Part shown: positions 1 through 64,000 of the stretch, piece after piece
Layout: every line of letters begins with the position of its first letter
Position numbering within the stretch: the first letter of the stretch is position 1
From: Candidatus Bathyarchaeia archaeon
GTDB lineage: Archaea; Thermoproteota; Bathyarchaeia; Bathyarchaeales; Bathycorpusculaceae
DNA length: 64,000 bases
NCBI GenBank assembly: GCA_049515895.1
Contig: JBEKTQ010000001.1
Coordinates: forward strand, 96,001 to 160,000
Reading direction: 5' to 3'
Program-made: the position numbers and the translations under genes
Notes under the pieces: model-generated
The model's input: the letters and a program-made list of their open reading frames with translations, nothing else
Told to the model about the DNA's origin: nothing
Database searches by the model: none

Positions 1-467
1 TAGGCAAAACAGTGACGCCTGAAGAAGTCTTCAAAGACGGGCAATACATCGATATTGCCGGAGTTACCGTCGGAAAAGGCTTCCAAGGACCAGTAAAACG
101 TTGGGGGGTAACAATCCTGCAGCATAAAGGCCGCAAAACCAAACGCGGCATCGCCACCTTGGGACCGTGGAATCCCCACCACCTTATGTATTCGATTCCA
201 AGAGCAGGACAAATGGGCTATCACCAACGCATAGAATTCAACAAACGCATACTAAAAATCGGCAAAGACGGCAAAGAAGTAACCGTCAAGGGCGGATACA
301 TTCGCTACGGCGAAGTAAAAGGACCATACATCCTGCTCGAAGGCAGCATCCCCGGGACAGAAAAACGCCAAATTCGTCTACGAGTTCCAGCGCGTCCACC
401 CCGAGAAATCTCCGAAGTACCACCACAAGTAACTTTCGTATCGCTCGAGTCACCACAAGGAAAGTAA
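1..467 (+). CDS. rpl3: 50S ribosomal protein uL3, C-terminal part (5' truncated by window edge)
   Basis: TVGKGFQGPVKRWGV and PRAGQMGYHQRIEFNKRILKIG motifs; first gene of the L3-L4-L23-L2-S19 cluster. Confidence 0.97.
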   Translation, partial: GKTVTPEEVFKDGQYIDIAGVTVGKGFQGPVKRWGVTILQHKGRKTKRGIATLGPWNPHHLMYSIPRAGQMGYHQRIEFNKRILKIGKDGKEVTVKGGYIRYGEVKGPYILLEGSIPGTEKRQIRLRVPARPPREISEVPPQVTFVSLESPQGK

Positions 468-479
468 GGTTGAAAAGTT

Positions 480-1274
480 ATGCCAAGGCAAAAAACCGCA
501 AAAATTTTTGATTTACAGGGCGAATCAACCGGTAGCATCACACTTCCAAACGTGTTCTCTACACCGCTTCGGCCTGATGTGATAAAACGTGCAGTTCTAG
601 CCATACAGTCAAGCAGGTTGCAACCGCAAGGAAGAGATCCGATGGCTGGAAAAAGGACAAGTGCAGAATCCCGTGGAACAGGCAGCGCAACCGCAAGAGT
701 TCCCCGCATAAAAGGCGGCAGTGGAAGAGCTGCGTTTGCTCCAAGTACAGTCAAAGGACGACAGCCGCATCCTCCGAGAGCTGAAAAGAAAATCCTCAAG
801 AGCATCCCGAAGAAGGAGGCTAAGTTAGCATTGTTTTCAGCGATTGCCGCAACAGCGCAAAAAGACACTGTTGCCTCGCGTGGACACAGAATTGAAGCCG
901 TTTCAGCTATACCGCTAATTGTTGACAACGCAATCGAGGGTTTAACGAAGGCTAAAGAAGTCGAGGAAGTCCTAACAAAGCTAGGCGTCCTAAGTGACAT
1001 TACCCGAGTTCGAGACAGCAGAAAAATCCGCGCAGGCAAAGGCAAGCACAGAGGCAGAAAAATGAAGCAAGCCGTGGGACCGCTAATTGTAGTGGTTGAT
1101 AACAAGGGATTAGTTAACGCAGCAAATAACGTTCCTGGTGTCCAGGTAACTACGGTTACTAATCTTAACACTGAAATGTTAGCGCCTGGAACCCATCCGG
1201 GTCGATTAACGCTTTGGACCAATGGCGCAATTGAAAGTTTAGATAAACTCTACAGTAAAGGAGAAACCGAATAA
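480..1274 (+). CDS. rpl4: 50S ribosomal protein uL4
   Basis: RPDVIKRAV, AGKRTSAESRGTG, RAGKGKHRGR, LAPGTHPGRLTLWT motifs. Confidence 0.97.
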   Translation: MPRQKTAKIFDLQGESTGSITLPNVFSTPLRPDVIKRAVLAIQSSRLQPQGRDPMAGKRTSAESRGTGSATARVPRIKGGSGRAAFAPSTVKGRQPHPPRAEKKILKSIPKKEAKLALFSAIAATAQKDTVASRGHRIEAVSAIPLIVDNAIEGLTKAKEVEEVLTKLGVLSDITRVRDSRKIRAGKGKHRGRKMKQAVGPLIVVVDNKGLVNAANNVPGVQVTTVTNLNTEMLAPGTHPGRLTLWTNGAIESLDKLYSKGETE

Positions 1275-1534
1275 TGGACATCAACGATGTTATAAGTTAC
1301 CCGTTAATGACGGAATCCGCAAGCGTAATGGTTGAGAGAGATAACAAACTAATCTTTGTCGTAAACCTTAAAGCTGGAAAAAGCGACATAAAAAAAGCCG
1401 TTGAAGAACTTTACGAAGTAAAAGTAAACAAAGTAAACTTACTTATCACCCCCCAAGGCGTGAAAAAAGCCTTCGTGAAGCTAAACCCTGAATTCAAGGC
1501 TTCAGACGTCGCAATCAAACTAGGAATATTGTAA
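1274..1534 (+). CDS. rpl23: 50S ribosomal protein uL23
   Basis: YPLMTES...IKKAVEELYEVKVNKVN...KKAFVKL; operon position. Confidence 0.97.
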   Translation: MDINDVISYPLMTESASVMVERDNKLIFVVNLKAGKSDIKKAVEELYEVKVNKVNLLITPQGVKKAFVKLNPEFKASDVAIKLGIL

Positions 1535-1554
1535 ACTAATAGGAAGCATGACTT

Positions 1555-2295
1555 ATGGGAAAACGAATTCGTGTTCAGAGACGTGGTCGCGGTGGTCGAA
1601 ACTTTAGAGCTTCTACTCACAAGCGAGTTGCTCCCGCAAAGTACCCTGCGATAACACCAAAAGAATCATTTGACGATTCATTATCTGCTACAATTCAAGC
1701 TCTTGTGCATGATCCTGGCCGTGGCGCACCACTCTCCCTCATTAAATTTGAGAATGGCTTATCCTTCTACACAATCACTCCTGAAGGCGTTTTCACGGGA
1801 CAACGAATCTTATACGGCGGAAAAGCTCCGGCCGAAATAGGCAACATTGTTTCTCTGGGAAAGATACCTGAAGGAACCATAGTTTGCGGTTTAGAACTCC
1901 GTCCAGGCGATGGAGGCAAAATGGCAAAGTCTTCAGGCGCTTACGCCACCGTTGTCGGTCACACTCCACAAGGCACAATGATACGACTACCCTCAGGAAG
2001 AACAAGATACGTTGACGATTACTGCTTAGCAACTGTAGGAGTAGTTTCTGCCTCTGGAAGAATAGAGAAACCGTTCCTAAAAGCAGGCGAAAAATTCCAT
2101 TGGATGAAAGCCAAAGGCCATAAGTACCCAAGAACTAGCGGACGCAAAATGGTTCCAGCTGTTCACCCCTATGGAAGCAGCAAACGAAGCGCTCGAAGAT
2201 GCACAACAACTTCACATGGCGCTCCCCCTGGACAAAAAGTCGGCTTGATAGCTGCAAGAGGGCCAGGACAAAAGAAGAAGCGCGCAATCCGCTAA
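1555..2295 (+). CDS. rpl2: 50S ribosomal protein uL2
   Basis: MGKRIRVQRRGRG, HDPGRGAPL, HPYG, APPGQKVGLIAAR motifs. Confidence 0.97.
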   Translation: MGKRIRVQRRGRGGRNFRASTHKRVAPAKYPAITPKESFDDSLSATIQALVHDPGRGAPLSLIKFENGLSFYTITPEGVFTGQRILYGGKAPAEIGNIVSLGKIPEGTIVCGLELRPGDGGKMAKSSGAYATVVGHTPQGTMIRLPSGRTRYVDDYCLATVGVVSASGRIEKPFLKAGEKFHWMKAKGHKYPRTSGRKMVPAVHPYGSSKRSARRCTTTSHGAPPGQKVGLIAARGPGQKKKRAIR

Positions 2296-2348
2296 AAACG
2301 GGGAGAAGGTTTATAGCGTTTAGAAAACGTTTAAGGTGAAGATGAAAA

Positions 2349-2753
2349 ATGCCGAAGGAATTTAGTTACCGCGGACATAACTTGGCGAGTTTGACAGGGA
2401 TGTCTATGGATGAATTCATCAACCTACTTCCCTCAAGACAAAGAAGAAGCCTTCAGCGCGGTTTAACCCCCGAACAACGTGTATTGCTGGAAAAGTTGCG
2501 CGAAGCTAAAGAAGCGCAAAAACAAGGCAAAGAAGTCAACCTTAAAACTCATGTTCGAGACCTTATTATTCTTCCGGAAATGGTTGGGGTTAAAATCCAG
2601 ATCCACAACGGCAAAGAATTCGTTGCGGTCGAAATGAAGCCTGAAATGATTGGGCACTACTTAGGCGAATTCGCAATAACAAACAAGCCTGTAAGGCATG
2701 GAACCCCAGGCATTGGCGCATCCCGGTCATCAATGTACGTTCCGCTCAAATAA
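2349..2753 (+). CDS. rps19: 30S ribosomal protein uS19
   Basis: [43 protein letters not shown]. Confidence 0.97.
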
Positions 2754-2935
2754 GCCGCTCCTCTTCCCAATTTCTAATTCGCTCTTCTGATTCCACACAA
2801 GAAACTTGGCAAAATCACAGTATCTGCTGAGTGGACATTTCAATGATTTCGAAATATTTTTTGTCTCTTCCTTTCTAAAAGATTAGTAAGGGTTAAAAGG
2901 TAATTCTGACTAGTCTTATCTGAGGATTTTTAGGT

Positions 2936-4435
2936 TTGTTTCGTCAGCAGACAGGGCCGTCACATATTTTCAACAAAAGTCTTGGCAAAAACCAACAAGA
3001 TGTAGTGCTTGTTTTTCCGGGAAAATTTAAAGCGCCTGACCCTCAGGTTCCGCTTGCTCTTTTGCACATTGCCGCCTCACTGCAGCAGGAAGACTTCAAT
3101 GTGCGAATTCTTGACATGCGCCTTGAAGATTATCGTCATTTCAAAATCGGAAGGCCAGTTTTTGTCGGCATAAGCTGCATGACTGGCTTACAAATTAAGT
3201 ATGCCCTAGAATTTGCACGGTACGTAAGGACGCAAAACCCTGCTTGCCCAATTGTTTGGGGCGGAGTGCACCCGACCTTGTTGCCCGAGCAAACAGCAAG
3301 CAACAGCTACGTGGATATTGTTGTCCGCGGTGAAGGGGAACTGATAATCAGAGACTTAGCAAACGCGCTTGCGTTGAACCAGCCTCTCGATGAGGTTTTA
3401 GGTGTAACTTATCGTTCTAACGGGTTAATCAAAAGCAATCCTGACGGCAAAGTGATTGATTTAGATGCAATACCAGTCGATTTGCCCTATGACCTTTTGG
3501 AAATTGAGAAGTACCCGTCTATAAAATCAGGCAGGTTCCACGTACAAACGAGCAGGGGCTGCCCACATAGATGCGGCTTCTGCTACAACAGCTTATTTAA
3601 CAAAAACAGGTGGAGAGCGAAAAGCGCCGGGCGAGTTCTCGACGAAATAGAATACATACTGAACAAGTTTCCTCACGTCAAAATTATTGACCCTATAGAC
3701 GACAACTTTTTTGTGGATCAAGAGCGGGTTAAAGAAATTTGCCATGGCATTTTAGATCGAAAGCTTGATGTTCAATGGCGAGCTAACTGCCGATTTGACT
3801 ACCTGTCCACTTACGACAAGGATTTCCTTGGGCTTTTAGAGCAGGCAGGCTGCGTTGAGCTTGATTTTGGAGGTGAGTCTGGTTCGGAACATCTGCAAGA
3901 GCTGATCTGCAAAGATGTAACCGCAAACCAAATGCTGCAGTCAGTAGAAAACCTAAAGCTTTGGGCGCCGACTATTGAGCCTTACGTTTCGTGGATGAGC
4001 GGCTTACCCGGCGAAACGAACGAGGACTTGAACCACACCTTTGATCTAATGGACAAAATGTCTGAAGTGAACCCGAAAACTCAACATTACGGCATATTTG
4101 TCTTCACTCCTTTCCCAAGCCCGCTCACCCATACCTTACCTGCACAGTTTTCACCCCCACAATCGCTTGAAAACTGGGGCAGCGTTCAAGTTTTCCATTT
4201 TGACCCACCGTGGCACAGCAATGCACAAGTCGCAAAACTGCACACGATTTCAGCTGTAACACGCCTCGCTTTTCTCCCACAAGCAAGAATAAAAGAACGC
4301 GCCTCGGCATACAAGCTCGCTTATGCTATAATGAACAAAATTGAGAAGTACCGATGGAAACACAGGTACTTTGCATTTCCCGTGGAACTAAGAATTGTTG
4401 ACATCGTTGCAAAGAAATTTAAAGGGTTCCTGTAG
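2936..4435 (+). CDS. B12-binding domain radical SAM protein
   Basis: N-terminal cobalamin-binding region (VGISCMT, WGGVHPT, VRGEGE) plus TSRGCPHRCGFC CxxxCxxC motif. Confidence 0.9.
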   Translation: MFRQQTGPSHIFNKSLGKNQQDVVLVFPGKFKAPDPQVPLALLHIAASLQQEDFNVRILDMRLEDYRHFKIGRPVFVGISCMTGLQIKYALEFARYVRTQNPACPIVWGGVHPTLLPEQTASNSYVDIVVRGEGELIIRDLANALALNQPLDEVLGVTYRSNGLIKSNPDGKVIDLDAIPVDLPYDLLEIEKYPSIKSGRFHVQTSRGCPHRCGFCYNSLFNKNRWRAKSAGRVLDEIEYILNKFPHVKIIDPIDDNFFVDQERVKEICHGILDRKLDVQWRANCRFDYLSTYDKDFLGLLEQAGCVELDFGGESGSEHLQELICKDVTANQMLQSVENLKLWAPTIEPYVSWMSGLPGETNEDLNHTFDLMDKMSEVNPKTQHYGIFVFTPFPSPLTHTLPAQFSPPQSLENWGSVQVFHFDPPWHSNAQVAKLHTISAVTRLAFLPQARIKERASAYKLAYAIMNKIEKYRWKHRYFAFPVELRIVDIVAKKFKGFL

Positions 4436-4442
4436 GGCAGAA

Positions 4443-4871
4443 TTAAGCGCTGTAGTCTCTTCCTTCTGGCTTGGAGCTTGGCGGTTTTCCGGACTCAGCA
4501 ATCTGAGGCAGAGGAATCGGCGGCGGAATATTCAATATTCTCGATATCAGCACTGACTCGATGAAGACAACATTTGATATTGATTGGATTATTATCTGTG
4601 CTGGAGGCTTCTTCTGCTCGTAATCCTTTAGCACTTTGTCAACTTCAGCGTTCTCGCCCGCAACGTATGCATTTCCTTTTAGGCTCATCTGAGCTATGGA
4701 CGGATTGAACGCGATTGAAAGAACAAACGGAACTTCCAAAGATTCATCTTGCTTCTTTTCCATGCCAACAACATTTATGTTGGTGTTGATCTGAATGGGC
4801 GGAATAGGCTTCCTCATATCCCAAAAACGTTCAGCAGAAATGCTGGTTATCACAACGTTCACTCTAAGCAT
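4443..4871 (-). CDS. conserved archaeal hypothetical protein, possible SecB-like fold
   Basis: 142 aa, beta-rich N-half, C-terminal helix then LNIPPPIPLP; last gene of the eS6-eS27a operon. Confidence 0.65.
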   Translation of the reverse strand: MLRVNVVITSISAERFWDMRKPIPPIQINTNINVVGMEKKQDESLEVPFVLSIAFNPSIAQMSLKGNAYVAGENAEVDKVLKDYEQKKPPAQIIIQSISNVVFIESVLISRILNIPPPIPLPQIAESGKPPSSKPEGRDYSA

Positions 4872-4917
4872 TACGGGTCATCAGAACCTAATCCGTTCAA
4901 GCAGGATTTAAAACTGT

Positions 4918-5205
4918 TTATTTCTGCTTATAACGGGTAAATCCACAGTGACCACAAGTGTACCTGTCATGGTGGTCCGCCATGAAATATCCAGGTCCAC
5001 ACCGCTCGCAGGTTGGGCGTGCCCTGGAGACTTTATCGCCTTCGACCTTGTACATCGCTCGAACTCCTTTTTCCACTTTGTGCTTCTTTTCTCTTTTTCC
5101 CTTCTCAGCCTTTTTTGCTGGCGCTGGGGCTGCTGCTTCTGTCGCTGCTGTTGGTGCCGGCGCGGGAGGTTCCTCTTTCTTGGTCACTGGCGGTTTCTTG
5201 GACAT
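4918..5205 (-). CDS. rps27ae: 30S ribosomal protein eS31 (S27ae) with Ala/Pro/Lys-rich N-terminal extension
   Basis: CERCGPGYFMADHHDRYTCGHCGFT zinc finger. Confidence 0.95.
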   Translation of the reverse strand: MSKKPPVTKKEEPPAPAPTAATEAAAPAPAKKAEKGKREKKHKVEKGVRAMYKVEGDKVSRARPTCERCGPGYFMADHHDRYTCGHCGFTRYKQK

Positions 5206-5516
5206 TATGCTGTCGCCTCTTCTTTGGGTTTCTCGGGTGGACTGTTACGTTTCCTGATGTATTCAGGCTCAACCAGGTTAGCTTGCTTAACTGATTGGTA
5301 GACGTTAGCGTCTCCTTGAGTAATGTTTGTTCCAGTTTTTGTGTGCATTCTCTTGATAAAAACTACATCGTCCCCGATTTTCAGCTCAATGGCCAAGGCT
5401 TTCTTGACATCCAACCTCTGCGGTGTTTTCTCTTTTGGACCTTGAATAATGGTGAAGCCTACTTCTTTTCGCTTTAGAAGCGGGTTTTCCTTTGTTGATT
5501 CTACTTTTATCTGCAT
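5205..5516 (-). CDS. rps24e: 30S ribosomal protein eS24
   Basis: KENPLLKRKEV, TPQRLDVK, EPEYIRKRN; synteny. Confidence 0.93.
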   Translation of the reverse strand: MQIKVESTKENPLLKRKEVGFTIIQGPKEKTPQRLDVKKALAIELKIGDDVVFIKRMHTKTGTNITQGDANVYQSVKQANLVEPEYIRKRNSPPEKPKEEATA

Positions 5517-5540
5517 GAATATTCACTTAAGGCGGTTAGT

Positions 5541-6110
5541 TCAAACAGTTTTCTTCCTATTTAGCTTTTCGAAGGGTTCCATAGCTTTTAGGAATTCTTC
5601 GACCTGAGCCTTTTTCTGGGGTGTAACCTTGACGACGACAATGCCTTCGTTCGGTTGCCCGTAGACCACAACAGAGTTTTCCGGCGCATACAAGACGGCG
5701 ATTAGTGCAAGTAGGTCTTCTTCACCGTCAACGACGATGTGAGTATGCTCGTTCTTCTCAATAGCTTCCTTGATTGCTACAACTGCTTCCTTAGTTATCG
5801 TTCCCTGAGGATTAGCGACATAGACAGTTTTACTAACCTTCCGCGTCTCGGGGATTGTTTGACTCCTGAGCGATTTGTTATCGAGAATTGTTAGTTGCGG
5901 GTGAATGTTGTGCTTATGAAGGTTGAGGGAAACTATGTCTCCAACCGAAATCAGTTTCGGCGGTTTCTTTTCATCGATAAACTCTTTCATTTTGTCCATG
6001 GTTTCGTTGAATGTGCCTTGAATCAAGGTGCCGAATGGTTCTTTAAGTTTAATTCTAAGCTCGGGTGTTATCACGTACTCTACAGTCATCATTTCATCCT
6101 CGTGACGCAA
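5541..6110 (-). CDS. GTP-dependent dephospho-CoA kinase (DUF359 family)
   Basis: VGDIVS, NPQGTIT, VDGEEDLLAL, YGQPNEG motifs; conserved position after spt4. Confidence 0.9.
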   Translation of the reverse strand: MRHEDEMMTVEYVITPELRIKLKEPFGTLIQGTFNETMDKMKEFIDEKKPPKLISVGDIVSLNLHKHNIHPQLTILDNKSLRSQTIPETRKVSKTVYVANPQGTITKEAVVAIKEAIEKNEHTHIVVDGEEDLLALIAVLYAPENSVVVYGQPNEGIVVVKVTPQKKAQVEEFLKAMEPFEKLNRKKTV

Positions 6111-6156
6111 AGAATTCAGTTTTTTTGGGATGTTGCTTTGCTACCGTAAAATTTGC

Positions 6157-6348
6157 TTAGCGTACTTTTAGCGCGTATCTTCCTTTCTCTTTGATGTTCA
6201 TGGCTTTCGCAATAGCTGAGTTTTCGGGATCAAACATGACGACTAAGCCGCTATAGTCCTCGCTGAAACTTGTCGACCGACATTTTGGACAAACATTTTC
6301 TTTCGTTATAAAATGACAGTTAGTGCATGCTTTCTCACTCAATTCCAT
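6157..6348 (-). CDS. spt4: transcription elongation factor Spt4 (RpoE'')
   Basis: ACTNCHFI...CPKC, DPENSAIAKAMNI..GRYALKVR. Confidence 0.95.
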   Translation of the reverse strand: MELSEKACTNCHFITKENVCPKCRSTSFSEDYSGLVVMFDPENSAIAKAMNIKEKGRYALKVR

Positions 6349-6358
6349 TCGCTCCCAT

Positions 6359-6946
6359 TTACTCTGCTTTTTCTCTGCCTTCCGCCTGTTTCTTTTCCGA
6401 CGGAGCCGCGAGCGGTTCCTTTAACCAATCAAGTTTACCTAGAAATGGCTGTCTGGCTGTCACACCGATCTTTCCTGAACTTCCCGCACGGCCAAGAGAA
6501 ACCGCAGTTATTCTTACCCGCACTTGATCGCCTGCTGATAGTTTTCTTTTGCTTTCTTTCCCAAGCAGAACTCCTTGTTTTTCGTCATAGGAAATGTAGT
6601 CATCCATAAGTTGTGAAACGTGCAGTAACGCATCTACTGGTCCTATCCGCAGGAAAGCTCCGAAATCTGCGATTTCAACTACGTCGCCTTCTACAACTTC
6701 TTGAATGACGGGGTAGAATGTTAAGAGGGAGAAGGATACTTTATGGTAGGTTGCTCCGTCGCCTGGGATTATTTTTCCTATAGGGCTCACTTGAATGCTA
6801 GTGACTGCAATTACATATCCCAATTCCTCGTCAACGACGCCTTCGTACTTCTGCTTTACCTGTTCACGGCCCACTTTTTCCAGGGGGTTGCCGAAGGTTT
6901 CTGGAGGAATGCGGATAGTATCCTGAAGAGTTATGAGTTTAAACAT
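6359..6946 (-). CDS. rpo7: DNA-directed RNA polymerase subunit Rpo7 (E')
   Basis: DTIRIPP, GKIIPGDGATY, S1 domain FGAFLRIGPVDALLHVSQ, RQPFLGKLDW. Confidence 0.96.
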   Translation of the reverse strand: MFKLITLQDTIRIPPETFGNPLEKVGREQVKQKYEGVVDEELGYVIAVTSIQVSPIGKIIPGDGATYHKVSFSLLTFYPVIQEVVEGDVVEIADFGAFLRIGPVDALLHVSQLMDDYISYDEKQGVLLGKESKRKLSAGDQVRVRITAVSLGRAGSSGKIGVTARQPFLGKLDWLKEPLAAPSEKKQAEGREKAE

Positions 6947-6948
6947 AG

Positions 6949-7371
6949 TTATGTCAATCCGTCAATACCTAGGCGCGATTTTTGTCTCACATAAATCACT
7001 GGCACACTTATATCTTTTAGCCTCTTCCTTAGTTTTCTATCGTTGGTAAACACGGGTGAATTCCAAGCCTTAGAAACTTTAACTATGACGTCGTCAGTCG
7101 ATAATTTTTCTGAATTTTCGACAACAACATACTTACATTTCTCGGCAAGCCTCAACGCGTACATTGCTTCTCTACGCGTTTTAGGAGAATTCTTAGCCGC
7201 GAGCAATTCAAGCTCATTTTTAACGGGGGAAAGAAGGATAAAGTCAAGATTTCTGTTCAGAAGACGCTTAGTTTCTTCAAAAATGTCCATTTTCAATTCT
7301 AGCGGAACAAAAAGCGCGTTTGAATCCAAAATAATTTTTAGCGGTTCTTTTGAGTTAAGCGAATTCGACAT
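6949..7371 (-). CDS. PIN-domain protein (Utp24/Fcf1-like rRNA processing nuclease)
   Basis: IILDSNAL, PVKNELE, TDDVIV, VFTNDRKLRKRL; start placed at the ATG of MSNSLN rather than the longer ORF start. Confidence 0.88.
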   Translation of the reverse strand: MSNSLNSKEPLKIILDSNALFVPLELKMDIFEETKRLLNRNLDFILLSPVKNELELLAAKNSPKTRREAMYALRLAEKCKYVVVENSEKLSTDDVIVKVSKAWNSPVFTNDRKLRKRLKDISVPVIYVRQKSRLGIDGLT

Positions 7372-7526
7372 TTGGCGCGGCTCCTGGTTTCTGAAAAGAT
7401 TGTTTGTTGTGCGCTTAAATATTTTGTTCGCCTCTTTCTTTCCGACTGATGCGTTTAGCAAAGCCTAAATTAACCATTAATTTAAATACATTGAACAAAT
7501 GAATTGAGCAACAGCTAGGTGAATGT

Positions 7527-7964
7527 ATGCTTCGTGAGAAATCCTGTGGCGCTGTAGTATTCAATAGAAAAGATGATGCCACAAAATATCTCCTTTTGAA
7601 TTATGCAGCTGGGCATTGGGATTTCGTTAAAGGCAATGTTGAGATTAACGAAAGCGAGAAACAGACGGTTGTACGCGAGTTACAAGAAGAAACAAGCATA
7701 ACTGGGGCGCAGTTCATAGATGGATTCAGGGAAGCTATCGCTTACTTTTACAGGCGGCAGGGTTTGACAATACATAAGGAGGTTGTTTTCTTCGTGATGG
7801 AAGCTTTCACTGACAAGGTAGAGTTGTCTTTTGAACATGTAGGTTACGTTTGGCTGGATTACGCCCGTGCGCTAGAGAAATTAACTTTCAAAAACTCCAA
7901 AGACGTGCTGCAAAAGGCGCATGATTTTCTGAAGAAAAAAGGAATAATACAACCCGTAGAATGA
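7527..7964 (+). CDS. NUDIX hydrolase (Ap4A hydrolase-like)
   Basis: Nudix box GNVEINESEKQTVVRELQEETSI; EKSCGAVVF and LSFEH motifs. Confidence 0.9.
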   Translation: MLREKSCGAVVFNRKDDATKYLLLNYAAGHWDFVKGNVEINESEKQTVVRELQEETSITGAQFIDGFREAIAYFYRRQGLTIHKEVVFFVMEAFTDKVELSFEHVGYVWLDYARALEKLTFKNSKDVLQKAHDFLKKKGIIQPVE

Positions 7965-7970
7965 TACACC

Positions 7971-9221
7971 CTATTTTACTATGAGACCGTGTCCAATGAG
8001 TCTCCAACGAGCCGTGATTTTTCTGCTTATGGCAACTCTTGAACCAGGCAGCGCACAGATTGGTCTAGTCAGCTTTACTTTTATGACGTTTTGTTTTATG
8101 CCGATGATTTTGCCAACGTTCACTGCAGCACCAATGTGAAGCAAAAGTGCCTCGTCAGGATTAAATTTCTCAACCTTTAGAAGCTCTTTTGTTCCCACAG
8201 CCCGCTCTAAAACGTAAGTCTCTAAAGTAAGCTCGGTTAACGTCGGCGGAAGAATTCCAACTTTTCCCGCGATGCTTCCAGTTAAGCCATCTGCTTTCGA
8301 GTATGATGGATCAAGCAATGTTCCAACGCCGACTAGTCCTCCACATGTAGCTTCCTTGACGCTTTGTTCGCCCGCGTGCAAACTGACTATTTCGCTGATA
8401 AGCGGTTCATAGATGGTTTTGCCTTCTCTTTCAACGCTGATTCCTGGGCGAATTTCTATTTCTTCTCCAACAACAAATTTTCCCTGAGCTATTGTTCCTC
8501 CAACAATGCCGCCTTCTAAAGCGTCGATGGTTGTTCCGGGCTTGTTAACGTCAAAGGAGCGAATAATGTACATGAGGGGCGGTTTGGTTTCGTCTCTTTT
8601 GGGCGTGGGAATGATTGTTTCAATAGCGTTGAGCAAGACGTCAATGTTTATGCTTCTTTGCGCGGAGATTGGGATAATCGGTGCCTTTTCAGCCACTGTG
8701 CCTTTGATAAAGTTTTTAATTTCTTTATAGCTTTCCAGCGCTCTTTTCTCGTCTACAATGTCAATTTTGTTCTGCACGACAATTAAGTTTTTAATCCCGC
8801 TAACTTCCGCAGCTGCAAGATGCTCGCGAGTTTGCGGTTGAGGACACGGTTCGTCGGCTGCGATAACGAGAATCGCGCCGTCCATTATTGCTGCGCCGCT
8901 AAGCATGGTGGCCATCAACGCTTCGTGGCCGGGGGCATCTACGAAGCTTATCGCTCGAACAAATTCTGCAGGAGAATTACATTTCTCGCAATAAGGTTTG
9001 TTGGTGTAGTTGTTCGGCGGCTCGCATTTTGGGCATTTGTAAATCGGCATGTCTGCGTAGCCCAGTTTGATAGTGATGCCTCTTTTCAGTTCTTCGCTGT
9101 GTCTAGATGCCCATGTGCCCGTTAACGCTTGCACCAAAGTTGTTTTTCCGTGATCTACGTGACCTATTGTGCCAACGTTGACTTCTGGCTGCTTAAGCAG
9201 GGCTTTTCTCGCGTCACTCAT
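7971..9221 (-). CDS. eif2g: translation initiation factor aIF2 gamma subunit
   Basis: GHVDHGKTT, RGITIKLGYA, DAPGHE, QNKID, RWRLIGHG. Confidence 0.97.
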   Translation of the reverse strand: MSDARKALLKQPEVNVGTIGHVDHGKTTLVQALTGTWASRHSEELKRGITIKLGYADMPIYKCPKCEPPNNYTNKPYCEKCNSPAEFVRAISFVDAPGHEALMATMLSGAAIMDGAILVIAADEPCPQPQTREHLAAAEVSGIKNLIVVQNKIDIVDEKRALESYKEIKNFIKGTVAEKAPIIPISAQRSINIDVLLNAIETIIPTPKRDETKPPLMYIIRSFDVNKPGTTIDALEGGIVGGTIAQGKFVVGEEIEIRPGISVEREGKTIYEPLISEIVSLHAGEQSVKEATCGGLVGVGTLLDPSYSKADGLTGSIAGKVGILPPTLTELTLETYVLERAVGTKELLKVEKFNPDEALLLHIGAAVNVGKIIGIKQNVIKVKLTRPICALPGSRVAISRKITARWRLIGHGLIVK

Positions 9222-9312
9222 ATTTTTCTCTTCTCAATAAATGTAATGAAATATGAAAGAACTATGGAAGTTTATAAGGTTTGAGCATGCATGCAGTCTG
9301 CAAAAATGTTGC

Positions 9313-9705
9313 TTATTTTGGGGGTTGCTTAGGCTTAGCTTCAGCGGCTTTTGCGACTGGTTTTTCAACGATTTTCATGTTGATTTGGACAATTTCGTCT
9401 GTTATTGTGCTGCCTCGGACTGTTTTCCGTTTTCTTTCTCCCTTTTTCTTCGGGGTGAAGCCTGCTCCGCCGCTTAGCACGACTCTTCTTCGGACGCCGC
9501 CATGAACGTTTCCTCTGATGGGAACGCCATCTTTGTCTGAGCCCCCTGTTATTTGCACTTTGTGAGCTGGCAGGTCTACTATTAAGCCGTCCAGGGTTTC
9601 TCCGACCCTTCTACCTATGAAGGGTGCTGCTCGTGCTTCTTCCAGCTCTACAACTTTTGATGTTCCTGCCTCGGGATCTGATACGATTATCTTGAATTTT
9701 GCCAT
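9313..9705 (-). CDS. rps6e: 30S ribosomal protein eS6
   Basis: FKIIVSDP, ITGGSDKDGVP, GERKRKTVRG, IVQINMKIV. Confidence 0.96.
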   Translation of the reverse strand: MAKFKIIVSDPEAGTSKVVELEEARAAPFIGRRVGETLDGLIVDLPAHKVQITGGSDKDGVPIRGNVHGGVRRRVVLSGGAGFTPKKKGERKRKTVRGSTITDEIVQINMKIVEKPVAKAAEAKPKQPPK

Positions 9706-9847
9706 TTGCTGATTTTACTCTCCAGCGGAGTATGAATTTGGGCTATCTCTCTATTAAGGATTTACGAGAAAAACATCTTTGAAGTAGCTTTTCTAACCAA
9801 CTTATCATTGTGTAGGCAAAAGCTTTAATGCAACTAGAAGTGCTTTC

Positions 9848-11077
9848 TTGGCTATGTGGCGGTTGGGGTTCTTCTTCCATGACATTGCCTTCGGATTGCT
9901 AACCGTCTTTATACCACTGTATGTGGTAGCGTTCAAGAACACCAGTATCTTAGGCGGGCCACTGCTTGCTCTTGGCGTCATGACTTCAATAGCGATTTTC
10001 TGCTCGATTCCCGCCTCGTTTCTCTGGGGGTACCTCTGCGACGCTACCCGTCACTACAAAATCTTCATTCTCCTCGCTTTTGCTTCGATAGCCACGATTC
10101 TTTTCCTCATGACGCTTCCCTTCGCTCAGAACCTAATCGTCTTTGTCGTCTTGTACGTGGTCATGCAGATGCTTCATGTGGCGCATGAATCGCCTAAAAA
10201 CGTGCTCGTCACCGAGCATTACAGCCGCAATGATTGGGAAAGAACATTCGGGATTTATGAGGGCATCACGGAAATGGGAACCATTGTCGGTTTAGCAATC
10301 GGGATATTTTTGTTTGCGTCTGCTCTTAGCTCTTCGTTGTTGTCGACCTACACGCTTTATCTTTGCAGTGGCTTAAGCGTGGTGGCTTTGATTCTGGCGG
10401 TGCTGTTGGTCGCTGACCCGTTGCTCATTTTTGAGCGGCGGCTGGTTGGTATTGAGAGAAAAATGGATTATGCTAATCGTGGTTTGGAGGGTTCATCGAA
10501 GCTTATGGATGGACTTCCCTGGAAGGGGTCGCTTAAAGAGGAAAGTTTCGCTGGGTTCGCCACAGCAATAGTTTTGTTTGCTCTTGCAACCAGTCTCTTT
10601 TTCACGCCTCTGCCCATCTTTCTTAGGCAGGGTTTACATTTGTCTACAAGTTGGGTTTATGTTGCGTATATTTTAAACTCTGTTGGCGGGACAACAGGTT
10701 ACTTCCTCATCGGTCGCCGGGCGCAGTCAATGGACATAAGAAAGCAAATGCCGCGTTTTGTGCTTCTACGCAGCATACTTATTTTTGCGCTTGTCGGCGT
10801 TATAGTGCTTGCTTTCGAGCCTACAATCATGACGGGTATCCTGCTGATTTTCATCGGTTTCGCTTACGCCATTTTCTACATAATGATGCTTTCCCTCTCC
10901 ATGGAGGTTATACCTCAGGGAAAAGCTGGGCTTTTCGACGGTATGGTCGGTTTAGGATCAGCATTTGGTGCTTTCCTTGGGCCATTTCTTGCATACAATC
11001 TGCATTATACGGCAACGTTCGTCACTGCAGCTCTCGTTTTCTTAGTCGCCTTCCTTGCCTTGAAACTGTTACGATAA
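9848..11077 (+). CDS. MFS transporter
   Basis: about 12 hydrophobic segments; WGYLCDATRHYK resembles MFS motif A. Confidence 0.85.
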   Translation: MAMWRLGFFFHDIAFGLLTVFIPLYVVAFKNTSILGGPLLALGVMTSIAIFCSIPASFLWGYLCDATRHYKIFILLAFASIATILFLMTLPFAQNLIVFVVLYVVMQMLHVAHESPKNVLVTEHYSRNDWERTFGIYEGITEMGTIVGLAIGIFLFASALSSSLLSTYTLYLCSGLSVVALILAVLLVADPLLIFERRLVGIERKMDYANRGLEGSSKLMDGLPWKGSLKEESFAGFATAIVLFALATSLFFTPLPIFLRQGLHLSTSWVYVAYILNSVGGTTGYFLIGRRAQSMDIRKQMPRFVLLRSILIFALVGVIVLAFEPTIMTGILLIFIGFAYAIFYIMMLSLSMEVIPQGKAGLFDGMVGLGSAFGAFLGPFLAYNLHYTATFVTAALVFLVAFLALKLLR

Positions 11078-11340
11078 CATATCAAGTTACTCGCCATTTT
11101 TATGATGGGCTTTATCTAAAAAGGTAGGGACCTCTGTAAATCGTTCTTCACAGCCTGCTTCCCTCGGGCTGCCAGACAATTAAAAAAGGTGCTTCAATAG
11201 AATAAAATTAGATTTCCTGTTTTCGACAAATCTGTTCGGTTCGGTTTTTTGCTTGTTGTAGATAATTTGGGAAAACGTGGTTGCGAGGCTGATTAGGTGA
11301 AAACACGAGAAAGAAAGAAAAAAAGATTTTAGGTTTTGGT

Positions 11341-12783
11341 TTATTCTGTGTGGACTCTGTAAAGGTCGATGTCTTCACGCATTGCTGGTGTTAGTTCAAG
11401 GAAATCTCTTACTGCCCGCACGATGTCTCTGCTCTGAGTGACGTATCTGCCGACGATTAGGATGTCTGCGTCCTGTTCTAAGGCTTCCTTAGCTGTTTCC
11501 GGCACGATTCCGCCTGCAACTGCAATGAGGAGTTTCTTGTTAGGGAAAGCTTGGCGTATCATTTTTATGCGTTCGAGTCCGCAGGTTCTGCCGCTTTCTT
11601 GGTCGATGCCTCTGTGAAGGATGACAATATCCGGTAAGTCCTTAAGCGATTTCAGCTTTCCGAGAACGTCTTCCACGTTTAGCATGTCGATGACCGCGTA
11701 GATTCCCATGCGTCTGGCTTCTGAAACGGTTGCGTCAAGGGTCTCTGGGGGTGCTAAGCCCGCTGCGACAACTGCGTCTGCCGTGTCTTCGTATGCGATG
11801 TCCACTTCAACCTTGCCTACATCAAGCGTTTTGAGGTCTGCAATTATAAATTTGTCTTTGGCTGCTTGCCGTAGCTCGCTGATCACTTTTGTGCCGTAGC
11901 GTTTGATCAGTGGGGTTCCGGCTTCAATGATGATTCTGTCGCTTCCCGGAAGTTGTTCAAGAACCTTCTTTGCCGCTTCAAGTGAGGGCGCGTCAAGTGC
12001 AATTTGTAGGTATGGTGGTCTCCACAGGCGTGGCACTTTGAAGCCCATTATCGGGTGCTTTGAACGGTCTTTTTCGTAGATGATCTTTTCGTACGACGGA
12101 TACTTCTTCAGTGCCCTCTGAAGCGCCATTTTCGTTGCGCCGTAATTGTACTGATAAATCCTTCTATAGTCGGCTGCTTGGGGATGAATAAAGACGCTGC
12201 AGATTATGACCCAATCGTCAAGATGCTCGCGGGGGATGATTCCCTCTTCAGTTGAATCCGCGATGGCTTTGGCAACCGCCGCTTGCGCGGGACCAAAAAT
12301 TTTTCCCGTGTCCTCCATGTTCTTCACGGTTACTTTGGGCACTATTAGCGTGTGGGGTTTAGGCGGCAAATTTGGCCTAATAACTGCCAGGAGTGGCGTG
12401 TGACCTGCGGAAAGGTTTGTCATCCCATTAGCGAATGCTTGGCCTACCGGGCCGTCCTTGTCGCCGATCATCAAGTCAATGTGCGCAACTTCGTTTCCTT
12501 CCCCGACCAGAGATTCGCCGATTAAGTAAGTACTTTCAGAATCTTCACCCGAGGCATCTGCAATGCCTGTCGGTATGCGGTCAACAATTTCCTTAAAATC
12601 GACATTAAACTCCTTTAACCAACTATAAAGTGTGTCTCTATGAATGTCCATCTCCTTAGCCGTTCCGACTATTGTCGGTTTTGTCGGCTTATTCTTTAGA
12701 TCAACCTCATTCTTTGCTGCTTCCGTCAACACTTTAACAAATTCTTCCCTAGTTTCTGGCTTTTTAGCATCTGTTCCCGACAT
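11341..12783 (-). CDS. fae-hps: bifunctional formaldehyde-activating enzyme / 3-hexulose-6-phosphate synthase with an extra N-terminal HTH-like domain
   Basis: Fae: [44 protein letters not shown]; Hps: [31 protein letters not shown]; about 85 extra N-terminal residues. Confidence 0.93.
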
Positions 12784-12820
12784 TTAATTTACCCTCAGGG
12801 CTCTCCTGTGTGCTATCTCG

Positions 12821-12896
12821 TATATAAAAATGTCGGATGCTTAGAAAAGTATTCGAGGTCGTCGGGGTAGTTTTGGCGTTTTGTTGTCGCTTAGAA
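12821..12896 (-). promoter_or_regulatory. TATA box of fae-hps with adjacent repeated TGTCG...GCTTAGAA elements
   Basis: TTTTTATATA on the minus strand (12821-12830); TGTCG at 12831 and 12885; GCTTAGAA at 12839 and 12889. Confidence 0.5.
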
Positions 12897-13001
12897 TTTT
12901 GCTCTATCAGGGGGAGACGCACGTTTTTCTTCAGTGAAAAGATATAGCGCTAAATCTATATACCTTGGAGTTTTAGTTGTTGCATCCTATGAGGCAATCT
13001 G

Positions 13002-13205
13002 ATGTCTTGGACTGACTATGCGTGTTTAGGCGTATTCATATTTGGCTTTCTGCTGTTCATACTTGGAGCCAATATCTATAACGCTGTCATCGGTTACGCT
13101 GGTCTTTATCTTTCGATCGGCGCAATCATAGCTTACCTTGTCATATACATATACAAGGAATTCACTAAACAGCCTCCTACCCCTCCGACATCCCCGACCT
13201 CTTAA
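13002..13205 (+). CDS. small two-TM membrane protein
   Basis: 67 aa with two hydrophobic helices, GAGG upstream, Pro-rich tail. Confidence 0.7.
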   Translation: MSWTDYACLGVFIFGFLLFILGANIYNAVIGYAGLYLSIGAIIAYLVIYIYKEFTKQPPTPPTSPTS

Positions 13206-14728
13206 AAACCATAAATTGCGCCGTATTTCTCGTTCAAATACTTTGTAAAAGCCTCAGGATTTAAGCTTCTTCCGGTCGCTTTCTCAATTAGTTCTTCGGG
13301 CTCGTAGAGATTGCTTTGGCTGTGTATGTGTTTTTTCAGCCAGTCGTTAGGCTGGTTTAGCTTCCCAGTAACGAGTTGTTTTCGCCAATCAGGTATGTCT
13401 TTGGTGATTGCGGCTAATATTTGTCCGCTGTAAATGTTGCCAAGGGCGTAGCTTGGGAAATAACCGTACAGACCGCTTGCCCAATGGGTATCCTGCATTA
13501 CTCCCTCAGAATCATCCTGAACTTTAACCCCTAGATAATCAGCATATTTCTGGTTCCAAACTTCTGGAAGCTCGTTGACCGTGATTTTGCCGGCAAAAAG
13601 ATCTCTTTCAATTTCGAAGCGGACAATAATATGTAGGTTGTACGTTACCTCGTCGGCTTCAATGCGTATTTTCGACAACTGCACCCTGTTAATAGCCTTT
13701 ACAAACTTGTCTAATTCAAGGGTTGCAAGGCTGGGAGCTGTTTTTTTGAGGTTAGGCATTAAGCCTGTCCAGAATTCTTTTGAGCGGCCAACTACATTTT
13801 CGTAGAAGCGTGATTGTGATTCGTGTATGCCAAAGGAGCAGGGGGCGCCAATTGGCTGGTACTTCCATTTCGGGTTAAGGTTCTGCTCGTACCGCGCATG
13901 CCCACTTTCGTGAAGAACAGAAAAGATTGAGCTTGCAAAATTGTTCAGGTAGTAATGCGTAGTTATGCGAACGTCATCGTAGTAGCCTTCGGTAAAGGGA
14001 TGTTCTGTTTCATCAATTCTTCCGCGAGCCTCAGGCGAAAAGGTATCGTATCCTAAGGTTTGAGTTAAAAGCTGCGCGATTTTTCGTTGATTTTCGATTG
14101 GAACGGACTGGCAAAGTATCGTTGCGTCAGGCTTGCTTTTGCTGGACTGAATCTTACCCAAAAGCTGTTTTAAGCCGCCTTGAAGCTGGTTAAATGTTGA
14201 AGTAATCGCGTTCGCAGTCATTTTAGGTTCAAAATTGTCGATTAAAGCTTCGTACGGCGTTTTAGTTTCTTTCACTTTCATGAGGATTTCTGCCGCTTCC
14301 GTGCTCAAGTCCAGGAGCTTTTGCAAATTAGGCTTGAAAATGCTGAAGTCTTTTCGGGCTTTAGCTTTTTTCCAGACGTTCACCGTTATTGCTTCTTGCT
14401 TGGCAATTTCAGCCACCAATTTTTCTGGCAGGCTTGTTTGTTCTCTGTAGCTTTTGTTGATGAGGTAGATGTTTCGTTTTTCAGCTTGGCTCATCGATCC
14501 AAATTCGGGGCTTGCTTGTATGGAGGCTAATAGGTTCCCGATTTTCGGGTCGGTGCTCATCTGATGATGAATACGGGTTAACAGGGACAACTGATTGCTT
14601 CTTTGCTCAACTGCACCGGGCGGCATCATGGTTTCCATGTCCCAGTGGATTATACCCTCAGCGGTTACAAGGACTGTAATGTCCTCAATTTTTGATAACA
14701 ATTCTTTATAGTCACCAGAGATGTCCAT
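13202..14728 (-). CDS. carboxypeptidase, family M32
   Basis: HPFT, DVRITT, HESGHARYEQ (HEXXH), HESQS, IRIEADE, GVMQDTHW, GYFPSYALG. Confidence 0.96.
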   Translation of the reverse strand: MDISGDYKELLSKIEDITVLVTAEGIIHWDMETMMPPGAVEQRSNQLSLLTRIHHQMSTDPKIGNLLASIQASPEFGSMSQAEKRNIYLINKSYREQTSLPEKLVAEIAKQEAITVNVWKKAKARKDFSIFKPNLQKLLDLSTEAAEILMKVKETKTPYEALIDNFEPKMTANAITSTFNQLQGGLKQLLGKIQSSKSKPDATILCQSVPIENQRKIAQLLTQTLGYDTFSPEARGRIDETEHPFTEGYYDDVRITTHYYLNNFASSIFSVLHESGHARYEQNLNPKWKYQPIGAPCSFGIHESQSRFYENVVGRSKEFWTGLMPNLKKTAPSLATLELDKFVKAINRVQLSKIRIEADEVTYNLHIIVRFEIERDLFAGKITVNELPEVWNQKYADYLGVKVQDDSEGVMQDTHWASGLYGYFPSYALGNIYSGQILAAITKDIPDWRKQLVTGKLNQPNDWLKKHIHSQSNLYEPEELIEKATGRSLNPEAFTKYLNEKYGAIYGF

Positions 14729-14852
14729 TTCAAGTCACTTCTGATTTCATAGTGGAATTCGGTGTATTTATTTTTCCCTCAGTCAGGCTAACGCTTATTT
14801 GGTTGAAATGGTTCTAAGGTATTCTTAATCAATTTATTGAAGGAAAATTCAA

Positions 14853-15530
14853 ATGAGTAGTACAGAATCGAGTAAGACATTAGCTGGTCTTGGTTCCCTA
14901 TTGCTGATACTCAGCCCTATTCCATACGCAGGCGCAGTGTTAGGCATAATCGGTGCAATTCTGCTGTTAATCGGCATAAAGGGGCTCTCAAGTTACTACC
15001 AAGACAACGCAATCTACGAAAACGCGTTGATGGGCATTATCTTCCTAATAATCGCCGTGATCGCAGTCGCAGTAGCCGCTGCAGCATTGGCAATCGGTTT
15101 TACATCTATAATTGGCTTAGGCATAGGCATTTTGGCATTTATAGCGGGCTTAGTTATCGCTTTCGTATTCTATTTAGTAGCAGCTTTGCGCTTGAGAAAA
15201 ACTTTTGATGCACTTGCGCAGAAATCAGGAGAACAGTCGTTTACCACCGCTGGTACTTTACTTTGGTGGGGCGCCATACTGACAATAGTTGTTGTAGGCT
15301 TACTGCTGATATTTCTCGCGTGGATATTTGCCACAGTAGGTTTCTTTTCTATGAGGCTTCAACCGCAGCAGCAACCTTATGGTTCTCAACCATATAGTTC
15401 ACCTCCGCCCTCAATGCCGCCAGTAACACAGCCAACACAAGCGGCGCGTTATTGCTCTAACTGTGGAGCACCTGTAGCGATTGATGCGACTTTTTGTTCT
15501 CACTGTGGAAAACAGTTGACGCCAGCTTGA
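14853..15530 (+). CDS. DUF996-like membrane protein with C-terminal zinc ribbon
   Basis: multiple TM helices, GAILTIVVVG motif, Pro/Gln linker, YCSNCG...FCSHCG. Confidence 0.8.
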   Translation: MSSTESSKTLAGLGSLLLILSPIPYAGAVLGIIGAILLLIGIKGLSSYYQDNAIYENALMGIIFLIIAVIAVAVAAAALAIGFTSIIGLGIGILAFIAGLVIAFVFYLVAALRLRKTFDALAQKSGEQSFTTAGTLLWWGAILTIVVVGLLLIFLAWIFATVGFFSMRLQPQQQPYGSQPYSSPPPSMPPVTQPTQAARYCSNCGAPVAIDATFCSHCGKQLTPA

Positions 15531-15536
15531 ATCTCA

Positions 15537-15560
15537 CTTTTTTGTTTTTTCTTTTGTTTA
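15537..15560 (+). terminator. oligo-T archaeal terminator
   Basis: T-rich tract immediately after the stop at 15530. Confidence 0.5.
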
Positions 15561-15760
15561 ACAAGCCACTTTTGAGCTCATTATTCAACGAGATGCCCAG
15601 TGTGGAGACCTGTGTGGGTTTTTTCGGGGGCAGTGGCGCTCATTGTACTGGTGCCGCATGAGAAAGTTTGAAGCTGAGGGTTTGAACTACTAAATGAAAA
15701 TTTTGTGAATTAATTATGCATACTTTTTGAAGAGCCAAAAGGGCAAAGAAAAGACTCAGA

Positions 15761-15835
15761 TGCTCCGGCCGGGATTTGGACCCGGGTCGCCGACTCGAAA
15801 GGCCGGCATACTTGACCGGACTATACTACCGGAGC
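15761..15835 (-). tRNA. tRNA-Glu(TTC), intronless, CCA not encoded
   Basis: GCTCCGG acceptor stem pairs with CCGGAGC; anticodon arm CCGGC-CTTTCGA-GTCGG; T-arm CCGGG-TCCAAAT-CCCGG. Confidence 0.93.
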
Positions 15836-15904
15836 GCTTTTGCAAGAAGCATCAAGCAGAATGCTTTTTCCCTCGAATAAACCTTACCCTTCCATAACTT
15901 GCCT

Positions 15905-16417
15905 TCAGGCGGCTGGGGCTTTTTTGTTTCCAGTCTTTGGCTTAAATAAAAATCCAATTATTTGATCGACAAGTTTAGCCTGAACTTTAACTGTTTTTTC
16001 GAGTTCTTGGATTCTTTTTTCCAGGTCGTTTGAGATGATTTTCCCTTCGATCCTGTTTGCTGAGCGGAACATCAGCAGCATCTTGAAAACTTCAGCTATG
16101 GCTTTTTCCTGCTCTTCAGCGGATGCTGGTTTTATCCCGGCGATGATGGATAGCTGTTCGACGTAGTGTTCTTTGATTTTGAGTTCTGCGTTCACCGAAG
16201 GATCGGTTGGAAACGCGATGCTCAGCGGGGTCTGCTTGGATAGCTCCGCTGCTGTCGGGAAACGGATTATTATGTCTCCTCTTATCCATGAAGAAACGAA
16301 TTCGGTGACGTAACGTCTAATGTCGTCTTGGCTAAAAAGCAGCGGAGATTCAATTTTCGGTTCAGGTTTCCTTTTAATCCTCACGCTGATGACTTTCTTG
16401 TCTGGGCTACTTGACAA
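15905..16417 (-). CDS. hypothetical protein with C-terminal coiled coil
   Basis: 170-aa ORF with GAGGAAGG upstream of TTG; co-oriented downstream of the HD gene. Confidence 0.7.
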   Translation of the reverse strand: MSSSPDKKVISVRIKRKPEPKIESPLLFSQDDIRRYVTEFVSSWIRGDIIIRFPTAAELSKQTPLSIAFPTDPSVNAELKIKEHYVEQLSIIAGIKPASAEEQEKAIAEVFKMLLMFRSANRIEGKIISNDLEKRIQELEKTVKVQAKLVDQIIGFLFKPKTGNKKAPAA

Positions 16418-16490
16418 CGCTCAATCCTTCCTCAAACGCCGAGTTTCTCTGCTTTCCTTCTTAGCATCAACTAGTATTTAAGAAAAGATG

Positions 16491-17777
16491 CTAAAACGAT
16501 ATCTTCGCAGACGATGGAATTTTGCCTAAGATTTTAGCTGTTGCCTTCTCCACCTTATCGCGGTCATCTGCGTTAGTGTAGACCCGAAGAATGTTCATGA
16601 ATCCCTTAAGTGTTTCAAAAATCTTCGACATTTCGCTTAGCCGCTGCAGGGTTTTTTCGCCAGTTTGGTTTTTGGTGAAAACTGGAATTTCCATAGATTC
16701 CATTAGCACTGCGTGGTGGTAAGGGACAGATGGAACCGTGGGGACGTCTATTATGACTGATTCGATGTTGACTCCTGCTTCTTTGGCGATTTCGCTTTGC
16801 ATTTGTCTGCGGTAGGATTCTCTGCCGAAAATGTTGGATATCATTGTGTCTTTCTCATAGAATGTTCGTTCGTATGCGCATTTTAGCATTTTTCGCCTTT
16901 CAAGGTTGCCGATTATTTCTTTAGATGCCGCACATTTCTTGAGTGATGCCCAAACCGTGTAGTCATCCAGTGCCATATAGTCTTCGGGCGTCTTAAACGC
17001 GGTCAACCCCAATTCGCTGTTGGCTTTCTCCATGGCGGTCGCCAGCATAATCTGAGCTGCTCTGCCGACACGGTGGAAATAGATGCTCTTGAACGATTCA
17101 ATGCGGGCTATCATGAAGGCTTCCAGCGCTGAGAGGGCGCCAAGTTCCACAGCTAAGTTTTCGCCTAAAACGTCAAGAGCATGGATGAGGCGGTAAACGT
17201 CGATGAAGCCGTACTCTGCGCCCGTGTGGTAAGTGTCTCTAACGATAAAGTCTTCTTTGTCAACATCTACGGCGCTGCTTATTATTTGGTCCAAGAACGC
17301 TTTGCCCTGTTTGTGAAGTTTCCCGACGGCGAGCTTAGCTGCCTCTTTTGGCTTGTAACCCATCTTTGACAGTTTGTCGCCGATCTCGCTTTTTTCAACA
17401 ATCCACGAAGTGATGTCCTCATGCGTTTTCTCCAAATCTTTAATCAACAGTTGCTCAAACACATGCGAAAAGGGGCCATGTCCTGCGTCATGAAGCAGTG
17501 CAGAAATCCTGCACATATCAATTTCTTCGTCGCTCAGAAGGTTTGAAATGTTGGGGTTCTCCAAAACCTTGCCTGCCAAAAACATGACGCCAACACAGTG
17601 TTCAAAGCGTGTGTGGTTTGCACCCGGATAAACGAATTCTGACCCAGCCAGTTGACGCAGACGTCTTAAGCGCTGCATCGGGTAAGAATCGATAACGGTT
17701 TTTTCCTCTTCAGAAATGTACACATACCCATGCACGGGATCCTTTATTTCTCCCCAGTAAGCTTTAAGCACAAGCAA
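16491..17777 (-). CDS. HD-domain phosphohydrolase (SAMHD1/YwfO-like dNTP triphosphohydrolase family)
   Basis: DPVHGY, QRLRRLRQL, HTRFEHCVG, LLHDAGHGPFSH, DVDKEDFIVRD. Confidence 0.92.
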   Translation of the reverse strand: MLVLKAYWGEIKDPVHGYVYISEEEKTVIDSYPMQRLRRLRQLAGSEFVYPGANHTRFEHCVGVMFLAGKVLENPNISNLLSDEEIDMCRISALLHDAGHGPFSHVFEQLLIKDLEKTHEDITSWIVEKSEIGDKLSKMGYKPKEAAKLAVGKLHKQGKAFLDQIISSAVDVDKEDFIVRDTYHTGAEYGFIDVYRLIHALDVLGENLAVELGALSALEAFMIARIESFKSIYFHRVGRAAQIMLATAMEKANSELGLTAFKTPEDYMALDDYTVWASLKKCAASKEIIGNLERRKMLKCAYERTFYEKDTMISNIFGRESYRRQMQSEIAKEAGVNIESVIIDVPTVPSVPYHHAVLMESMEIPVFTKNQTGEKTLQRLSEMSKIFETLKGFMNILRVYTNADDRDKVEKATAKILGKIPSSAKISF

Positions 17778-17846
17778 TCCTCCAACTGCAAGTTATATTT
17801 ATTTGTCTCCCTATAATGTTAACGCTGACTAGCTGGAAGCAAAAAA

Positions 17847-18443
17847 ATGAGTGGGAAAGGCGTGTTCATCTGTGTTGAGGGCTTGGACGGAAGCGGGAAA
17901 ACTACACAAGCGCAAATACTAACTGACAGGCTGAACAAAAGCTGCCGCGCATTCTACACGGCTGAGCCAAGTTGCGGCAGAACGGGAGCTTTTATACGTG
18001 AAGGTTGCCTCTACGGAGAAAAGCGTTTGCCAGTGGCAGCTGAAGCTTTGTTGTTTGCCGCCGACCGAATAGATCACGTTGAAAACGAGATTAAACCGGC
18101 GTTAGAGGAGGGCAAAGTGGTAATTTGCGATCGATATCTTTACTCGTCTTACGCATACCAGGGCGGTGCTGGACTGAATTTGGGTTGGATTAAAAGAATT
18201 AATTCTTATGCGCTAAAGCCTGATTACGCTATTTTTGTCGATGTGCCGCCTGAAAGGGTGCTGGAACGTTTGCGAAGAAAAAAGTCTGTGATGGAAACGT
18301 TGGAGATTCAGCGGGGCGTTCGAGAAGTTTACTTGAGTTTTGTGAAGAAGGGCGAGCTTATTTCGATTGACGGCGACAGGACAAAAGATGAAGTGGCAAA
18401 TGATTTGTTTTCTAAAGTTCAAAGTTTCCTAGCAACCCGATAA
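17847..18443 (+). CDS. tmk: thymidylate kinase
   Basis: EGLDGSGKTTQ P-loop, LLFAADR, ICDRYLYSSYAYQ. Confidence 0.96.
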   Translation: MSGKGVFICVEGLDGSGKTTQAQILTDRLNKSCRAFYTAEPSCGRTGAFIREGCLYGEKRLPVAAEALLFAADRIDHVENEIKPALEEGKVVICDRYLYSSYAYQGGAGLNLGWIKRINSYALKPDYAIFVDVPPERVLERLRRKKSVMETLEIQRGVREVYLSFVKKGELISIDGDRTKDEVANDLFSKVQSFLATR

Positions 18444-18567
18444 AGCCCATTTTTTGAATTATACTACTTGAAAGATCTGCGAGCTCGAGATAAGAAAAAG
18501 AAACCTCTTCGGTGTAAAATGAAAGGTATTTCAAGAAACCGTTAGAAAATGCGAAGAAACTTTGGAT

Positions 18568-19668
18568 TTAGTCTTCTCGCCATTTGAAGAGTCTAACCGC
18601 AGCCAAGAATATGACAACCGTTATGGCTGCAACAACTACCAGGTCGATTACTGCACCGAAGTAGTTTGAGTAAACCATGACGTTGTTTAAGCCTTCAATT
18701 ATGTAGAACAGTGGCAATACGTGGGCGATGGTTTGCAGGTAGGTCGGCATGATGCTGATTGGGAAGAAGGTGCCTGAGAGGAACATCATTGGAAACGTCA
18801 CTATGTTGCCTATAACGCCCGCAGTCTCGGGGTTCTTAGTTACCGTACCAACAAGCATGCCCAGCGAAGCGAAGAGTGTTGGACCGATAAGCAGGAAGGG
18901 TATGAGCCAAGGGGTCAATGCGATGTTTGCGCCGTACACCAATATCCCCACAACCACCATTAGCATGAAGCTTATGACGGTTAAAACAATGTACCAAAGT
19001 ATCTTTGAGGCCAGCCACTCGAACTTTGTCAACGGCGTCAGGGACAGCTGCTTGAACAGTTTGGTCTTCTTGTAATCCGAGGAAATGTTAACCAGGCTGA
19101 ACATGGGGCTTACAAGTATAGCGAAGCCAATCAAGCCTGGAACAAGAAAATCGATGTATTTTGTCTGATGAAGGTTGACAGTGGTCGGGGTGATGCCGAC
19201 AATGGGCACTGCATTCTGTTTGTAATAGTTGAGGTTGAAGTAGTTAATGACTCCGCTCACGGTTCCCCTTACTATGCCGCTTGTGCTTGACGTAGGGTTC
19301 CCGTAAACAGTCACGTTCACTGGGTAACCCGCCACGTAGTCAGCGGAGAAGTTTTCAGGTATAACGATGCCGTCAGACGCTGAATGCGAGGCGAGGTACT
19401 TTGAAAAGTCTTCCGAAGGATTCACCATTATTATCTTGATTGTGCTTGAGCTGTTGAGCGCAGATAAAAACTGACTAGAAACTGCGCCATTGTCTTTGTT
19501 TTGGGCATAAACGTTGATTGTACCTGAGCTGTTGCCTGAGAAAATGGCGCCGAAAATCAAAATTAGAATAACTGGGAATATCAGTCCAAAGAAAAGTCCA
19601 AATCTGTTCCTTAGGTATCCGCGACTGAAAACCTTGAAATCTGCAAATATTCTTTTTCCACTAGACAT
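18568..19668 (-). CDS. ABC-2 type exporter permease
   Basis: N-terminal TM, extracellular domain, YIDFLVPGLIG, FPMMFLSGTFFP. Confidence 0.92.
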   Translation of the reverse strand: MSSGKRIFADFKVFSRGYLRNRFGLFFGLIFPVILILIFGAIFSGNSSGTINVYAQNKDNGAVSSQFLSALNSSSTIKIIMVNPSEDFSKYLASHSASDGIVIPENFSADYVAGYPVNVTVYGNPTSSTSGIVRGTVSGVINYFNLNYYKQNAVPIVGITPTTVNLHQTKYIDFLVPGLIGFAILVSPMFSLVNISSDYKKTKLFKQLSLTPLTKFEWLASKILWYIVLTVISFMLMVVVGILVYGANIALTPWLIPFLLIGPTLFASLGMLVGTVTKNPETAGVIGNIVTFPMMFLSGTFFPISIMPTYLQTIAHVLPLFYIIEGLNNVMVYSNYFGAVIDLVVVAAITVVIFLAAVRLFKWRED

Positions 19669-20626
19669 CTTTCAGCCCCTCCACATGTTGTTGATGCTCA
19701 TCCAAAATTTCGCCATGCTCACTTAACTTTCTGCTGACAAGTTTGACGAAAACGTCGTCTAAGCTGTCTCGGCGCGTTTGGATGTCGCTCCAATCCATTT
19801 TTGACTGTTCAGCAGCTGCCAAAGCCGCAAGAGCATCAATTTTCTGTTTGATCGGTACGCTTACTACTCCTCTGGCGGCATCGTAGTCGACGTGCAACTC
19901 CGTGTTTGCTTTGATATATTGGGCTAACTGTTCAGACCCGCGAATTTCAAGTCTTTCTCCTGAGCCGTGCTCCGCAATGATTTCGTCGCTTGTTCCCATG
20001 GCAACAATTTTCCCATGATCCATTATGGCGACTCTATCGGATAATTGCTGTGCCTCATCGAGGTAATGGGTCGTCAAAATGATTGTATTACCCTTAGCTT
20101 TCAATCCGCGGATGACTTCCCAGATCGCTCTCCTAGCGTTCGGGTCAAGTCCAGTAGTTGGTTCATCAAGAAACAGCAGTTCAGGGGTATTCACGAGCGA
20201 AAGAGCCAGCCCCATCTTTTGTTTTTGTCCGCCTGAAAGGCTGTCGAAATTGGTTTTAGCTGATTCTTCAAGCAAAACCTCCTTCAAAATATCATCGGGG
20301 TTCACTTTTATGTCGAAAAGGTCAGCATAGTAGATGATGGCTTCCCTCGGGGTTGTCTTCTCAATAAAATTAAATTCTTGAGGAATAACACCGATTTTCT
20401 TGTGAAGTTCATAACCGTTTTTCCACGGGTCAAAGCCGAGAACTTTTGCGTCGCCGCCGTCTCTTTCACGCAAGCCCTCTAAAATTTCTATGGTTGTGGT
20501 TTTGCCTGCGCCGTTTGGACCTAAAAGAGCGAAAACTTCACCCGTGTTAACGCTGAAAGAGATGTCATCTACGGCTTTTAGGCTTCCATAATTTTTTTTG
20601 AGGGAATGGACTTCAATGGAAATCAA
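19661..20626 (-). CDS. ABC exporter ATP-binding protein
   Basis: GPNGAGKTT, LSGGQKQK, LLFLDEPTTGLD, TTHY. Confidence 0.95.
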   Translation of the reverse strand: MISIEVHSLKKNYGSLKAVDDISFSVNTGEVFALLGPNGAGKTTTIEILEGLRERDGGDAKVLGFDPWKNGYELHKKIGVIPQEFNFIEKTTPREAIIYYADLFDIKVNPDDILKEVLLEESAKTNFDSLSGGQKQKMGLALSLVNTPELLFLDEPTTGLDPNARRAIWEVIRGLKAKGNTIILTTHYLDEAQQLSDRVAIMDHGKIVAMGTSDEIIAEHGSGERLEIRGSEQLAQYIKANTELHVDYDAARGVVSVPIKQKIDALAALAAAEQSKMDWSDIQTRRDSLDDVFVKLVSRKLSEHGEILDEHQQHVEGLKDV

Positions 20627-20733
20627 TAGGCATTGCCCCTTTTTCTTGACTTGTTAAAGTGATCCTCCCTTTTTTGCGTTAATCTTTGTTTATATAACTT
20701 TCGGCTGTAGAATTAGGCGTTTCTAAATAGATT

Positions 20734-21252
20734 CTAAGTCGGTTTGCTCGGTTGTTTTTTAAGAACTTTTCGGTTTGATGCTTCGTTTAGTCTGTCGAAG
20801 ATAAACAACATTAAATCTTCTGGCGACACGTACCTGAGCCCCTTTTTAAGGTAAACTTGAATTTCAAAAATGCTTCGATCATATATTGTTCTGATGAGGT
20901 AATAATCAAATTTTAACGCCCTCTTTTTCTCCCTTTCGCCCTTATAATAGCGAATAACGCAAAAGAAATCCATATTTCTCAAAGTCTGGTTCGCAAGAAG
21001 ATTCGTCGCTTTCTTGACTTCTTCCTCGTCAATGTAGTTGAAGCTGCAGGCGTCAGCTAGACCGAACTCAAAAATTATCCTGCACCCTGGAATCGTGGGG
21101 TGAGCCACTTCTTCAAAAGTGAATTCTCCCCTGTTTATGTCGTAAAGCATTTGGATCAGCCTCTGTTGAAGCTGTCGGCTTGGGATAGTTGAAGTGAAGC
21201 TCTGCACAAATTGGATGTTTGGGGGAAAGTTGTCGAATACGCCCAGCGTCAA
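20734..21252 (-). CDS. hypothetical protein
   Basis: 172-aa ORF starting 7 nt downstream of the UPF0148 gene; no family recognised. Confidence 0.7.
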   Translation of the reverse strand: MTLGVFDNFPPNIQFVQSFTSTIPSRQLQQRLIQMLYDINRGEFTFEEVAHPTIPGCRIIFEFGLADACSFNYIDEEEVKKATNLLANQTLRNMDFFCVIRYYKGEREKKRALKFDYYLIRTIYDRSIFEIQVYLKKGLRYVSPEDLMLFIFDRLNEASNRKVLKKQPSKPT

Positions 21253-21258
21253 ATATTC

Positions 21259-21642
21259 CTACTGTGTTTTTTTAATTTTCTGTATTTTGTCGAGGCTGTC
21301 CAGTAGCTGGGATAATGCGGCACTTAACTTTTGCAGTTCTTCCGTGTCTTGGGTTTCTTCGATTTTACGCTGCAAGTCCTCAATTTTGCTGAGCAAAGTA
21401 GATTCAAGCTTGTCATATGGCGTGCCAATGCTGGGCGCGGCTGGTGGTTCTTCGCCTTCTTTTACGACGACGACTTTTTTCTCGTCTTTTGCGCACCACA
21501 AAGTGCCATCTTGCAGCCTGAAGAGGGGAGACGAGCAATTGGGACATGACAAGTCGGTTAAAGTGGCGCCTTGACTCAGCAGGTCAGCCATGCGTTTAAT
21601 TGGCGTATTCTTGTCTTTTTTTTCTTGCAAGAGCAACCCCAA
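21259..21642 (-). CDS. UPF0148 / Sjogren's syndrome autoantigen 1-like zinc-finger protein
   Basis: MADLLSQGATLTDLSCPNCSSPLFRLQDGTLWC. Confidence 0.85.
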   Translation of the reverse strand: MGLLLQEKKDKNTPIKRMADLLSQGATLTDLSCPNCSSPLFRLQDGTLWCAKDEKKVVVVKEGEEPPAAPSIGTPYDKLESTLLSKIEDLQRKIEETQDTEELQKLSAALSQLLDSLDKIQKIKKTQ

Positions 21643-21698
21643 AGTAAATACGTATCAATACTTATATAACTTGGTTACTTGGAGAAATCAGTGGGGCA

Positions 21699-21986
21699 GT
21701 GTTCATCATGGTTCGCAAAAAGAAAGCTGAGGAGTATGAAGGCAAAATTCAACAGGCATTAACTGTGCTTGCAGAGGTTTCCGAGGACAGCACCACACCG
21801 AGAAACATTAGACGCTCAGCAAAAGACGCCATGAACGCCCTTCACAGTGGTGAATACACGCCAGCCGTGCGCGCTTCAAACGCGGTTTCGCTTCTAGACG
21901 AGATTCTCCAGGACCCCAACATGCCACCCTACACTCGGGTAAAACTTTGGAATGTAATGAGCTTCATCGAAGCAATAAAAGACTAG
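21699..21986 (+). CDS. UPF0147 family protein
   Basis: DSTTPRNIRRSA, RASNAVSLLDEILQDPNMPPYTR. Confidence 0.92.
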   Translation: MFIMVRKKKAEEYEGKIQQALTVLAEVSEDSTTPRNIRRSAKDAMNALHSGEYTPAVRASNAVSLLDEILQDPNMPPYTRVKLWNVMSFIEAIKD

Positions 21987-22060
21987 TCAGCTTTCAAACA
22001 AACTTTTCGTTAATTTATCTTAGAAATGAATCGTTCAGTTGTTTCTGTCTAGTCCCCACA

Positions 22061-22531
22061 TTAGCTTTTCTGTTTCGCTTTCTTCATTTGCTTGTATGAC
22101 ATAGCGCAGTGGATGCAGCAGAACGCTGTTTCTCTGCCGTCTATCACTTCTCGGTAACCGCCTTCATAGACTTTGCATCCGCAGTGAGCGCAGACGTAAA
22201 GGCTTGGTTCAATAGCGATTGACACTAGTTCGGCGAAACGTTTGAAAAGTTCAGTACATAATTCCCTTCCCGCCTCAGTTAACTCGAAAATCTTTCTTTC
22301 CTTTTGGCCTACCGGTCTTAACGTGTGTTTAACTAAGCCTTTCTCTTCCAACTGCTGAAGGAAAGGGTAAACCAGGCTTGGGCTAACATCCTTTTTAACT
22401 CTTTTTTTGAATCGGCTAATGATGCTGTAACCATGCGCTGGCCCCTCGTACAGTATGGTGAGTATATAGAAGCGCGAGAAGTCACTGATTAATTCATCAA
22501 AACTATTTCCAGACTGGTTATCGTCAGGCAT
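22061..22531 (-). CDS. PadR-family transcription regulator with C-terminal TRASH-like metal-binding domain
   Basis: HGYSII, SLVYPFLQQLEEKGLV, RKIFELTEAG; CAHCGC...FCCIHC. Confidence 0.88.
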   Translation of the reverse strand: MPDDNQSGNSFDELISDFSRFYILTILYEGPAHGYSIISRFKKRVKKDVSPSLVYPFLQQLEEKGLVKHTLRPVGQKERKIFELTEAGRELCTELFKRFAELVSIAIEPSLYVCAHCGCKVYEGGYREVIDGRETAFCCIHCAMSYKQMKKAKQKS

Positions 22532-22704
22532 TTTTTTCGCAAATTCATAAGAGATGTTTAGCCATAATAAATGTTTTTTAGATATATCCTGAAAAGAGCC
22601 TGTCTATCAAAGAAAAGCCGTCAATTTTTGCGTTCTACGGATTTGTGCTAATAGATATATGCTACTTGTTACATTTCACTTTGGGTTCAGAGAGGAGTGC
22701 GCCA

Positions 22705-24096
22705 GTGAAACATGACGTAATAATTGTTGGTGCAGGACCAGCAGGCATATTTTCAGCGCTAGAACTAACCGAGAAAACAAACTTGAACGTCCTCATGATT
22801 GACATGGGACCCGACATTGACCAACGCAAATGTCCATCCAGCCGCGGTTTCGAATGCGTGCATTGTGAACCCTGCTCGGTTCTTTCAGGCTGGGGCGGAG
22901 CAGGCGCTTACAGTGACGGAAAACTCACTTTGTCAACAGAGGTTGGCGGCTGGTTGAACCAGTACGTTTCAAACAAAGAACTCCAAGCCCTCGTTAAACA
23001 CGTCGATAGCATCTACCTGAAATTTGGAGCAAGCGACCGAGTTTACGGCGGCGACAGCGAGAGAGTAGATGAAATCGAACGTAAAGCGTCCCTTGCAGGA
23101 TTAAAGCTAATCAGGCAAGAGGTCCGTCACATGGGCACGGACAAATGCAAAGAAACCCTTCAACGAATGCGCAAAGAACTCAACGGGAAAATCAATTTCC
23201 GCCCAAAATCAGAGGTTAAAGCGCTTATCACCGAGAACCATCTGATCCAAGGCGTCGAAACGGTTGAGGGAGAAAAAATCTTCGGCAAATATGTGATAAT
23301 TGCCCCGGGTAGGAGCGGCGCAGAATGGCTTCAAACGGAAGCTCAGGTTCGCGGATTGAAAACTGTGAACAACCCCGTCGACATCGGTGTACGCGTTGAA
23401 GTTTTGGCTTCGGTCATGGAGAACTTGACTAAGACGCTTTACGAGCCAAAACTTGTTTATTACTCACGGCAATTTGATGACCAAGTCCGCACCTTCTGTG
23501 TCTCACCGTACGGCGAAGTCACCACGGAATCATACGACGGCGTATTAACCGTTAATGGCGGAAGCTACGCAGAGAGAAAAACCGATAACACCAACTTCGC
23601 TATCCTTGTCAGCACCTCGTTCACGGAGCCCTTCAAAGAGCCTATTGCTTACGGCAAATATGTTGCTAGGCTTTCAAATCTTTTAAGCGGAGGCGTGATG
23701 GTTCAGCGCCTAGGAGATTTAGTTGTTGGGCGCCGCTCGACACCTGAACGTTTAGCGCGAAGCATAGTTACCCCAACTTTGAAAAATGCTACTCCAGGCG
23801 ACTTAAGCTTCGTTTTACCCTACCGATACCTTGTAGACATACGCGAGATGCTTCAAGCCTTAGACGTTATAGCGCCTGGGATCCAATCGCGTGACACCTT
23901 GCTTTACGGTATAGAAGTCAAGTTTTACTCTTCCCATTTGCAACTTAGCAATGCTTTGGAAAGCAAGATTCAGAACATGTTTACCATCGGTGACGGTGCA
24001 GGAGTTACACGCGGATTAATTCAAGCTTCAGCTTCAGGGGTAATCGTGGCTCGAGAAATCTTGAAACGTGAACACTTAAAGGCAGAACAAACCTAA
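22705..24096 (+). CDS. FAD-dependent oxidoreductase (uncharacterised FAD-dependent dehydrogenase family)
   Basis: IIVGAGPAG Rossmann motif, GWGGAGAYSDGKL, VRTFC, IGDGAGVTRG; GTG start after GAGGAG. Confidence 0.9.
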   Translation: MKHDVIIVGAGPAGIFSALELTEKTNLNVLMIDMGPDIDQRKCPSSRGFECVHCEPCSVLSGWGGAGAYSDGKLTLSTEVGGWLNQYVSNKELQALVKHVDSIYLKFGASDRVYGGDSERVDEIERKASLAGLKLIRQEVRHMGTDKCKETLQRMRKELNGKINFRPKSEVKALITENHLIQGVETVEGEKIFGKYVIIAPGRSGAEWLQTEAQVRGLKTVNNPVDIGVRVEVLASVMENLTKTLYEPKLVYYSRQFDDQVRTFCVSPYGEVTTESYDGVLTVNGGSYAERKTDNTNFAILVSTSFTEPFKEPIAYGKYVARLSNLLSGGVMVQRLGDLVVGRRSTPERLARSIVTPTLKNATPGDLSFVLPYRYLVDIREMLQALDVIAPGIQSRDTLLYGIEVKFYSSHLQLSNALESKIQNMFTIGDGAGVTRGLIQASASGVIVAREILKREHLKAEQT

Positions 24097-24193
24097 GAGG
24101 CCCGCTTTCCAGAATTAATACTTCCAACTTCGTTTCTGACAAACTTTAAAAGCGACCCTATATTATCAACCAATACCAAAAACAGGCAGAGAT

Positions 24194-24736
24194 GTGAAAA
24201 TGAGCGATAATAGCGATGTATTATCTAAAGTTAAAGGTCAAATGAACCTTCCCGAGCGCATAGCCGCTTTTGTTCCAGGTTTCCGCGGCTATAAGGAAAA
24301 AGAGATACGTCGAGAAAGCGACAGGCTCATCAGGAATCACCTGTACATGAAACTGTCTAATGAAAAGACCGATCTAAGAGACATTGAGCAGAAACTGGCT
24401 GACCGCCGCTACTTCGATGTCTTAACAGACATGGATCGTTTAATAGCCAAAATGGACCGCGTTGTCGAGAAAGTCAATCATGCTTCCTACGGGTACAGCG
24501 GCTTCTTTGACGCTGTAAAAGTAAGAGAAGACAACCTTGACAACATGATATCCTTCGACAATAAGCTTCTGGACGGCATAAACGCCTTAACGGTGGAAGT
24601 TGACGCTTTTAAAGCAGACATATCCAGCGGCGCGACTTCGAACCTGAAATCTCGGGTTCAAACCGTAACTGATAAGCTTGAAAGTTTTGAGAACACGTTT
24701 GATCAACGTAATGAAGTGATCATGGGAGTGAGCTAA
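24194..24736 (+). CDS. conserved helical hypothetical protein
   Basis: VPGFRGYKEKEIRRESDRLIR and HASYGYSGFFD motifs, coiled-coil pattern; 1 nt upstream of the SPFH gene. Confidence 0.8.
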   Translation: MKMSDNSDVLSKVKGQMNLPERIAAFVPGFRGYKEKEIRRESDRLIRNHLYMKLSNEKTDLRDIEQKLADRRYFDVLTDMDRLIAKMDRVVEKVNHASYGYSGFFDAVKVREDNLDNMISFDNKLLDGINALTVEVDAFKADISSGATSNLKSRVQTVTDKLESFENTFDQRNEVIMGVS

Positions 24737-24737
24737 A

Positions 24738-25724
24738 ATGCCACAAGTAATAGAATGGACAAATGCATCCCCAGACGCAATAATTTACAAGTATCCAGTC
24801 GAAGACATAACTTGGGGAGCGCAACTAATCGTTCATGAATATGAAATGGCTGTGTTCTTCAGGGACGGCAAAGCCTATGACGTTTTTGGCGCTGGCAGGC
24901 ACACACTGACAACGCTTAATTTGCCTTTGGTTACTGGTTTGCTGACGCGTCTTGCAGGATTCGGCGCTAACAAACCGTTTAAAGCGATGGTCATTTACGT
25001 CGCCACTAAAGTTTTCAACGGCAAGTGGGGCACAAGCGCACAAACCACAGAGTTGGCTCCGCTCAAAGTTTTCGGACAGTTCCTGTTCAAGATAGAAGAT
25101 GCTATGCTATTCGTGAATGAGGTTGTGGGCGGACAGAATCTTTTCGACACAAACGGTGTCAACGATTTCCTGCGAGGCTTCTTAAACGAAAAGATAATCG
25201 CGGAACTTTCCCATTATGACTTAGTTACTGTCTTCACCAGACTGCAAGAAACTTCGATAATTGTCAAAAACGCGGTCTTAGACTACTTCAAACGCTTAGG
25301 CATCGAGCTGACGGACCTTCGGTTCGAAGGCATCGACACTACGCCTGAATACCGTGAACGGCTGTTCTGGCTTAAAACCGGCAGCACACCAGCGGACACA
25401 GTCTTACGAATGGAAACTGTGAAGAGCGCAGCTGCGTCTCTCGGTCAAGGGGGCGGTGGTGGCGGAGCAGGCTTAGGCACAGGCATGGTGCTCATACCCC
25501 AAATCATGAATTCAGCAGGTCAAGTTCAGGCGCAAGCACCTACAGCAGCCCTTGTGATATGCCCCAAATGCGGCGCGCATGTTCCGGCAACATCAAAGTT
25601 CTGTCCCGAATGCGGAACCTCACTTACTCCTCCATCGCAAGCCACAATCAACTGCCCCAAATGCGGTCACTCAATTCCAGCGAGCTCAAAGTTCTGTCCC
25701 GAATGCGGCGCAACAATTTCGTAG
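24738..25724 (+). CDS. SPFH (band 7) domain protein, YdjI-like, with double zinc ribbon
   Basis: GAQLIVHEYEMAVFFRDGKAYDVFGAGRHTLTTLNLP; Gly-rich linker; two CPKCG..KFCPECG ribbons. Confidence 0.9.
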   Translation: MPQVIEWTNASPDAIIYKYPVEDITWGAQLIVHEYEMAVFFRDGKAYDVFGAGRHTLTTLNLPLVTGLLTRLAGFGANKPFKAMVIYVATKVFNGKWGTSAQTTELAPLKVFGQFLFKIEDAMLFVNEVVGGQNLFDTNGVNDFLRGFLNEKIIAELSHYDLVTVFTRLQETSIIVKNAVLDYFKRLGIELTDLRFEGIDTTPEYRERLFWLKTGSTPADTVLRMETVKSAAASLGQGGGGGGAGLGTGMVLIPQIMNSAGQVQAQAPTAALVICPKCGAHVPATSKFCPECGTSLTPPSQATINCPKCGHSIPASSKFCPECGATIS

Positions 25725-25736
25725 GGAAGCCAAACC

Positions 25737-26084
25737 ATGTCTGAAAGTAGGCGGCAGCTGCTAACTATCGGCGTTTTCTTCATAATAGTAGTAGTCGCCA
25801 TACTCCTCTATCCTACAAACGTAACTCATAACTGGGCGAACATTTTCCAACTAATCTTAGTTCTGTTCGGAGTTTGGATCCTGGTTCTCGCAGCAATGAG
25901 AGCTCTAAGCCCTCAAAAGTACGAACGCTCAGCATATAGCACGATTCAAATGGGCGTTCTCCTAATGGCTTTGGGCGGCGCTTGGTTCCTGTGGAGCATA
26001 AGCTGGATTTATTCGATAGCCCTGTTGCTACTTGCACTCGGCGCAATAGCAATCGCTTCAGCCATGCGAAAAAAGACTCCATGA
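25737..26084 (+). CDS. four-TM membrane protein
   Basis: 115 aa with four hydrophobic segments; 12 nt after the SPFH stop. Confidence 0.75.
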   Translation: MSESRRQLLTIGVFFIIVVVAILLYPTNVTHNWANIFQLILVLFGVWILVLAAMRALSPQKYERSAYSTIQMGVLLMALGGAWFLWSISWIYSIALLLLALGAIAIASAMRKKTP

Positions 26085-26150
26085 GCCGTTTTCCGGCTCT
26101 AAACATTTTTCTATGTCTTTGTGCAGTCACATTTGCAGAAGGCCTTAGTT

Positions 26151-27752
26151 ATGACTGAAGAAGTTATCGGACGCGGCACATGGTACGACATGATGGCCAA
26201 AAAAGTAATTGACCGTGAGCGTGGCCTGGGCAGAGACATGAGTAAACTTCGCACTGAGATGGGTCTTGGCGCCTCAGGGTTCCCACACATCGGCAGCCTA
26301 GGCGACGCAGCCCGTTCCTACACTGTCACGCTTGCCCTGAAGGGTTTAGGCTTCGATTCTGAGTTGATCGCTTACTGTGACGACAAAGATGGCTTGCGCA
26401 AGGTTCCAGTAGGATTATCGAAGGATTTGGAGAAGTATCTTGGTTACCCAGTGTCCAGCATTCCTGACCCCTTCGGCTGCCATGAAAGCTACGGCAAACA
26501 CATGAGTTCTCTTCTTTTGGAGTCTCTGGACAAATGTGGAATACGTTACCGTTACTTCTCAGCCAAAGAGGTCTACCAGAAAGGGCTGCTGCTTAACGAA
26601 ATCAGAACCATTCTGCTAAATGCAAAGAAAGTCGGCGAAATCGTAAAAGAAGAGGTGGGTCAAGAACGCTACACTGAAGTCCTGCCTTTCTTCCCTGTCT
26701 GCAGCAACTGTGGACGGATCTACACTACAAAAGCTTACAAGTTCGAACCCGAAACTGATAAAGTCCTCTACAAGTGTGAAGGATTAGAAATCCGCGGCAA
26801 ACTCATCGAAGGTTGCGGGCACAACGGCGAAGCAAACGTTGCAAAAGGCGAAGGGAAATTAACTTGGAAAGGTGAGTTCGCAGCACGCTGGAAAGCATTG
26901 GATATACGTTTTGAAGCTTTTGGGAAAGACATCGCTGACTCAGTGAAAATCAACGATAGAATATGCAGAGAAGTCCTTTGCTTTGAACCGCCGTCGCATG
27001 CAAGGTACGAGATGTTCCTTGATAAGGGCGGAAAGAAAATCTCAAAATCAGCGGGCAACGTTTTCACTCCTCAAGTTTGGTTCCGCTATGGTTCTCCTCA
27101 ATCGCTACTTCTGTTAATGTTGAAAAGGTTTGTTGGCACACGAACCTTAGATGTGTCGGATATTCCAGTGTACATGAATGAGCTTGACCACCTTGAAGAT
27201 ACTTACTTCGGTAAGAAGAAGGCTGGCGAAAAAGAAGCAATTAGACTTAGAGGTTTGTTTGAGTACTGCTATGTGACGGAGCCGCCGTCAAAGGCACGCA
27301 TTCATGTGCCCTATAATTTAATGGCCTTCCTCGTTAAAATGGCGCCAAAAGACTTTCCGGAAGATTACGTCGTTGAGAAACTTCGAAGTTATGGTTACAT
27401 GCAGAAAAGCCAGGCCTTAGACGCTAACTTGAAGCAGCGGATCGAATATGCGCTGAACTGGATTGGTGACTTCGAAGAAATCAAAGAAACAGACGTGACT
27501 TTGAAGTCCGAAGAAAAAGCTGCGGTCGCAGAACTGATCGCTAAACTTGAAACTGAAGATGAACCGGACAAAATCCAAAATGCCATCTTTAACGCTGCAA
27601 AAAACAACGGTGTCCAACCTGGCAGTTTCTTCAAGACACTATATCAAATTTTGATGGGTGCACCGCAAGGACCGCGCTTAGGTCCGTACGTGCTTGCCAT
27701 GGGAAAACAAAATGTCATTGCGGCTCTAAAGAGAGCAATCAGCAAAAATTAA
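26151..27752 (+). CDS. lysS: lysine--tRNA ligase, class I
   Basis: SGFPHIGS (HIGH), KISKSAGN (KMSKS), PVCSNCG zinc region, QGPRLGPY. Confidence 0.96.
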   Translation: MTEEVIGRGTWYDMMAKKVIDRERGLGRDMSKLRTEMGLGASGFPHIGSLGDAARSYTVTLALKGLGFDSELIAYCDDKDGLRKVPVGLSKDLEKYLGYPVSSIPDPFGCHESYGKHMSSLLLESLDKCGIRYRYFSAKEVYQKGLLLNEIRTILLNAKKVGEIVKEEVGQERYTEVLPFFPVCSNCGRIYTTKAYKFEPETDKVLYKCEGLEIRGKLIEGCGHNGEANVAKGEGKLTWKGEFAARWKALDIRFEAFGKDIADSVKINDRICREVLCFEPPSHARYEMFLDKGGKKISKSAGNVFTPQVWFRYGSPQSLLLLMLKRFVGTRTLDVSDIPVYMNELDHLEDTYFGKKKAGEKEAIRLRGLFEYCYVTEPPSKARIHVPYNLMAFLVKMAPKDFPEDYVVEKLRSYGYMQKSQALDANLKQRIEYALNWIGDFEEIKETDVTLKSEEKAAVAELIAKLETEDEPDKIQNAIFNAAKNNGVQPGSFFKTLYQILMGAPQGPRLGPYVLAMGKQNVIAALKRAISKN

Positions 27753-27976
27753 CATCCTTCCCCTAAGTGCTCAAGCAACAACTGAAGAGAAAAAAGTAAA
27801 CGACTCTGATTTTGCAGTTTCTTGAAAACTAGCATTTCTTTTGACTTCTTATCTTTCTTTTTTAATTACCGCTAAGCAGACAGATAGGAAGCCAAAAGAC
27901 TTAACTGGTATGTTAGCCACAATGTTTGATACCTGTTGTTTAGGTTTCCTGTGAGGCTGAACAGGACCTATGTATT

Positions 27977-29575
27977 ATGAGATCAAAACAACATAAAAGG
28001 CAAGACCGTGTTGGAAAAGAAGAAATTTTAAGCTCTATCTCTTCATCCTGCATTTTGCCTTTTGCATTAGAGCGGTTACGCGATATTTTGGAAAATATTC
28101 CGTCAGCTGTAATGGTCTTAGAAAAGCCCGACGGAACAGTGACTCTCGCGAATAAAAGAGCAATTGAATTGTTTGGTTTGAACCCTTGCGGTTTTAAGTT
28201 AGACGAGTATGCCGCGGCTCTAAAAACATACATGTTAGACGGTAAGGTTTGCCCAATTGAACAACTTTATACTTACAGGGCATTATTTAATGAAGAGACG
28301 ATTCTTAACGCGCCTGAAATTATCGAACGGCCTGATGGGAAACGTTTCATTCTTAATGTAAGTGCAAGACCGCTTTACGATAATGAAGGCAAACCTATGG
28401 CTGTAGTTACTATTTTCGATGATGCAACTGAAAGCGTCAAGACGCAAGAGGCGCTTCGAGAAAGCGAAGACAGGTTAAAAATGGCACAGAGGATCGCTCA
28501 TGTGGGCAGCTGGGAATATTACACTAAAGAAGATAGGGCGATTTGGTCCGACGAGCTATTTAGCATGTTTGGCATGAAGCCCCAAAAGTTTGGCCCCAAC
28601 ACGACTGAGTACGTCCAACACATCTATCCTGAAGATCGAGAAAGAATCAACCAAAAGATGGAACAACTATTGTTCAAGGCAAAGTTGTTTTCTAAAACAA
28701 GTTTTGATTACCGCATCGTCAGGCGCGACGGCTCAATAAGAACTATTCATTCCGAGCGAATAGTCAGGGAAATGAGCGAAGACGGCAAACCAGCAAGAAT
28801 AGTTGGCATTGAACAGGATATAACTGAACGTAAGCAAATTGAACAGAAACTTGAGGACTACGCGAAAAATCTTGAGCAAATCGTTGACGAGCGAACAAAG
28901 CAGCTCCAGAACGCCGAACGCTTGGCCGCTATTGGACAAACCGCAGGTATGATTGGTCATGACATTCGCAACCCGTTGCAAACGATCACTGGAGAGCTGT
29001 TTTTGATGAAACAGGAAATGGATACTTTGCCTGATGGCCCGCGCAAAATGGAGGTCGAAGAAAGCCTGCGTACCATACAAGAACAAACAGACTATATCAG
29101 CAAGATTATCTCTGACTTGCAAGATTTTGCAAGGCCCCTCAAACCTGAGATGGGTCAGGTAGACTTGTGCGTTGCCATTCCACAATTGCTCTCAACAGTC
29201 GTGGTTCCAAGCAACATCGAAATAGTCCAAGAATGCGAAAGGAAACTGCGGGTAAAAGCTGATTTTACGTTTCTGAAACGTATTCTTGTAAACCTCGTCA
29301 CAAACGCTATCCAAGCGATGCCAAACGGCGGCAACCTGTCAATTAAAGCATTCCACGATGACAGCGGCATCAACGTTACCGTTTCGGATACAGGTGTCGG
29401 CATCCCAGACGAGATAAAGCCGAAGCTTTTCCAGCCGCTGATGACAACCAAAGCCAAGGGTCAAGGCTTCGGGTTAGCGGTTGTAAAACGATTAATGGAA
29501 GCACAGGGCGGAACAGTGAGCTTTGAAAGCAAGGTTGGCGAAGGAACACAGTTCAAAATAGTTTTCCCGAAATAA
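27977..29575 (+). CDS. cytoplasmic PAS-PAS sensor histidine kinase
   Basis: two PAS/PAC domains (AHVGSWEY, DITERKQ); H-box GHDIRNPL, N-box NLVTNAIQAM, DTGVGI, GQGFGLAV. Confidence 0.93.
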   Translation: MRSKQHKRQDRVGKEEILSSISSSCILPFALERLRDILENIPSAVMVLEKPDGTVTLANKRAIELFGLNPCGFKLDEYAAALKTYMLDGKVCPIEQLYTYRALFNEETILNAPEIIERPDGKRFILNVSARPLYDNEGKPMAVVTIFDDATESVKTQEALRESEDRLKMAQRIAHVGSWEYYTKEDRAIWSDELFSMFGMKPQKFGPNTTEYVQHIYPEDRERINQKMEQLLFKAKLFSKTSFDYRIVRRDGSIRTIHSERIVREMSEDGKPARIVGIEQDITERKQIEQKLEDYAKNLEQIVDERTKQLQNAERLAAIGQTAGMIGHDIRNPLQTITGELFLMKQEMDTLPDGPRKMEVEESLRTIQEQTDYISKIISDLQDFARPLKPEMGQVDLCVAIPQLLSTVVVPSNIEIVQECERKLRVKADFTFLKRILVNLVTNAIQAMPNGGNLSIKAFHDDSGINVTVSDTGVGIPDEIKPKLFQPLMTTKAKGQGFGLAVVKRLMEAQGGTVSFESKVGEGTQFKIVFPK

Positions 29576-29666
29576 ACAAAATAACCGGGCTGCGCGTTAC
29601 CACTATTTTTAAGTTTAAGCAAAGTGTTTACTATTCTGCCCCTATTTTCTGGGCACGAAAAAGTTT

Positions 29667-29742
29667 GGGCTCGTCGTCTAGTACGGATTATGACACCGGC
29701 CTGCGGAGCCGGAGGTCCTGGGTTCAAATCCCAGCGGGCCCG
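29667..29742 (+). tRNA. tRNA-Arg(GCG), intronless
   Basis: GGGCTCG/CGGGCCC acceptor stem; CCGGC-CTGCGGA-GCCGG anticodon arm; GGTTCAAATCC T-loop. Confidence 0.95.
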
Positions 29743-29793
29743 TTTTTAATTTACCCCATGGAAAAAATTGGATTCGCTTAATAGTTTAAGCGC

Positions 29794-29811
29794 ATCCCAG
29801 CGGGCCCGCCA
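29794..29811 (+). repeat. 15-bp duplication of the tRNA-Arg 3' end (att-like), followed by CCA
   Basis: ATCCCAGCGGGCCCG at 29728-29742 and again at 29794-29808. Confidence 0.85.
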
Positions 29812-29950
29812 TTTTACTTTAGGATTTCGTCTTCTTTGTTATCTGAATTATATTTGGGGACGAGTGTTGAAGTTTTAAGGCTCAGGAAAATCTAACTCTA
29901 ACTCGGTTTTTTTGAATTAATTTAGATCTTTTAAGATGTTTTATGGTCTT

Positions 29951-30010
29951 TTTTAACCAGTTCTAACCAATTTTAACCAATTCTAACCGTTTCTAACCAT
30001 TTTCAACCGT
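29951..30010. repeat. degenerate 10-bp tandem repeat x6 (TTYTAACCRD)
   Basis: ttttaaccag ttctaaccaa ttttaaccaa ttctaaccgt ttctaaccat tttcaaccgt. Confidence 0.9.
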
Positions 30011-30141
30011 GACCTGCAAGCAATCCAAGCCCTAAACTAAAAAACAAACCCATTTCACAAAGAACAAAATTGCACGTGGGGAAAAAGAAAAAAACAAAAC
30101 ACCTTACGAAACCAAGAAATCATGAAGAATTTGGATTGTTA

Positions 30142-30819
30142 TTACTCTCTGCTTGAGAGAACCAGGATGTAGTCTGCGGTGTCTGCACACATGTCCGCGG
30201 CTTGCTCAATGAATTCTATCAGGTCATCAAATATCACCATGGCTCCGCAGTTTATGTTCGCACCGTACTTCACAAACAGGCTTTTGCATTTAAGGTATTC
30301 AACGTCGATGGCGTGTTCGATCTCGCCGACCTTCTTGGCCTCGTTAATCGCTTCTGTTGGGTTTGACGAAATTTTTTCTATGCTGTTTCTCAAAGTTTGA
30401 GCTGTGTCCACAAGCTTCCCAGTCATAACCACCGTTTTGTCGCTGAGTTCCTGCGGAATGTCTGCACTCGAAAGCATTTCAAGACACCGCGCGGCATCTT
30501 TAGTGTGGTCAGCCAAAGTATCCAGCCGCTTAACCAAATGTAACAGGTCTTCGCGGTAGTCTGCGACGAGGGCAGCTCCCTTGGATAACTCCATGAAAAC
30601 GTCTGTTCGAAGTGCGTCAACGCCTTCTTCGGTTTTGTAGAGGTTGTCAATGTATTTTTGTGCCTCTTTAAAATTCTTCTCAGAAAAGCTTTTAGTTGCC
30701 TTGTGCAGCCACGTTACTGTATCGAAAGCTTTTGTAATCTGATCATGCGCAAGCTCTAATCCTCTGGTCTTACGGCGCTGTTCAAACCAATCGTAGCTTT
30801 TTCTTTCCACAATCAACAC
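30142..30819 (-). CDS. DUF47 / PhoU-like phosphate transport regulator
   Basis: EEGVDALR, REDLLHLVKRLDTLADH, EHAIDVEY, IEQAADMCADTAD repeated helical motifs. Confidence 0.88.
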   Translation of the reverse strand: MLIVERKSYDWFEQRRKTRGLELAHDQITKAFDTVTWLHKATKSFSEKNFKEAQKYIDNLYKTEEGVDALRTDVFMELSKGAALVADYREDLLHLVKRLDTLADHTKDAARCLEMLSSADIPQELSDKTVVMTGKLVDTAQTLRNSIEKISSNPTEAINEAKKVGEIEHAIDVEYLKCKSLFVKYGANINCGAMVIFDDLIEFIEQAADMCADTADYILVLSSRE

Positions 30820-30939
30820 CGATTAAATATTGAAACAGCTGTAGATATAACCCTTATTATAAGTCTCGCCTTCAGGTTAGAGGCAACGCTTTAACGCGCA
30901 TGTCTTTGCTCCTTCAACCTATTGCTTTTTTTGTCATTT

Positions 30940-31032
30940 TCATGGAACGCACGCGTCAATTGCCAAAAGCCAATCCATAAGATCGGCATTTTTAGCCTTC
31001 GCTTGTTTTTTGCCATTCATTTTACCTTTCAA
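30940..31032 (-). CDS. putative small peptide (30 aa; 26 aa from the ATG at 31020)
   Basis: GAGGGGG upstream of TTG; (M)KGKMNGKKQAKAKNADLMDWLLAIDACVP. Confidence 0.35.
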   Translation of the reverse strand: MKGKMNGKKQAKAKNADLMDWLLAIDACVP

Positions 31033-31058
31033 GTTTTCCCCCTCAAATTCACGATTAT

Positions 31059-31127
31059 CTAGACATGGTTGAAGTACCACGGCATTTCGTGATCTCCACG
31101 CTGCTTTTTTGTCTTTTTCTTTTGCAT
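31059..31127 (-). CDS. putative small peptide (22 aa)
   Basis: AGGTGG upstream of ATG; MQKKKTKKQRGDHEMPWYFNHV. Confidence 0.35.
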   Translation of the reverse strand: MQKKKTKKQRGDHEMPWYFNHV

Positions 31128-31212
31128 GGGACTTCCACCTTAATCTTCCCTTTTTGCCTTATTTGGACTGTGCTAATAGTATATAGAGAGCAACCTATTC
31201 TATATAGAAAAA

Positions 31213-32130
31213 CTAGCTTTCCAGAACAGCCCTCGCCAATCTAACCTTGTCTTCTAGACACTTCATTACGGTATCCGTCACTTTCACATCGATTCCGATC
31301 TGCTCAATCCGACCCTTTTCGTCGCCGTCTTTAACGTCAATCACAAATGTGTCAAGAAAATCCGCGTAAAGCTTCGCAACCGAAAAAGCTGAAACCTCAA
31401 AGCCGAAGCTACGCAGAAGTTTGTCGGCGGGACCTTTGATGGGGGCGCCGTCAACTATAGGGCTAACTCCGACAATCTTTGCGCTTGTCTTTCTCAATGC
31501 ATCTCTGATGCCGTCAACAGACAGTATGGTGCCTATGCTAACTATTGGATTGCTGGGGCAAATCACAATCATTTCCGCGTTCAAGATTGAATCGACGGTT
31601 TCAGGCACGGGTTTCGCTTTTGCTGAGCCGACAAACTCAACGCCTAAAACCTTGTCTTTCGCTTGTCTCTTCACGAAATACTCTTCAAAATGAATTAGGC
31701 CCTCCTCGGTTCTTATCCAAGTCTCAAACTTATCATCTGTCATAGGCATGATGTTTGCTTTGATTCCCAAGCATCGGCAAGTTTCTTCGGTAACCTTCGA
31801 AAGAGTAAACCCCTTGTGTAACAAATCCGTTCTAAAAATGTGCGTGGCAAAATCTCTGTCGCCTATACTGAACCATGTTTCTAAACCCATTTTCTTGAGC
31901 GTTTCGAGGCATTGGAAAGTGTCGCCTTTTATCCCCCAACCTTTCTCCTCGTCAACAACGCCCGCTAAGGTGTATGACACGATGTCGATGTCTGGCGAAA
32001 TGTGTAGACCGAACATTTCCATGTCGTCGCCAGTGTTGACAATCACAGACAAATCTTCTTCTTTCACTAGCTTAGTTAGGCCTGTTAGAAATCTTGCTGC
32101 TCCAACCCCGCCAGCTAAAGCTGTAATCAA
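31213..32130 (-). CDS. cofD: 2-phospho-L-lactate transferase (F420 biosynthesis)
   Basis: LAGGVGAARF, VNTGDD, ISPDID, GDRDFATH, HFEEYFV, PSNPIVSIG, KGPADK. Confidence 0.95.
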   Translation of the reverse strand: MITALAGGVGAARFLTGLTKLVKEEDLSVIVNTGDDMEMFGLHISPDIDIVSYTLAGVVDEEKGWGIKGDTFQCLETLKKMGLETWFSIGDRDFATHIFRTDLLHKGFTLSKVTEETCRCLGIKANIMPMTDDKFETWIRTEEGLIHFEEYFVKRQAKDKVLGVEFVGSAKAKPVPETVDSILNAEMIVICPSNPIVSIGTILSVDGIRDALRKTSAKIVGVSPIVDGAPIKGPADKLLRSFGFEVSAFSVAKLYADFLDTFVIDVKDGDEKGRIEQIGIDVKVTDTVMKCLEDKVRLARAVLES

Positions 32131-32147
32131 TAGCTTTCACTTCAAGA

Positions 32148-32606
32148 TTAATGGTTATGTTTCTCCGAAACCCAGTATTCATCGGCAGAGCCTTTTTCGT
32201 CGACTACACATTCTTTCTTGAAAATTGGTGCTTCGCTCTTATACCTCTCAACGGCTTCTCGGAGAACGTCAAAAACTTCTGTTCGATGGGAACCGGCAAC
32301 TGCAACGTAAACTAAGTCGTCCCCAACTTTGAATTCTCCTAGTAAATGGTGAATTTGAACGTCAACTATCCCGGGCTTCTTGGTTAAGTCATCGCATATT
32401 TTGCCGAGAACAAGGTCGGCTTTTTCTTCATAGGCTTCAAGATGCAGCTTCTCGACCTTTTGCCCCTCGACGGTATCACCGCGCACCACTCCGATGAAAA
32501 GCCCTATCGCACCAGCTTTAGGGTAGTTGGGATCCTTTCTGATGTTATCAATAACATCCTGGACGGTGAAGCTTCCTTTCTCATGGACTCCCGCTCTTGC
32601 CGACAA
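32148..32606 (-). CDS. moaE: molybdopterin synthase catalytic subunit
   Basis: GAIGLFIGVVR, LEAYEE, HRTEVF, KSEAPIFKKE. Confidence 0.92.
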   Translation of the reverse strand: MSARAGVHEKGSFTVQDVIDNIRKDPNYPKAGAIGLFIGVVRGDTVEGQKVEKLHLEAYEEKADLVLGKICDDLTKKPGIVDVQIHHLLGEFKVGDDLVYVAVAGSHRTEVFDVLREAVERYKSEAPIFKKECVVDEKGSADEYWVSEKHNH

Positions 32607-32695
32607 TTACAATTCTCCCTCTGTTCGGATGAACTTTTTTGGATTAATACTTCTAATGTATTTTGCTTAAAGAAGGGCTTTGAAAATAAGGGTTG

Positions 32696-33340
32696 CTACG
32701 CTTCAGCTACTTCAGGTGTTTCCGGCTCTGCCTCGGCTTCTTTCGTCTTCACCTGAGTCTCAGGTTGGGCTATAAGTTTAGATTTCCTAATTCCAACGTG
32801 CCTAAGTGGTGCAACTTCTTTAGCTTGGTTGTAAATGTCTGAAGCGATTTTGCCAAGAACCATTTCTTGGACAAACTGATCAAGCGATAGCGCTTCGGCT
32901 TTTTCATGGATTGTTTTATCCATCATCTTGCGGATTATCTTTTCCTGCGAGGTTTTTATTCTTGAAAGCGTCAGCGCTGAAACGGCGATTCTGAGTTTAT
33001 ATCCGTCTTTTGTGGTTAGGTTAATCAATGAATCAACTTTGGTTGTTCTTCTTCTAACTAAGCTGCGGAGATAATCCCGTGAGTACTCATGACCTTTAAA
33101 GAGGGTCTTTGCGGTTTTCGCGTCGATCTCATTAACTTGAAAGAACATTTTCAAATAGTGATGCGAAAAATCGGCAGTTATGTCGTAAAGTGTGGCTTCA
33201 ACAACTCTGCCGATCAGCTGTTCTGGTTCTTCAGCTGGGATAGAGCCTAACTCGACGTTGCCAAAGAAGGATGGTGCAACAACCATGTACCAACCTTTTC
33301 CACGCCATTTATCTTTTACATGTCTCGTTTTTGAAGACAA
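32696..33340 (-). CDS. rps3ae: 30S ribosomal protein eS1 (S3Ae)
   Basis: KDKWRGKGWY, GRVVEATLYDITADF, DYLRSLVRRRTTKVD, PLRHVGIRKSK. Confidence 0.96.
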   Translation of the reverse strand: MSSKTRHVKDKWRGKGWYMVVAPSFFGNVELGSIPAEEPEQLIGRVVEATLYDITADFSHHYLKMFFQVNEIDAKTAKTLFKGHEYSRDYLRSLVRRRTTKVDSLINLTTKDGYKLRIAVSALTLSRIKTSQEKIIRKMMDKTIHEKAEALSLDQFVQEMVLGKIASDIYNQAKEVAPLRHVGIRKSKLIAQPETQVKTKEAEAEPETPEVAEA

Positions 33341-33391
33341 AGCTATTTCTCCGAACGCGCAGTCAACATTCTCATAGAAATATTAAAAGGT

Positions 33392-34681
33392 TTACCGTTT
33401 CCTGTCTATTTTTTCTCTGTTACCCATGTATTTCCGCAAGGCCATCGGGATATTTATTGTGCCGTCTTCTTGCTGATTGTTTTCCAGCAACGCGACAATG
33501 GTTCTGCCTGTTGCTACTGCTGTCGAATTTAAAGTGTGCACAAAACCTTTCGGCGCTGCGCCTTCTTTCTCCCGATATTTTATGCCTAAGCGTCTTGCTT
33601 GGTAATCAGTGCAGTTGCTACAGGAAACAACTTCCCGGTAACCGTTTTGAGCTGGCATCCACGCTTCAATATCGTATTTTTTGGCTGCCACAGTTCCGAT
33701 ATCGCCTGTGCAAACGTTCACCACGCGATAGGGTAACTCAAGCTTTTGAAGTAGCTCCTCGGCATTAAGAAGTAGTTCTTCGTGTAGTTTGGCTGAGTCT
33801 TGTGGTTTGCAAAAAATGAATTGCTCAATTTTATTAAACTGGTGTGTGCGGAAAATGCCTCTTGTGTCTTTGCCATGGGCGCCGGCTTCTTTCCTAAAGC
33901 AGGTGCTTATTCCAGCGAGTTTTATGGGCATTTCCTGTTCTTTTAACACTTCATTCATGTACATTGCAGCCATCGGATGCTCAGAAGTGGCTATCAAATA
34001 CAGGTCTTCATTTTCCACCTTGTAGAGCACCTCGGCGAAATCTCCCATTGCCGTCACACCCTCGTATGCTTCGCGAGTCATCAAGCATGGCGGAATAATT
34101 GCTGTAAAACCTTTCTTAGCTAACTCTTCGATAGCAAGGCTCATCAGCGCAATATCAAGCATTGCAACTTGGTTCTTGAGATAGAAGAATCTGGCTCCAG
34201 AAACTTTCCCGGCCCTCTCCATGTCAATTTGATCCAAAGCTAAAGCCAGATCAATATGGTTCTTTACGGGAAACGCAAAGGTTGGGATTGTCCCCCAAGT
34301 TTTAATTTGAACATTGTCTTTGTCGTCTTTCCCAAACGGGACACTGTTATCTAGCAAATTTGGCAGTTGCATGAGGTAACTGTGGGTTTTCTGTTCTTGC
34401 TGTGTAACCTGCTTTTCGATGTTCCTTATTTTTTCGTCAACTTCCTGTGCTCTGTGAACTTCGTCATCAGCTTCTTTACGAGCTTTCTTTAGTTTGGCGA
34501 TTTCTACAGTTACCTGTTTTCTCTGATGCCGCAACTCATTTAGTTTGGTGAGGTTCACTCGCCATTCCTTATCAACATCGATCAAGTCCTCGAGCATCTG
34601 GACGCATTGGGGGTTGCCACGTTTTGTAAGATTGTTTTTTACAAGTTCGGGATTCTCTCGGATAAGCTTGATATCTAACAT
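33392..34681 (-). CDS. serS: serine--tRNA ligase (standard type)
   Basis: MLDIKLIREN, LIATSEHP, CFRKEAG, GIFRTHQFNK, SCSNCTDYQARR, HTLNST. Confidence 0.97.
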   Translation of the reverse strand: MLDIKLIRENPELVKNNLTKRGNPQCVQMLEDLIDVDKEWRVNLTKLNELRHQRKQVTVEIAKLKKARKEADDEVHRAQEVDEKIRNIEKQVTQQEQKTHSYLMQLPNLLDNSVPFGKDDKDNVQIKTWGTIPTFAFPVKNHIDLALALDQIDMERAGKVSGARFFYLKNQVAMLDIALMSLAIEELAKKGFTAIIPPCLMTREAYEGVTAMGDFAEVLYKVENEDLYLIATSEHPMAAMYMNEVLKEQEMPIKLAGISTCFRKEAGAHGKDTRGIFRTHQFNKIEQFIFCKPQDSAKLHEELLLNAEELLQKLELPYRVVNVCTGDIGTVAAKKYDIEAWMPAQNGYREVVSCSNCTDYQARRLGIKYREKEGAAPKGFVHTLNSTAVATGRTIVALLENNQQEDGTINIPMALRKYMGNREKIDRKR

Positions 34682-35169
34682 TGCCCTTACACGCAAATTC
34701 CTTACTTAAGGGACTCGGCTATTTAACCTTGCAACATAAAAAAGAAACCCTAGAACGGATATTAGTAACTTGGAAATCGCAAAGCTAGAGATCGAAGAAG
34801 AAGACGATTGAAGGTAGCACTCTTCTCCTTTCAATAAACAGTTGGTCCTGAGACTGATTAAGCCTTAAATAAAAAGACTTAACTAAAAATCCTTTAGCGC
34901 TGACTATGAAAGCATTCCAAAGCAAGCACAGACCAGGTCCTTAATCATTCTTACTTTTGATTTTCATAGCCGCGCTCATTTTAGTCAGAGAATGTAACTT
35001 ACACTTGGCCCTAAATAAATAATTGAAGGAGTTAGATTCACGAACGGAACCGGACCACCCCAAGTGGCCTTCGTTGTCTTTTCTGCTTCTATGAGATTTG
35101 GCTACGAAAGATCAATCAAAAAATAGAAGAAAGTTTGGATCTGGTTCCCTGTTTGTTTTTGTGTTGAGT

Positions 35170-35457
35170 CTACTTTTTGCTTAGGGTTATCTCCATTGTG
35201 GAAACCATTCTGGACTTGCTTTCTCCCTCTCGCGGTGGCATCTCGACTGTTCCTATTGCGATTTTTGCAACTTTGAGGTCTTTAATGAATCGGTTTCTTG
35301 CTATTTCAGCAACGTCAACAGCCGTGGTTATAGCTTGGCCTCGCGCTTTCAAAGTGATTGCATTCATGTTGCTTGAGGAGAGGCTGGTCATGATTGCCAG
35401 AACATAGCTCATCGGAGGTTTGTTTCCCACAAAGATAACGTCTGGGTTTTCAGTCAT
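35170..35457 (-). CDS. albA: DNA/RNA-binding protein Alba
   Basis: VGNKPPMSYVLA, KARGQAITTAVDVAEI, VSTMEITL. Confidence 0.95.
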   Translation of the reverse strand: MTENPDVIFVGNKPPMSYVLAIMTSLSSSNMNAITLKARGQAITTAVDVAEIARNRFIKDLKVAKIAIGTVEMPPREGESKSRMVSTMEITLSKK

Positions 35458-35689
35458 TTTCTTTACTCCTTTTTGTGGTTTGCTTTGGTTACGTTACCTT
35501 TACTTGCGATTGCTCGTAACGGAAACGTTGACTTCCAACTAATATTGTTCCTGCTTATAAGTTCATTGAATACAAAACTCTGCAGAGCCAAAAAAGAAGC
35601 AGCATCAACTTTGCAAGCAGGCAACGGGAAAGGCTTTTCTACAGCTAAACCATAATGAGCTTTAACACCCGACAAGCCGAGAGTTACTC

Positions 35690-36325
35690 TTGCTAACGAA
35701 ACTCAAGAAAAAAGTCCAGCAAATGCTAACTTCCCAAGCGCAGGCGGCGCATAAAATAGGCCTAACTCCCAACAAAGTAAGCCTCATCGGCTTCATTCTC
35801 GCTTTTGCTTCCGCTGTCGCATACGGGATGGCTCAAAATCATATTTGGCTTTTGCTTTTTGCCACGGTTTTTCTCTTGGCTTCAGGTTTCTGCGACACGC
35901 TTGACGGAATCATTGCAAGAACCTTCCAGCAAGTAACCGTTTTCGGCGGCTTCTTTGACTCCGTTCTCGACAGGTACGCGGACGCGATAGTTTTTGCCGC
36001 CATAATAATCGCTGGGTTATGTAACCCTGCTTGGGGTGTATTTTGGGGTCCAGTCTGGGCCTTGGCTACTCTAACCGGTTCTTTCCTTGTAAGTTATAGC
36101 AGGGCAAGAGCTGAAGCTGCAGGATTAAAAATGGAGTCAGTCGGTTTCGCTGAACGGGCAGAACGAATGCTGATTTTAGCCGCTGTGAGCGTGATCGCCT
36201 TTTTCTGGTTACCTGCCTTAGGTTATGGCGTAGCCTTGTTGGCGGTGCTTTCTAACTTCACAGTTATACAAAGAGCACTCTACGTCTATAAAGAATTAAA
36301 GAGAAAAACAGTTTCAGTTAATTAA
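35690..36325 (+). CDS. CDP-alcohol phosphatidyltransferase (archaetidylinositol-phosphate synthase-like)
   Basis: TPNKVS, DTLDGIIAR...GGFFDSVLDRYAD, VSYSRARAE, ERAER. Confidence 0.92.
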   Translation: MLTKLKKKVQQMLTSQAQAAHKIGLTPNKVSLIGFILAFASAVAYGMAQNHIWLLLFATVFLLASGFCDTLDGIIARTFQQVTVFGGFFDSVLDRYADAIVFAAIIIAGLCNPAWGVFWGPVWALATLTGSFLVSYSRARAEAAGLKMESVGFAERAERMLILAAVSVIAFFWLPALGYGVALLAVLSNFTVIQRALYVYKELKRKTVSVN

Positions 36326-36612
36326 TATCTTCTTCGGGCTCTTGAGTGACGCTCGCTTTCGGCTCTAACATTCACTATTCCTCGGTGAACAGCACACGAT
36401 ATGCAGTAGTATTTCGTGTCCACCCATGAAGCGAGAAATGTACCTTTTTGCCTGAGTTCCTTAGCTAACTGAGGTTCAACAAACGACACCCGGCGAGTAG
36501 ATCTCTTTGCTTTATCACGTGGCACCATCGCCCCGCAATTAGCGCATTGAACAAGGCTGCTACTTCCTTTGCTTCCTTTTGATCTCCCTCGGCTTTTTCG
36601 TTTAGATGGCAA
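36322..36612 (-). CDS. rps26e: 30S ribosomal protein eS26
   Basis: KRKSRGRSKG, VQCANCGAMVPRDKAK, YCISCAVHRGIV. Confidence 0.95.
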   Translation of the reverse strand: MPSKRKSRGRSKGSKGSSSLVQCANCGAMVPRDKAKRSTRRVSFVEPQLAKELRQKGTFLASWVDTKYYCISCAVHRGIVNVRAESERHSRARRRY

Positions 36613-36663
36613 TTATTTTTAACCTCTGTCTCTTCTATTTTTCACATTAAGCATTAAACTATC

Positions 36664-37572
36664 TTATATATCTGCTCTTAACTTTAACAAAGAAGCGACG
36701 TTCGCTTCCCGATTTATCAAAGGAATAATTTTTCCGTCAGCCGATGTCATCAAAGTTGTAACTCCGGGTCCATGGCCAGCGATGACACAGTTTGAATGAA
36801 TGACTACACCCACTGAAACTGCGCCTTGACGGTAAATCCTTCCGAACGAGTGGTCAGCGTCAACTATTGCAACCAAATCGCCAAGCCTCAAGCTTTCCAA
36901 TTGGTATTGGTCAACAACTGCTTTATCGAACAATTGAATATCGTAGTCTCCCGAGTTAACTTGGTTTGCACCCAGGCCTGAACCCATAACTGCAGCTGGA
37001 ACGACGTGCGTAACAGGCACTGCAAGCTTATCCTCTTTCGGCTGCGGATCCCATACCGCAAGCAATGCGGGGTCCATATTGAAGATTCTAATGTCGGGAA
37101 AATCAACCAGTTTTAAACCCGTTCCGAAGGCTTTCACAAGAATCCTGTCTCCAAGCACAAGTTTATCTAAAATGCCTGAGGGAAAATCAACTAGCACATG
37201 CTCGATTCCGCCATGCTTTCCCGTTACAACTCCTCTGCCGCCTTTGCCGTCACCATTGACTACTGTTGCTTCATTACCTACACATGATAGCACATTGAAA
37301 GCTGTGTTAGCTGCCTGTCCTGACCGTGCATCGTTTTCCTTGTTTTCTACGCTAACGCCTGGTTCTACATGGTCAGCTTCCCAACCGCACGCGGGGTCGC
37401 CGACTCTTAGATTATAGGTTATGCCTCCTACACTGGGCAGCACCAGCGGTTGTCCCGTTGCCGAGATATTGTAGACTGACCTGATGGTTGGACTGGCTAT
37501 TTCACCCATTACCGAGATTTTCATGAGTCTTTCAGCGTTCGTTTTCAGCATAAATTGTTCACCGTTGGGCAT
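36664..37572 (-). CDS. DUF4438 family protein
   Basis: PSVGGITYNLRVGD, ADHVEPGVS, GKHGGIEHV, GDYDIQ, AGHGPGVT. Confidence 0.85.
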   Translation of the reverse strand: MPNGEQFMLKTNAERLMKISVMGEIASPTIRSVYNISATGQPLVLPSVGGITYNLRVGDPACGWEADHVEPGVSVENKENDARSGQAANTAFNVLSCVGNEATVVNGDGKGGRGVVTGKHGGIEHVLVDFPSGILDKLVLGDRILVKAFGTGLKLVDFPDIRIFNMDPALLAVWDPQPKEDKLAVPVTHVVPAAVMGSGLGANQVNSGDYDIQLFDKAVVDQYQLESLRLGDLVAIVDADHSFGRIYRQGAVSVGVVIHSNCVIAGHGPGVTTLMTSADGKIIPLINREANVASLLKLRADI

Positions 37573-37706
37573 TACGTCCTATCTGTGGAAGTGGCTAATA
37601 AAACTTCATGGGTGGAGTTTCCAACCGAAGCAAATCTTAAATTATGCGTCTCTTTATTGTTGCATTGGAAGTTAAGCCTCCTAAAATTGTTGGAAGTGAA
37701 ATTTCA

Positions 37707-38285
37707 ATGTCTGAAATCGGATTGAGAACAAAAATGCTAGTTCGGGACGTAATGAGCAGCCCCGTCGTCACGATGACTGAAAATGCAGCTTCTAACCTTG
37801 CTGCCGCTGCCATGGACCAGAACGATTTAGGGTGCGTAATAGTCACTAACAAGGCTGGTAAATCAATCGGCATAATCACGGAGCGGGATTTGGTTGTCAG
37901 GGTTTTAGCGAAGAATCTTAAGCCTGACACCGTGAAAGCAAAAGAAATCATGACAACCCCATTGGTCACTATTGAGCCTGAAGCGACAATCAGTGAAGCG
38001 GCGAGAAGAATGAACAGGCTAGATATCAGAAGGCTTGGCGTTATCTACAAGGGCAACCTTGTCGGCATAATCACGGCAAAAGATGTTTTAGGCGTGATGC
38101 CTGAGTTGATCGAGATAATTCAGGAAAGAACACGCATTGAAGGTGCCGCGCGCACAGAAGAAGGTGAAGAAGTTCCTCTTTCAGGATACTGTGACCGCTG
38201 CAACATTTACTCGGAAAGCCTCAAAGAACGGAACGGACAAAACATCTGCGACGAATGCCGAATTGAGCTGGAACAAGAAAAGTAA
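37707..38285 (+). CDS. CBS-domain protein with C-terminal CxxC...CxxC zinc finger
   Basis: VRDVMSSPV, GIITERDL, EIMTTPLVTI; GYCDRC...ICDECR. Confidence 0.9.
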   Translation: MSEIGLRTKMLVRDVMSSPVVTMTENAASNLAAAAMDQNDLGCVIVTNKAGKSIGIITERDLVVRVLAKNLKPDTVKAKEIMTTPLVTIEPEATISEAARRMNRLDIRRLGVIYKGNLVGIITAKDVLGVMPELIEIIQERTRIEGAARTEEGEEVPLSGYCDRCNIYSESLKERNGQNICDECRIELEQEK

Positions 38286-38674
38286 GGGCAAGACTTGTTT
38301 TAGGTTTTGATTTCATATTAGTTGCCCAGTGCGTGTTGGAGCACCGCAACCCCATAACGCAGGAGGCTTTTCACAGCACTTGCTCTTTTTCTCGGGACAA
38401 ATGCGACGCCGTTGATTAAGCCGTACAAGGATAGAGCGGTCATGGTTAGGAACGAAGATTTCGAGTAAACAGCAAGCTTCAAAATTAGAAGAAACAGTTT
38501 TGAAAAAGCGCCATCCGAATTCCCTGAAACAACAATCATGCTCTTTTCATGCAACAGTTATCTTTAAAAGAAAAGTTAAGGCTTTTGTCTAATTCTGTTT
38601 GTTTCATTTGCCTGCAGGCGACCGCGATAAGTTTTTAACCAAACCATCCGCTATTCAATTGACCGTGAACTGGT

Positions 38675-40021
38675 TTGATTGTTGATTCTGTCCTTACAAA
38701 CCTCAAAGCTTACCTCAACGGGCAAATCGTCGACTGCAGCATAGCCATTGAAGACGGCAAGATCTATAAAATCGGCAAAGAAACCCAAATGCCCAGCGCT
38801 GACCAAAAGACCAACCTGAAAAGCCACCTTGTTCTGCCAGGCTTGATTGACGAGCACGTCCACTTGCGAGACGAACGGAAAGCATACAAAGAAGACTTCC
38901 AAACAGGTACCGCCGCCGCAGCGGCAGGAGGCTTCACCACCGTTTTGGATATGCCTAACAACGAGCCTGTCACAATGAGCGTCGGTGCATTGAGGGACCG
39001 TATGGGGTTAGCCCAAAGAAGAATTCTGGTTAACGTTGGCTTTTACTCTGAATTTCCAAGAAAACTTGCTGAAACCGAAGACATTGTTTCTGAAGGCGCG
39101 GTTGGGTTTAAACTTTTTATGGGTTCCCAAATAGGCGGAATAAACGTTGACGACGACGAAGAACTGCAGGACGCTTTCAAGAAAGTTGCGCCGTTAGGTG
39201 TTACTGTTGCTGTACACGCAGAAGACAAAGCCATGCTAACAGCAAATGAGAACAAACTTAAGCAAGCCAAAAAATACAGCGTTTCGGCTTTCCAAAACGC
39301 TCATTCTGAGATGGTTGAAGCAAAAGCCGTCGAACGTCTACTGAAAATAAGCGCTTCGATTGATGTGCGTTTGCATTTCTGTCACGTGTCCACGAAAGAG
39401 GGTTTGAATGCAATCGTAGAAGCGAAGAAAGCAGGCAGGACGGTAACCTGCGAAGTTACGCCTAACCACCTTTTACTGTCAACTGATGATTTGGAACGTT
39501 TGGGGCAAATGTTGATTATGGCGCCGCCGCTTCGCAGCAAAGACCAAGTTGAAGCGCTATGGAAGGGGTTGGAGTCGGGATGGTTTGATTCTTTGGGGTC
39601 CGACCACGCGCCGCATGCTTTAAGCGAGAAGGCCGCGAGCAGCGTTTGGGACGTTAAAGCCGGCGTTCCAGGGTTAGAAACTACTCTGCCTCTTATCTTG
39701 ACAGCTGTCAGGAAGAATCGCTTATCTTTGACTCAAGCAATTGAGCTTTTGGCGGAAAAGCCCGCGGAAATGTTTGGTTTGGTTGACCAGGGTCGTTTGG
39801 AGAGGGGTAAGAACGCGGATTTAACGGTGGTGGATTTCAACAGCAAATTCAAGATTGACGCTTCAAAATTCAAGTCTAAAGCTAAGTATTCCCCGTATGA
39901 CGGCTGGGAAGTTCAAGGAAAACCAGAGAAAACTTTCGTCGGCGGCCTGCTGGTTTTTGACGAAGGCGAAGTAGTCGCAAAGCCGGGCAGTGGCTCTCTT
40001 ATTCGGAGAGGCAAGATGTGA
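38675..40021 (+). CDS. pyrC: dihydroorotase (type I, amidohydrolase superfamily)
   Basis: PGLIDEHVHLRD, GGFTTVLDMPN, HAED, HFCHVST, CEVTPNHL, SDHAPH. Confidence 0.88.
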   Translation: MIVDSVLTNLKAYLNGQIVDCSIAIEDGKIYKIGKETQMPSADQKTNLKSHLVLPGLIDEHVHLRDERKAYKEDFQTGTAAAAAGGFTTVLDMPNNEPVTMSVGALRDRMGLAQRRILVNVGFYSEFPRKLAETEDIVSEGAVGFKLFMGSQIGGINVDDDEELQDAFKKVAPLGVTVAVHAEDKAMLTANENKLKQAKKYSVSAFQNAHSEMVEAKAVERLLKISASIDVRLHFCHVSTKEGLNAIVEAKKAGRTVTCEVTPNHLLLSTDDLERLGQMLIMAPPLRSKDQVEALWKGLESGWFDSLGSDHAPHALSEKAASSVWDVKAGVPGLETTLPLILTAVRKNRLSLTQAIELLAEKPAEMFGLVDQGRLERGKNADLTVVDFNSKFKIDASKFKSKAKYSPYDGWEVQGKPEKTFVGGLLVFDEGEVVAKPGSGSLIRRGKM

Positions 40022-40506
40022 AGTTCTTAGCCGACAGTATGCTGGGAAAACTTGCACGTTGGCAACGCATGCTAGGACAAGACGTTACGTACAACGTTCA
40101 ACTGAACGATAACGAGATTCTCGATTTAGCGAAGAAGGAAAATCGTGTTGTGCTAACCAAAGATTTAGAGCTTTACCGACGCGCCGCCGCTACAGGTGTT
40201 GATGCTTTTTTTGTTGAAGGTAAATCGGAATCTGAACGGTTGGCGGAAGTTGCCGAAAGGTATGGGTTGACTTTAGCGATTGATATGGAAAAATCAAATT
40301 GTCCCGTATGCAACACGAAGCTTAAGGATACTCCTAAGGAGCAACTTTCAGACGAATTGAAGAAGAACACGTTCACTTATTACGAAAAGTTTTGGAAGTG
40401 CCCAAACTGCGGACAAATTTACTGGCAGGGAGCCCACTGGAAGCAAATCAGCAATACTCTAGGTGAAGCGCGAACGAAACTGCAAAAAATAAAAGAAAAA
40501 AGTTGA
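40018..40506 (+). CDS. Mut7-C RNase domain protein (DUF82)
   Basis: FLADSMLGKLARW, VLTKD, CPVCN, CPNCGQIYWQGAH. Confidence 0.92.
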   Translation: MKFLADSMLGKLARWQRMLGQDVTYNVQLNDNEILDLAKKENRVVLTKDLELYRRAAATGVDAFFVEGKSESERLAEVAERYGLTLAIDMEKSNCPVCNTKLKDTPKEQLSDELKKNTFTYYEKFWKCPNCGQIYWQGAHWKQISNTLGEARTKLQKIKEKS

Positions 40507-40509
40507 GGC

Positions 40510-40752
40510 TTAAGTTAGCCATTTTAACGGTATGTCTTGGAAGGTTCCGTCGGGTAATGTCCGCCTGATAGTTATCGGCAGTATTGATGCGTCAAGTTCC
40601 TTTAAAGCTATGTCGATGGGATTAGTATTTTCACTTGCGTCCACCAAAATCGGTGCTCCCATCGAGATTTGAAGAGCTCTAGCTCCAACTATTCTTGCTT
40701 TCTCGAAGCGAGTAATCTTCGGTGGTCCAACGTTTATTTTTTGTTCTGACGT
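40510..40752 (-). CDS. rpo6: DNA-directed RNA polymerase subunit Rpo6 (K/omega); not in the ORF track; start codon non-canonical (ACG proposed)
   Basis: manual translation gives [36 protein letters not shown]...PIDIALKEL...[12 protein letters not shown]; frame is open only back to the thermosome TAA. Confidence 0.92.
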
Positions 40753-40755
40753 ATT

Positions 40756-42438
40756 TTAGTACTCTCCAGCACCTGGATATCCGCCCATTCCACCCATGCC
40801 TCCCATGCCGCCGCCCATTCCGCCTGGAGGTGTCGGTGGACCTTTCATTTTGCCTGAAGCGATAACGTCGTCGACTTTAAGTATCATGGATGCTGCTTCG
40901 TTTGCAGACTTAATTATCTGTTTTTTTACTGAGAGCGGTTCGAAAATGTTTACTTTTGACATGTCTTGTACTTTTCCTTCTAAAACCTCGATGCCAGCCC
41001 ATGTCTCTCCTTTTTCATGTCTGGTTCTTAGTTCTATAAGTATGTCAACCGGGTCTAAGCCAGCGTTTTCAGCCAGTGTCACAGCTATAGATTCGAGGGC
41101 TTCTGCGAAAACTCTAACTGCAATCTGCTCTCTACCTGGCATTGTTTCAGCATACTTCCTGAGTACGCTTGCCATTTCCATTTCGGGAGCGCTTCCTCCA
41201 GCAACAATTTTCGGCTCTTGGATTAAGTCTCTGATAACGCAGAGTGCGTCGTGGATTGAGCGTTCTGCCTCAGCGGTCATGCGTTGCGTCGCGCCCCTGA
41301 CTAGGAGGGTTACTGCTTTTGGGTTCTTGCAGCCTTCAATGAAAGTCATCTTGTCATCGCCGATTTTGCGTTCCTCAACTAAAGCTGCGTACCCAAGATC
41401 TGAGGGTGAAATAGCGTTTATGCTTGATACTATCTTTCCGCCTGTAGCTCTTGCCAGCTTCTCCATGTCGGACTTCTTGGCTCTTCTAATAGCGATTACT
41501 CCTTTTCTTGAAAGGAAATGCTGAGCCATGTCATCTATGCCTTTTTGGCACACAACTACGTTTGCCCCTGAAGCCAAAATTTTGTTTGTCATATCTCTGA
41601 GCATCGTTTCTTCTTCTCTAAGGAAGGCTTCAATCATGTCTGGGCTTTCAATGGTTATTTTAGAATCTAACTCGGTTTTTTCGATTTCTAAAGAAGCATC
41701 TATTAATGCAATCTTTGCTTTCTCCATCCGCTTAGGCATGCCTGACTGAACGATTTCCTTGTCTAGCAGTATGCCGTTGATAAGTGTTGTATCCATAAGT
41801 GACTCGCCTGTTTTCTTCTCAACCTTTACGTCGTCAACATCTACTTTGTAGACGCCGTTTTGCTTTTCAGCGACTGCGAGCATCGCTTTAACCGCTAAAT
41901 CAGCTAAGTAATCCTTGTGTTCAGCGACGATCTTGCTCCCCATGGCAGTTGTGGCGGCTTTTTTCAGAAATTCTTCCGATTTCAAATCAACTGGCAGTGC
42001 TATTTTCTCAAGGGTTTCTAGCGCTTTTTCGGCTGCCTTCCTGTAACCGTCAATTATTACTGTTGGATGAATGTTTTTTTCGATAAGTTCTTCTGCTCTG
42101 CTGAGAAGCTCACCTGCTATTATGACTGCGGATGTTGTTCCATCTCCTGCTTCATTGTCCTGTGTCTTGGCAACTTCAACAAGCATTTTGGCGGCTGGAT
42201 GCTGAACATCCATCTCATCCAAAATAGTGCGGCCATCACTTGTTATTGTGGTGTCTCCAAAGTTGTCAACTAACATTTTATCCATGCCTTTTGGACCTAA
42301 AGCGCTCCTGACGCTTTCAGCAACAACTTTAGCGGCAGTAATGTTTCCGTGCTGCGCCTCTCTCCCGCGGGACCTGTTTGAACCCTCTTTCATAACCAGA
42401 ACGGGTACTCCCCCCGCTTGTGTTGGAAATGATGACAA
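40756..42438 (-). CDS. ths: thermosome subunit (group II chaperonin)
   Basis: [28 protein letters not shown]-rich C-terminal tail; TTG start after GGAGGT. Confidence 0.97.
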
Positions 42439-42592
42439 ATCAAGTAAACCTCCATTTATAATGCGAACAACAACAAATATTACTAGCCATATAAGTTTTT
42501 CTAGGCGAGGTAAGCTGATTAAAGCCTAGGCGGGTCGGTTTTGCATCATTTTGTCATTTTTCGGGGTTTGCCTGTTTTCTTTTAGCCGTCGC

Positions 42593-43096
42593 TTAATAGA
42601 TTGAGACTTTCGCTATTCCTGGAATCTTTAGAAGATCGGAAATTAACTCTCCCGGGATTTTTTTCTCCACTATGAGGGTGAGTTTTGGTTCAGGCGAAAG
42701 TTCTGGGTCATCCACTATTGCCTGTCTTATGCTTAATCCTGCTCTGTTTAGGATCATGGCGGCGTTTGCCAAGATTCCCGGAGACTTTGCGTTCACCGGA
42801 GTTATTTCTAAGACCCCTAGATTGAGATGTTTAGCTATTTCTTTAAGCGAATGCCCCGCTGGCCGCATTTCTTCAAAAATAAGTTTGAGTTCCGGATCGG
42901 ATTCTATTGAGCGTAATGTCTCGTTTACCGTTCGTCGGTCTACTCCTGCGGCTCTAGCGACGCGTACTGGCGGGATTTCGATTTGGTTCAGATATATTTT
43001 GTCGCTTTGAACGCTCAAACCGTTTTCTATTAACACGCGTGCTACTTTGAGTCGTTCGGGATAGTCTTGTAGTTGGTCTTTTATCATGTTCCACAT
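42593..43096 (-). CDS. trpY: TrpY-like tryptophan-responsive regulator (HTH + ACT domain)
   Basis: HTH VARAAGVDRRTV, ACT PGILANAA...IRQAIVDDPEL; divergent from trpB2 with TGTACA boxes between them. Confidence 0.82.
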   Translation of the reverse strand: MWNMIKDQLQDYPERLKVARVLIENGLSVQSDKIYLNQIEIPPVRVARAAGVDRRTVNETLRSIESDPELKLIFEEMRPAGHSLKEIAKHLNLGVLEITPVNAKSPGILANAAMILNRAGLSIRQAIVDDPELSPEPKLTLIVEKKIPGELISDLLKIPGIAKVSIY

Positions 43097-43157
43097 TTTG
43101 TTTCGCTTGTGTATGTTTTTGTTCTTTTAAGTATAAATGGGTTGTTTGACTTCGTCG

Positions 43158-43209
43158 CTTAAACGTACATAATTGTACACAAAAGTTTTAAATAAAACTT
43201 AAACGTACA
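43158..43209. promoter_or_regulatory. TRP-box operator and TATA box of trpB2
   Basis: CGTACA(43164)-N4-TGTACA(43174), TTTTAAATA (43186-43194), CGTACA(43204); CTTAAACGTACA repeated at 43158 and 43198. Confidence 0.78.
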
Positions 43210-43242
43210 CTTCTCTGCTTTCAATTTAAAGGACGAAAAAAC

Positions 43243-44661
43243 ATGTCGACGCCGTTGAAAAAAATATTTCTGAAAGAAGAAGATATCCCAAGAAAATGGT
43301 ACAACATAGTTCCCGATTTGCCCAAGCCGCTTCCACCCTTTATTGATCCAGCCACGAAGCAGCCCGGAGTCGGGATTGTCCCACGAATTTTTCCCAAAGA
43401 AATCATCGGTCAAGAAATAAGCCAGGAGCGATGGATAGACATTCCTGACGAGGTGCGCGAAGTCTACCGTATCTGGCGTCCCTCGCCGCTTTTCAGAGCT
43501 CTCAACCTGGAAAAAGCGTTGAAAACACCCGCTAAAATTTACTACAAGTACGAAGGCGTCAGTCCGGCTGGAAGCCACAAACCCAACACCGCCGTGCCGC
43601 AAGCGTATTACAACATGAAGGAAGGCACCAAACGTCTGTCCACTGAAACAGGCGCAGGGCAGTGGGGTTCAGCTTTGGCTTTTGCTGCAATGATTTTCGG
43701 GCTTAAAGCCACGGTTTACATGGTGCGCGCAAGTTACGACCAGAAGCCGTACCGAAAGATAATGATGAAAGCTTTCGGCGCAGAATGTATCCCGAGCCCA
43801 AGCGCTAAGACGGAGGCAGGAAGAAAAATCCTTGCTGAAGACCCAGATAACAAAGGCAGCCTCGGCATAGCCATCAGCGAGGCAGTCGAGGATGCGCTTG
43901 TCAACGAAGAGGAAACAAACTATGCGATCGGCAGCGTCTTCAACCATGTTTGCTTGCATCAGACAGTCGAAGGTTTAGAAGCTAAAAAGCAGCTTGAGAT
44001 GGTCGACGATTACCCCGATGTGCTTTACGGCTGCATAGGCGGCGGCAGCAGCTTCTCTGGGCTCATGTGGCCATTCTACTATGACCAAGTTTCCAAGAAG
44101 GCACCCAAAGAAACCAAGTTTATCGCAACAGAAGCCACAGCCTGCCCCAAAGTTACCCGAGGACAGTACCAGTATGACCACGGCGACACCGCAAAACTCA
44201 CACCGCTCGTGCCCATGCATACCATAGGTCACGATTTTATTCCTGCACCCATACACGCAGGCGGACTCCGCTACCACGGCATCGCCCCAACCATAAGCGT
44301 CCTGGTCCAAGAAAAGAAGATGACGACCGAAGCGTTCAACCAGCTGGAAGTCTTCGACGCGGCGAAGCTTTTCATACAGACCGAAGGCATAATCCCAGCG
44401 CCTGAACCATCACACGCTATCAAGGGCGCCATCGACGAGGCTTTGCGTTGCAAGAAGACAGGCGAGGCAGAAACCATCCTGCTTGTGCTCTGCGGGCATG
44501 GCTACTTCGACATGGCAGCATACGACGAATACTTCAGCGGGAACCTGCTCCCCTACGAGTACCCTGCAGAGAAAGTTGAAGAGTCAATGGAGAAACTACG
44601 CAAACTGTACCCGTGGCTCGAGGAAGTCAATAAGAAATACATAAGCTGCGAAACCCTCTAA
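43243..44661 (+). CDS. trpB2: tryptophan synthase beta chain 2 (TrpB2)
   Basis: [11 protein letters not shown] (PLP Lys), [30 protein letters not shown]. Confidence 0.95.
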
Positions 44662-44820
44662 ACCCAACTCTTTCTCTTTTTTGTTTTTTTGGCATGGTTA
44701 ATCGTTTAGAACTGAGAAGGCTTGCGAGTTGATCGGCGCCGTGGAAAAGTCCGAGAATTTGTTCTTTGTGAAATGGGTTGCTTTCTTGGTTTGGGGCTTG
44801 GATTGGTCGCAGGTTGCGTC

Positions 44821-44891
44821 TAGAAATCTCCCTAAATCTCCCAAATTCTCCCAAAATCTCCCAAAATCTCCTTAAATCTCCCCAAAACCTC
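44821..44891. repeat. degenerate 10-bp tandem repeat x6-7 (CCAAAATCTC)
   Basis: tagaaatctc cctaaatctc ccaaattctc ccaaaatctc ccaaaatctc cttaaatctc cccaaaacctc. Confidence 0.9.
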
Positions 44892-44979
44892 AAGTTCTAT
44901 TCCAGATTTATGGCAAGCAGGGAGTTCAACATAGGCATGTTTTTCTTTTCGTTCAAACAACCTAATACCAACTTAGAGG

Positions 44980-46122
44980 TTGACTTTGTCCGTTCCCGAG
45001 AAAAATCTGCCGAAAAAAAACGTGGGCTTCATCGTTAACCCAATTGCGGGAATGGGCGGTGCCGTAGGGCTAAAAGGAACAGACGGCAAAACCGTTCTAG
45101 CCAAAGCCATATCGCTAGGCGCAAAGCCGACAGCGTCGCAGCGGGCAGAAACTTTCCTCTTCGAGCTTGTTAACGTTAAGGAAAGTCTTCGATTGGTTGT
45201 TGGGGCAGAAAGTATGGGTGAAGCTGAAGCGAAGAAGTGCGGTTTCACTTGCAAAGTTGTGGGCGAAGGCAAAGAAGAAACCACGTCGAAGGATACGCAA
45301 ATCGCAGGCTATCAGATGGTAAAGGAAGGGGTTGATTTGCTAGTTTTCTGCGGCGGCGACGGAACAGCCCGCGACATTCATAAAGCCGTCGGCATGAAAG
45401 TTCCCGTACTCGGGGTTCCGACAGGCGTCAAAATGCACAGTGCCTTATTCGCGGTGACTCCTCAAGCAGCCGCAAGGGTTGCCGCCGAATACCTGTGGGG
45501 TGGGTTGCCTCTGCGTGAAGCTGAGGTGATGGATATTGACGAGGAAGCCTTCCGGAAAGGTCGTCTTTCCGCGGAACTCCACGGTTACATGCTCAGTCCG
45601 TATGAGCCCCATTTGATTCAGGGAAACAAACTTGAAAGCCCAATGACCGAAAATGAAGTACGCAACCAGGCAGCCATCGCGGTCTACATCATCGAAGAAA
45701 TGAAACCAGAAAATATTTACATCATCGGACCAGGCACAACAACCCGCACCATAAGCGACCTCTTAGACCAGAAAAAGACGCTTTTAGGAGTGGACCTTTT
45801 CCAAAACAAAAAAATAATCCTGCACGATGCAAACGAGAAACAAATACTCGAAGCCCTAAAAGGGAAAGCCGCGCAGATTATTGTGACGCCGATTGGAGGC
45901 CAAGGCTTCATTTTTGGAAGAGGAAACCAGCAGATAAGCGCCAATGTAATCCGCCAAGTAGGTCTGGACAACATTGTTGTGATCGCTTCCAAAAGCAAGC
46001 TGGATAGGCTGAAAAGTTTAAAGGTTGACACTGGCGATTCAGCCCTTGATGAAGAGTTTCGAGCCCGCGGAATTGGAGTTACAAAAGACTATAAGACCAC
46101 ACAAAAAATTGCAATCGAATAA
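44980..46122 (+). CDS. ATP-NAD kinase family protein
   Basis: VNPIAGMGGAVGLKGTDG, GGDGTARD, PTGVKMHS, GGQGFIFGRGNQQ. Confidence 0.9.
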   Translation: MTLSVPEKNLPKKNVGFIVNPIAGMGGAVGLKGTDGKTVLAKAISLGAKPTASQRAETFLFELVNVKESLRLVVGAESMGEAEAKKCGFTCKVVGEGKEETTSKDTQIAGYQMVKEGVDLLVFCGGDGTARDIHKAVGMKVPVLGVPTGVKMHSALFAVTPQAAARVAAEYLWGGLPLREAEVMDIDEEAFRKGRLSAELHGYMLSPYEPHLIQGNKLESPMTENEVRNQAAIAVYIIEEMKPENIYIIGPGTTTRTISDLLDQKKTLLGVDLFQNKKIILHDANEKQILEALKGKAAQIIVTPIGGQGFIFGRGNQQISANVIRQVGLDNIVVIASKSKLDRLKSLKVDTGDSALDEEFRARGIGVTKDYKTTQKIAIE

Positions 46123-46246
46123 TTCTAAGGTCTACCCCTCCTAAACCTTGGTCGGTCCAGAGAAACCAATATCGCTTTAAATCATAATTTTGGATAATTG
46201 AAATATACCGCCAGCGATAAGTATCCGATGTTATGAGGCATTCACT

Positions 46247-47350
46247 TTGATACCTATTAACCAGCCACAAATAGGCGAAGAAGAAGTTCAAGCAGTAGTT
46301 AAAGTTCTTCGGAGCGGCATGTTAACAAGCGGGCTTGGCGCCGGTCCAGAGGTTACCCGTTTCGAGCAAGATTTCGCCAAATTTGCAGGCGTGAAACATG
46401 CTGTGGCGGTTAACACGGGCACCGCAGCTTTGCATTCGGCTATTATGGCTTGCGGCGTAAAGCTCGGTGATGAAGTTATTTTGCCCAGCTTCACATTTGT
46501 AGCCACTGCAGAAGCAATCGTCTTAGCGGGTGGGAAACCAGTTTTCGCAGACATTGACGCTGAAACCTACAATCTGTCACCCATCGCGGTGGAAAAGTCT
46601 ATAACAAGAAAAACTAAAGCGTTGCTGCCCGTGGACCTGTATGGCTTTTCAGCAGACATGAAACCCCTCAGGGAAATCGCTGAAAAGCATGGTTTAGCTC
46701 TAGTCGAGGACGCTGCCCAAGCACACGGGGCAACTTACGCCGGAAAACCTGCGGGAACCTTTGCTGACGTTGCTTGCTGGAGCCTGTACGCGAGTAAGAA
46801 CATGACCACCGGTGAGGGCGGTTTGATCACGACAGACAACGATCAAACTGAAGAGACGTTGCGGATGATTCGAACTCATGGAGAAAAAGCCAAATACGCT
46901 TCACTGATGCTTGGAAACAACTATCGCATGTCGGAAATGCAAGCTGCAATAGGGAATGTGCAATTACAGAAGCTGCCTTCTTTCTTGGCGAAACGTCGCC
47001 AAAACGCGCAGCAACTGACAAAACTTTTAGAGAAAAGTAGTAAGCTTATCCTGCCATACGAATCGGAAGACCGAAAGCATAGTTGGTACCTGTACACTGC
47101 CCGGCTCAAGGGCGGCACGGAGGCGGGCAGGAATAAGATTTTGGCGGGGCTCAAGAAGCAGGGAATCGGCGCCGAAGCCTACTACGTCAACCCGGTACAT
47201 TTGATGCCGTTTTATCGAGAGAACTTTGGAAGCGCGAAGCTGCCAGAAACGGATAAAGCGTCAACGCAGGTTCTCTCATTGCCCATTCACCCTGCAGTCA
47301 CGGCTGAACATGTTGATTGCATTGGGAAAACTCTTCTAAGCCTCTTGTAG
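46247..47350 (+). CDS. DegT/DnrJ/EryC1/StrS PLP-dependent sugar aminotransferase
   Basis: NTGTAALH, PSFTFVATA, EDAAQAHG, SLYASKNMTTGEGG. Confidence 0.94.
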   Translation: MIPINQPQIGEEEVQAVVKVLRSGMLTSGLGAGPEVTRFEQDFAKFAGVKHAVAVNTGTAALHSAIMACGVKLGDEVILPSFTFVATAEAIVLAGGKPVFADIDAETYNLSPIAVEKSITRKTKALLPVDLYGFSADMKPLREIAEKHGLALVEDAAQAHGATYAGKPAGTFADVACWSLYASKNMTTGEGGLITTDNDQTEETLRMIRTHGEKAKYASLMLGNNYRMSEMQAAIGNVQLQKLPSFLAKRRQNAQQLTKLLEKSSKLILPYESEDRKHSWYLYTARLKGGTEAGRNKILAGLKKQGIGAEAYYVNPVHLMPFYRENFGSAKLPETDKASTQVLSLPIHPAVTAEHVDCIGKTLLSLL

Positions 47351-47477
47351 CTTGGTTTACGCTGAGTTTGTTTCGGTTTGTGCCGTCTCGGGTTAACTGT
47401 AAGAGTTAAATTGAACGTTGCATTATGGATAGCTGAACTTCAGGTTATTTGGATTTTGTTTATAGAGGCATGAGAAG

Positions 47478-47867
47478 TTGAGTAATGAATCGGCAGATGT
47501 TTCGCGGGTAAAAGTAAAGTTTGTAGTCGAGGGTTTAGGTCACGCGGAAGGTGAATTTGTTAGGTTTTTGGCGCCAAGAACAATTGATTACATAATCAGG
47601 AAACTTCCACTTGAAGGCAGAGCCGCCGTCTGGAAAGAAGAAGTTTACTTTGAAATCCCAATTAAGATGGGTGAAGAGAAAGCTAAGCCAACTGTGGAGC
47701 CTGGCACTATTGCGTTTTGGCCTATGGGCGGCGCCATATGCGTTTTCTACGGGACGTCTCAACCCTATAGTCCTGTTAGTACTCTTGGCAAGATAACAAA
47801 TAACTTGGACATTTTCAAGCAGGTCAAAAGCGGAATAACAATACGGCTTGAACTTTTAACTGCTTAA
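47478..47867 (+). CDS. cyclophilin-like fold protein (DUF369 type)
   Basis: APRT..LP, WKEEVYFEIP, GTIAFWPMGGAICVFYG. Confidence 0.85.
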   Translation: MSNESADVSRVKVKFVVEGLGHAEGEFVRFLAPRTIDYIIRKLPLEGRAAVWKEEVYFEIPIKMGEEKAKPTVEPGTIAFWPMGGAICVFYGTSQPYSPVSTLGKITNNLDIFKQVKSGITIRLELLTA

Positions 47868-48346
47868 AATGCCAGTGAACTCTCTTTCCACATTTGCAGT
47901 AGTCTTTCGCACTCATCTTTGACGCTTTGGTCGTCACTTTTCTCGTTTAGAACCTTCAGGAACTCGACTCGTTTTGCGACAGAACGTTTCTCTGCGTTGC
48001 CACCATAGTAAAGTTCCCCTTCTAAGTATTCTTTCATGCTGAATGCTTTTTGCACAAATAGGCTAGCGGCGTCCACAGGGTTCTCGACGGCGAACTTGTT
48101 TGCCCAAATAGCTGCTTCCGTTTCCCGAAGTTGGGTTAAACCGTCAATTTCCATTATTCTTCGAATATAAGCCCTGAAAAAGTCAAAGTAACCCGCTGTC
48201 TTGATTAATTCAAGGACCTGGTTGCTTTTTTCTTTAAAATTAGCCGAGCCTTCAATTGCCAGTTTGTGTTTGTATCCTTGGTCGACTAGTTCCTTAGCGA
48301 TTTTCACTTCTTCCGCCGTGTAAACTCTTTCGGGAAACTCTGTCAA
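47864..48346 (-). CDS. hypothetical protein, possible degenerate zincin-like fold
   Basis: 160-aa ORF downstream of eS25; AASLFVQKAFSM followed by AEKRS. Confidence 0.7.
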   Translation of the reverse strand: MTEFPERVYTAEEVKIAKELVDQGYKHKLAIEGSANFKEKSNQVLELIKTAGYFDFFRAYIRRIMEIDGLTQLRETEAAIWANKFAVENPVDAASLFVQKAFSMKEYLEGELYYGGNAEKRSVAKRVEFLKVLNEKSDDQSVKDECERLLQMWKESSLAF

Positions 48347-48406
48347 AAGAAAACTAAACTCCCACTTTTTCGATTTAAGAAAATCAAAGGGATAAGTTCT
48401 ACAAGT

Positions 48407-48730
48407 TTATGCTGCAGGTTTGTAGATTTTGAGGTTATGGCTTCCGGAGACGAGCTGTATTGCGCCACATGTTTCAAGCTGTTCCAAAAAATCTTTTGCA
48501 GTGCTAATTCGGATGTTGTACCTTGTTGCGACCACATATGGTGTTAGAACACCCATCTTTTTGATTTCAGCGACGATTTTGTCGTTTTTAGCGTCTGGCG
48601 TCACGATGCTGGCGGCTTTTCGCTCTTTCGGAGGCCCCGCTTTTTCCTTTTTCTTCTCTTGCTTAGCTTCGTCTTGAGTGACCTGCTGCTTCTCCATCTG
48701 CTTTATGCCAAGTTTCTTTTTTCCACCCAT
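48407..48730 (-). CDS. rps25e: 30S ribosomal protein eS25
   Basis: MGGKKK, LTPYVVATRYNIRISTAKDFLEQLE, LKIY. Confidence 0.9.
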   Translation of the reverse strand: MGGKKKLGIKQMEKQQVTQDEAKQEKKKEKAGPPKERKAASIVTPDAKNDKIVAEIKKMGVLTPYVVATRYNIRISTAKDFLEQLETCGAIQLVSGSHNLKIYKPAA

Positions 48731-48765
48731 GGATTTTTTCACCTTGATTTTTTTGTTCTCAACAT

Positions 48766-50274
48766 CTAGAATGGCTGGCTTATTTCAACTTTATGTCGCT
48801 CTTTCCATTCTTTGAGTGGAATGCCAAGTTTCTTTTCAACTTCGGCTCGGTGGATGGAATTCATTGTGCAGAATGGAATGATGCGTCCGTCTGGTACGGC
48901 GTAGTGGATTAGGCAGCGTTGCACTCTCTCAAGGTCAAAGTTGTACGGATCCATAAAATGCATCGATGAAAGAAGAATCGATTGTCTCTGCAAGTTACCC
49001 AGCGAGTCATAGTCGCCTTTAGTGACTACGCCTAAAACGTATTTCCTTAGGAACCCGAATTTTATGTAACGCATTGATCCGACTAAGCGTAGTTTGGCTT
49101 TGTTCTTGCTTCCCTTCGACGCTGTCTCGTAAACCTTGTTCATTACTCCTATGAACTTGTCTATGTTGCCGTATTTTGTGATTGGAACTATTTTGCCGTT
49201 TTCAATCAGAAGGTAAGTTGCCATGCCGCAGTGCGGGTGTGCGGTGAATTCTAAGTATCGTCTGTCCTTTAATGCTCCAACGGCTTTTGAAACTGGCACA
49301 ACCGTTGGGACTGGGTAGAAGTCTGAAACTTTGATTAATCCGTTTGTTTGTTCTTCGACGTTCTTCATGAAGTCGGGGATGGTGATTCGCATGCTTTCAC
49401 GTTGCTTTTGCGGTAGCCTTCCGCACAGGCTTACTGGTTGAACGTTTATGCATCTTACTATGTCGAAGTTTCTGGCGGCGAAATTGATTATGTCGCCAAT
49501 TTGTTGGTCATTTACGCCTTTAACAAGTGTGACGACAAGGACGATGCTGTCCCACCCTGCTGCACGAAGATTTTCGATCGCCTTCATTTTTGTTTCTAGC
49601 AGGTCCACACCGCGGATAAACTTGTAAACTTCAGGAGTTAACCCGTCGAACTGCAGATAAATGGTGCTGACTCCTGCCTCTTTGAGTTGTTTGCAATATT
49701 CTACGCTTTGCGAGAGTCGAAGCCCATTCGTATTGACTTCCACGTGGCTGAAACCAAGCTCTTTTGCTTTCCGAACAAAATCGAATAGTTCTTTACGTAT
49801 TGTTGGCTCTCCTCCTGAGAACTGGAGCGCCGTGGCTGCTACTGGCTTGTTTGCTCGAAGGTTTTCGAGCATGCCAATGATTTGCTCTTTGGTCGGTTCG
49901 TAAACGTAGCCTGCTGCTGCCGCGTTTGCGAAGCAGACTGGACAGGTTAGGTTGCACCTGTTTGTGACATCTATTATTGCAAGTGCCGTGTGAGATTTAT
50001 GCTCGGGGCAGATGCCGCAGTCGTATGGGCATCCGTTCTTTTTCTCGGTCCTTGGATTGGCCATGCCTTCGCCGTCGTAGCGGAATTTTTCTGCCCGCAT
50101 GTATTGGTCGTAGTCTGACCAGTAAAGTTCCTGGAAATGCCCATGTTCAGGGCAATCTTTCTTGATGAAGACTTTTTCGTCTTCTTCGTAGATGGTTGCG
50201 TCTATGGCCTTTAGGCATTCAGGGCAAATGCTTCTTGTCGGTTTGATATCTTTCATTTTTTTGCCTTCTAACAT
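48766..50274 (-). CDS. tes: tetraether lipid synthase (Tes/GDGT-MAS) radical SAM enzyme
   Basis: N-terminal CPEC...CPEHG, CPYDCGICPEH, TNRCNLTCPVCFA, HPHCG, RCLIHYAVPDGRIIPFC. Confidence 0.88.
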   Translation of the reverse strand: MLEGKKMKDIKPTRSICPECLKAIDATIYEEDEKVFIKKDCPEHGHFQELYWSDYDQYMRAEKFRYDGEGMANPRTEKKNGCPYDCGICPEHKSHTALAIIDVTNRCNLTCPVCFANAAAAGYVYEPTKEQIIGMLENLRANKPVAATALQFSGGEPTIRKELFDFVRKAKELGFSHVEVNTNGLRLSQSVEYCKQLKEAGVSTIYLQFDGLTPEVYKFIRGVDLLETKMKAIENLRAAGWDSIVLVVTLVKGVNDQQIGDIINFAARNFDIVRCINVQPVSLCGRLPQKQRESMRITIPDFMKNVEEQTNGLIKVSDFYPVPTVVPVSKAVGALKDRRYLEFTAHPHCGMATYLLIENGKIVPITKYGNIDKFIGVMNKVYETASKGSKNKAKLRLVGSMRYIKFGFLRKYVLGVVTKGDYDSLGNLQRQSILLSSMHFMDPYNFDLERVQRCLIHYAVPDGRIIPFCTMNSIHRAEVEKKLGIPLKEWKERHKVEISQPF

Positions 50275-50358
50275 CTATGAGGTTGCGAAGTGCTTAAGAG
50301 CTAATGTGACGATAATAAGGTTTCCAAACGTTTCCTAAGGTGATTGAGGGGAAAGACC

Positions 50359-51111
50359 ATGTCGATTGACGAGAACACGCGCAGCGCCCTTCGAGAAATG
50401 GGTTTGAACGCCTACGAAATCGACGCTTATGCTACGCTTCTGGAAGTTGGGCAAATGACGGCTATGGAAATCAGTCGAGATGCTAAAGTCCCCTACAGCA
50501 AAATGTACGAGGTTCTAAACTCGCTCAAAGAAAAAGGTTGGATAAAAAGCAACGAAACCCGACCCTTCAAATATTATCCTGTGCCACCGCTCGAAGCAAC
50601 AAGGTCCACCAAGTTACGGTTGGAGGATAAGTATTTGAGTTGGGAAAACACCATCGCGGAAACTCTTCAACCCCTCTACGAAAAACGGGAACTCGTCGAG
50701 CGACCTGATATGCTCATTCTTCGAGGGCAACAAGCGGTGCTGAGCAAACTTGAAGAGGTTTTGGGCAAAGCAGCTAAAGAAGTTGTGATTGCAGCACCGG
50801 AATTTGCCAAACCCGTCATTGCTTTAGCTGAACCCTTGCTGGGAAGCGGTCTGAAGAAGACTGTTAACATTAAGCTTATGGCTGCAGGCAAAAAGGAAGA
50901 TTGGCTTTTCTTAAAGAAAATTTCTGCTTTAAACGAGTTGCGTATCCGCGACCATATGTTCGGCGGCGGCGTGATCGCTGATGGCAAAGAAGCCATGTTG
51001 TTTTTAGGCGAAGACAAGCCCACTCTCGTTATTTGGAGCAACCACGTAGGGCTAGTTGGATTCGCGCGTGAATACTTCCAGTTTCTCTGGGACTCCTCAG
51101 CAACCGCCTAG
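50359..51111 (+). CDS. TrmB-family transcription regulator
   Basis: GLNAYEIDAYATLL, VPYSKMYEVLNSLKEKGWI, RPFKYYPVPP, C-terminal effector domain. Confidence 0.92.
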   Translation: MSIDENTRSALREMGLNAYEIDAYATLLEVGQMTAMEISRDAKVPYSKMYEVLNSLKEKGWIKSNETRPFKYYPVPPLEATRSTKLRLEDKYLSWENTIAETLQPLYEKRELVERPDMLILRGQQAVLSKLEEVLGKAAKEVVIAAPEFAKPVIALAEPLLGSGLKKTVNIKLMAAGKKEDWLFLKKISALNELRIRDHMFGGGVIADGKEAMLFLGEDKPTLVIWSNHVGLVGFAREYFQFLWDSSATA

Positions 51112-51209
51112 ATTAACTTGCAAATTTAGAAAAACGCTTTGCTTGCTCCAAAACTTGATGCCGACAGCTTACAAAAAAAGAAGAAAGGAAGGAACTTGTT
51201 ATAAGGTTA

Positions 51210-51431
51210 TTATCTTTCCATGACTTTTCTTGCGGCTATCTCAATATCTTCCGCTTTGATGGTTTTTCTTCCAGCGTGCATCGCAAAATCCAGTGCTTCC
51301 TTGGCAATCTTTACTCCGATTTCTTCGAGAGCCTTCGCGAGTTCCTTTGCTGCTGCTTCACTTACTCTGTCAGCACCCGCTTTCTTGCATAAACGGTGCA
51401 TGGGGGCTACAGCTATTTCTAATTCTGTCAT
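51210..51431 (-). CDS. archaeal histone
   Basis: [32 protein letters not shown]. Confidence 0.95.
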
Positions 51432-51565
51432 ATCGACTTCTCCACAGCCTCTTTTTCTTTTTAAAGCAATATTTAAGGTTAGCGCATCAAACTATGTGAA
51501 AAAAATTAAACATATTGCAAATAAAGAGCACAAAACCGTAAACTCTATTTTTAAAATAAGCAGAG

Positions 51566-51898
51566 GTGACTTATATGACTGTTGATTGGAAACTTAGCCA
51601 AGCAGAAGAGGTTTTCATTAATCTCTCTGAAGATTCAGAAATCACTAATTTCCTTAATCATCAAAAGAAAAGCACCAGAAACACTTACTCAGCTTACATG
51701 AGACGTCTGAAAGAATTTACTAATGAGACAGGTCAAGAAATCTTAGCAGAATTAACATACAAAAAGCAGTTTCAAGGCACGTTAGCAGAAAAAGCCATAG
51801 TTGAACTATTGCTCGATATCAGGGAGCAAAACGAGTCTAACAACGGAAAGAAGAAAGCTGCTATGTTAGTGGTTTTAAATAAGCTCAGAATGGGCTAA
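51566..51898 (+). pseudogene. truncated tyrosine recombinase (N-terminal core-binding region only)
   Basis: ITNFLNHQKKSTRNTYSAYMRRLKEFT resembles the integrase SAM-like N-terminus; no catalytic R-H-R-Y region follows. Confidence 0.55.
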
Positions 51899-52143
51899 GT
51901 TTCCAGTTATAGTACGATGGTTTTATCACTTGATTTATCCATCGCGCTTAACCTTTGAGCAATACATAGCAGAAAGGGGATCAGTTTCCTCTGACATGCG
52001 CGCGCGATATGTAGTATAACAACAGATCGGCAGTTTAGTAAAATATCCTAAGTCTCTTTCTATACCTATTTGTTGTCGAGGCAATGTAGACCATATCCAT
52101 ATGCTTAAGTACCAAGTATAGAATAGTATCCTTAGGCTTTGAA

Positions 52144-52680
52144 ATGTCAAAAGTAGAGAAGAGAAAAGAAAAAAAGGACGAGCCTGACTCATTAATTAAT
52201 GCTACGGATAACACCATGGATAAAGATGCGCTAAGTAAACTTAGAGAAGAGTTATTCGCTGATATCATACCTGTGGAATCAATAAAGACTATAAGAAAAG
52301 GAAAAGAACCTAAATACTCTAATCTAGCAGCGGCTATAAAGCTAGTAGGTAAGATGTCAAGGAATGCCTACAGATTAAACCTTGAGAAAGTGTTCCAATT
52401 AGATAACTTTAGTAATCTAAATCCTAAAGAGAAGAAAGCATTGGTAAGAAAGGTCTATCCAATACTGGATCGATATTTAAAGGAGTTTGCAAGTACACAT
52501 GGCTATGATCTATCTAAGAAAGAAGTAAAGAAGACCAAACAAGGAAAAGAGATCCTCATTAAGGGAGTTAAGATGGCTACACTTCCAGAGTACGCTAAAT
52601 TCAAAAAAGAAACTATAAGTATGAGACTAGTTGGATCTGATATCTACCTAATTAAGCAGAGTGATATACCAATTGAATAG
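52144..52680 (+). CDS. Lys-rich hypothetical protein
   Basis: 178-aa ORF with AT-rich codon usage; no family recognised. Confidence 0.65.
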   Translation: MSKVEKRKEKKDEPDSLINATDNTMDKDALSKLREELFADIIPVESIKTIRKGKEPKYSNLAAAIKLVGKMSRNAYRLNLEKVFQLDNFSNLNPKEKKALVRKVYPILDRYLKEFASTHGYDLSKKEVKKTKQGKEILIKGVKMATLPEYAKFKKETISMRLVGSDIYLIKQSDIPIE

Positions 52681-52720
52681 ATATATTAGATAGCTATCTT
52701 TTATATTACATGAACAGAGC

Positions 52721-53506
52721 ATGTCAAATGATGAAAACACGGATCTATTGCTTGGTCTGGGTTTGAGTCTTAATCAGGCAAGGGTTTATTTAGCAATACT
52801 CAAACTGGAAAAAACAACAATAGGACAGGTAGCGAAGTTTTCAAAAGTACGCAGAGAAGACGTCTATAGAATTATGCCGTCACTCGAAAAAATGGGTCTG
52901 ATAGAAAGATTAATGGGCAAACCAGCTGTAATCAGGGCTACCCCAATCTCGGATGCCTTAAGCTTTCTAGTGGCTGAAGAAAAAGTCAAATCTGATGATC
53001 GTTTAACGGGGATGCGGAGTAAAGTCCAAAAGTTGTCTCTCAAGGATTGGAAACAGCCAGTTCTTGCAGAAGAAAGCATTTACATACTGATAGCGGAAAA
53101 GAAAGCAATTTTAGCAAAGACTTCAGAACTGATTAGAAATTCAAAAAAAGAGGTCGCGTTGATTGCCGACAAGGCAAGAATCATACCGACTTTGTCTCAG
53201 TTTTCAGAAGAATGCAAGCAGGCAATAAAGAAAGGCAGTCAGATTTGCCTAATTTTTGAAGGAGACGGTCCTGACGTTTTGCTCAAAGAAAAAGTCCAAA
53301 AACTCATCGATGGCACGTCTGTTCATATCAAATTTCATCGTGAGTCTTTGAATCACTTCATAATGTCCGATGACGAGGAAGCGTTGATTACTACCTCTAA
53401 AGAAAGCGGGTTAGGCGAGAGTCCTTCTCTTTGGACAAACAACAGCAACCTCATAGGCGTTATAAGAAAAAGTTTTGAATCCGACTGGAAAGAAGCTGAA
53501 AACTAA
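52721..53506 (+). CDS. TrmB-like HTH transcription regulator
   Basis: LGLSLNQARVYLAIL, VRREDVYRIMPSLEKMGLIE, PLD-like C-terminal domain (FIMSDDEEALI, LWTNN). Confidence 0.85.
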   Translation: MSNDENTDLLLGLGLSLNQARVYLAILKLEKTTIGQVAKFSKVRREDVYRIMPSLEKMGLIERLMGKPAVIRATPISDALSFLVAEEKVKSDDRLTGMRSKVQKLSLKDWKQPVLAEESIYILIAEKKAILAKTSELIRNSKKEVALIADKARIIPTLSQFSEECKQAIKKGSQICLIFEGDGPDVLLKEKVQKLIDGTSVHIKFHRESLNHFIMSDDEEALITTSKESGLGESPSLWTNNSNLIGVIRKSFESDWKEAEN

Positions 53507-53915
53507 CCCTTTTTATTGTTTACTAGTGAGTTGTTTGGACACATCTGACAAAATAATCTTAGAAGTCGTTGACATAGTGTTATCCAAACTGGACTTTGTA
53601 AATAAAGAAGAGTTTTATTCAATCCTTAAGGAAAAATACAAGCTTGATAAAACTAACCTCAGCGAAAACCTTGATACATTCCAATTAGCCCTTAAGGAAA
53701 TATATGGAATCAAGCACCTCAGAGTAGAGCGGTCACTAATTAGAGTTCTACATGAAAGGGCATTAAACGGTTACTATGAACTTAGCGATGAGATTACAGT
53801 TTTTTTGTTGATGGTTAAGGTTTTTTCTACTGATGTAAACACAGAATTAGAAAAATCGAAAGAAAAACTAAGATTGTCGCATTTCTATGAGAAAGTAAAC
53901 GATGCCAAACGCTAA
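53475..53915 (+). CDS. hypothetical protein (helical, possibly an archaeal signalling output-type domain); start uncertain
   Basis: ILEVVDIVLSKL...FYSILKEKYKL...FQLALKEIYG pattern. Confidence 0.5.
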   Translation: MNPTGKKLKTNPFYCLLVSCLDTSDKIILEVVDIVLSKLDFVNKEEFYSILKEKYKLDKTNLSENLDTFQLALKEIYGIKHLRVERSLIRVLHERALNGYYELSDEITVFLLMVKVFSTDVNTELEKSKEKLRLSHFYEKVNDAKR

Positions 53916-54132
53916 GGGCAGAAAGCAAAATTAGTTTTCTTTTGGTAACTTGGTGAAATTTCCAGAGACCCTTAAACGGTTAGGGCTTTTAACGAGTGCA
54001 TTCAAGGGTTTGGATGTATTCAGTAGAATTTAGCTAGTTTTCATGAAGATAAGTCTTAAATCTGCATAGCGTAGAAAGAACAGCAATAAGGGAAGAGAGC
54101 TGTTTGTCAAGACTTGAAAGCATTAGATTACG

Positions 54133-55068
54133 TTACGCTCTTGGTAAAGAAACCTCACCCATCTCGTAATAAGCGTTCTTCATTTCCTTGAAAAGAGATG
54201 CATTTCCAAAGTAGAGATTGTCTTGATACTCAATAGCCTTAACATTTACAAGCTCTTCCAGAACATATGGTAATCTGAAGTAAACTTTTGATTTAGTCCC
54301 ATATAACATAGCAATATGGTGCTCAAAAGAATCTTTTTTCCAATAGATCAATTCTTCCGCTTCTAAAGCTGGTCTATAATAACAGCTATCAACATGAACA
54401 ACCGTCTCGAGTTGAGAAATGCCAAAGGTCTCTCTTAGAGCGGAATAACGGGTCTTGATTATGTGAGAAAGAATAGATGTATTTAGCTTCTCGGGGTCAT
54501 TGTCCGTTCCAACGCAGAGTTCAGTAAACATATTTCCATATGAATATCGATTATTCTCATGCTCAACTATTTCTAAACTTTCAAGTAATTGCAGGTACTT
54601 TCTAAGTTTGATAGCTTCTTTGATAGGAAGGGCATCAATATCACTATCTGGTATAGTCTTGTTCCATTTCAATCGAGAAATAATCATTCCGATTTTACCT
54701 AAGAAAAACTTGGCTTCATTTGTTTTAGCTAATTTGTCGGATGATGCCTTCACAATTATTTTTTCTGCTCGTTCTTGCCAGATATTAAGATAATCTGAAA
54801 GATTGTTTACGCAATCATCTCTTGAGGTTGCCTCAATGGATTGAAGATTTTCTGCAACTTTAATAGCTCCAAGTCTGCGAAGAGAAAGGAATTTCACGAT
54901 TCTCTCTTCAGGGCAACGGTCGTCATGGATAATTCGAGGATAGTCAGATTGTAGCTCTGCAATCCATCCTTTTCCTTCAGGATCAAACTCAGGTTCACCA
55001 ACAGAAATGAGGTTGCCATAATGTTGAATTGCGTAATTACGAATTACAGACTTAACGCTCATTCCCAT
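54133..55068 (-). CDS. hypothetical protein with two winged-helix-like repeats
   Basis: LRKYLQLLESLEIVEHENNRYSYG and LPYVLEELVNVKAIEYQDNLYFG; overlaps the upstream peptidase by 17 nt. Confidence 0.75.
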   Translation of the reverse strand: MGMSVKSVIRNYAIQHYGNLISVGEPEFDPEGKGWIAELQSDYPRIIHDDRCPEERIVKFLSLRRLGAIKVAENLQSIEATSRDDCVNNLSDYLNIWQERAEKIIVKASSDKLAKTNEAKFFLGKIGMIISRLKWNKTIPDSDIDALPIKEAIKLRKYLQLLESLEIVEHENNRYSYGNMFTELCVGTDNDPEKLNTSILSHIIKTRYSALRETFGISQLETVVHVDSCYYRPALEAEELIYWKKDSFEHHIAMLYGTKSKVYFRLPYVLEELVNVKAIEYQDNLYFGNASLFKEMKNAYYEMGEVSLPRA

Positions 55069-55687
55069 TTTCTAATCCCTTTTCTTGCTCGAGTAATTCT
55101 TTTCCCAGAGGAAATTCTTCTAACATCCTTTGTTTCTTTTTACCTATTTTAACTTTTATTAGAACTCGGTCTTCTTCATCCCATAAGGTGACAAAGTCAG
55201 TAATTTTTGCGGTCTTTTCGCCATATATCGGGTCATTATAATAAATCTGACCACTTTCTCTTTCTATACCTGTAATCACGACAGCATGAGCGCATTTCTT
55301 TATGTGCTCTTCATCATAGAGGCGAATCCACGCTATTGGGGGTTGATCATCCCCAATTTCACTTTCTATTTCATCTAATGTATGTGAACTTAGTTTTAGT
55401 TCAAATTCAATCGAAGGAATAGAAGACGCCAATTCGCTGATCTTATTAGAGTTTAAGTTTAGAACTTTGTCTGGAAAAGTCCCATCCTTCTTTGTTTCAA
55501 TTATTTTTCCTATCTTTTCCAAATCGAAGTCTGGTACACGACTTCCTTCAAATTCATTGGCAACAAACATGAAAATCATTTTAATGCATCTTGGAACGCA
55601 AGAAAAACCATCTTCCTGACGAGGTACCACCATAGGCAAGATAGTCGAGGCGTGACAATAGCACCTGATTATGCCTAATTTGTCCAA
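55052..55687 (-). CDS. C39-like (papain-fold) cysteine peptidase; start uncertain
   Basis: QEDGFSC (oxyanion Q, catalytic C), HAVVITG (H), YYNDP (D). Confidence 0.85.
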   Translation of the reverse strand: MDKLGIIRCYCHASTILPMVVPRQEDGFSCVPRCIKMIFMFVANEFEGSRVPDFDLEKIGKIIETKKDGTFPDKVLNLNSNKISELASSIPSIEFELKLSSHTLDEIESEIGDDQPPIAWIRLYDEEHIKKCAHAVVITGIERESGQIYYNDPIYGEKTAKITDFVTLWDEEDRVLIKVKIGKKKQRMLEEFPLGKELLEQEKGLENGNER

Positions 55688-55999
55688 CTCGTATATCAGA
55701 TTTGCCCTTATTAGCTTGAATGGATGAGAGGATAATGTTCAATTAGGGATATTTTAAAAAACCATCCCTTTTGTTTATTCGTTCTACAGTTTGAGACCAC
55801 TTACGGCTAAGCAATATTCTTTATAAGACACTATCTATCCCATGTTTAAACAAAAAAACTAAAGGTTGAATGAGCTTGAGAAAAGCAATATTTAACTTTT
55901 TTTGTGCCTTTTAGTTTAAATTATCGACATATAACCTTGCCCAGCAGAGAAAGAAAATTATAAGAAACACTCAACAATGATAATCTTGCAGGGAAAAGA

Positions 56000-56773
56000 A
56001 TGAAGTTCATCGATGCTCATTTGCACCTATCAGATACCGAATATGTCGGTCACATTGATGAGTTAATTGCGGACGCAAAGGCTGCGGGTGTTGTAGCGCT
56101 AATGACAAATTCCATGGATTTAAGAACTTGCAAAAGCGATCTGGAAATGGCAGAAAAATACTCTGGCTTGGTTTACCCCGCCCTGGGAATTCATCCATGG
56201 AACGTAAATGTCCTCACAAACAACGAGCTTGAGCAAGTCATCGAACTGATAGCGGAGCAAAGAAGAGTGGTAAAAGCAATAGGCGAAATTGGCTTAGACT
56301 CCAAGTATGAGACCGTGTGGGAAAAGCAAATGATGGTTTTCGACAAAATGCTACGGCTTGCAGAAGAGCTTGAGCTTCCTGTGATAATCCACAGTCGCGG
56401 AACAACCGACAAAATAATAGATATGCTTCCTTCGTACCATCTTAAGCGAGTCCTGTTTCATTGGTTCGGCTATCCGTTGAGCACGCTGTCCAAAGCGATG
56501 GATAGAGGGTATTTCATCACTGAGGGGCCACCTGCAGCCTACTCGAACGGAATACGGGAAATCATAGAAAAAGTGGCGCTGACACAGTTTTTAACAGAAA
56601 CAGACGGTCCAGTCAAGTATTACAAGCTTCCCTTCAGTGGGCAACTAACTAAGCCTTCATTCATCAGCAAGGTTATTGAAGCTGTGGCTGAAATCAAAAA
56701 GATGCCGGTTGACGAGGTTGCCCAGCAAATATTTGAGAACTTTCAAGTTTTCTTTAACATAAAACTTAACTGA
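56000..56773 (+). CDS. tatD: TatD family nuclease
   Basis: IDAHLHL, GIHPW, AIGEIGLD, IIHSR, FHWF, TETDGP. Confidence 0.94.
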   Translation: MKFIDAHLHLSDTEYVGHIDELIADAKAAGVVALMTNSMDLRTCKSDLEMAEKYSGLVYPALGIHPWNVNVLTNNELEQVIELIAEQRRVVKAIGEIGLDSKYETVWEKQMMVFDKMLRLAEELELPVIIHSRGTTDKIIDMLPSYHLKRVLFHWFGYPLSTLSKAMDRGYFITEGPPAAYSNGIREIIEKVALTQFLTETDGPVKYYKLPFSGQLTKPSFISKVIEAVAEIKKMPVDEVAQQIFENFQVFFNIKLN

Positions 56774-56925
56774 AGCGGCTCTGAATGCCCTTAAAAGTTT
56801 TTTTTTACACTTTGAATAGGCGCTACTAAGCGTAAACTTAAATTAAACCATTCATCTATTGGGAATTGCTCTTGCGCTTTTCAAGCGTCGGACACTAAAC
56901 TATTGATTAGATGAGGATTTGGGAT

Positions 56926-57162
56926 TTGGGAAAAGTTAAGACTGATCAAGTAAAAAGAGCTGGTAAAGAACTGATGCATCGGTTTCCAGAAAAATTCAAC
57001 ACCAACTTTGACGAAAACAAGGTTGCTGTTGAAACTTTAACGCAGGGAACAACCACGCGGGTTAGGAATCAAATTGCTGGTTACATTACTCGCACAAACG
57101 CGCTGGCTAAGGCCAATTCGGGAACCGAACCGATTGAAAGTGACGAAGAAGATTCAGAGTAA
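56926..57162 (+). CDS. rps17e: 30S ribosomal protein eS17
   Basis: GKVKTDQVKR, FNTNFDENK, RVRNQIAGYITR; TTG start. Confidence 0.94.
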   Translation: MGKVKTDQVKRAGKELMHRFPEKFNTNFDENKVAVETLTQGTTTRVRNQIAGYITRTNALAKANSGTEPIESDEEDSE

Positions 57163-57187
57163 TCTCTCTTAAAAAAGGAAAACCTAC

Positions 57188-57565
57188 ATGATGGATGGCT
57201 ATAGGAAAGGGTGGGCACTGCGGTACCTTCGTGAAGCAAAAGCTGAGTTGGAAGCAGCAAGAAAAATCCCTTATATGGCTCCAGGATTGGTTTTAGAAGC
57301 AATCAGAAAAGCGAGAAACGCTATTTATTACAGCCTAGGCGAGCCTGCCTTCATTGAAATACTCATTCGGGAAGAAGTCCTGAAAAACCCCGCTACGACC
57401 GATTCAATTTTGCGTTTTCTAATGGAAATCGAATCAGTCGTCCAACAGATGCAACAGTTAGAAGAAGTGAACGGAGATGCAATGATGAAACAAGCAGACT
57501 CAATCGTTGGAATAGCAACTGACATCGTGGAAACGTTGACCGAAGAAAGAGTACCCAACTCCTAG
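57188..57565 (+). CDS. hypothetical protein, HEPN-like helical pattern
   Basis: ALRYLREAKAELEAA N-terminal helix and MKQADSIVGIA C-terminal helix. Confidence 0.65.
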   Translation: MMDGYRKGWALRYLREAKAELEAARKIPYMAPGLVLEAIRKARNAIYYSLGEPAFIEILIREEVLKNPATTDSILRFLMEIESVVQQMQQLEEVNGDAMMKQADSIVGIATDIVETLTEERVPNS

Positions 57566-57630
57566 GTCCAACCATTGGGCGCGCAAACAATTTTAACGTT
57601 AATGTCAATTCTATATTCTAAGCGAAAACG

Positions 57631-57915
57631 ATGGTGCTTACAATAAAATTCATTGGCGCGCTACGCCACATAACAGGCAAAACGCAGTTGACCATCAACT
57701 TTGAAAAAGAAATGTCGCTGAAAGAATTGCTCGCAAGAATCAGCCAAGAAATGCCAAAGCTAGAAAAATCCTTTAGCGACCAGCAAAATGGCGATTCGAC
57801 ATCCAACGCCTTGATACTAGTCAACGGGAGGGAAATCAGCGTTTTGGAAGGTTTACAAACCAAGCTAAGTGATGGGGACGAAATCGTTTTTGTTCCCGTT
57901 GTGCATGGCGGTTGA
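57631..57915 (+). CDS. MoaD/ThiS/SAMP ubiquitin-like sulfur carrier
   Basis: ILVNGREI, LSDGDEIVFVPVVHGG with C-terminal GG. Confidence 0.93.
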   Translation: MVLTIKFIGALRHITGKTQLTINFEKEMSLKELLARISQEMPKLEKSFSDQQNGDSTSNALILVNGREISVLEGLQTKLSDGDEIVFVPVVHGG

Positions 57916-57918
57916 CCC

Positions 57919-58698
57919 TTGATGATTACCTTGACAAGCGACTTTGGGCTAAAAGACCCGTACGTGGCAGAAATCAAAGGTGTGATTCTGACAATAAGCC
58001 CCAACTCAACCTTGGTTGATATAACGCATCAAGTTGAAAAATTTAACGTTCGAGCTGGTGCATTCACGTTGGCTTCCGCTGCACCGTACTTTCCCGACGG
58101 CACCGTCCACTTGGCAGTTGTTGATCCAGGGGTTGGCACAAACAGACGCGCGATAGTGATAATGACGAAAAAGGGCTACTTTGTAGGGCCTGACAACGGC
58201 GTTCTGGTTTTGGCATCCCACAGCCAAGGCATCGAACACGTGTACCAGTTGGCGAAATCGAAGTTTATGATGCCGAAGGTTTCTTGCACTTTTCACGGCA
58301 GAGACATTTTTGCGCCTGCAGCTGCATATCTCGATAAAGGTGTTCAACCCGCAGAGTTTGGACCAGAAATAGATGACCCTGTTACTCCTGAATTCGTTAA
58401 AGTGAAGTTTGATAGTGGTTCGCTAACTGGCGAGGTTTTAGATGTAGACGGCTTTGGCAATATAATCACAAATATAAACGAAAAAGACTTAGTTTGTAAA
58501 GAAGGCCAGACCGTCAACGTAGAATTTGCAGCCTCCAAGTTCCAACTTACATTTGGAAAAGCATACGCTCAGGCAAAACCCAAAGAACCCATTCTTTTAG
58601 TTGGCAGTCACGGTTTTTTGGAAATCGCTTTAAATCAAGCAAGCGCAGCCGAAAAATTCCATGTGAAAGCTAGAGACAAAATCAAAGTCGTGGCCTAA
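57919..58698 (+). CDS. SAM hydroxide adenosyltransferase (DUF62, chlorinase/fluorinase family)
   Basis: LTSDFG, VDITH, VVDPGVG, GPDNG, TFHGRDIFAP, DGFGN. Confidence 0.94.
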   Translation: MMITLTSDFGLKDPYVAEIKGVILTISPNSTLVDITHQVEKFNVRAGAFTLASAAPYFPDGTVHLAVVDPGVGTNRRAIVIMTKKGYFVGPDNGVLVLASHSQGIEHVYQLAKSKFMMPKVSCTFHGRDIFAPAAAYLDKGVQPAEFGPEIDDPVTPEFVKVKFDSGSLTGEVLDVDGFGNIITNINEKDLVCKEGQTVNVEFAASKFQLTFGKAYAQAKPKEPILLVGSHGFLEIALNQASAAEKFHVKARDKIKVVA

Positions 58699-59669
58699 AG
58701 GGTCTTCACAACTTTTTCGATCACGTCAACGGGGTTCTCTAACTCCGCAAGATTACTTTTTACATCAAATCTTTTGCAAAGATACTTCTTCGCGTAAGCC
58801 AGTACTCCTCGTTCTGTTGTGGCAAATAGCGGGAACCCCTTCTTGGTCAAGTAACGGTTAACGTTGGTTTTCGCCATGTCCGAAACGGCTATGCTGGGGA
58901 CACCTTGGAGCGCTGCTTCCCTCGCAATCGTTCCACCGTAGCTAACGACTAAATCCGCGTTTGCAACCAAGTTTGCTGAATCCACAAATCCTTCTTTGAA
59001 TCCGAAGGCTTCGCCTTGCGTGCTGTATCTTTCTATGAAATGAACATTGCCTAGCTTGCCGAGTTTCTCTGCCATCAATTTTGCGAGGTCTTGCTTGCCT
59101 CCCGCGTAAGCAGCTTTGGTTTCCATTTGTCTGATAACTATAAGCGGCTTCTTTAGTCCGTCAATTTTTCTTTGCTTGAAGTCCTTAATCCAAGCGACCT
59201 CGTCGACGCCTTTGAAAGGAACCCTATTTTTGGCGCAGTGCTGAGTGACAAAGCTTTTCGGCAGCGCCTCCGACACAACAACCGTGTGCGCAAAAGGTAT
59301 TGTTAGCTGGTTGACGGCTGTGGCATGTGGGGTGTCTGCGGTTAAGATGATTGGGATTCCGAGGCCGAAGGCTGTTCGGCAAAGTTCAACCGATTGATGT
59401 GCGATGGCGACGTCTGGGGGGTTATCCTTGAAAAGCTCGGCGAACCCCATTACTCGTTCGGCGCTTTCTTTAAGCCTTGAGGTAAGTGTGGACGGGTTGT
59501 ATTTGCCTATGACGATTGGTTTTTCATCGAGAATCTTAGCCATCGGCAGCGTGTCTGGGTGTTCACGCGTCGTAAAAACGTATTCATGCCCCGCTTTCCT
59601 TAGCCGCTGTCCGATAGCTGACCCATACCTCACGTGTTTGCCCGTGCATGCGTCATACCAAATTTTCAT
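58695..59669 (-). CDS. DUF354 family GT-B fold protein
   Basis: KIWYDACTGKHV, DTPHA, GVDE, GGTIAREAALQGVP. Confidence 0.85.
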   Translation of the reverse strand: MKIWYDACTGKHVRYGSAIGQRLRKAGHEYVFTTREHPDTLPMAKILDEKPIVIGKYNPSTLTSRLKESAERVMGFAELFKDNPPDVAIAHQSVELCRTAFGLGIPIILTADTPHATAVNQLTIPFAHTVVVSEALPKSFVTQHCAKNRVPFKGVDEVAWIKDFKQRKIDGLKKPLIVIRQMETKAAYAGGKQDLAKLMAEKLGKLGNVHFIERYSTQGEAFGFKEGFVDSANLVANADLVVSYGGTIAREAALQGVPSIAVSDMAKTNVNRYLTKKGFPLFATTERGVLAYAKKYLCKRFDVKSNLAELENPVDVIEKVVKTL

Positions 59670-60178
59670 TTCTTCACCTTGCGCTTTGCCTCAATGAACT
59701 CTTTCCGTTTAGCTTCATATTCCTCCAAACTCATCACGAAAGCTGCTGGAACGCCTTGAGAGACAGTTTCAGACCGCACACTTTTGGTCACGACGCTTCC
59801 GCCGCCGATCACTGCTTTTTCGCCTATAGTTACGTCTGGAAGGACAGTGACTCCTCCGCCGATTACAGCGCCGTTTTTGATGACTGGTGGGGTCAGAAAG
59901 GTGCTTTTCGGGTACTTGTCATTTAAAATTGAACTGTTAGGCGCGATGAACACGTCATCGCCTAGTACGACGCCGTTTGAGATTGTTACGTGTGCCTGTA
60001 TGTTGCAGTTTTTGCCTATAACCACGTTTTTGCCTATGTCACAGAAACTACCGATGAGGGTGCCGTCGCCGATTTTTGTGTTATCGCCAATCACAACGTA
60101 ATTCCAGATTGCCACGTTTGCGCCTATCTGGACGTTTGCTCCAGTGACTACACCTACGCCTTTCTTTGGATTCTGCAT
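59666..60178 (-). CDS. hexapeptide-repeat N-acetyltransferase (WbpD-like)
   Basis: [IV]Gxxxx repeats, NDKYP, IGGGSVVTKSV, GVPA. Confidence 0.9.
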   Translation of the reverse strand: MQNPKKGVGVVTGANVQIGANVAIWNYVVIGDNTKIGDGTLIGSFCDIGKNVVIGKNCNIQAHVTISNGVVLGDDVFIAPNSSILNDKYPKSTFLTPPVIKNGAVIGGGVTVLPDVTIGEKAVIGGGSVVTKSVRSETVSQGVPAAFVMSLEEYEAKRKEFIEAKRKVKK

Positions 60179-60251
60179 AAACTCTCCTTGCGGGCTCCAG
60201 ATTTAAATAGTTTAAGCTTAACATTGAGTTTCTAAGGGTGGATGCAAGCAT

Positions 60252-61136
60252 TTGACCAAAGAAACAGTTCTGATTATAGGTTTAGGCGAAATCGGGCATA
60301 CTCTTTTCGCATTGTTTACTGAGCAGAAAAAAAGCTTCAGCATTTACGGCTTGGATTTAGATGAAACAAAGATGCGTCAGCAAGGACAAGATAGAAATCA
60401 CCTTCCACGCTCGGTTGACACCGTGCATATCTGCTTGCCCTGCGGTTCCCAAGAAAAATTCGTAGACGCTGCTGCTGGCTACATTGAAGAGTTTAAGCCG
60501 AACCTTGCAATTGTCAACAGCACAGTCCCGCCGGGAACCACCTTGAAGGTCGCGGCAAGATGCAACTGTCTGGTTGCACATTCACCGTCGCGTGGTGTAC
60601 ACAAGAATGCTGAGCATATGATTTGGGAGATGAAGCGCTGGACGAAGTACGTTGGCGGCGCAGACGCGGCTGCTGCAGAGCTTGCCCGAGCCCATTTTGA
60701 AAAACTGGGTTTAAAAGTGAAGGTGCTCAAAAGCTGCACGGAGACGGAACTCGCCAAGCTTTTCGAGACAACTTACCGTGCGTGGATGATTGCATGCTTC
60801 CAAGAGATGCACAGGATTTCCAGGGCTTTCGGCGCCGACTTTAACGAAACAGTCGATTTCCTTGAGGATACCCACCGCCTGCGGTTCGACAGGCCAGTGA
60901 TGTTTCCAGGCGTAATCGGCGGACACTGCTTAATCCCAAACACTGAACTGCTGCTGGATGCTTATGACTCGGAGTTTCTCCGTTTGATTTTGAAGTCTAA
61001 CGAAAAGCGCAAGAAGGAAGTCCAGGACGAGGCTGTCAGAGCGGAAGTTGCGAAGGTTGCCGCGAGGGCTGTGGCGTTGGAGAAAGAGCTTGCGGGAGAA
61101 AAGAACGAGACCATTGAGCCAAACCAGTGCGGGTAA
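60252..61136 (+). CDS. nucleotide-sugar dehydrogenase family protein lacking the C-terminal domain
   Basis: IIGLGEIG, STVPPGTT, ELAKLFETTYRA, IGGHCL. Confidence 0.85.
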   Translation: MTKETVLIIGLGEIGHTLFALFTEQKKSFSIYGLDLDETKMRQQGQDRNHLPRSVDTVHICLPCGSQEKFVDAAAGYIEEFKPNLAIVNSTVPPGTTLKVAARCNCLVAHSPSRGVHKNAEHMIWEMKRWTKYVGGADAAAAELARAHFEKLGLKVKVLKSCTETELAKLFETTYRAWMIACFQEMHRISRAFGADFNETVDFLEDTHRLRFDRPVMFPGVIGGHCLIPNTELLLDAYDSEFLRLILKSNEKRKKEVQDEAVRAEVAKVAARAVALEKELAGEKNETIEPNQCG

Positions 61137-61292
61137 GTATTTCCGGCAACCTCTTTTGCAAATGCTTCATCCTGAATTTAGCGTTTGCAAGCAACTTTTC
61201 ATCAGACGCTTTTTCTGACGGAATTTCTCTTTGAAGATGATAACATTAATACGAACAGAGATACAATAAATGGCAACGCTCGCGTGAACCTA

Positions 61293-62096
61293 ATGAAGTT
61301 AGATGTTGTGCTTTTGACCAAAAACAGCCTTAAACCCTGTTTATCTGAGTGTGTGGAATCCATTTACCGCAACGTACCCGTTAACAGGCTTCTTGTGGTA
61401 GATGGCGGAAGCACTGACGGCACCTTGGAGTTGCTGCGAAAATACCCTAACGTCAAAATCATAGAGGACCTGCAAGGGACAAGGGCGAGCGCGCGGCAGA
61501 AAGGGATTAAAGCGGTAGAGACAGACTGGCATATTCACGTTGACTCTGATGTCATTCTTTGCGAAAACTGGTTCAGCAAGGCTTGGGAAAACGTTGCAGA
61601 CGATGTCGGAGCGGTTTGGGGCGTGGCGGTGCCGAATGAGAAACATTACTACAACGCGACTTACGCAATGTCCAAGCTGTACCGAATAAGCGTAAAAGAC
61701 TTGATGGTTAGGCAGATGCGCAGCGAACGCTGCATGATGCATGACACCCTCATCCGAACAAGCACGGTTCGGGACATAAAGATCCCCCCGAACCTGCACA
61801 TCTATGAGGACGACTACATAGGTAAACACATAATTCAGAAGGGGTACAGGTTCTTGAAAGTCACCGAACCCTACTGCCTGCACAACGTAACGCCCAACGA
61901 GCGCACCCAAAGCTATGTCACAACAGGCTACCTGCTGAAAACGTACCACTACGGGCGGTTCAGCCAGGTTCTCCGATGGGTTTTGCTGGCGATTCCCAAG
62001 TCAGCATGGATATTTGTCGTGACCAGAGATTTCCAAGCGTCCAAAACCAACTTCATAAGCAACGTCTTAGTTTTCAAAGGATGGCTGGCAGCTTAA
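61293..62096 (+). CDS. glycosyltransferase family 2
   Basis: VVDGGSTDGT, ARQKGI, HVDSDV (DxD), IYEDD. Confidence 0.92.
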   Translation: MKLDVVLLTKNSLKPCLSECVESIYRNVPVNRLLVVDGGSTDGTLELLRKYPNVKIIEDLQGTRASARQKGIKAVETDWHIHVDSDVILCENWFSKAWENVADDVGAVWGVAVPNEKHYYNATYAMSKLYRISVKDLMVRQMRSERCMMHDTLIRTSTVRDIKIPPNLHIYEDDYIGKHIIQKGYRFLKVTEPYCLHNVTPNERTQSYVTTGYLLKTYHYGRFSQVLRWVLLAIPKSAWIFVVTRDFQASKTNFISNVLVFKGWLAA

Positions 62097-62205
62097 AACG
62101 AAATGCCTCTTGCCGTTCCTCAAGTTCATCTAAGTTATTTCCAGAAAACTAAATTAAGTCTCATAATGCTTTAGTGAATAAGCCCGAAGGGTAAAGGTTG
62201 CCAAT

Positions 62206-63015
62206 TTGACGGAAAAAGTTGATGTTGTCTTTCTGACAAAGAACAGCATTAAGCCATGCCTAAAGGAATGCTTGGACTCTGTGTACGCCAATGTTCCAGT
62301 CGGGCGCCTTTTAGTAATTGACGGCGGCAGCACTGACGGAACTTTAGATGTCGTCAAGAGCTACGCTAATTGCGAAATAATTGAAGATTCTGGCGGTAAC
62401 AGGGCAACTGCAAGGCAGAAAGGCATTGAAGCTGCCGAAACAACGTGGCACCTACACGTTGACTCAGACGTCGTTTTATGCAAAGACTGGTTCAAAGCCG
62501 CAGAGAAGCTTCTTAACCCAAAGGTCGGTGCCTTGTGGGGAGTAACAATCCCGGGCGACAGGCACATTTACAACCAAAACAAATCGATGGCGATGCTTTA
62601 CCGCAAAGACACGATTGACTATATTATGCAGCAGAGAAACCTGAAACGCTACCTGACTCACGACACGTTGCTGCGGACAGAAGCGGTTAGAGATATCAAA
62701 ATACCCGCTGACCTGCATCAATGGGAAGACCACTTCATCGGGCAACATGTAGTCGCCAACGGTTACGAGTGGCTGAAAACCCGTGAACCATGCTGCCTTC
62801 ACTATTTCCACGAAGGCATGAGCTGGAAAGAGTTCGTAGAAAACGGCAAACTCGCAAGAAAAGTCAAGTCATACACCAACCGCCAAATACTCTTGAGAGT
62901 TGGTTTAGCTGTTCCCAAGGCGCTATGGATAATTATGGCGACAGGAGACTTTACCGCTGGCAAGCAACAACTGGAAAACTACGTAGGTTTAGCTAAGGGC
63001 TGGTATGGCATTTAG
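62206..63015 (+). CDS. glycosyltransferase family 2 (tandem paralog)
   Basis: VIDGGSTDGT, ARQKGI, HVDSDV, QWEDH. Confidence 0.92.
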   Translation: MTEKVDVVFLTKNSIKPCLKECLDSVYANVPVGRLLVIDGGSTDGTLDVVKSYANCEIIEDSGGNRATARQKGIEAAETTWHLHVDSDVVLCKDWFKAAEKLLNPKVGALWGVTIPGDRHIYNQNKSMAMLYRKDTIDYIMQQRNLKRYLTHDTLLRTEAVRDIKIPADLHQWEDHFIGQHVVANGYEWLKTREPCCLHYFHEGMSWKEFVENGKLARKVKSYTNRQILLRVGLAVPKALWIIMATGDFTAGKQQLENYVGLAKGWYGI

Positions 63016-63078
63016 CTTTCCCCGTTTGAAATAAGCGTTCTTTTCGTAGACGATTTAAGATCGGGAAAAAATAGGCGG

Positions 63079-64000
63079 TCAATCAATTTTCTTAAATGTT
63101 AAAATGGAGAATTTGGATTTACATCTTTCATGTTCTAGTTTGAAGCCGGTTTCATGAAATTTTCTTAAAATTGCCTCTCTGATTTCCTCTGAGTGAACCT
63201 CGACTAAATAACAATTGATTTTTCTAAGAATTTCAGCTGGTACCTCGATTATGCTTTCCTCTGCTCCCTCGCAGTCAAACTTGGCGACATCCGCCCCACT
63301 TTCCTTGATGACTTCAGATATGTCTCTAATTTTTATTTCCCTACTTTTGGACCCCATGTTCAACAAGCCAAAGCCAATGTCGACTTCGTCAAACTGGATT
63401 GTCTTAGTTCCGTTTTTGTTGCCTATCCCCGCTTGGTAGACTTCAGCGTCGATTTTGTTTAGACTTATGTTTTTCCCGATCCATTGAATATGCTCTTCCA
63501 CTGGTTCGTAAATAATTATTCTTCTTGCTTTCTTGGACCAGAAGTATGCTGCAGATTCACCTTCAAAACCGCCGATGTCTAGGACAACTTTGTTTTGGCA
63601 ATCGCATTCATATTCGCCTGCCTGCAGTTCTTTTACACAAGTTAGCATTGAAGCTGACCCGACAGCTTGGAAGTCGCCGTTTTTAACGTGAAATGTGCCC
63701 CTTTCTATTTGGTTGACGGCGAAGTCCCGCATAAGGTCACATACGAGCGGCGTCAGTTGGGAACTGCAAACTACCTCGCTGTTTTGCCCCTTTATTCTGA
63801 AGAGGTCATCACTTTCCTGAGTTATAGAGTAATTCGCCAAAATTGAGTAAGAATCTCTGAACACTCGGAACTGCGGCCAAGTCAGACTAAAAGTCAAGCC
63901 GTTTCTAAAAGTTACTGATTTTCTGTTTTTTTTCCGTTTCATCGATAACACGACAAGAGGGTTTTTGGTTATCGTAAGAGTTCTCCACACTACGCTTAGC
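63079..64000 (-). CDS. FkbM family methyltransferase (5' end may lie outside the window)
   Basis: VLDIGGFEGES, YEP, KFDCEGAE, VEVH. Confidence 0.88.
   Translation of the reverse strand, partial: LSVVWRTLTITKNPLVVLSMKRKKNRKSVTFRNGLTFSLTWPQFRVFRDSYSILANYSITQESDDLFRIKGQNSEVVCSSQLTPLVCDLMRDFAVNQIERGTFHVKNGDFQAVGSASMLTCVKELQAGEYECDCQNKVVLDIGGFEGESAAYFWSKKARRIIIYEPVEEHIQWIGKNISLNKIDAEVYQAGIGNKNGTKTIQFDEVDIGFGLLNMGSKSREIKIRDISEVIKESGADVAKFDCEGAEESIIEVPAEILRKINCYLVEVHSEEIREAILRKFHETGFKLEHERCKSKFSILTFKKID

Follow-up and report, generated by a model that had tools for sequence, protein, structure and literature searches.

What would an enzyme of formaldehyde handling and pentose sugar synthesis do with what looks like a DNA-binding domain at its N terminus? 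A gene of a peat archaeon raises this question. It lies in the 64,000-nucleotide stretch analyzed here (the window) and encodes Fae and Hps domains preceded by a helix-turn-helix (HTH)-like head; we refer to its product as HTH-Fae-Hps. Through Fae-Hps, the ribulose monophosphate route, and with it pentose supply, is connected to the H4MPT-dependent capture of formaldehyde. To our knowledge, Bathyarchaeia are abundant and almost all uncultured, and gene regulation in them is nearly unexplored. Our analysis of the gene, its orthologues, and their promoters suggests that, most likely, the enzyme switches its own gene.

Gene organization and catalytic domains

HTH-Fae-Hps is the only Fae in the 3.18-Mb genome, and its N-terminal domain is likewise single-copy there (Table 1). 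The Fae domain matches the solved Fae 1Y5Y with an E value of 8.1e-44, and the Hps domain matches the solved Hps chains 9lj9 (2.4e-28), 3f4w (2.9e-20), and 3ajx (3.5e-20). The sequence AHIDL is kept in the Fae domain, with A100, H101, D103, and L104 invariant across 61 aligned sequences; we take AH(I/V)DL to be the defining active-site motif of Fae. As judged from conservation, both catalytic domains appear intact.

The usual Fae sequence starts at Y86, the first residue after an 85-residue extension. In-frame ATG, GTG, and TTG codons are absent between M45 and L104, and a normal-length Fae start is therefore unavailable. Database names, where given, read only "bifunctional Fae/Hps", so the putative regulatory head is invisible in current annotation.

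Table 1. Features of the HTH-Fae-Hps locus, in window coordinates
Feature	Position	Strand	Remarks
HTH-Fae-Hps gene	11341..12783	-	480 aa plus stop
N-terminal domain, residues 1-70	12574..12783	-	predicted helices 12-29, 38-44, 49-58, 63-69
Variable acidic linker, residues 71-85	12529..12573	-	pLDDT <50 at 72-82; variable in alignment
Fae domain, residues 88-246	12046..12522	-	PF08714, 240.5 bits, cut-off 27; profile positions 1-159 of 159
Hps domain, residues 257-460	11404..12015	-	OMPdecase/HUMPS PF00215, 121.3 bits, cut-off 27
Shine-Dalgarno-like GAGGGT	12791..12796	-	7 nt 5' of ATG; GAGG kept there in orthologous leaders
Box 1, CCGACA at -53	12831..12836	-	overlaps BRE position, adjoins TATA box; present in 100/104 loci
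TATA box TTTATATA	12821..12828	-	TATA-like word at -48..-34 in 104/104 loci
Box 2, inverted, TGTCGG on gene strand	12777..12782	+	overlaps start codon, ATG TCG GGA; 101/104 loci
Box 3, CCGACA at +96, codons P33-T34	12682..12687	-	CCGACA in 62/63 loci with PT here
Box 4, CCGACA at +105, codons P36-T37	12673..12678	-	CCGACA in 99/104 loci
Box 5, CCGACA at +210, linker codons P71-T72	12568..12573	-	CCGACA in 79/83 loci with PT here
Near-box GCGACA at -107	12885..12890	-	exact box in -112..-92 at 21 other loci
Near-box CCGACG at -82	12860..12865	-	exact box at -82 in L035, L036, L040, L048
Near-box TGTCGA (gene strand) at +179, codons V61-D62	12599..12604	-	

The N-terminal head

Residues 1 to 90 are matched by 731 proteins at E≤0.01, and the head was found at 366 Bathyarchaeia loci in species-representative genomes, far more than chance would give. 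P36, T37, A42, H48, R49, D50, T51, L52, W55, F59, V61, and F63 are invariant. Helix 49-58, which would be the recognition helix, hardly varies and contains the invariant motif HRDTLxxW. Synonymous codons are free at invariant head residues (D50, GAC 50 and GAT 46; F59, 55 and 40), as also at Y53 (55 and 40). Conservation thus read at the protein and codon levels indicates that the extension is translated, conserved, and selected as protein.

AlphaFold2 gave a pLDDT of about 71 to 87 over residues 11 to 70, and the head is predicted to fold as a tri-helical HTH, its helices 2 and 3 separated by a short turn, carried on a flexible tether. Against solved structures, Foldseek returned no match at E≤0.001 (best E, 0.77). 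VIA-align gave a best Z of 6.6, to the AraC-type 3mkl, and Z values of 5 to 6 for TetR N-domains and sigma region 4, all below the level trusted for helical matches. DNA-binding HTH domains make up nearly all of the matches that the two fold searches listed. When the N-terminal alignment was run as a profile against the Protein Data Bank, nothing significant came up (best 2ao9, E 0.14; the HTH of response regulator 3rqi, E 1.2). The head is not basic: residues 1 to 70 hold about 13 K/R versus 14 D/E, and the linker is acidic.

Among the Pfam HTH families checked (HTH_23, HTH_28, HTH_29, GP3_package, and HTH_Tnp_1), none passed its cut-off. Scores over residues 31 to 76 were 13.6 to 22.4 bits against cut-offs of 24.6 to 29.4, the best being 22.4 (29.4), 19.6 (28.1), 19.3 (25), and 16.1 (24.6), and the head is therefore placed in no named family. 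Its closest Pfam likeness, sub-threshold throughout, is to HTH_23/28/29, HTHs of the transposase and terminase-small-subunit types. We also searched 1.84 billion representatives by phmmer with residues 1 to 87. Besides Fae-Hps fragments, the matches listed are multi-HTH proteins of three to six tandem repeats (E 3.5e-10 to 5e-4), most of which score far above the cut-off for HTH_23, HTH_28, or HTH_Tnp_1.

Most short phmmer matches inspected were fragments or frameshifted pieces and were set aside as stand-alone heads, as was an apparent 89-aa frame in G252, which ends at a contig end. P0139 and P0140 are possibly stand-alone heads, and P0130 has a different C-terminal part. In search of an independent replicate, a metagenome scan with the N terminus of G029, which has a different HTH, gave four loci, with Fae-Hps in none.

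An earlier note on this DNA, made from the sequence alone, had described about 85 extra residues before Fae, an intact Fae AHIDL and Hps, and an acidic linker after the HTH. The 480-aa reading frame and its 366 loci bear out the first, Pfam domains and residue conservation the second, and the variable, low-pLDDT residues 71 to 85 the third. AlphaFold modeling, which the note had suggested for the N-terminal segment, predicts an HTH, as it had proposed, on a flexible tether; the segment that the note quoted for its HTH signature lies at residues 37 to 61. The description of this HTH as Fis-like is imprecise: the HTH fold is predicted, but HTH_8 is not among the families listed at E≤10 for the whole protein or for residues 1 to 90, and Fis chains reach Foldseek E values of only 2.4 to 2.6.

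A conserved array of CCGACA boxes

A repeated word, CCGACA or its inverse TGTCGG (the box), lies over the promoter, the start codon, and the first codons of the HTH-Fae-Hps gene. In 104 orthologous loci, the mean number of boxes per locus is 4.78 in -130..+260, compared with 0.42 in +260..+1440 and 0.37 in -520..-130. Boxes are thus some 12-fold denser here than in the remainder of the gene, and across the genome they occur at a background of 0.41 per kb. Orthologous loci also carry optional upstream boxes at -82, -105, and -125, in either orientation. The main boxes, at -53, +1, +105, and +210, are spaced by 53, 104, and 105 bp, near whole helical turns. This spacing fits binding on the same face of the DNA, and promoter and protein geometry may equally constrain it.

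The earlier note had also pointed to repeated promoter elements and suggested a Bathyarchaeia survey of them and of the extension. TGTCG is indeed repeated beside the TATA box, as one exact box and near-boxes, and the survey found both the extension and box 1 conserved. The other element, GCTTAGAA (TTCTAAGC on the gene strand), has two copies here, at 12839-12846 and 12889-12896, yet a single one of the 104 orthologous loci contains it; we reject it as a conserved element and regard it as a local feature.

Codon usage separates the boxes from the protein sequence that they encode. At S2, 103 of the 104 loci use TCG, a codon whose background is 9.4%, and P36-T37 is written CCGACA in 99 of 104 loci versus 7.8% expected; PT dipeptides elsewhere in the same genes are written CCGACA in 1 case of 44. 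As a within-gene control, we ranked 118 conserved P/T/A/G/V/S columns from 98 full-length orthologues by codon invariance. The top three are box codons (S2, 0.99; T37, 0.98; P36, 0.97), two of them otherwise rare. The next column is at 0.878 and the median is 0.58. V61, in the near-box at +179, is GTC in 0.857 of orthologues and is the fifth most codon-invariant column. These codon statistics show selection of the boxes at the DNA level.

Specificity of the array in the genome

The 3.18-Mb genome has a single copy of the composite CCGACA-N4-T[AT][AT]ATA, at the HTH-Fae-Hps gene. Relaxing the spacing and the TATA word gave five matches, of which only this one lies at promoter distance from a plausible gene start. 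We considered and rejected CCGACA as a generic BRE of the lineage: the box-TATA composite is unique, and the usual pre-TATA hexamers are A-rich.

At least two boxes in -130..+30 occur at 3 of 2,929 crude genes, which does not exceed the roughly 6 given by an approximate Poisson calculation. Besides the HTH-Fae-Hps gene, these are an acetyl-CoA-synthetase-like gene and a gene of 144 aa. Box clusters elsewhere in the genome lie in a Pro-Thr repeat gene, a P-type ATPase gene, and one further region; an equal box count was reached in one other 300-bp segment, inside the Pro-Thr repeat gene. Genome-wide box scans gave no sign of a wider C1 regulon in this genome. The array is a candidate operator: it is unique in the genome, kept across orthologues, and under selection as DNA.

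Boxes are lost with the HTH

We scored HTH state against box state on the best 80 of the 366 loci. Fifteen Fae-Hps loci without the HTH segment (L030-L033, L114-L122, L126, L130) have zero or one box in the 450 bp before Fae, and among the 14 of these that were never seen with an HTH, CCGACA adjoins the TATA box in none. An in-frame HTH deletion in G234 (L030) is accompanied by CCGGCA at -52 and by TCA at S2, and a second copy in G190 (L133), with a degenerate HTH (HRD to QLD), has no boxes. The boxes are co-lost with the HTH; since the loci are related, the co-occurrence partly reflects shared ancestry, and the decisive natural experiments are these two only. Further apparent HTH losses in the order were rejected, the low-scoring genomes being contig-end fragments, frameshifted long-read assemblies, one pseudogene (G650), and one locus with a run of N (G340), which was set aside.

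The correspondence has exceptions. L026 retains the HTH yet reads CCGGCA at -52. The divergent G183 and G331 count on both sides: along with the HTH they still keep a CGACA core adjoining the TATA box and an inverted TGTCG upstream, but they have neither the exact hexamer nor intragenic boxes.

Proposed mechanism and alternatives

With moderate confidence, we interpret HTH-Fae-Hps as an autoregulating enzyme-repressor fusion. The head most likely recognizes (C)CGACA. Binding at the BRE/TATA junction and over the start would keep TFB/TBP out or stop RNA polymerase, and the gene would be negatively autoregulated. Fae is a pentamer in a solved homologue, so one particle could use several of its tethered heads to hold several boxes together, whichever way the boxes face. 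We infer that the HTH itself, rather than another factor, binds the boxes, that the sign of regulation is negative, and that binding is multivalent. Modulation of DNA binding by the enzyme's substrates, as in a trigger enzyme, is speculative. Several HTHs displayed on an oligomer had been foreseen in the earlier note, and homology to pentameric 1Y5Y supports this; the note's idea of an enzyme autoregulating C1 genes fits the enzyme's own gene, with its operator-like array lost along with the HTH, but this genome gave no sign of a wider set of C1 targets.

An extended version of this model, which we consider doubtful, has the heads of the pentamer wrapping the first ~300 bp of their own gene, with occupancy following the catalytic state (formaldehyde, H4MPT, and sugar phosphates). 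The operator would then be dual-coding and self-referential, its words lying partly in the start codon and in Pro-Thr codons of the DNA-binding domain, and the cell would read its formaldehyde and pentose status directly through the enzyme.

The array could instead be the real operator of a separate transcription factor, with the head serving protein-protein contact or nucleoid tethering. The sub-threshold HTH matches and non-basic character of the head would suit such an arrangement, HTH and boxes may have been co-inherited within one order, and G183 and G331 have the HTH without exact hexamers. We nevertheless regard this as unlikely: box decay falls exactly at the HTH-deleted and HTH-degenerate loci (L030 and L133), boxes lie inside the HTH-coding codons, and the putative recognition helix hardly varies. 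A dedicated factor would also be needed, serving one gene, since the box-TATA composite is unique to the HTH-Fae-Hps gene.

Two further explanations were weighed. The words might act in mRNA, the start-codon UGUCGG pairing with the CCGACA at +96, +105, or +210 and so hiding the start codon, to control translation or mRNA stability. They are exact reverse complements, one word pairing with several partners would also freeze the sequence, and the minimum-free-energy fold of -17..+240 does pair the start-codon word with that at +210 (z -2.33; 6 of 200 shuffles were as stable). However, the best-kept box (100/104) precedes a TATA box that is found in 104/104 loci, ~46 nt before the ATG, and is therefore most likely untranscribed from that promoter. 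Further copies at -82, -105, and -125 occur in either orientation, G183 and G331 keep the promoter copies alone, complementarity is limited to the hexamers, and a 6-bp helix closing loops of 90 to 200 nt is weak; an mRNA role is thus a distinctly remote prospect. Least credible of all is that the extension is left over from the HTH of a mobile element, neutral or structural in nature and regulating nothing, with the word a by-product of composition and ancestry. The best Pfam matches are phage terminase and transposase HTHs, and G234 does without the extension, but strong purifying selection acts on the head across the 366 loci, rare codons are fixed at the boxes when set against the 118-column control, and the ~12-fold enrichment would have to be explained away.

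Comparison with known systems

In titles of the Fae-Hps and Bathyarchaeia formaldehyde literature, we found no published description of an HTH-Fae-Hps fusion. The locus provides a defined and testable pairing of a head of 85 residues with a DNA word of 6 bp. It is kept in hundreds of species-level genomes and belongs to an enzyme central to pentose supply and to the handling of formaldehyde.

PutA, BirA, and NadR are the classical bacterial trigger enzymes, in which autoregulation is coupled to catalytic state; like HTH-Fae-Hps with its predicted HTH, they carry catalytic and DNA-binding parts on a single polypeptide. PutA uses a ribbon-helix-helix and BirA a winged HTH, with palindromic operators outside the coding region, and we know of no formaldehyde or pentose enzyme among the three. 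HxlR of Bacillus subtilis regulates the hps-phi operon in response to formaldehyde. Unlike HTH-Fae-Hps, it is a separate MarR-like protein, unfused to hexulose-phosphate synthase.

Fae-Hps of other Bathyarchaeia and of the other phylum members sampled has the Fae domain at the start and no head. Methanogen Fae-Hps has the same Fae and Hps pair, but with the Fae domain at the very start. For it, a role in ribose-5-phosphate biosynthesis was proposed (Goenrich et al. 2005, Arch Microbiol 184:41, as relayed in part in PMC8407382).

Among archaeal fusions of enzyme and regulator, the clearest precedent is RbkR, a riboflavin kinase and regulator (Rodionova et al. 2017, PMC5397151). Like HTH-Fae-Hps, RbkR is an archaeal metabolic enzyme with an N-terminal HTH-type domain, and its operators, one at its own gene included, came from comparative genomics. 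RbkR has a winged HTH, a riboflavin kinase domain, a multi-gene regulon, and DNA binding shown to respond to CTP and FMN, whereas HTH-Fae-Hps has a short, predicted tri-helical HTH on a bifunctional Fae-Hps, an operator apparently at its own gene only, and boxes reaching into the coding sequence. If binding is confirmed, HTH-Fae-Hps would be a second well-supported archaeal enzyme-regulator fusion after RbkR, and an unusually clear case of operator words kept inside coding sequence by means of rare codons.

A predicted helix-turn-helix extension precedes Fae-Hps

The HTH-Fae-Hps gene encodes a complete Fae domain (residues 88-246; Pfam, 240.5 bits against a cut-off of 27) and an OMP-decarboxylase/HUMPS-family domain taken as Hps (residues 257-460; 121.3 bits against 27), with several hexulose-6-phosphate synthases among the solved relatives of the Hps part. 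The nearest solved Fae is 1Y5Y/1Y60 (E 8.1e-44), which we take to be a pentamer, in agreement with its 10 chains in 2 entries. As the earlier note had described, 85 extra residues stand ahead of Y86, where the Fae-type segment starts, and the putative HTH string is found at residues 37-61. The 3.18-Mb, 53-contig genome has one Fae and one copy of the N-terminal segment, both in this gene. A Fae-like domain is also present at residues 127-286 of PDB 8ub7 chain B, named 'Avd' (290 aa; 9 entries, 45 chains; E 2.7e-43 to Fae-Hps).

Features of the window at and around fae-hps, and a further box cluster
Feature	Coordinates	Strand	Basis
HTH-Fae-Hps gene, 480 residues encoded	11341..12783	minus	ORF
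TATA box	12821-12828	minus (gene strand)	promoter sequence
Box 1, CCGACA	12831-12836	minus (gene strand)	promoter sequence
8-bp direct repeat TTCTAAGC	12839-12846 and 12889-12896	minus	
67-aa hydrophobic ORF	13002..13205	plus	
M32 (Taq-type) carboxypeptidase-like gene	13202..14728	minus	
CCGACA trio, within a gene CofD-like by eye	31422-31633		

We call the extension a predicted tri-helical HTH of no named family, based on Pfam, phmmer, AlphaFold2, and fold searches. Every named Pfam HTH family falls short of its cut-off; the highest scores (GP3_package 22.4 bits, HTH_29 19.6, HTH_28 19.3, HTH_23 16.1) are all centered on residues 31-76. An exhaustive phmmer search of 1.84 billion representatives, using residues 1-87, produced 43 matches, which include, in addition to Fae-Hps fragments, proteins of 3 to 6 tandem repeats (E 3.5e-10 to 5e-4), and most of the tandem-repeat proteins scanned score far over cut-off for HTH_23, HTH_28, and HTH_Tnp_1. 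AlphaFold2 models of the full protein and of the isolated head show predicted helices at residues 12-29, 38-44, 49-58, and 63-69, with block pLDDT of ~71-87 for the head and below 50 for the linker after it. Foldseek gave no match at E<=0.001; VIA-align reached a top Z of 6.6, and the fold-search rows shown are almost all DNA-binding HTHs (AraC, TetR N-domains, sigma region 4, Fis/NtrC, small terminase, TnsD). The HTH fold proposed earlier is thus predicted, but "Fis-like" was too specific, as HTH_8 (Fis type) is absent from the Pfam families listed for the protein. A 153-aa metagenomic protein, P0130, joins the same head to another C-terminal segment (IFVIMPFDSTFDDVW...) and may represent a further fusion partner or an assembly chimera.

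No in-frame ATG, GTG, or TTG lies between M45 and L104 in the window sequence, which leaves no possible start codon at the normal Fae position. The ATG is preceded, 7 nt upstream, by a GAGGGT word. In an alignment of 21 sequences with identity down to 39%, H48, R49, D50, T51, L52, W55, F59, V61, and F63 are invariant, while across 96-104 orthologues synonymous codons vary freely in the head (D50, GAC 50 and GAT 46; Y53, TAC 55 and TAT 40; F59, TTT 55 and TTC 40). This combination of fixed residues and free codons argues that the extension is selected as a translated protein.

The extension is conserved, as the earlier note had proposed to check: a scan of species-representative genomes found it at 366 loci, and the best 80 of these are nearly all titled Bathyarchaeota or Bathyarchaeia, the few other labels being taken as binning errors. 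With residues 1-90 as query, 770 candidates (264-840 aa) included 731 proteins matching at E<=0.01; those listed (120 of 731) are mostly ~480 aa with a few shorter, and sources naming them give Fae/Hps. Within a 301-genome sample of the phylum, 59 genomes have Fae. In the window's family 16/16 have the extension, the HTH being deleted from one of them. It also occurs in sister families f4 and f5 and in a single genome from another order (G183), and G029 has a divergent form; the remaining Fae-Hps of the class and phylum begin at about residue 84 of the query. A sample of the order gave matches in 325 of 401 genomes (family f1, 236/247; f4, 24/25; f5, 55/60; f2, 0/47). Metagenomes holding DNA of the stretch come from peat and wetland. 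A second Fae of ~50% identity is found in relatives (G216, G013, G109, G133, G141, G204, G228, G252, G264, G270) and is absent from the window's genome; in G216 (locus L138, 1757..3235, minus strand) it makes up the C-terminal portion of a 492-aa protein, the first two thirds of which are DapA/DHDPS-type aldolase-like by eye.

A conserved box array spans the promoter and the head

The gene-strand sequence of the promoter is TCCGACA-TT-TTTATATA, and we refer to CCGACA, or TGTCGG when inverted, as the box, with positions relative to the ATG. In the best 80 of the 366 loci, the box followed by a TATA box lies 50-54 nt ahead of the ATG in 78, with one mismatch in the other two. Of 104 orthologous loci (the window, 23 from a genome search, and these 80), 100 have box 1 in place and all have a TATA-like word, and the columns flanking box 1 are at background conservation (0.35-0.5). 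A generic BRE of the lineage was ruled out: CCGACA-N4-T[AT][AT]ATA occurs once in the genome, at fae-hps, and the commonest hexamers at the same position before TATA-like words are A-rich.

Farther upstream, a TAAT word ~20 nt 5' of box 1 (offsets -17 to -14 from the box) is kept in 0.6-0.8 of loci, and an A-run lies ~36 nt 5' of box 1. The TTCTAAGC repeat, ahead of box 1 and of a near-box at -107, resembles a local duplication of the box together with its flank. It is the GCTTAGAA element previously put forward as a promoter feature, and it occurs in 1 of 104 loci, the window. The 67-aa ORF is divergent to fae-hps; upstream, and on the strand of fae-hps, is the carboxypeptidase-like gene. Its frame also adjoins fae-hps at three other loci (L007, L008, L012), and read-through from it could in principle bring box 1 into RNA.

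The array continues into the gene. An inverted box crosses the start codon (ATG TCG GGA) in 101 of 104 loci, and further CCGACA copies lie at +96 and +105 (KPTKPT codons) and at +210 (linker PT); f4 and f5 have additional inverted boxes at about -83 and -125. Boxes average 4.78 per locus in -130 to +260, compared with 0.42 over the other 1180 bp of the gene and 0.37 over the next 390 bp upstream; the genome-wide density is 0.41 per kb. The codons follow the word: S2 is TCG in 103/104 loci (9.4% of other Ser codons in the same genes), P36-T37 is CCGACA in 99/104 (expected, 7.8%), the adjacent PT in 62/63, and the linker PT in 79/83, against 1 of 44 PT dipeptides elsewhere in these genes. As a control sharing the same phylogeny, we ranked 118 conserved P/T/A/G/V/S columns by codon invariance in 98 full-length orthologues, leaving out 6 loci that were short or contained N. 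The top three were S2 (0.99), T37 (0.98), and P36 (0.97); the next was 0.878 and the median 0.58. These codon comparisons indicate that selection acts on the DNA word itself. The window as a whole holds 40 CCGACA on both strands (20.1 expected; 0 of 100 shuffles reach 40), including, besides the five at fae-hps, the trio in the CofD-like gene.

The boxes are lost with the HTH

Fifteen Fae-Hps loci without the HTH segment have 0-1 box in the 450 bp ahead of the Fae start, against a mean of 4.8, and 0 of 14 never seen with the HTH have a box at the TATA box. In G234 (same genus, 85% identity), an in-frame deletion takes out the HTH, joining MSGTEVKKPENR to ASGPTYLIGE, and both surviving box positions are mutated (CCGGCA at -52; S2, TCA). 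A strongly diverged second copy in G190 (L133, contig C94; same genus) has a degenerate recognition helix (HRD to QLD, PT to LT), odd G+T-rich flanks, and neither box nor 5-mer core. Two genomes that keep the HTH, G183 and G331, lack intragenic boxes and have 5-mer cores only, ACGACA against the TATA box and an inverted TGTCGT upstream; the promoter-proximal core therefore appears to be the universal part, with intragenic copies in most lineages. Counting against the link, one locus (L026) has an intact HTH yet CCGGCA at -52. Further weak points are the sub-threshold HTH scores and a head that is not basic; the loci are related, hence non-independent, and the clean natural experiments are only two. 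Another genome of the genus (G650, contig C19; L156/L161) retains only a fae-hps remnant with three in-frame stops (2 TAG, 1 TAA).

The geometry suggests negative autoregulation

By analogy with archaeal repressors, the geometry of the boxes suggests negative autoregulation of fae-hps. The head would bind the box that overlaps the TFB-recognition-element position beside the TATA box, excluding TFB/TBP, and the boxes over the start codon and just downstream could impede RNA polymerase as a roadblock. Given a pentameric solved homologue and a predicted flexible linker, a pentamer could use several heads to engage multiple boxes, each single and non-palindromic, whatever their orientation. Distances between the main boxes are 53, 104, and 105 bp, near whole helical turns; we attach little importance to this, since the geometry of promoter and protein limits the distances anyway.

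That a separate factor binds the boxes is unlikely, being hard to square with the co-loss of HTH and boxes and with a one-gene operator. We consider it less probable still that the boxes work as an RNA device. The minimum-free-energy fold of -17 to +240 does pair the start UGUCGG with CCGACA at +210 (z -2.33; 6 of 200 shuffles fold as well), but the best-conserved box sits 5' of a conserved TATA box, copies upstream are found in either orientation, and promoter copies alone remain in two lineages. The selection data contradict the view of the extension as a neutral appendage, which we regard as very improbable.

Box and box-TATA searches found no evidence for other targets in the window's genome, so the wider regulation of C1 genes once envisaged is unsupported. 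The only other five-box cluster in the genome (contig C24, 5488-5698) is in a gene whose product looks secreted and contains a long Pro-Thr repeat, as expected since CCG-ACA encodes Pro-Thr. An acetyl-CoA-synthetase-like gene outside the window (contig C17, 40503-42462, plus strand) carries CCGACA at -110 and ATGTCGG over its start codon, two positions that boxes also occupy in some fae-hps loci; genome-wide, this is within chance expectation.

A literature search judged by titles found no description of an HTH on Fae-Hps, and sources naming such proteins use only "bifunctional Fae/Hps." PutA, BirA, and NadR are bacterial enzyme-regulator fusions, and HTH-Fae-Hps would be of the same known kind as these and RbkR. 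RbkR provides the archaeal precedent (PMC5397151). New relative to these systems are the HTH on Fae-Hps and a candidate operator array, part of which is written into the start codon and into codons for the putative DNA-binding domain.

Follow-up and report, generated by a model that had tools for sequence, protein, structure and literature searches.

A mobile gene pair of Bathyarchaeia couples a C39-like papain-fold peptidase to a candidate cognate inhibitor

A C39-like cysteine peptidase and a 311-residue partner protein are encoded by two adjoining genes that form a real, conserved unit, and in a bathyarchaeon from peat this unit is a horizontally mobile cassette carried on an inserted island. 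Complex models support physical binding of the two proteins and predict that the C-terminus of the partner plugs the active site of the peptidase; our tentative reading, which falls a little short of being probable, is that the pair is a self-contained, toxin-antidote-like cassette consisting of a latent cytoplasmic cysteine protease and its own inhibitor or regulator. The pair lies in a stretch of 64,000 nucleotides that was analyzed as a whole (here termed the window), and all coordinates refer to it. Bathyarchaeia are an abundant uncultured archaeal class, and to our knowledge almost nothing is known about their toxin-antidote and defense modules. As the preliminary description of this DNA had supposed, the pair matches no described system: PADLOC-DB 2.0 at an E value of ≤0.1 returned no family for either protein, neither matched PHROGs, and the partner belongs to no Pfam or NCBIfam family. 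A search of the literature on Bathyarchaeia, archaeal PIP boxes, C39_2 peptidases, and papain-like toxin-antitoxin systems, mostly in records without full texts, found no published account of the peptidase-partner pair.

RESULTS

Conservation and distribution of the gene pair

The two genes lie on the minus strand, with the peptidase open reading frame (ORF) at 55052..55687 and the partner ORF at 54133..55068, and they overlap by 17 nt, as had been stated previously; across loci, the peptidase stop and the partner start either overlap or are no more than 21 nt apart. Co-occurrence of the genes, on which the proposal of a two-gene system had been made to depend, was evident from both directions. 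Each of the 17 strong peptidase matches (E ≤ 3e-24), which come from 14 of the 401 genomes of the class, had a partner match directly downstream, and an uninterrupted peptidase gene adjoined 23 of the 27 testable partner loci (those scoring 200 bits or more), among them copies with no more than ~30% identity. Loci with the partner only or with a decayed peptidase were also encountered: L005 and L023 are without a peptidase, the peptidase of L010 is reduced to a remnant, and that of L012 is interrupted by an in-frame stop. The converse, a peptidase lacking its partner, did not occur among the strong peptidase matches in the 401 class genomes. The distribution of the pair is patchy, with representatives in 21 of the 401 genomes of the class and 6 of the 40 genomes of the genus, and a copy in a genome of another class matches with an E value of 1e-142, compared to ~1e-68 to 1e-84 for copies from the same genus. 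The sequencing runs listed as containing the sequence comprised nine of DNA, for the most part from metagenomes of peat and wetland, and none of RNA.

The inserted island and its surroundings

The features that delimit the island are as follows.

51477..55895, no strand: 4.4-kb AT-rich inserted island, lacking at the corresponding site, between the histone gene and TatD, of four genomes of the same genus
51463..51476, plus strand: left copy of a 14-nt direct repeat, AAAGCAATATTTAA, att-like or a target duplication
55882..55895, plus strand: right copy of the same 14-nt repeat, which is present once in the empty sites of relatives
51566..51898, plus strand: 110-codon ORF adjoining the left junction, possibly (weakly) an integrase N-terminal remnant

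The island carries the pair together with four ORFs, at 51566-51898, 52144-52680, 52721-53506 (TrmB-like), and 53475-53915, and its GC content, 0.35 to 0.39 over 51 to 56 kb, contrasts with 0.43 to 0.50 in the flanks. The earlier notion of an AT-rich island with an integrase remnant therefore holds for composition and insertion; the integrase component fared less well, as the match of the ORF at 51566-51898 to PF13102 (Phage_int_SAM_5; E value of 0.055) reached 14.3 bits, below the cut-off of 22.3, and there was no PHROG match. Flanking genes differ between loci of the pair, and at locus L008 the cassette is bracketed by a 300-nt repeat of 80% identity. Mobile traces are otherwise scattered, with an IS240-type transposase and a type I S-subunit fragment at L004 and an archaeal integrase fragment at L011. 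When 86 neighboring proteins from 12 loci were examined with Pfam and PADLOC, they proved to be mostly housekeeping proteins and included no recurring third gene; five had PADLOC matches, mutually unrelated, and the enrichment near defense genes that might have been expected was not seen. No conserved small ORF was present upstream or downstream of the pair, and the alignment of six close loci revealed no conserved operator upstream, the only element common to them being a loose AAA-C-ATAT-like stretch.

Catalytic set, fold, and location of the peptidase

Residue numbers of the peptidase refer to the 211-residue frame, which extends back to a TTG at 55687; the alignment of homologs indicates that the real start is the ATG of M19 (55633). 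One database gene call starts at M37, so the catalytic Cys is missing from that call. The main features are listed below.

55052..55633, minus strand: C39-like papain-fold cysteine peptidase, 193 residues from the ATG of M19
55598..55618, minus strand: Q24 (55616-55618) to catalytic C30 (55598-55600), motif QEDGFSC, kept family-wide
55286..55288, minus strand: codon of catalytic His134, invariant in the homolog alignment
55232..55234, minus strand: codon of Asp152 (YNDP), the third catalytic residue, invariant in the homolog alignment
55112..55132, minus strand: QRMLEEF (Q1, L4, F7, PIP-like), preceded by KKK, within the disordered tail

The Q/C/H/D set, correctly described from the outset as intact, comprises Q24, C30, H134, and D152. 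Of 24 paired peptidases, 23 retain all four residues and the other is cut short by an in-frame stop; in an alignment of 32 sequences, H134 and D152 do not vary at all, and C30 shows conservation of at least 90%. By score and fold, the protein belongs to Peptidase_C39_2 and the C39-like peptidases of clan CA, with predicted activity. PF13529 (Peptidase_C39_2) matched with 27.4 bits against a cut-off of 24, covering only residues 98 to 153, PF12385 (C70) matched with 23 bits against a cut-off of 19, and C39 models of NCBIfam matched below threshold only. The AF2 model (pLDDT of 86.1) gave 32 Foldseek matches in the PDB at an E value of ≤1e-3, led by PCAT1, PeiR, and ComA; the PCAT1 C39 domain was matched with an E value of 1.1e-5 and a TM score of 0.51, and the remaining matches included phytochelatin synthase (E value of 3.8e-4), a lyase (22oc), AziU3/U2, staphopain, and papain-like toxin-immunity pairs. 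The peptidase is in all likelihood soluble, cytoplasmic, and stand-alone. Neither a transmembrane segment nor a signal-like stretch is present (maximum 19-residue Kyte-Doolittle mean of 1.13), and Pfam detects no ABC-transporter domain; the absence of an obvious signal peptide and of the ABC domain had been reported originally. No longer or fused forms were found, in a search that constitutes weak evidence on this point.

The peptidase tail

Residues 182 to 211 (55055-55144) form a disordered tail, without secondary structure, in which the mean pLDDT is 70 for residues 181 to 190, 49 for residues 191 to 200, and 53 for residues 201 to 210; the PIP-like motif QRMLEEF lies at the position given for it previously. 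A lone Qxx[LIM]xx[FYW] pattern in the last 30 residues is carried by 52 of the 2,752 ORFs of the same genome, so a single tail motif is not significant alone, and it is conservation of the motif that counts. This conservation was borne out in our alignments: the strict motif (Q1, L4, and F7, with one to three K/R in the four residues before Q) is present in 72 of 94 homologs, and Q-x-x-[LI]-x-x-[FYW] is retained in deeply diverged peptidases whose partner is only ~30% identical. In one subclade, the motif Q is replaced by E or is shifted by one position. At position 8, the peptidase of the window has P; most homologs have P, D, G, V, or E there, and only 5 of 72 have F, Y, W, or L. Between the motif and the C-terminus are 19 residues here and 3 to 33 (median, 12) in homologs, compared to 0 to 4 residues in five Pfam-checked PCNA clients of the same genome. 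Thus, the tail resembles a PIP box in Q1, the aliphatic residue at position 4, the aromatic residue at position 7, and disorder, and departs from one in the residue at position 8 and in its placement. The missing second aromatic residue is not disqualifying, since PolD DP2 (KQAKLFDFSS) and a Hel308-like helicase (KQRALSEF, closely similar to KQRMLEEF of the peptidase) have single-aromatic PIP boxes in the same genome and since, in the accessible part of the source, 43% of 77 confirmed PCNA motifs are without one aromatic (PMC6881253). The same part of that source locates archaeal PIPs at the very C-terminus (PMC6881253). The genome encodes one PCNA (G000:C11:50403.., locus L015).

The partner protein

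The partner was resolved into the following parts.

54133..55068, minus strand: partner protein of 311 residues, of no known family, directly downstream of the peptidase
54823..55068, minus strand: N-terminal beta-rich domain (residues 1 to 82) with the conserved block SDYPRIIHDD, from model and alignment
54496..54720, minus strand: winged helix 1 (residues ~117 to 191) of the AF2 model, with IclR and MarR-type matches (Z of 6 to 7)
54154..54411, minus strand: winged helix 2 (residues ~220 to 305) with the conserved block HVDSCYYRPALEAE and Fur/PerR, MCM8, and ORC matches (Z of 6.6 to 8.9)
54136..54147, minus strand: C-terminal tail L308-P309-R310-A311, disordered in the monomer model

In the AF2 model of the partner (pLDDT of 90.7), an N-terminal beta domain is followed by a long helix and then by two winged helices; these winged helices correspond to the two helix-plus-wing repeats of the preliminary description, in which the beta domain and the long helix had gone unnoted. 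Winged-helix Z values of 6 to 9 represent generic matches, and the sole, weak fold match of the beta domain was to a fungalysin propeptide chain (Z of 6.4). Foldseek searches of the PDB and BFVD with the partner model gave no match at an E value of ≤1e-3, the partner profile, run against the sequences of the PDB, yielded a single match, at an E value of 0.1, and the best ESM Atlas score, 0.85, was below the level counted as more than a lead. The partner family comprises 326 clusters (50% identity) at an E value of ≤1e-3; the best 150 of these 326 are all of 346 residues or fewer, with no fusion to another domain, and a scan of viral contigs found no relatives. The partner is the better conserved member of the pair, with a mean column identity of 55% compared to 47% for the peptidase. 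Both of its winged helices are acidic, with net charges of −2 for the first and −5 for the second, and in the complex model described below the putative recognition helix of winged helix 1 (153-164) contacts the peptidase; on these grounds, the DNA binding earlier ascribed to the partner is doubtful, and the acidity gives no indication of antitoxin-style operator binding. Partner C-termini are conserved in register, ending in PRA in 61 of 116 homologs and in x-[RK]-[AIV] in most others, with a few homologs running 1 to 6 residues past RA or RG (PRAC, PRACARI, and LRGGASLTV). Across the wider partner family, the C-terminal tripeptide is very variable, an observation that counts against the inhibitor-cassette reading.

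Model of the complex

Modeling of the peptidase with its partner, which had been put forward as a check on the pair, yielded ipSAE values of 0.76, 0.78, and 0.80 in three runs, compared to 0.00 for the best of three controls. Of 157 solved complexes, 116 attain the mark used for such scores, which the present pair passed, as do 2 of 215 mismatched pairs; this calibration holds only roughly here because our own, unpaired alignments were used. Memory of a similar complex is an unlikely source of the score, since the partner has no solved relative by sequence. The runs agreed in at least 95% of contacts, with a partner pLDDT of at least 86. The confident interface involves peptidase residues 30 to 31, 68 to 73, and 132 to 135 and partner residues 308 to 311, and the end of the partner (…LPRA) is placed inside the cleft, at the catalytic residues C30 and H134. 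Beyond the cleft, peptidase helix 161-175 is modeled as packing against the long helix (88-103), the winged helix 1 helix (153-164), and helix 206-214 of the partner, and the winged helix 1 helix touches the peptidase over 149-164. The peptidase tail is not named among the confident contacts. A comparison of partner C-termini with peptidase cleft residues in 24 pairs revealed no clear covariation. The tail-in-cleft pose fits the partner equally well as a processed substrate.

DISCUSSION

We suggest that the two genes are translationally coupled and that their products would assemble into a 1:1 complex, in which the free C-terminus of the partner (…L-P-R-A-COOH) may lie in the cleft in the manner of a bound product or pseudo-substrate and so hold the enzyme shut. 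Loss of the partner or a change in its conformation, perhaps in response to a trigger sensed via the conserved beta domain or the second winged helix, would free the protease to cut cellular targets, and the module could thereby act as a toxin-antidote, addiction, or abortive-defense cassette of small integrated elements. The PIP-like tail appears to be dispensable for the modeled contact with the partner and may serve to dock the peptidase on a third party, with PCNA the best candidate that can be named. A more specific sequel, in which the tail carries the released protease to PCNA at replication forks, where the enzyme cuts the clamp or clamp-bound proteins and stops the replication of the cell or of an invader, seems to us improbable. 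The pairing of the genes, the partner-only loci, the complex model, the retention of the partner C-terminus and the catalytic residues, the mobility of the cassette, and the tail all count for the cassette reading; the lack of a PADLOC match, of a consistent defense context, and of a relative on viral contigs counts against it. Typical antitoxins are small and fast-evolving, and the large size of the partner (311 residues) and its conservation, greater than that of the peptidase, speak against a toxin-antidote function.

The pair defines an unannotated protein family, for which the model suggests a concrete mechanism in which the C-terminal end of a cognate partner blocks a papain-fold protease. 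Should the tail bind PCNA, the peptidase would become the first clamp-tethered protease of archaea, a connection between mobile-element conflict and the replisome, and an archaeal counterpart of the eukaryotic proteases recruited by PCNA; if fork-targeted release also proved true, the cassette would be a replication-targeted addiction or abortive-defense system without a described counterpart. Even without PCNA, a product-mimic plug would represent a simple inhibitory design, potentially suitable for reuse in controllable proteases.

The preliminary description had taken the tail for a true PIP box that places the protease, with or without the partner, on PCNA, either as a replication-sensing addiction or defense effector or as a DNA-protein crosslink protease. 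We regard this as unlikely, if less so than the fork-targeted sequel outlined above, and it is compatible with the inhibitor-cassette reading, in which the tail would be a targeting device. The strict motif with its preceding basic residues recurs in most homologs and its pattern persists in distant copies, the disordered location leaves it clear of the confident partner contacts, single-aromatic motifs occur in PolD DP2 and the Hel308-like helicase of this genome as well as among the confirmed motifs in the accessible part of PMC6881253, and a PCNA is encoded; set against these points are the rarity of F, Y, W, or L at position 8, the stretch of residues that follows the motif where checked clients and archaeal PIPs in general (PMC6881253, accessible part) are at or near the C-terminus, the replaced or shifted Q of one subclade, and the frequency with which the relaxed pattern arises by chance. 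The crosslink protease, which would be an analog of SPRTN or FAM111A, is a particularly poor fit with a pair found in 21 of 401 genomes on inserted, mobile DNA and with acidic winged helices.

It is distinctly unlikely, in our judgment, that the partner is a substrate, a winged-helix regulator or scaffold that is cut on a signal or matured at its C-terminus as by a UBL-specific protease. Strict gene adjacency and the substrate-like position of the modeled tail at C30 and H134 would suit such a role, and the few homologs that extend past the conserved end could be viewed as unprocessed precursors, but most partners already end at the conserved residue, leaving nothing to be cut there, no conjugation or accessory genes are conserved nearby, and the large helical interface beyond the tail looks stable rather than like a transient enzyme-substrate contact. 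The Foldseek matches to phytochelatin synthase, the lyase, and AziU3/U2 raise the question of whether the papain-fold protein is a protease at all, as opposed to an acyltransferase, transglutaminase, deamidase, or peptide ligase (compare BtrH and phytochelatin synthase) acting on or with the partner C-terminus, and BtrH_N and phytochelatin synthase are placed close to C39 and C70 in the accessible part of PMC10318531. We give this possibility very little weight, as C39 peptidase domains lead the matches in both sequence and fold and no cofactor or substrate genes are linked to the pair. Least credible, to the point of being almost dismissible, is classical C39 maturation of an exported double-glycine (bacteriocin-like) peptide, to which only family resemblance points; the peptidase has no ABC domain, no signal peptide, and no known fused form, no small ORF is conserved beside the pair, neighbors are unrelated between loci, and the tail modeled in the cleft ends in R-A.

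Comparison of the inhibitor-cassette reading with known systems brings out both likenesses and differences. C39 peptidases of the PCAT/ComA type (PF03412) and PF13529 share with the peptidase a papain-like fold with Q/C/H/D, and PCAT1 holds a leader peptide at its catalytic Cys, where the partner tail, with small or defined P1 and P2, is modeled here. Unlike PCAT/ComA proteins, the peptidase is predicted to be cytoplasmic and stand-alone, has no transporter, and has a conserved disordered C-terminal motif, and the tail modeled in its cleft is the free C-terminus (R-A) of a 311-residue protein rather than a Gly-Gly leader followed by cargo. Staphostatin occupies the active-site cleft of staphopain, and in both cases the gene of a papain-fold protease is followed in the same operon by that of a cognate protein located, here according to the model, in the cleft; in contrast to staphostatin, a beta-barrel of ~100 residues, the partner combines a beta domain with two winged helices in 311 residues, and the peptidase, unlike staphopain, is not secreted and would be blocked by the C-terminal end of its partner.

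Type II toxin-antitoxin systems likewise consist of two coupled genes on mobile DNA with a patchy distribution, neutralize the enzyme through direct contact, a disordered C-terminal tail being placed at its active site (predicted for the present pair), and include antidotes that occur alone, the enzyme alone never having been seen here. The pair differs from them in the large size of the putative antidote, which is also better conserved than the putative toxin, in the position of the enzyme gene ahead of the other, and in the lack of a PADLOC match. SPRTN and FAM111A are PCNA-tethered eukaryotic proteases that, like the peptidase, have a QxxLxxF-type motif in a disordered tail; their catalytic class is unrelated, however, the candidate motif described here is nonterminal and without a second aromatic residue, and the pair consists of accessory island genes rather than core repair genes. 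ImmA/ImmR are protease-repressor pairs of mobile elements in which ImmA cleaves ImmR; they resemble the present pair in the location, within an integrated element, of a protease gene next to one for an HTH or winged-helix protein. ImmA is a metalloprotease, unlike the cysteine papain-fold enzyme described here, and the winged helices of the partner, in contrast to ImmR, are acidic, with one of them contacting protein in the model.

The gene pair and its peptidase

Both of the minus-strand ORFs that had been described as overlapping by 17 nt were found in the window where they had been placed, with that overlap:

55052..55687, minus strand: peptidase ORF, 211 aa counted from TTG
54133..55068, minus strand: partner ORF, 311 aa

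The peptidase N-terminus, VP..PLQEDGFSCVPRC, is conserved across 32 aligned homologs, which identifies the ATG of M19 (55633) as the actual start codon and gives a protein of 193 aa; residue numbers follow the 211-aa frame. Some database gene calls begin at M37 and miss the catalytic Cys. Five of six close loci share a loosely conserved CAAATCTGATATAC-like stretch (window 55691-55704) about 60 nt 5' of the M19 ATG. It is a possible BRE/TATA for the operon, and its position just 5' of the long-frame TTG (55687) counts against TTG as the start.

The peptidase matches Pfam Peptidase_C39_2 (27.4 bits; cut-off, 24) and C70/AvrRpt2 (23 bits; cut-off, 19), and in a PDB search its family profile matched the PCAT1 peptidase domain (E 0.0033). 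Its AF2 model (pLDDT 86.1, pTM 0.80) gave 32 Foldseek matches at E<=1e-3, headed by PCAT1 (E 1.1e-5), the pseudomurein endoisopeptidase PeiR, and ComA, with staphopain, phytochelatin synthase, and papain-like toxin-immunity entries also among them. The homolog alignment shows no variation at H134 or D152 and conservation of 90% or more at C30. Among 24 peptidases at paired loci, 23 retain all of Q24, C30, H134, and D152, and the other is cut by a stop. The preliminary description of a stand-alone enzyme with an intact Q...C/H/D set thus stands: no ABC domain was detected with Pfam, there is no hydrophobic segment, and a search among longer proteins, in itself weak evidence, found no fused form. 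The protein is acidic (pI 4.9).

Conservation of the pair across genomes

The partner profile matched 21 of the 401 class genomes searched (15 of the 220 of high quality; 6 of the 40 within the genus), and the peptidase profile identified 17 strong places in 14 genomes, all 17 of which abut a partner match by coordinates; adjacency, which bore out the proposed coupling, extends to copies whose partner is only about 30% identical to that of the window. An intact adjacent peptidase is present at 23 of 27 testable partner loci (matches of at least 200 bits; one further such locus runs into a contig edge), and of 12 loci in species-representative genomes, 9 have an unbroken peptidase gene immediately 5' of the partner, the exceptions being L012, L010, and L005. 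The peptidase is decayed by an in-frame TAA at L012:7408-7989 (G328:C14), reduced to a C-terminal remnant of its last ~30 codons at L010:3190-3387, and absent at L005 (7756-8000) and L023, in each case beside an intact partner. Peptidase stop and partner start overlap by 4 to 17 nt or are separated by up to 21 nt. No conserved third gene accompanies the pair, the neighbors varying from locus to locus, and small ORFs on either side are not alignable between loci.

All named records of the pair are from Bathyarchaeia or Methanomethylicus apart from the sole "bacterial" one, a 3.2-kb contig (L006) binned in a Pirellulales MAG, which is probably a binning error rather than a bacterial copy. At L009:9570-13495, ~0.7 kb separates the pair, on the upstream side, from a NurA-HerA-phosphoesterase (Mre11-like) cluster; in the related L010 the distance to this cluster is 5 kb, making a DNA-repair link inconsistent.

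An inserted island

The AT-rich surroundings noted earlier were confirmed, GC being 0.35-0.39 at 51-56 kb of the window versus 0.43-0.50 on either side. In four same-genus genomes the TrmB gene, histone gene, and TatD follow one another as in the window, with a histone gene-TatD gap of only ~110 nt, and DNA alignment with same-genus genomes put the insertion breakpoints at window 51476 and 55882.

Window 51463-51476 and 55882-55895: 14-nt direct repeat AAAGCAATATTTAA, bounding the 4.4-kb insert between histone gene and TatD
L075:12232-12245, L076:12520-12533, L077:5235-5248, and L074:5239-5252: empty sites in four same-genus genomes, each with a single AAAGCAATATTTAA copy and no insert

Since two copies of the repeat bound the insert and each empty site has one, the AT-rich island (51477-55895, 4.4 kb) is a site-specific insertion. 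Of the integrase remnant reported previously, there is an ORF beside the left junction that resembles an integrase N-terminal domain, albeit weakly (E 0.055). A copy in a genome of another class (E 1e-142) matches more strongly than several same-genus copies (~1e-68 to 1e-84), which points to horizontal transfer; a scan of viral contigs found no copy.

The island has its own TrmB-family regulator (window 52721-53506), a distant paralog of the core TrmB (50344-51111) just outside it, with only 22-24% identity to the core TrmB orthologs of relatives. At L008, a 300-nt direct repeat (6621-6920 and 8902-9201; 80% identity) brackets the pair and one small ORF; one repeat copy is the 3' terminus of a gene for an ABC-type ATPase and the other a fragment duplicated from it (70% identical as protein), and the bracketed segment, which contains no integrase, looks like an insertion that brought a replacement gene end. 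A same-genus copy at L078 (G324:C3, 4339-5800), only 30% identical, lies ~6 kb from the same TatD neighborhood at a different site, and in the closest relative a different insert, ~2.1 kb long, separates TrmB from the histone gene (L074, G420:C1, 5494-7650). The TrmB-histone intergenic neighborhood may be an insertion hot spot.

The partner and the modeled complex

The partner has no match in Pfam, NCBIfam, or PHROGs and no solved relative by sequence in a PDB search. Its family is well populated: a 90%-clustered database yielded 116 hits, and when 1.84 billion representatives were searched with a profile, 326 clusters matched at E<=1e-3, of which 240 also passed E<=1e-10; the best 150 of the 326 are all <=346 aa, giving no sign of fusions. 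The AF2 model is confident (pLDDT 90.7, pTM 0.84):

Residues 1-82: N-terminal beta-rich domain
Residues 83-113: 30-residue helix
Residues ~117-191: winged helix 1
Between the two winged helices: linker helix
Residues ~220-305: winged helix 2
Residues 306-311: disordered end

The two helix-plus-wing repeats seen previously are thus reproduced, but that account was incomplete, missing the beta domain and the long helix. VIA-align related winged helix 1 to IclR and MarR-type domains and winged helix 2 to Fur/PerR, MCM8-WH, and ORC-WH (Z 6-8.9 over both, generic values), and Foldseek gave no match at E<=1e-3 in the PDB or BFVD. The two winged helices each have an acidic net charge (-2 and -5) and the pI of the whole protein is 5.8, so DNA binding by the partner is not favored.

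The partner, chosen for having no known family, was modeled with peptidase residues 19-211. Three runs gave ipSAE values, which express model confidence and are not measurements, of 0.76, 0.78, and 0.80, versus 0.00 for the best of three controls; 116 of 157 solved complexes attain the mark used, as do 2 of 215 mismatched pairs, in a calibration set built without user-made alignments of the kind employed here. At least 95% of contacts are shared between runs, and partner pLDDT is at least 86. In the confident interface, peptidase helix 161-175 faces partner helices 88-103, 153-164 (the "recognition" helix of winged helix 1), and 206-214, and partner residues 308-311 are placed against peptidase 30-31, 68-73, and 132-135, a patch comprising the catalytic Cys and His and the invariant G69-T70 loop. 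The partner end is conserved in register, as PRA in 61 of 116 homologs and mostly x-[RK]-[AIV] in the others, with 1-6 extra C-terminal residues in a few; across more distant members the final tripeptide is highly variable, as expected if each partner fits its own enzyme. We read the modeled C-terminus as a product-like or pseudosubstrate plug, from which inhibition would follow.

Possible function

The pair fits a toxin-antidote-like or abortive-defense-like cassette of small integrated elements, because its genes are coupled, patchy and transferable in distribution, and set in an inserted island; because the peptidase was never found without the partner, which does occur alone; and because intact catalytic residues are joined to a modeled active-site plug. 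The partner C-terminus would hold the active site closed, and the conserved tail of the peptidase would take the freed protease to its target, the pair working like known protease-inhibitor and toxin-antidote pairs. Against such a cassette, the partner is large, more conserved than the peptidase, and acidic in its winged helices; no operator is evident in aligned upstream regions of close loci; neighbors show no consistent defense context, nor the enrichment near defense genes suggested earlier as a check; and neither protein matches any PADLOC model, which also means that no described system was recognized there. A protease with its substrate, in a maturation or ImmA/ImmR-like relationship, seems to us improbable, and a papain-fold protein with nonprotease activity more improbable still; classical peptide maturation by a C39 enzyme, contradicted by the lack of a transporter and of a leader-peptide gene, is scarcely credible. 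The partner family, the predicted C-terminal plug, and the conserved PIP-like tail appear to be new, as we found no descriptions of them; nor was the pair described in the literature retrieved by full-text search, judged mostly from listings.

The peptidase tail and PCNA

Peptidase residues 182-211 are disordered in the AF2 model (mean pLDDT of 70, 49, and 53 per ten-residue block) and contain QRMLEEF, exactly at 55112-55132 as first reported. K180 and I181 are invariant, and conservation at L189 and E191 is 90% or more. Retention of the motif was borne out: the strict pattern Q-x-x-[LIMV]-x-x-[FYW] occurs in 72 of 94 homologs, with 1-3 K/R among the four positions preceding the Q, a further 17 match only once E is accepted at position 1 (some by chance), and distant copies keep the pattern (QRIIPEY, QRQIPEW, QSSLYEY, QTTIGDY, and QTYISGY). 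The tail is absent from the confident partner contacts of the complex model, from which it does not follow that it is free.

Among the 2752 ORFs in the same genome that are 100 aa or longer, 14 have the strict two-aromatic PIP pattern within their last 30 residues and 52 a relaxed one. Five PIP-motif proteins of this genome, checked by Pfam, served for comparison:

Y-family polymerase: QKQLTHFFQAS
Nre: QKKISDFFKA
DUF72 protein: QSQLGEFF
PolD DP2: KQAKLFDFSS
Hel308-like helicase: KQRALSEF

The last two indicate that single-aromatic PIPs occur in this genome, and the helicase motif is strikingly similar to KQRMLEEF of the peptidase; moreover, according to PMC6881253, one aromatic is missing from 43% of 77 confirmed motifs. 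The same paper places archaeal PIPs at the very C-terminus, and all five clients end 0-4 residues past the motif, whereas 19 residues follow it here and 3-33 (median, 12) in peptidase homologs, and only 5 of 72 homologs have F, Y, W, or L at position 8. Docking of the tail on PCNA is possible but doubtful, and a clamp-docked latent protease that stops replication is unlikely.

The survey also brought out PIP-like ends in proteins outside the classical client list, which are candidate unrecognized PCNA clients of Bathyarchaeia: two paralogous ~218-aa proteins of no Pfam family (L083, G000:C20:54709-55359, and L084, G000:C22:49090-49746, ending …KKKQQAMARWESI and …QKKQQALTRWEDI), a DUF488 protein (L081, G000:C7:84113-84691), a DUF72 protein (L041, G000:C3:80131-80946), and a 430-aa protein of no Pfam family (L040, G000:C2:3246-4535) ending …KQLNMNDFW.
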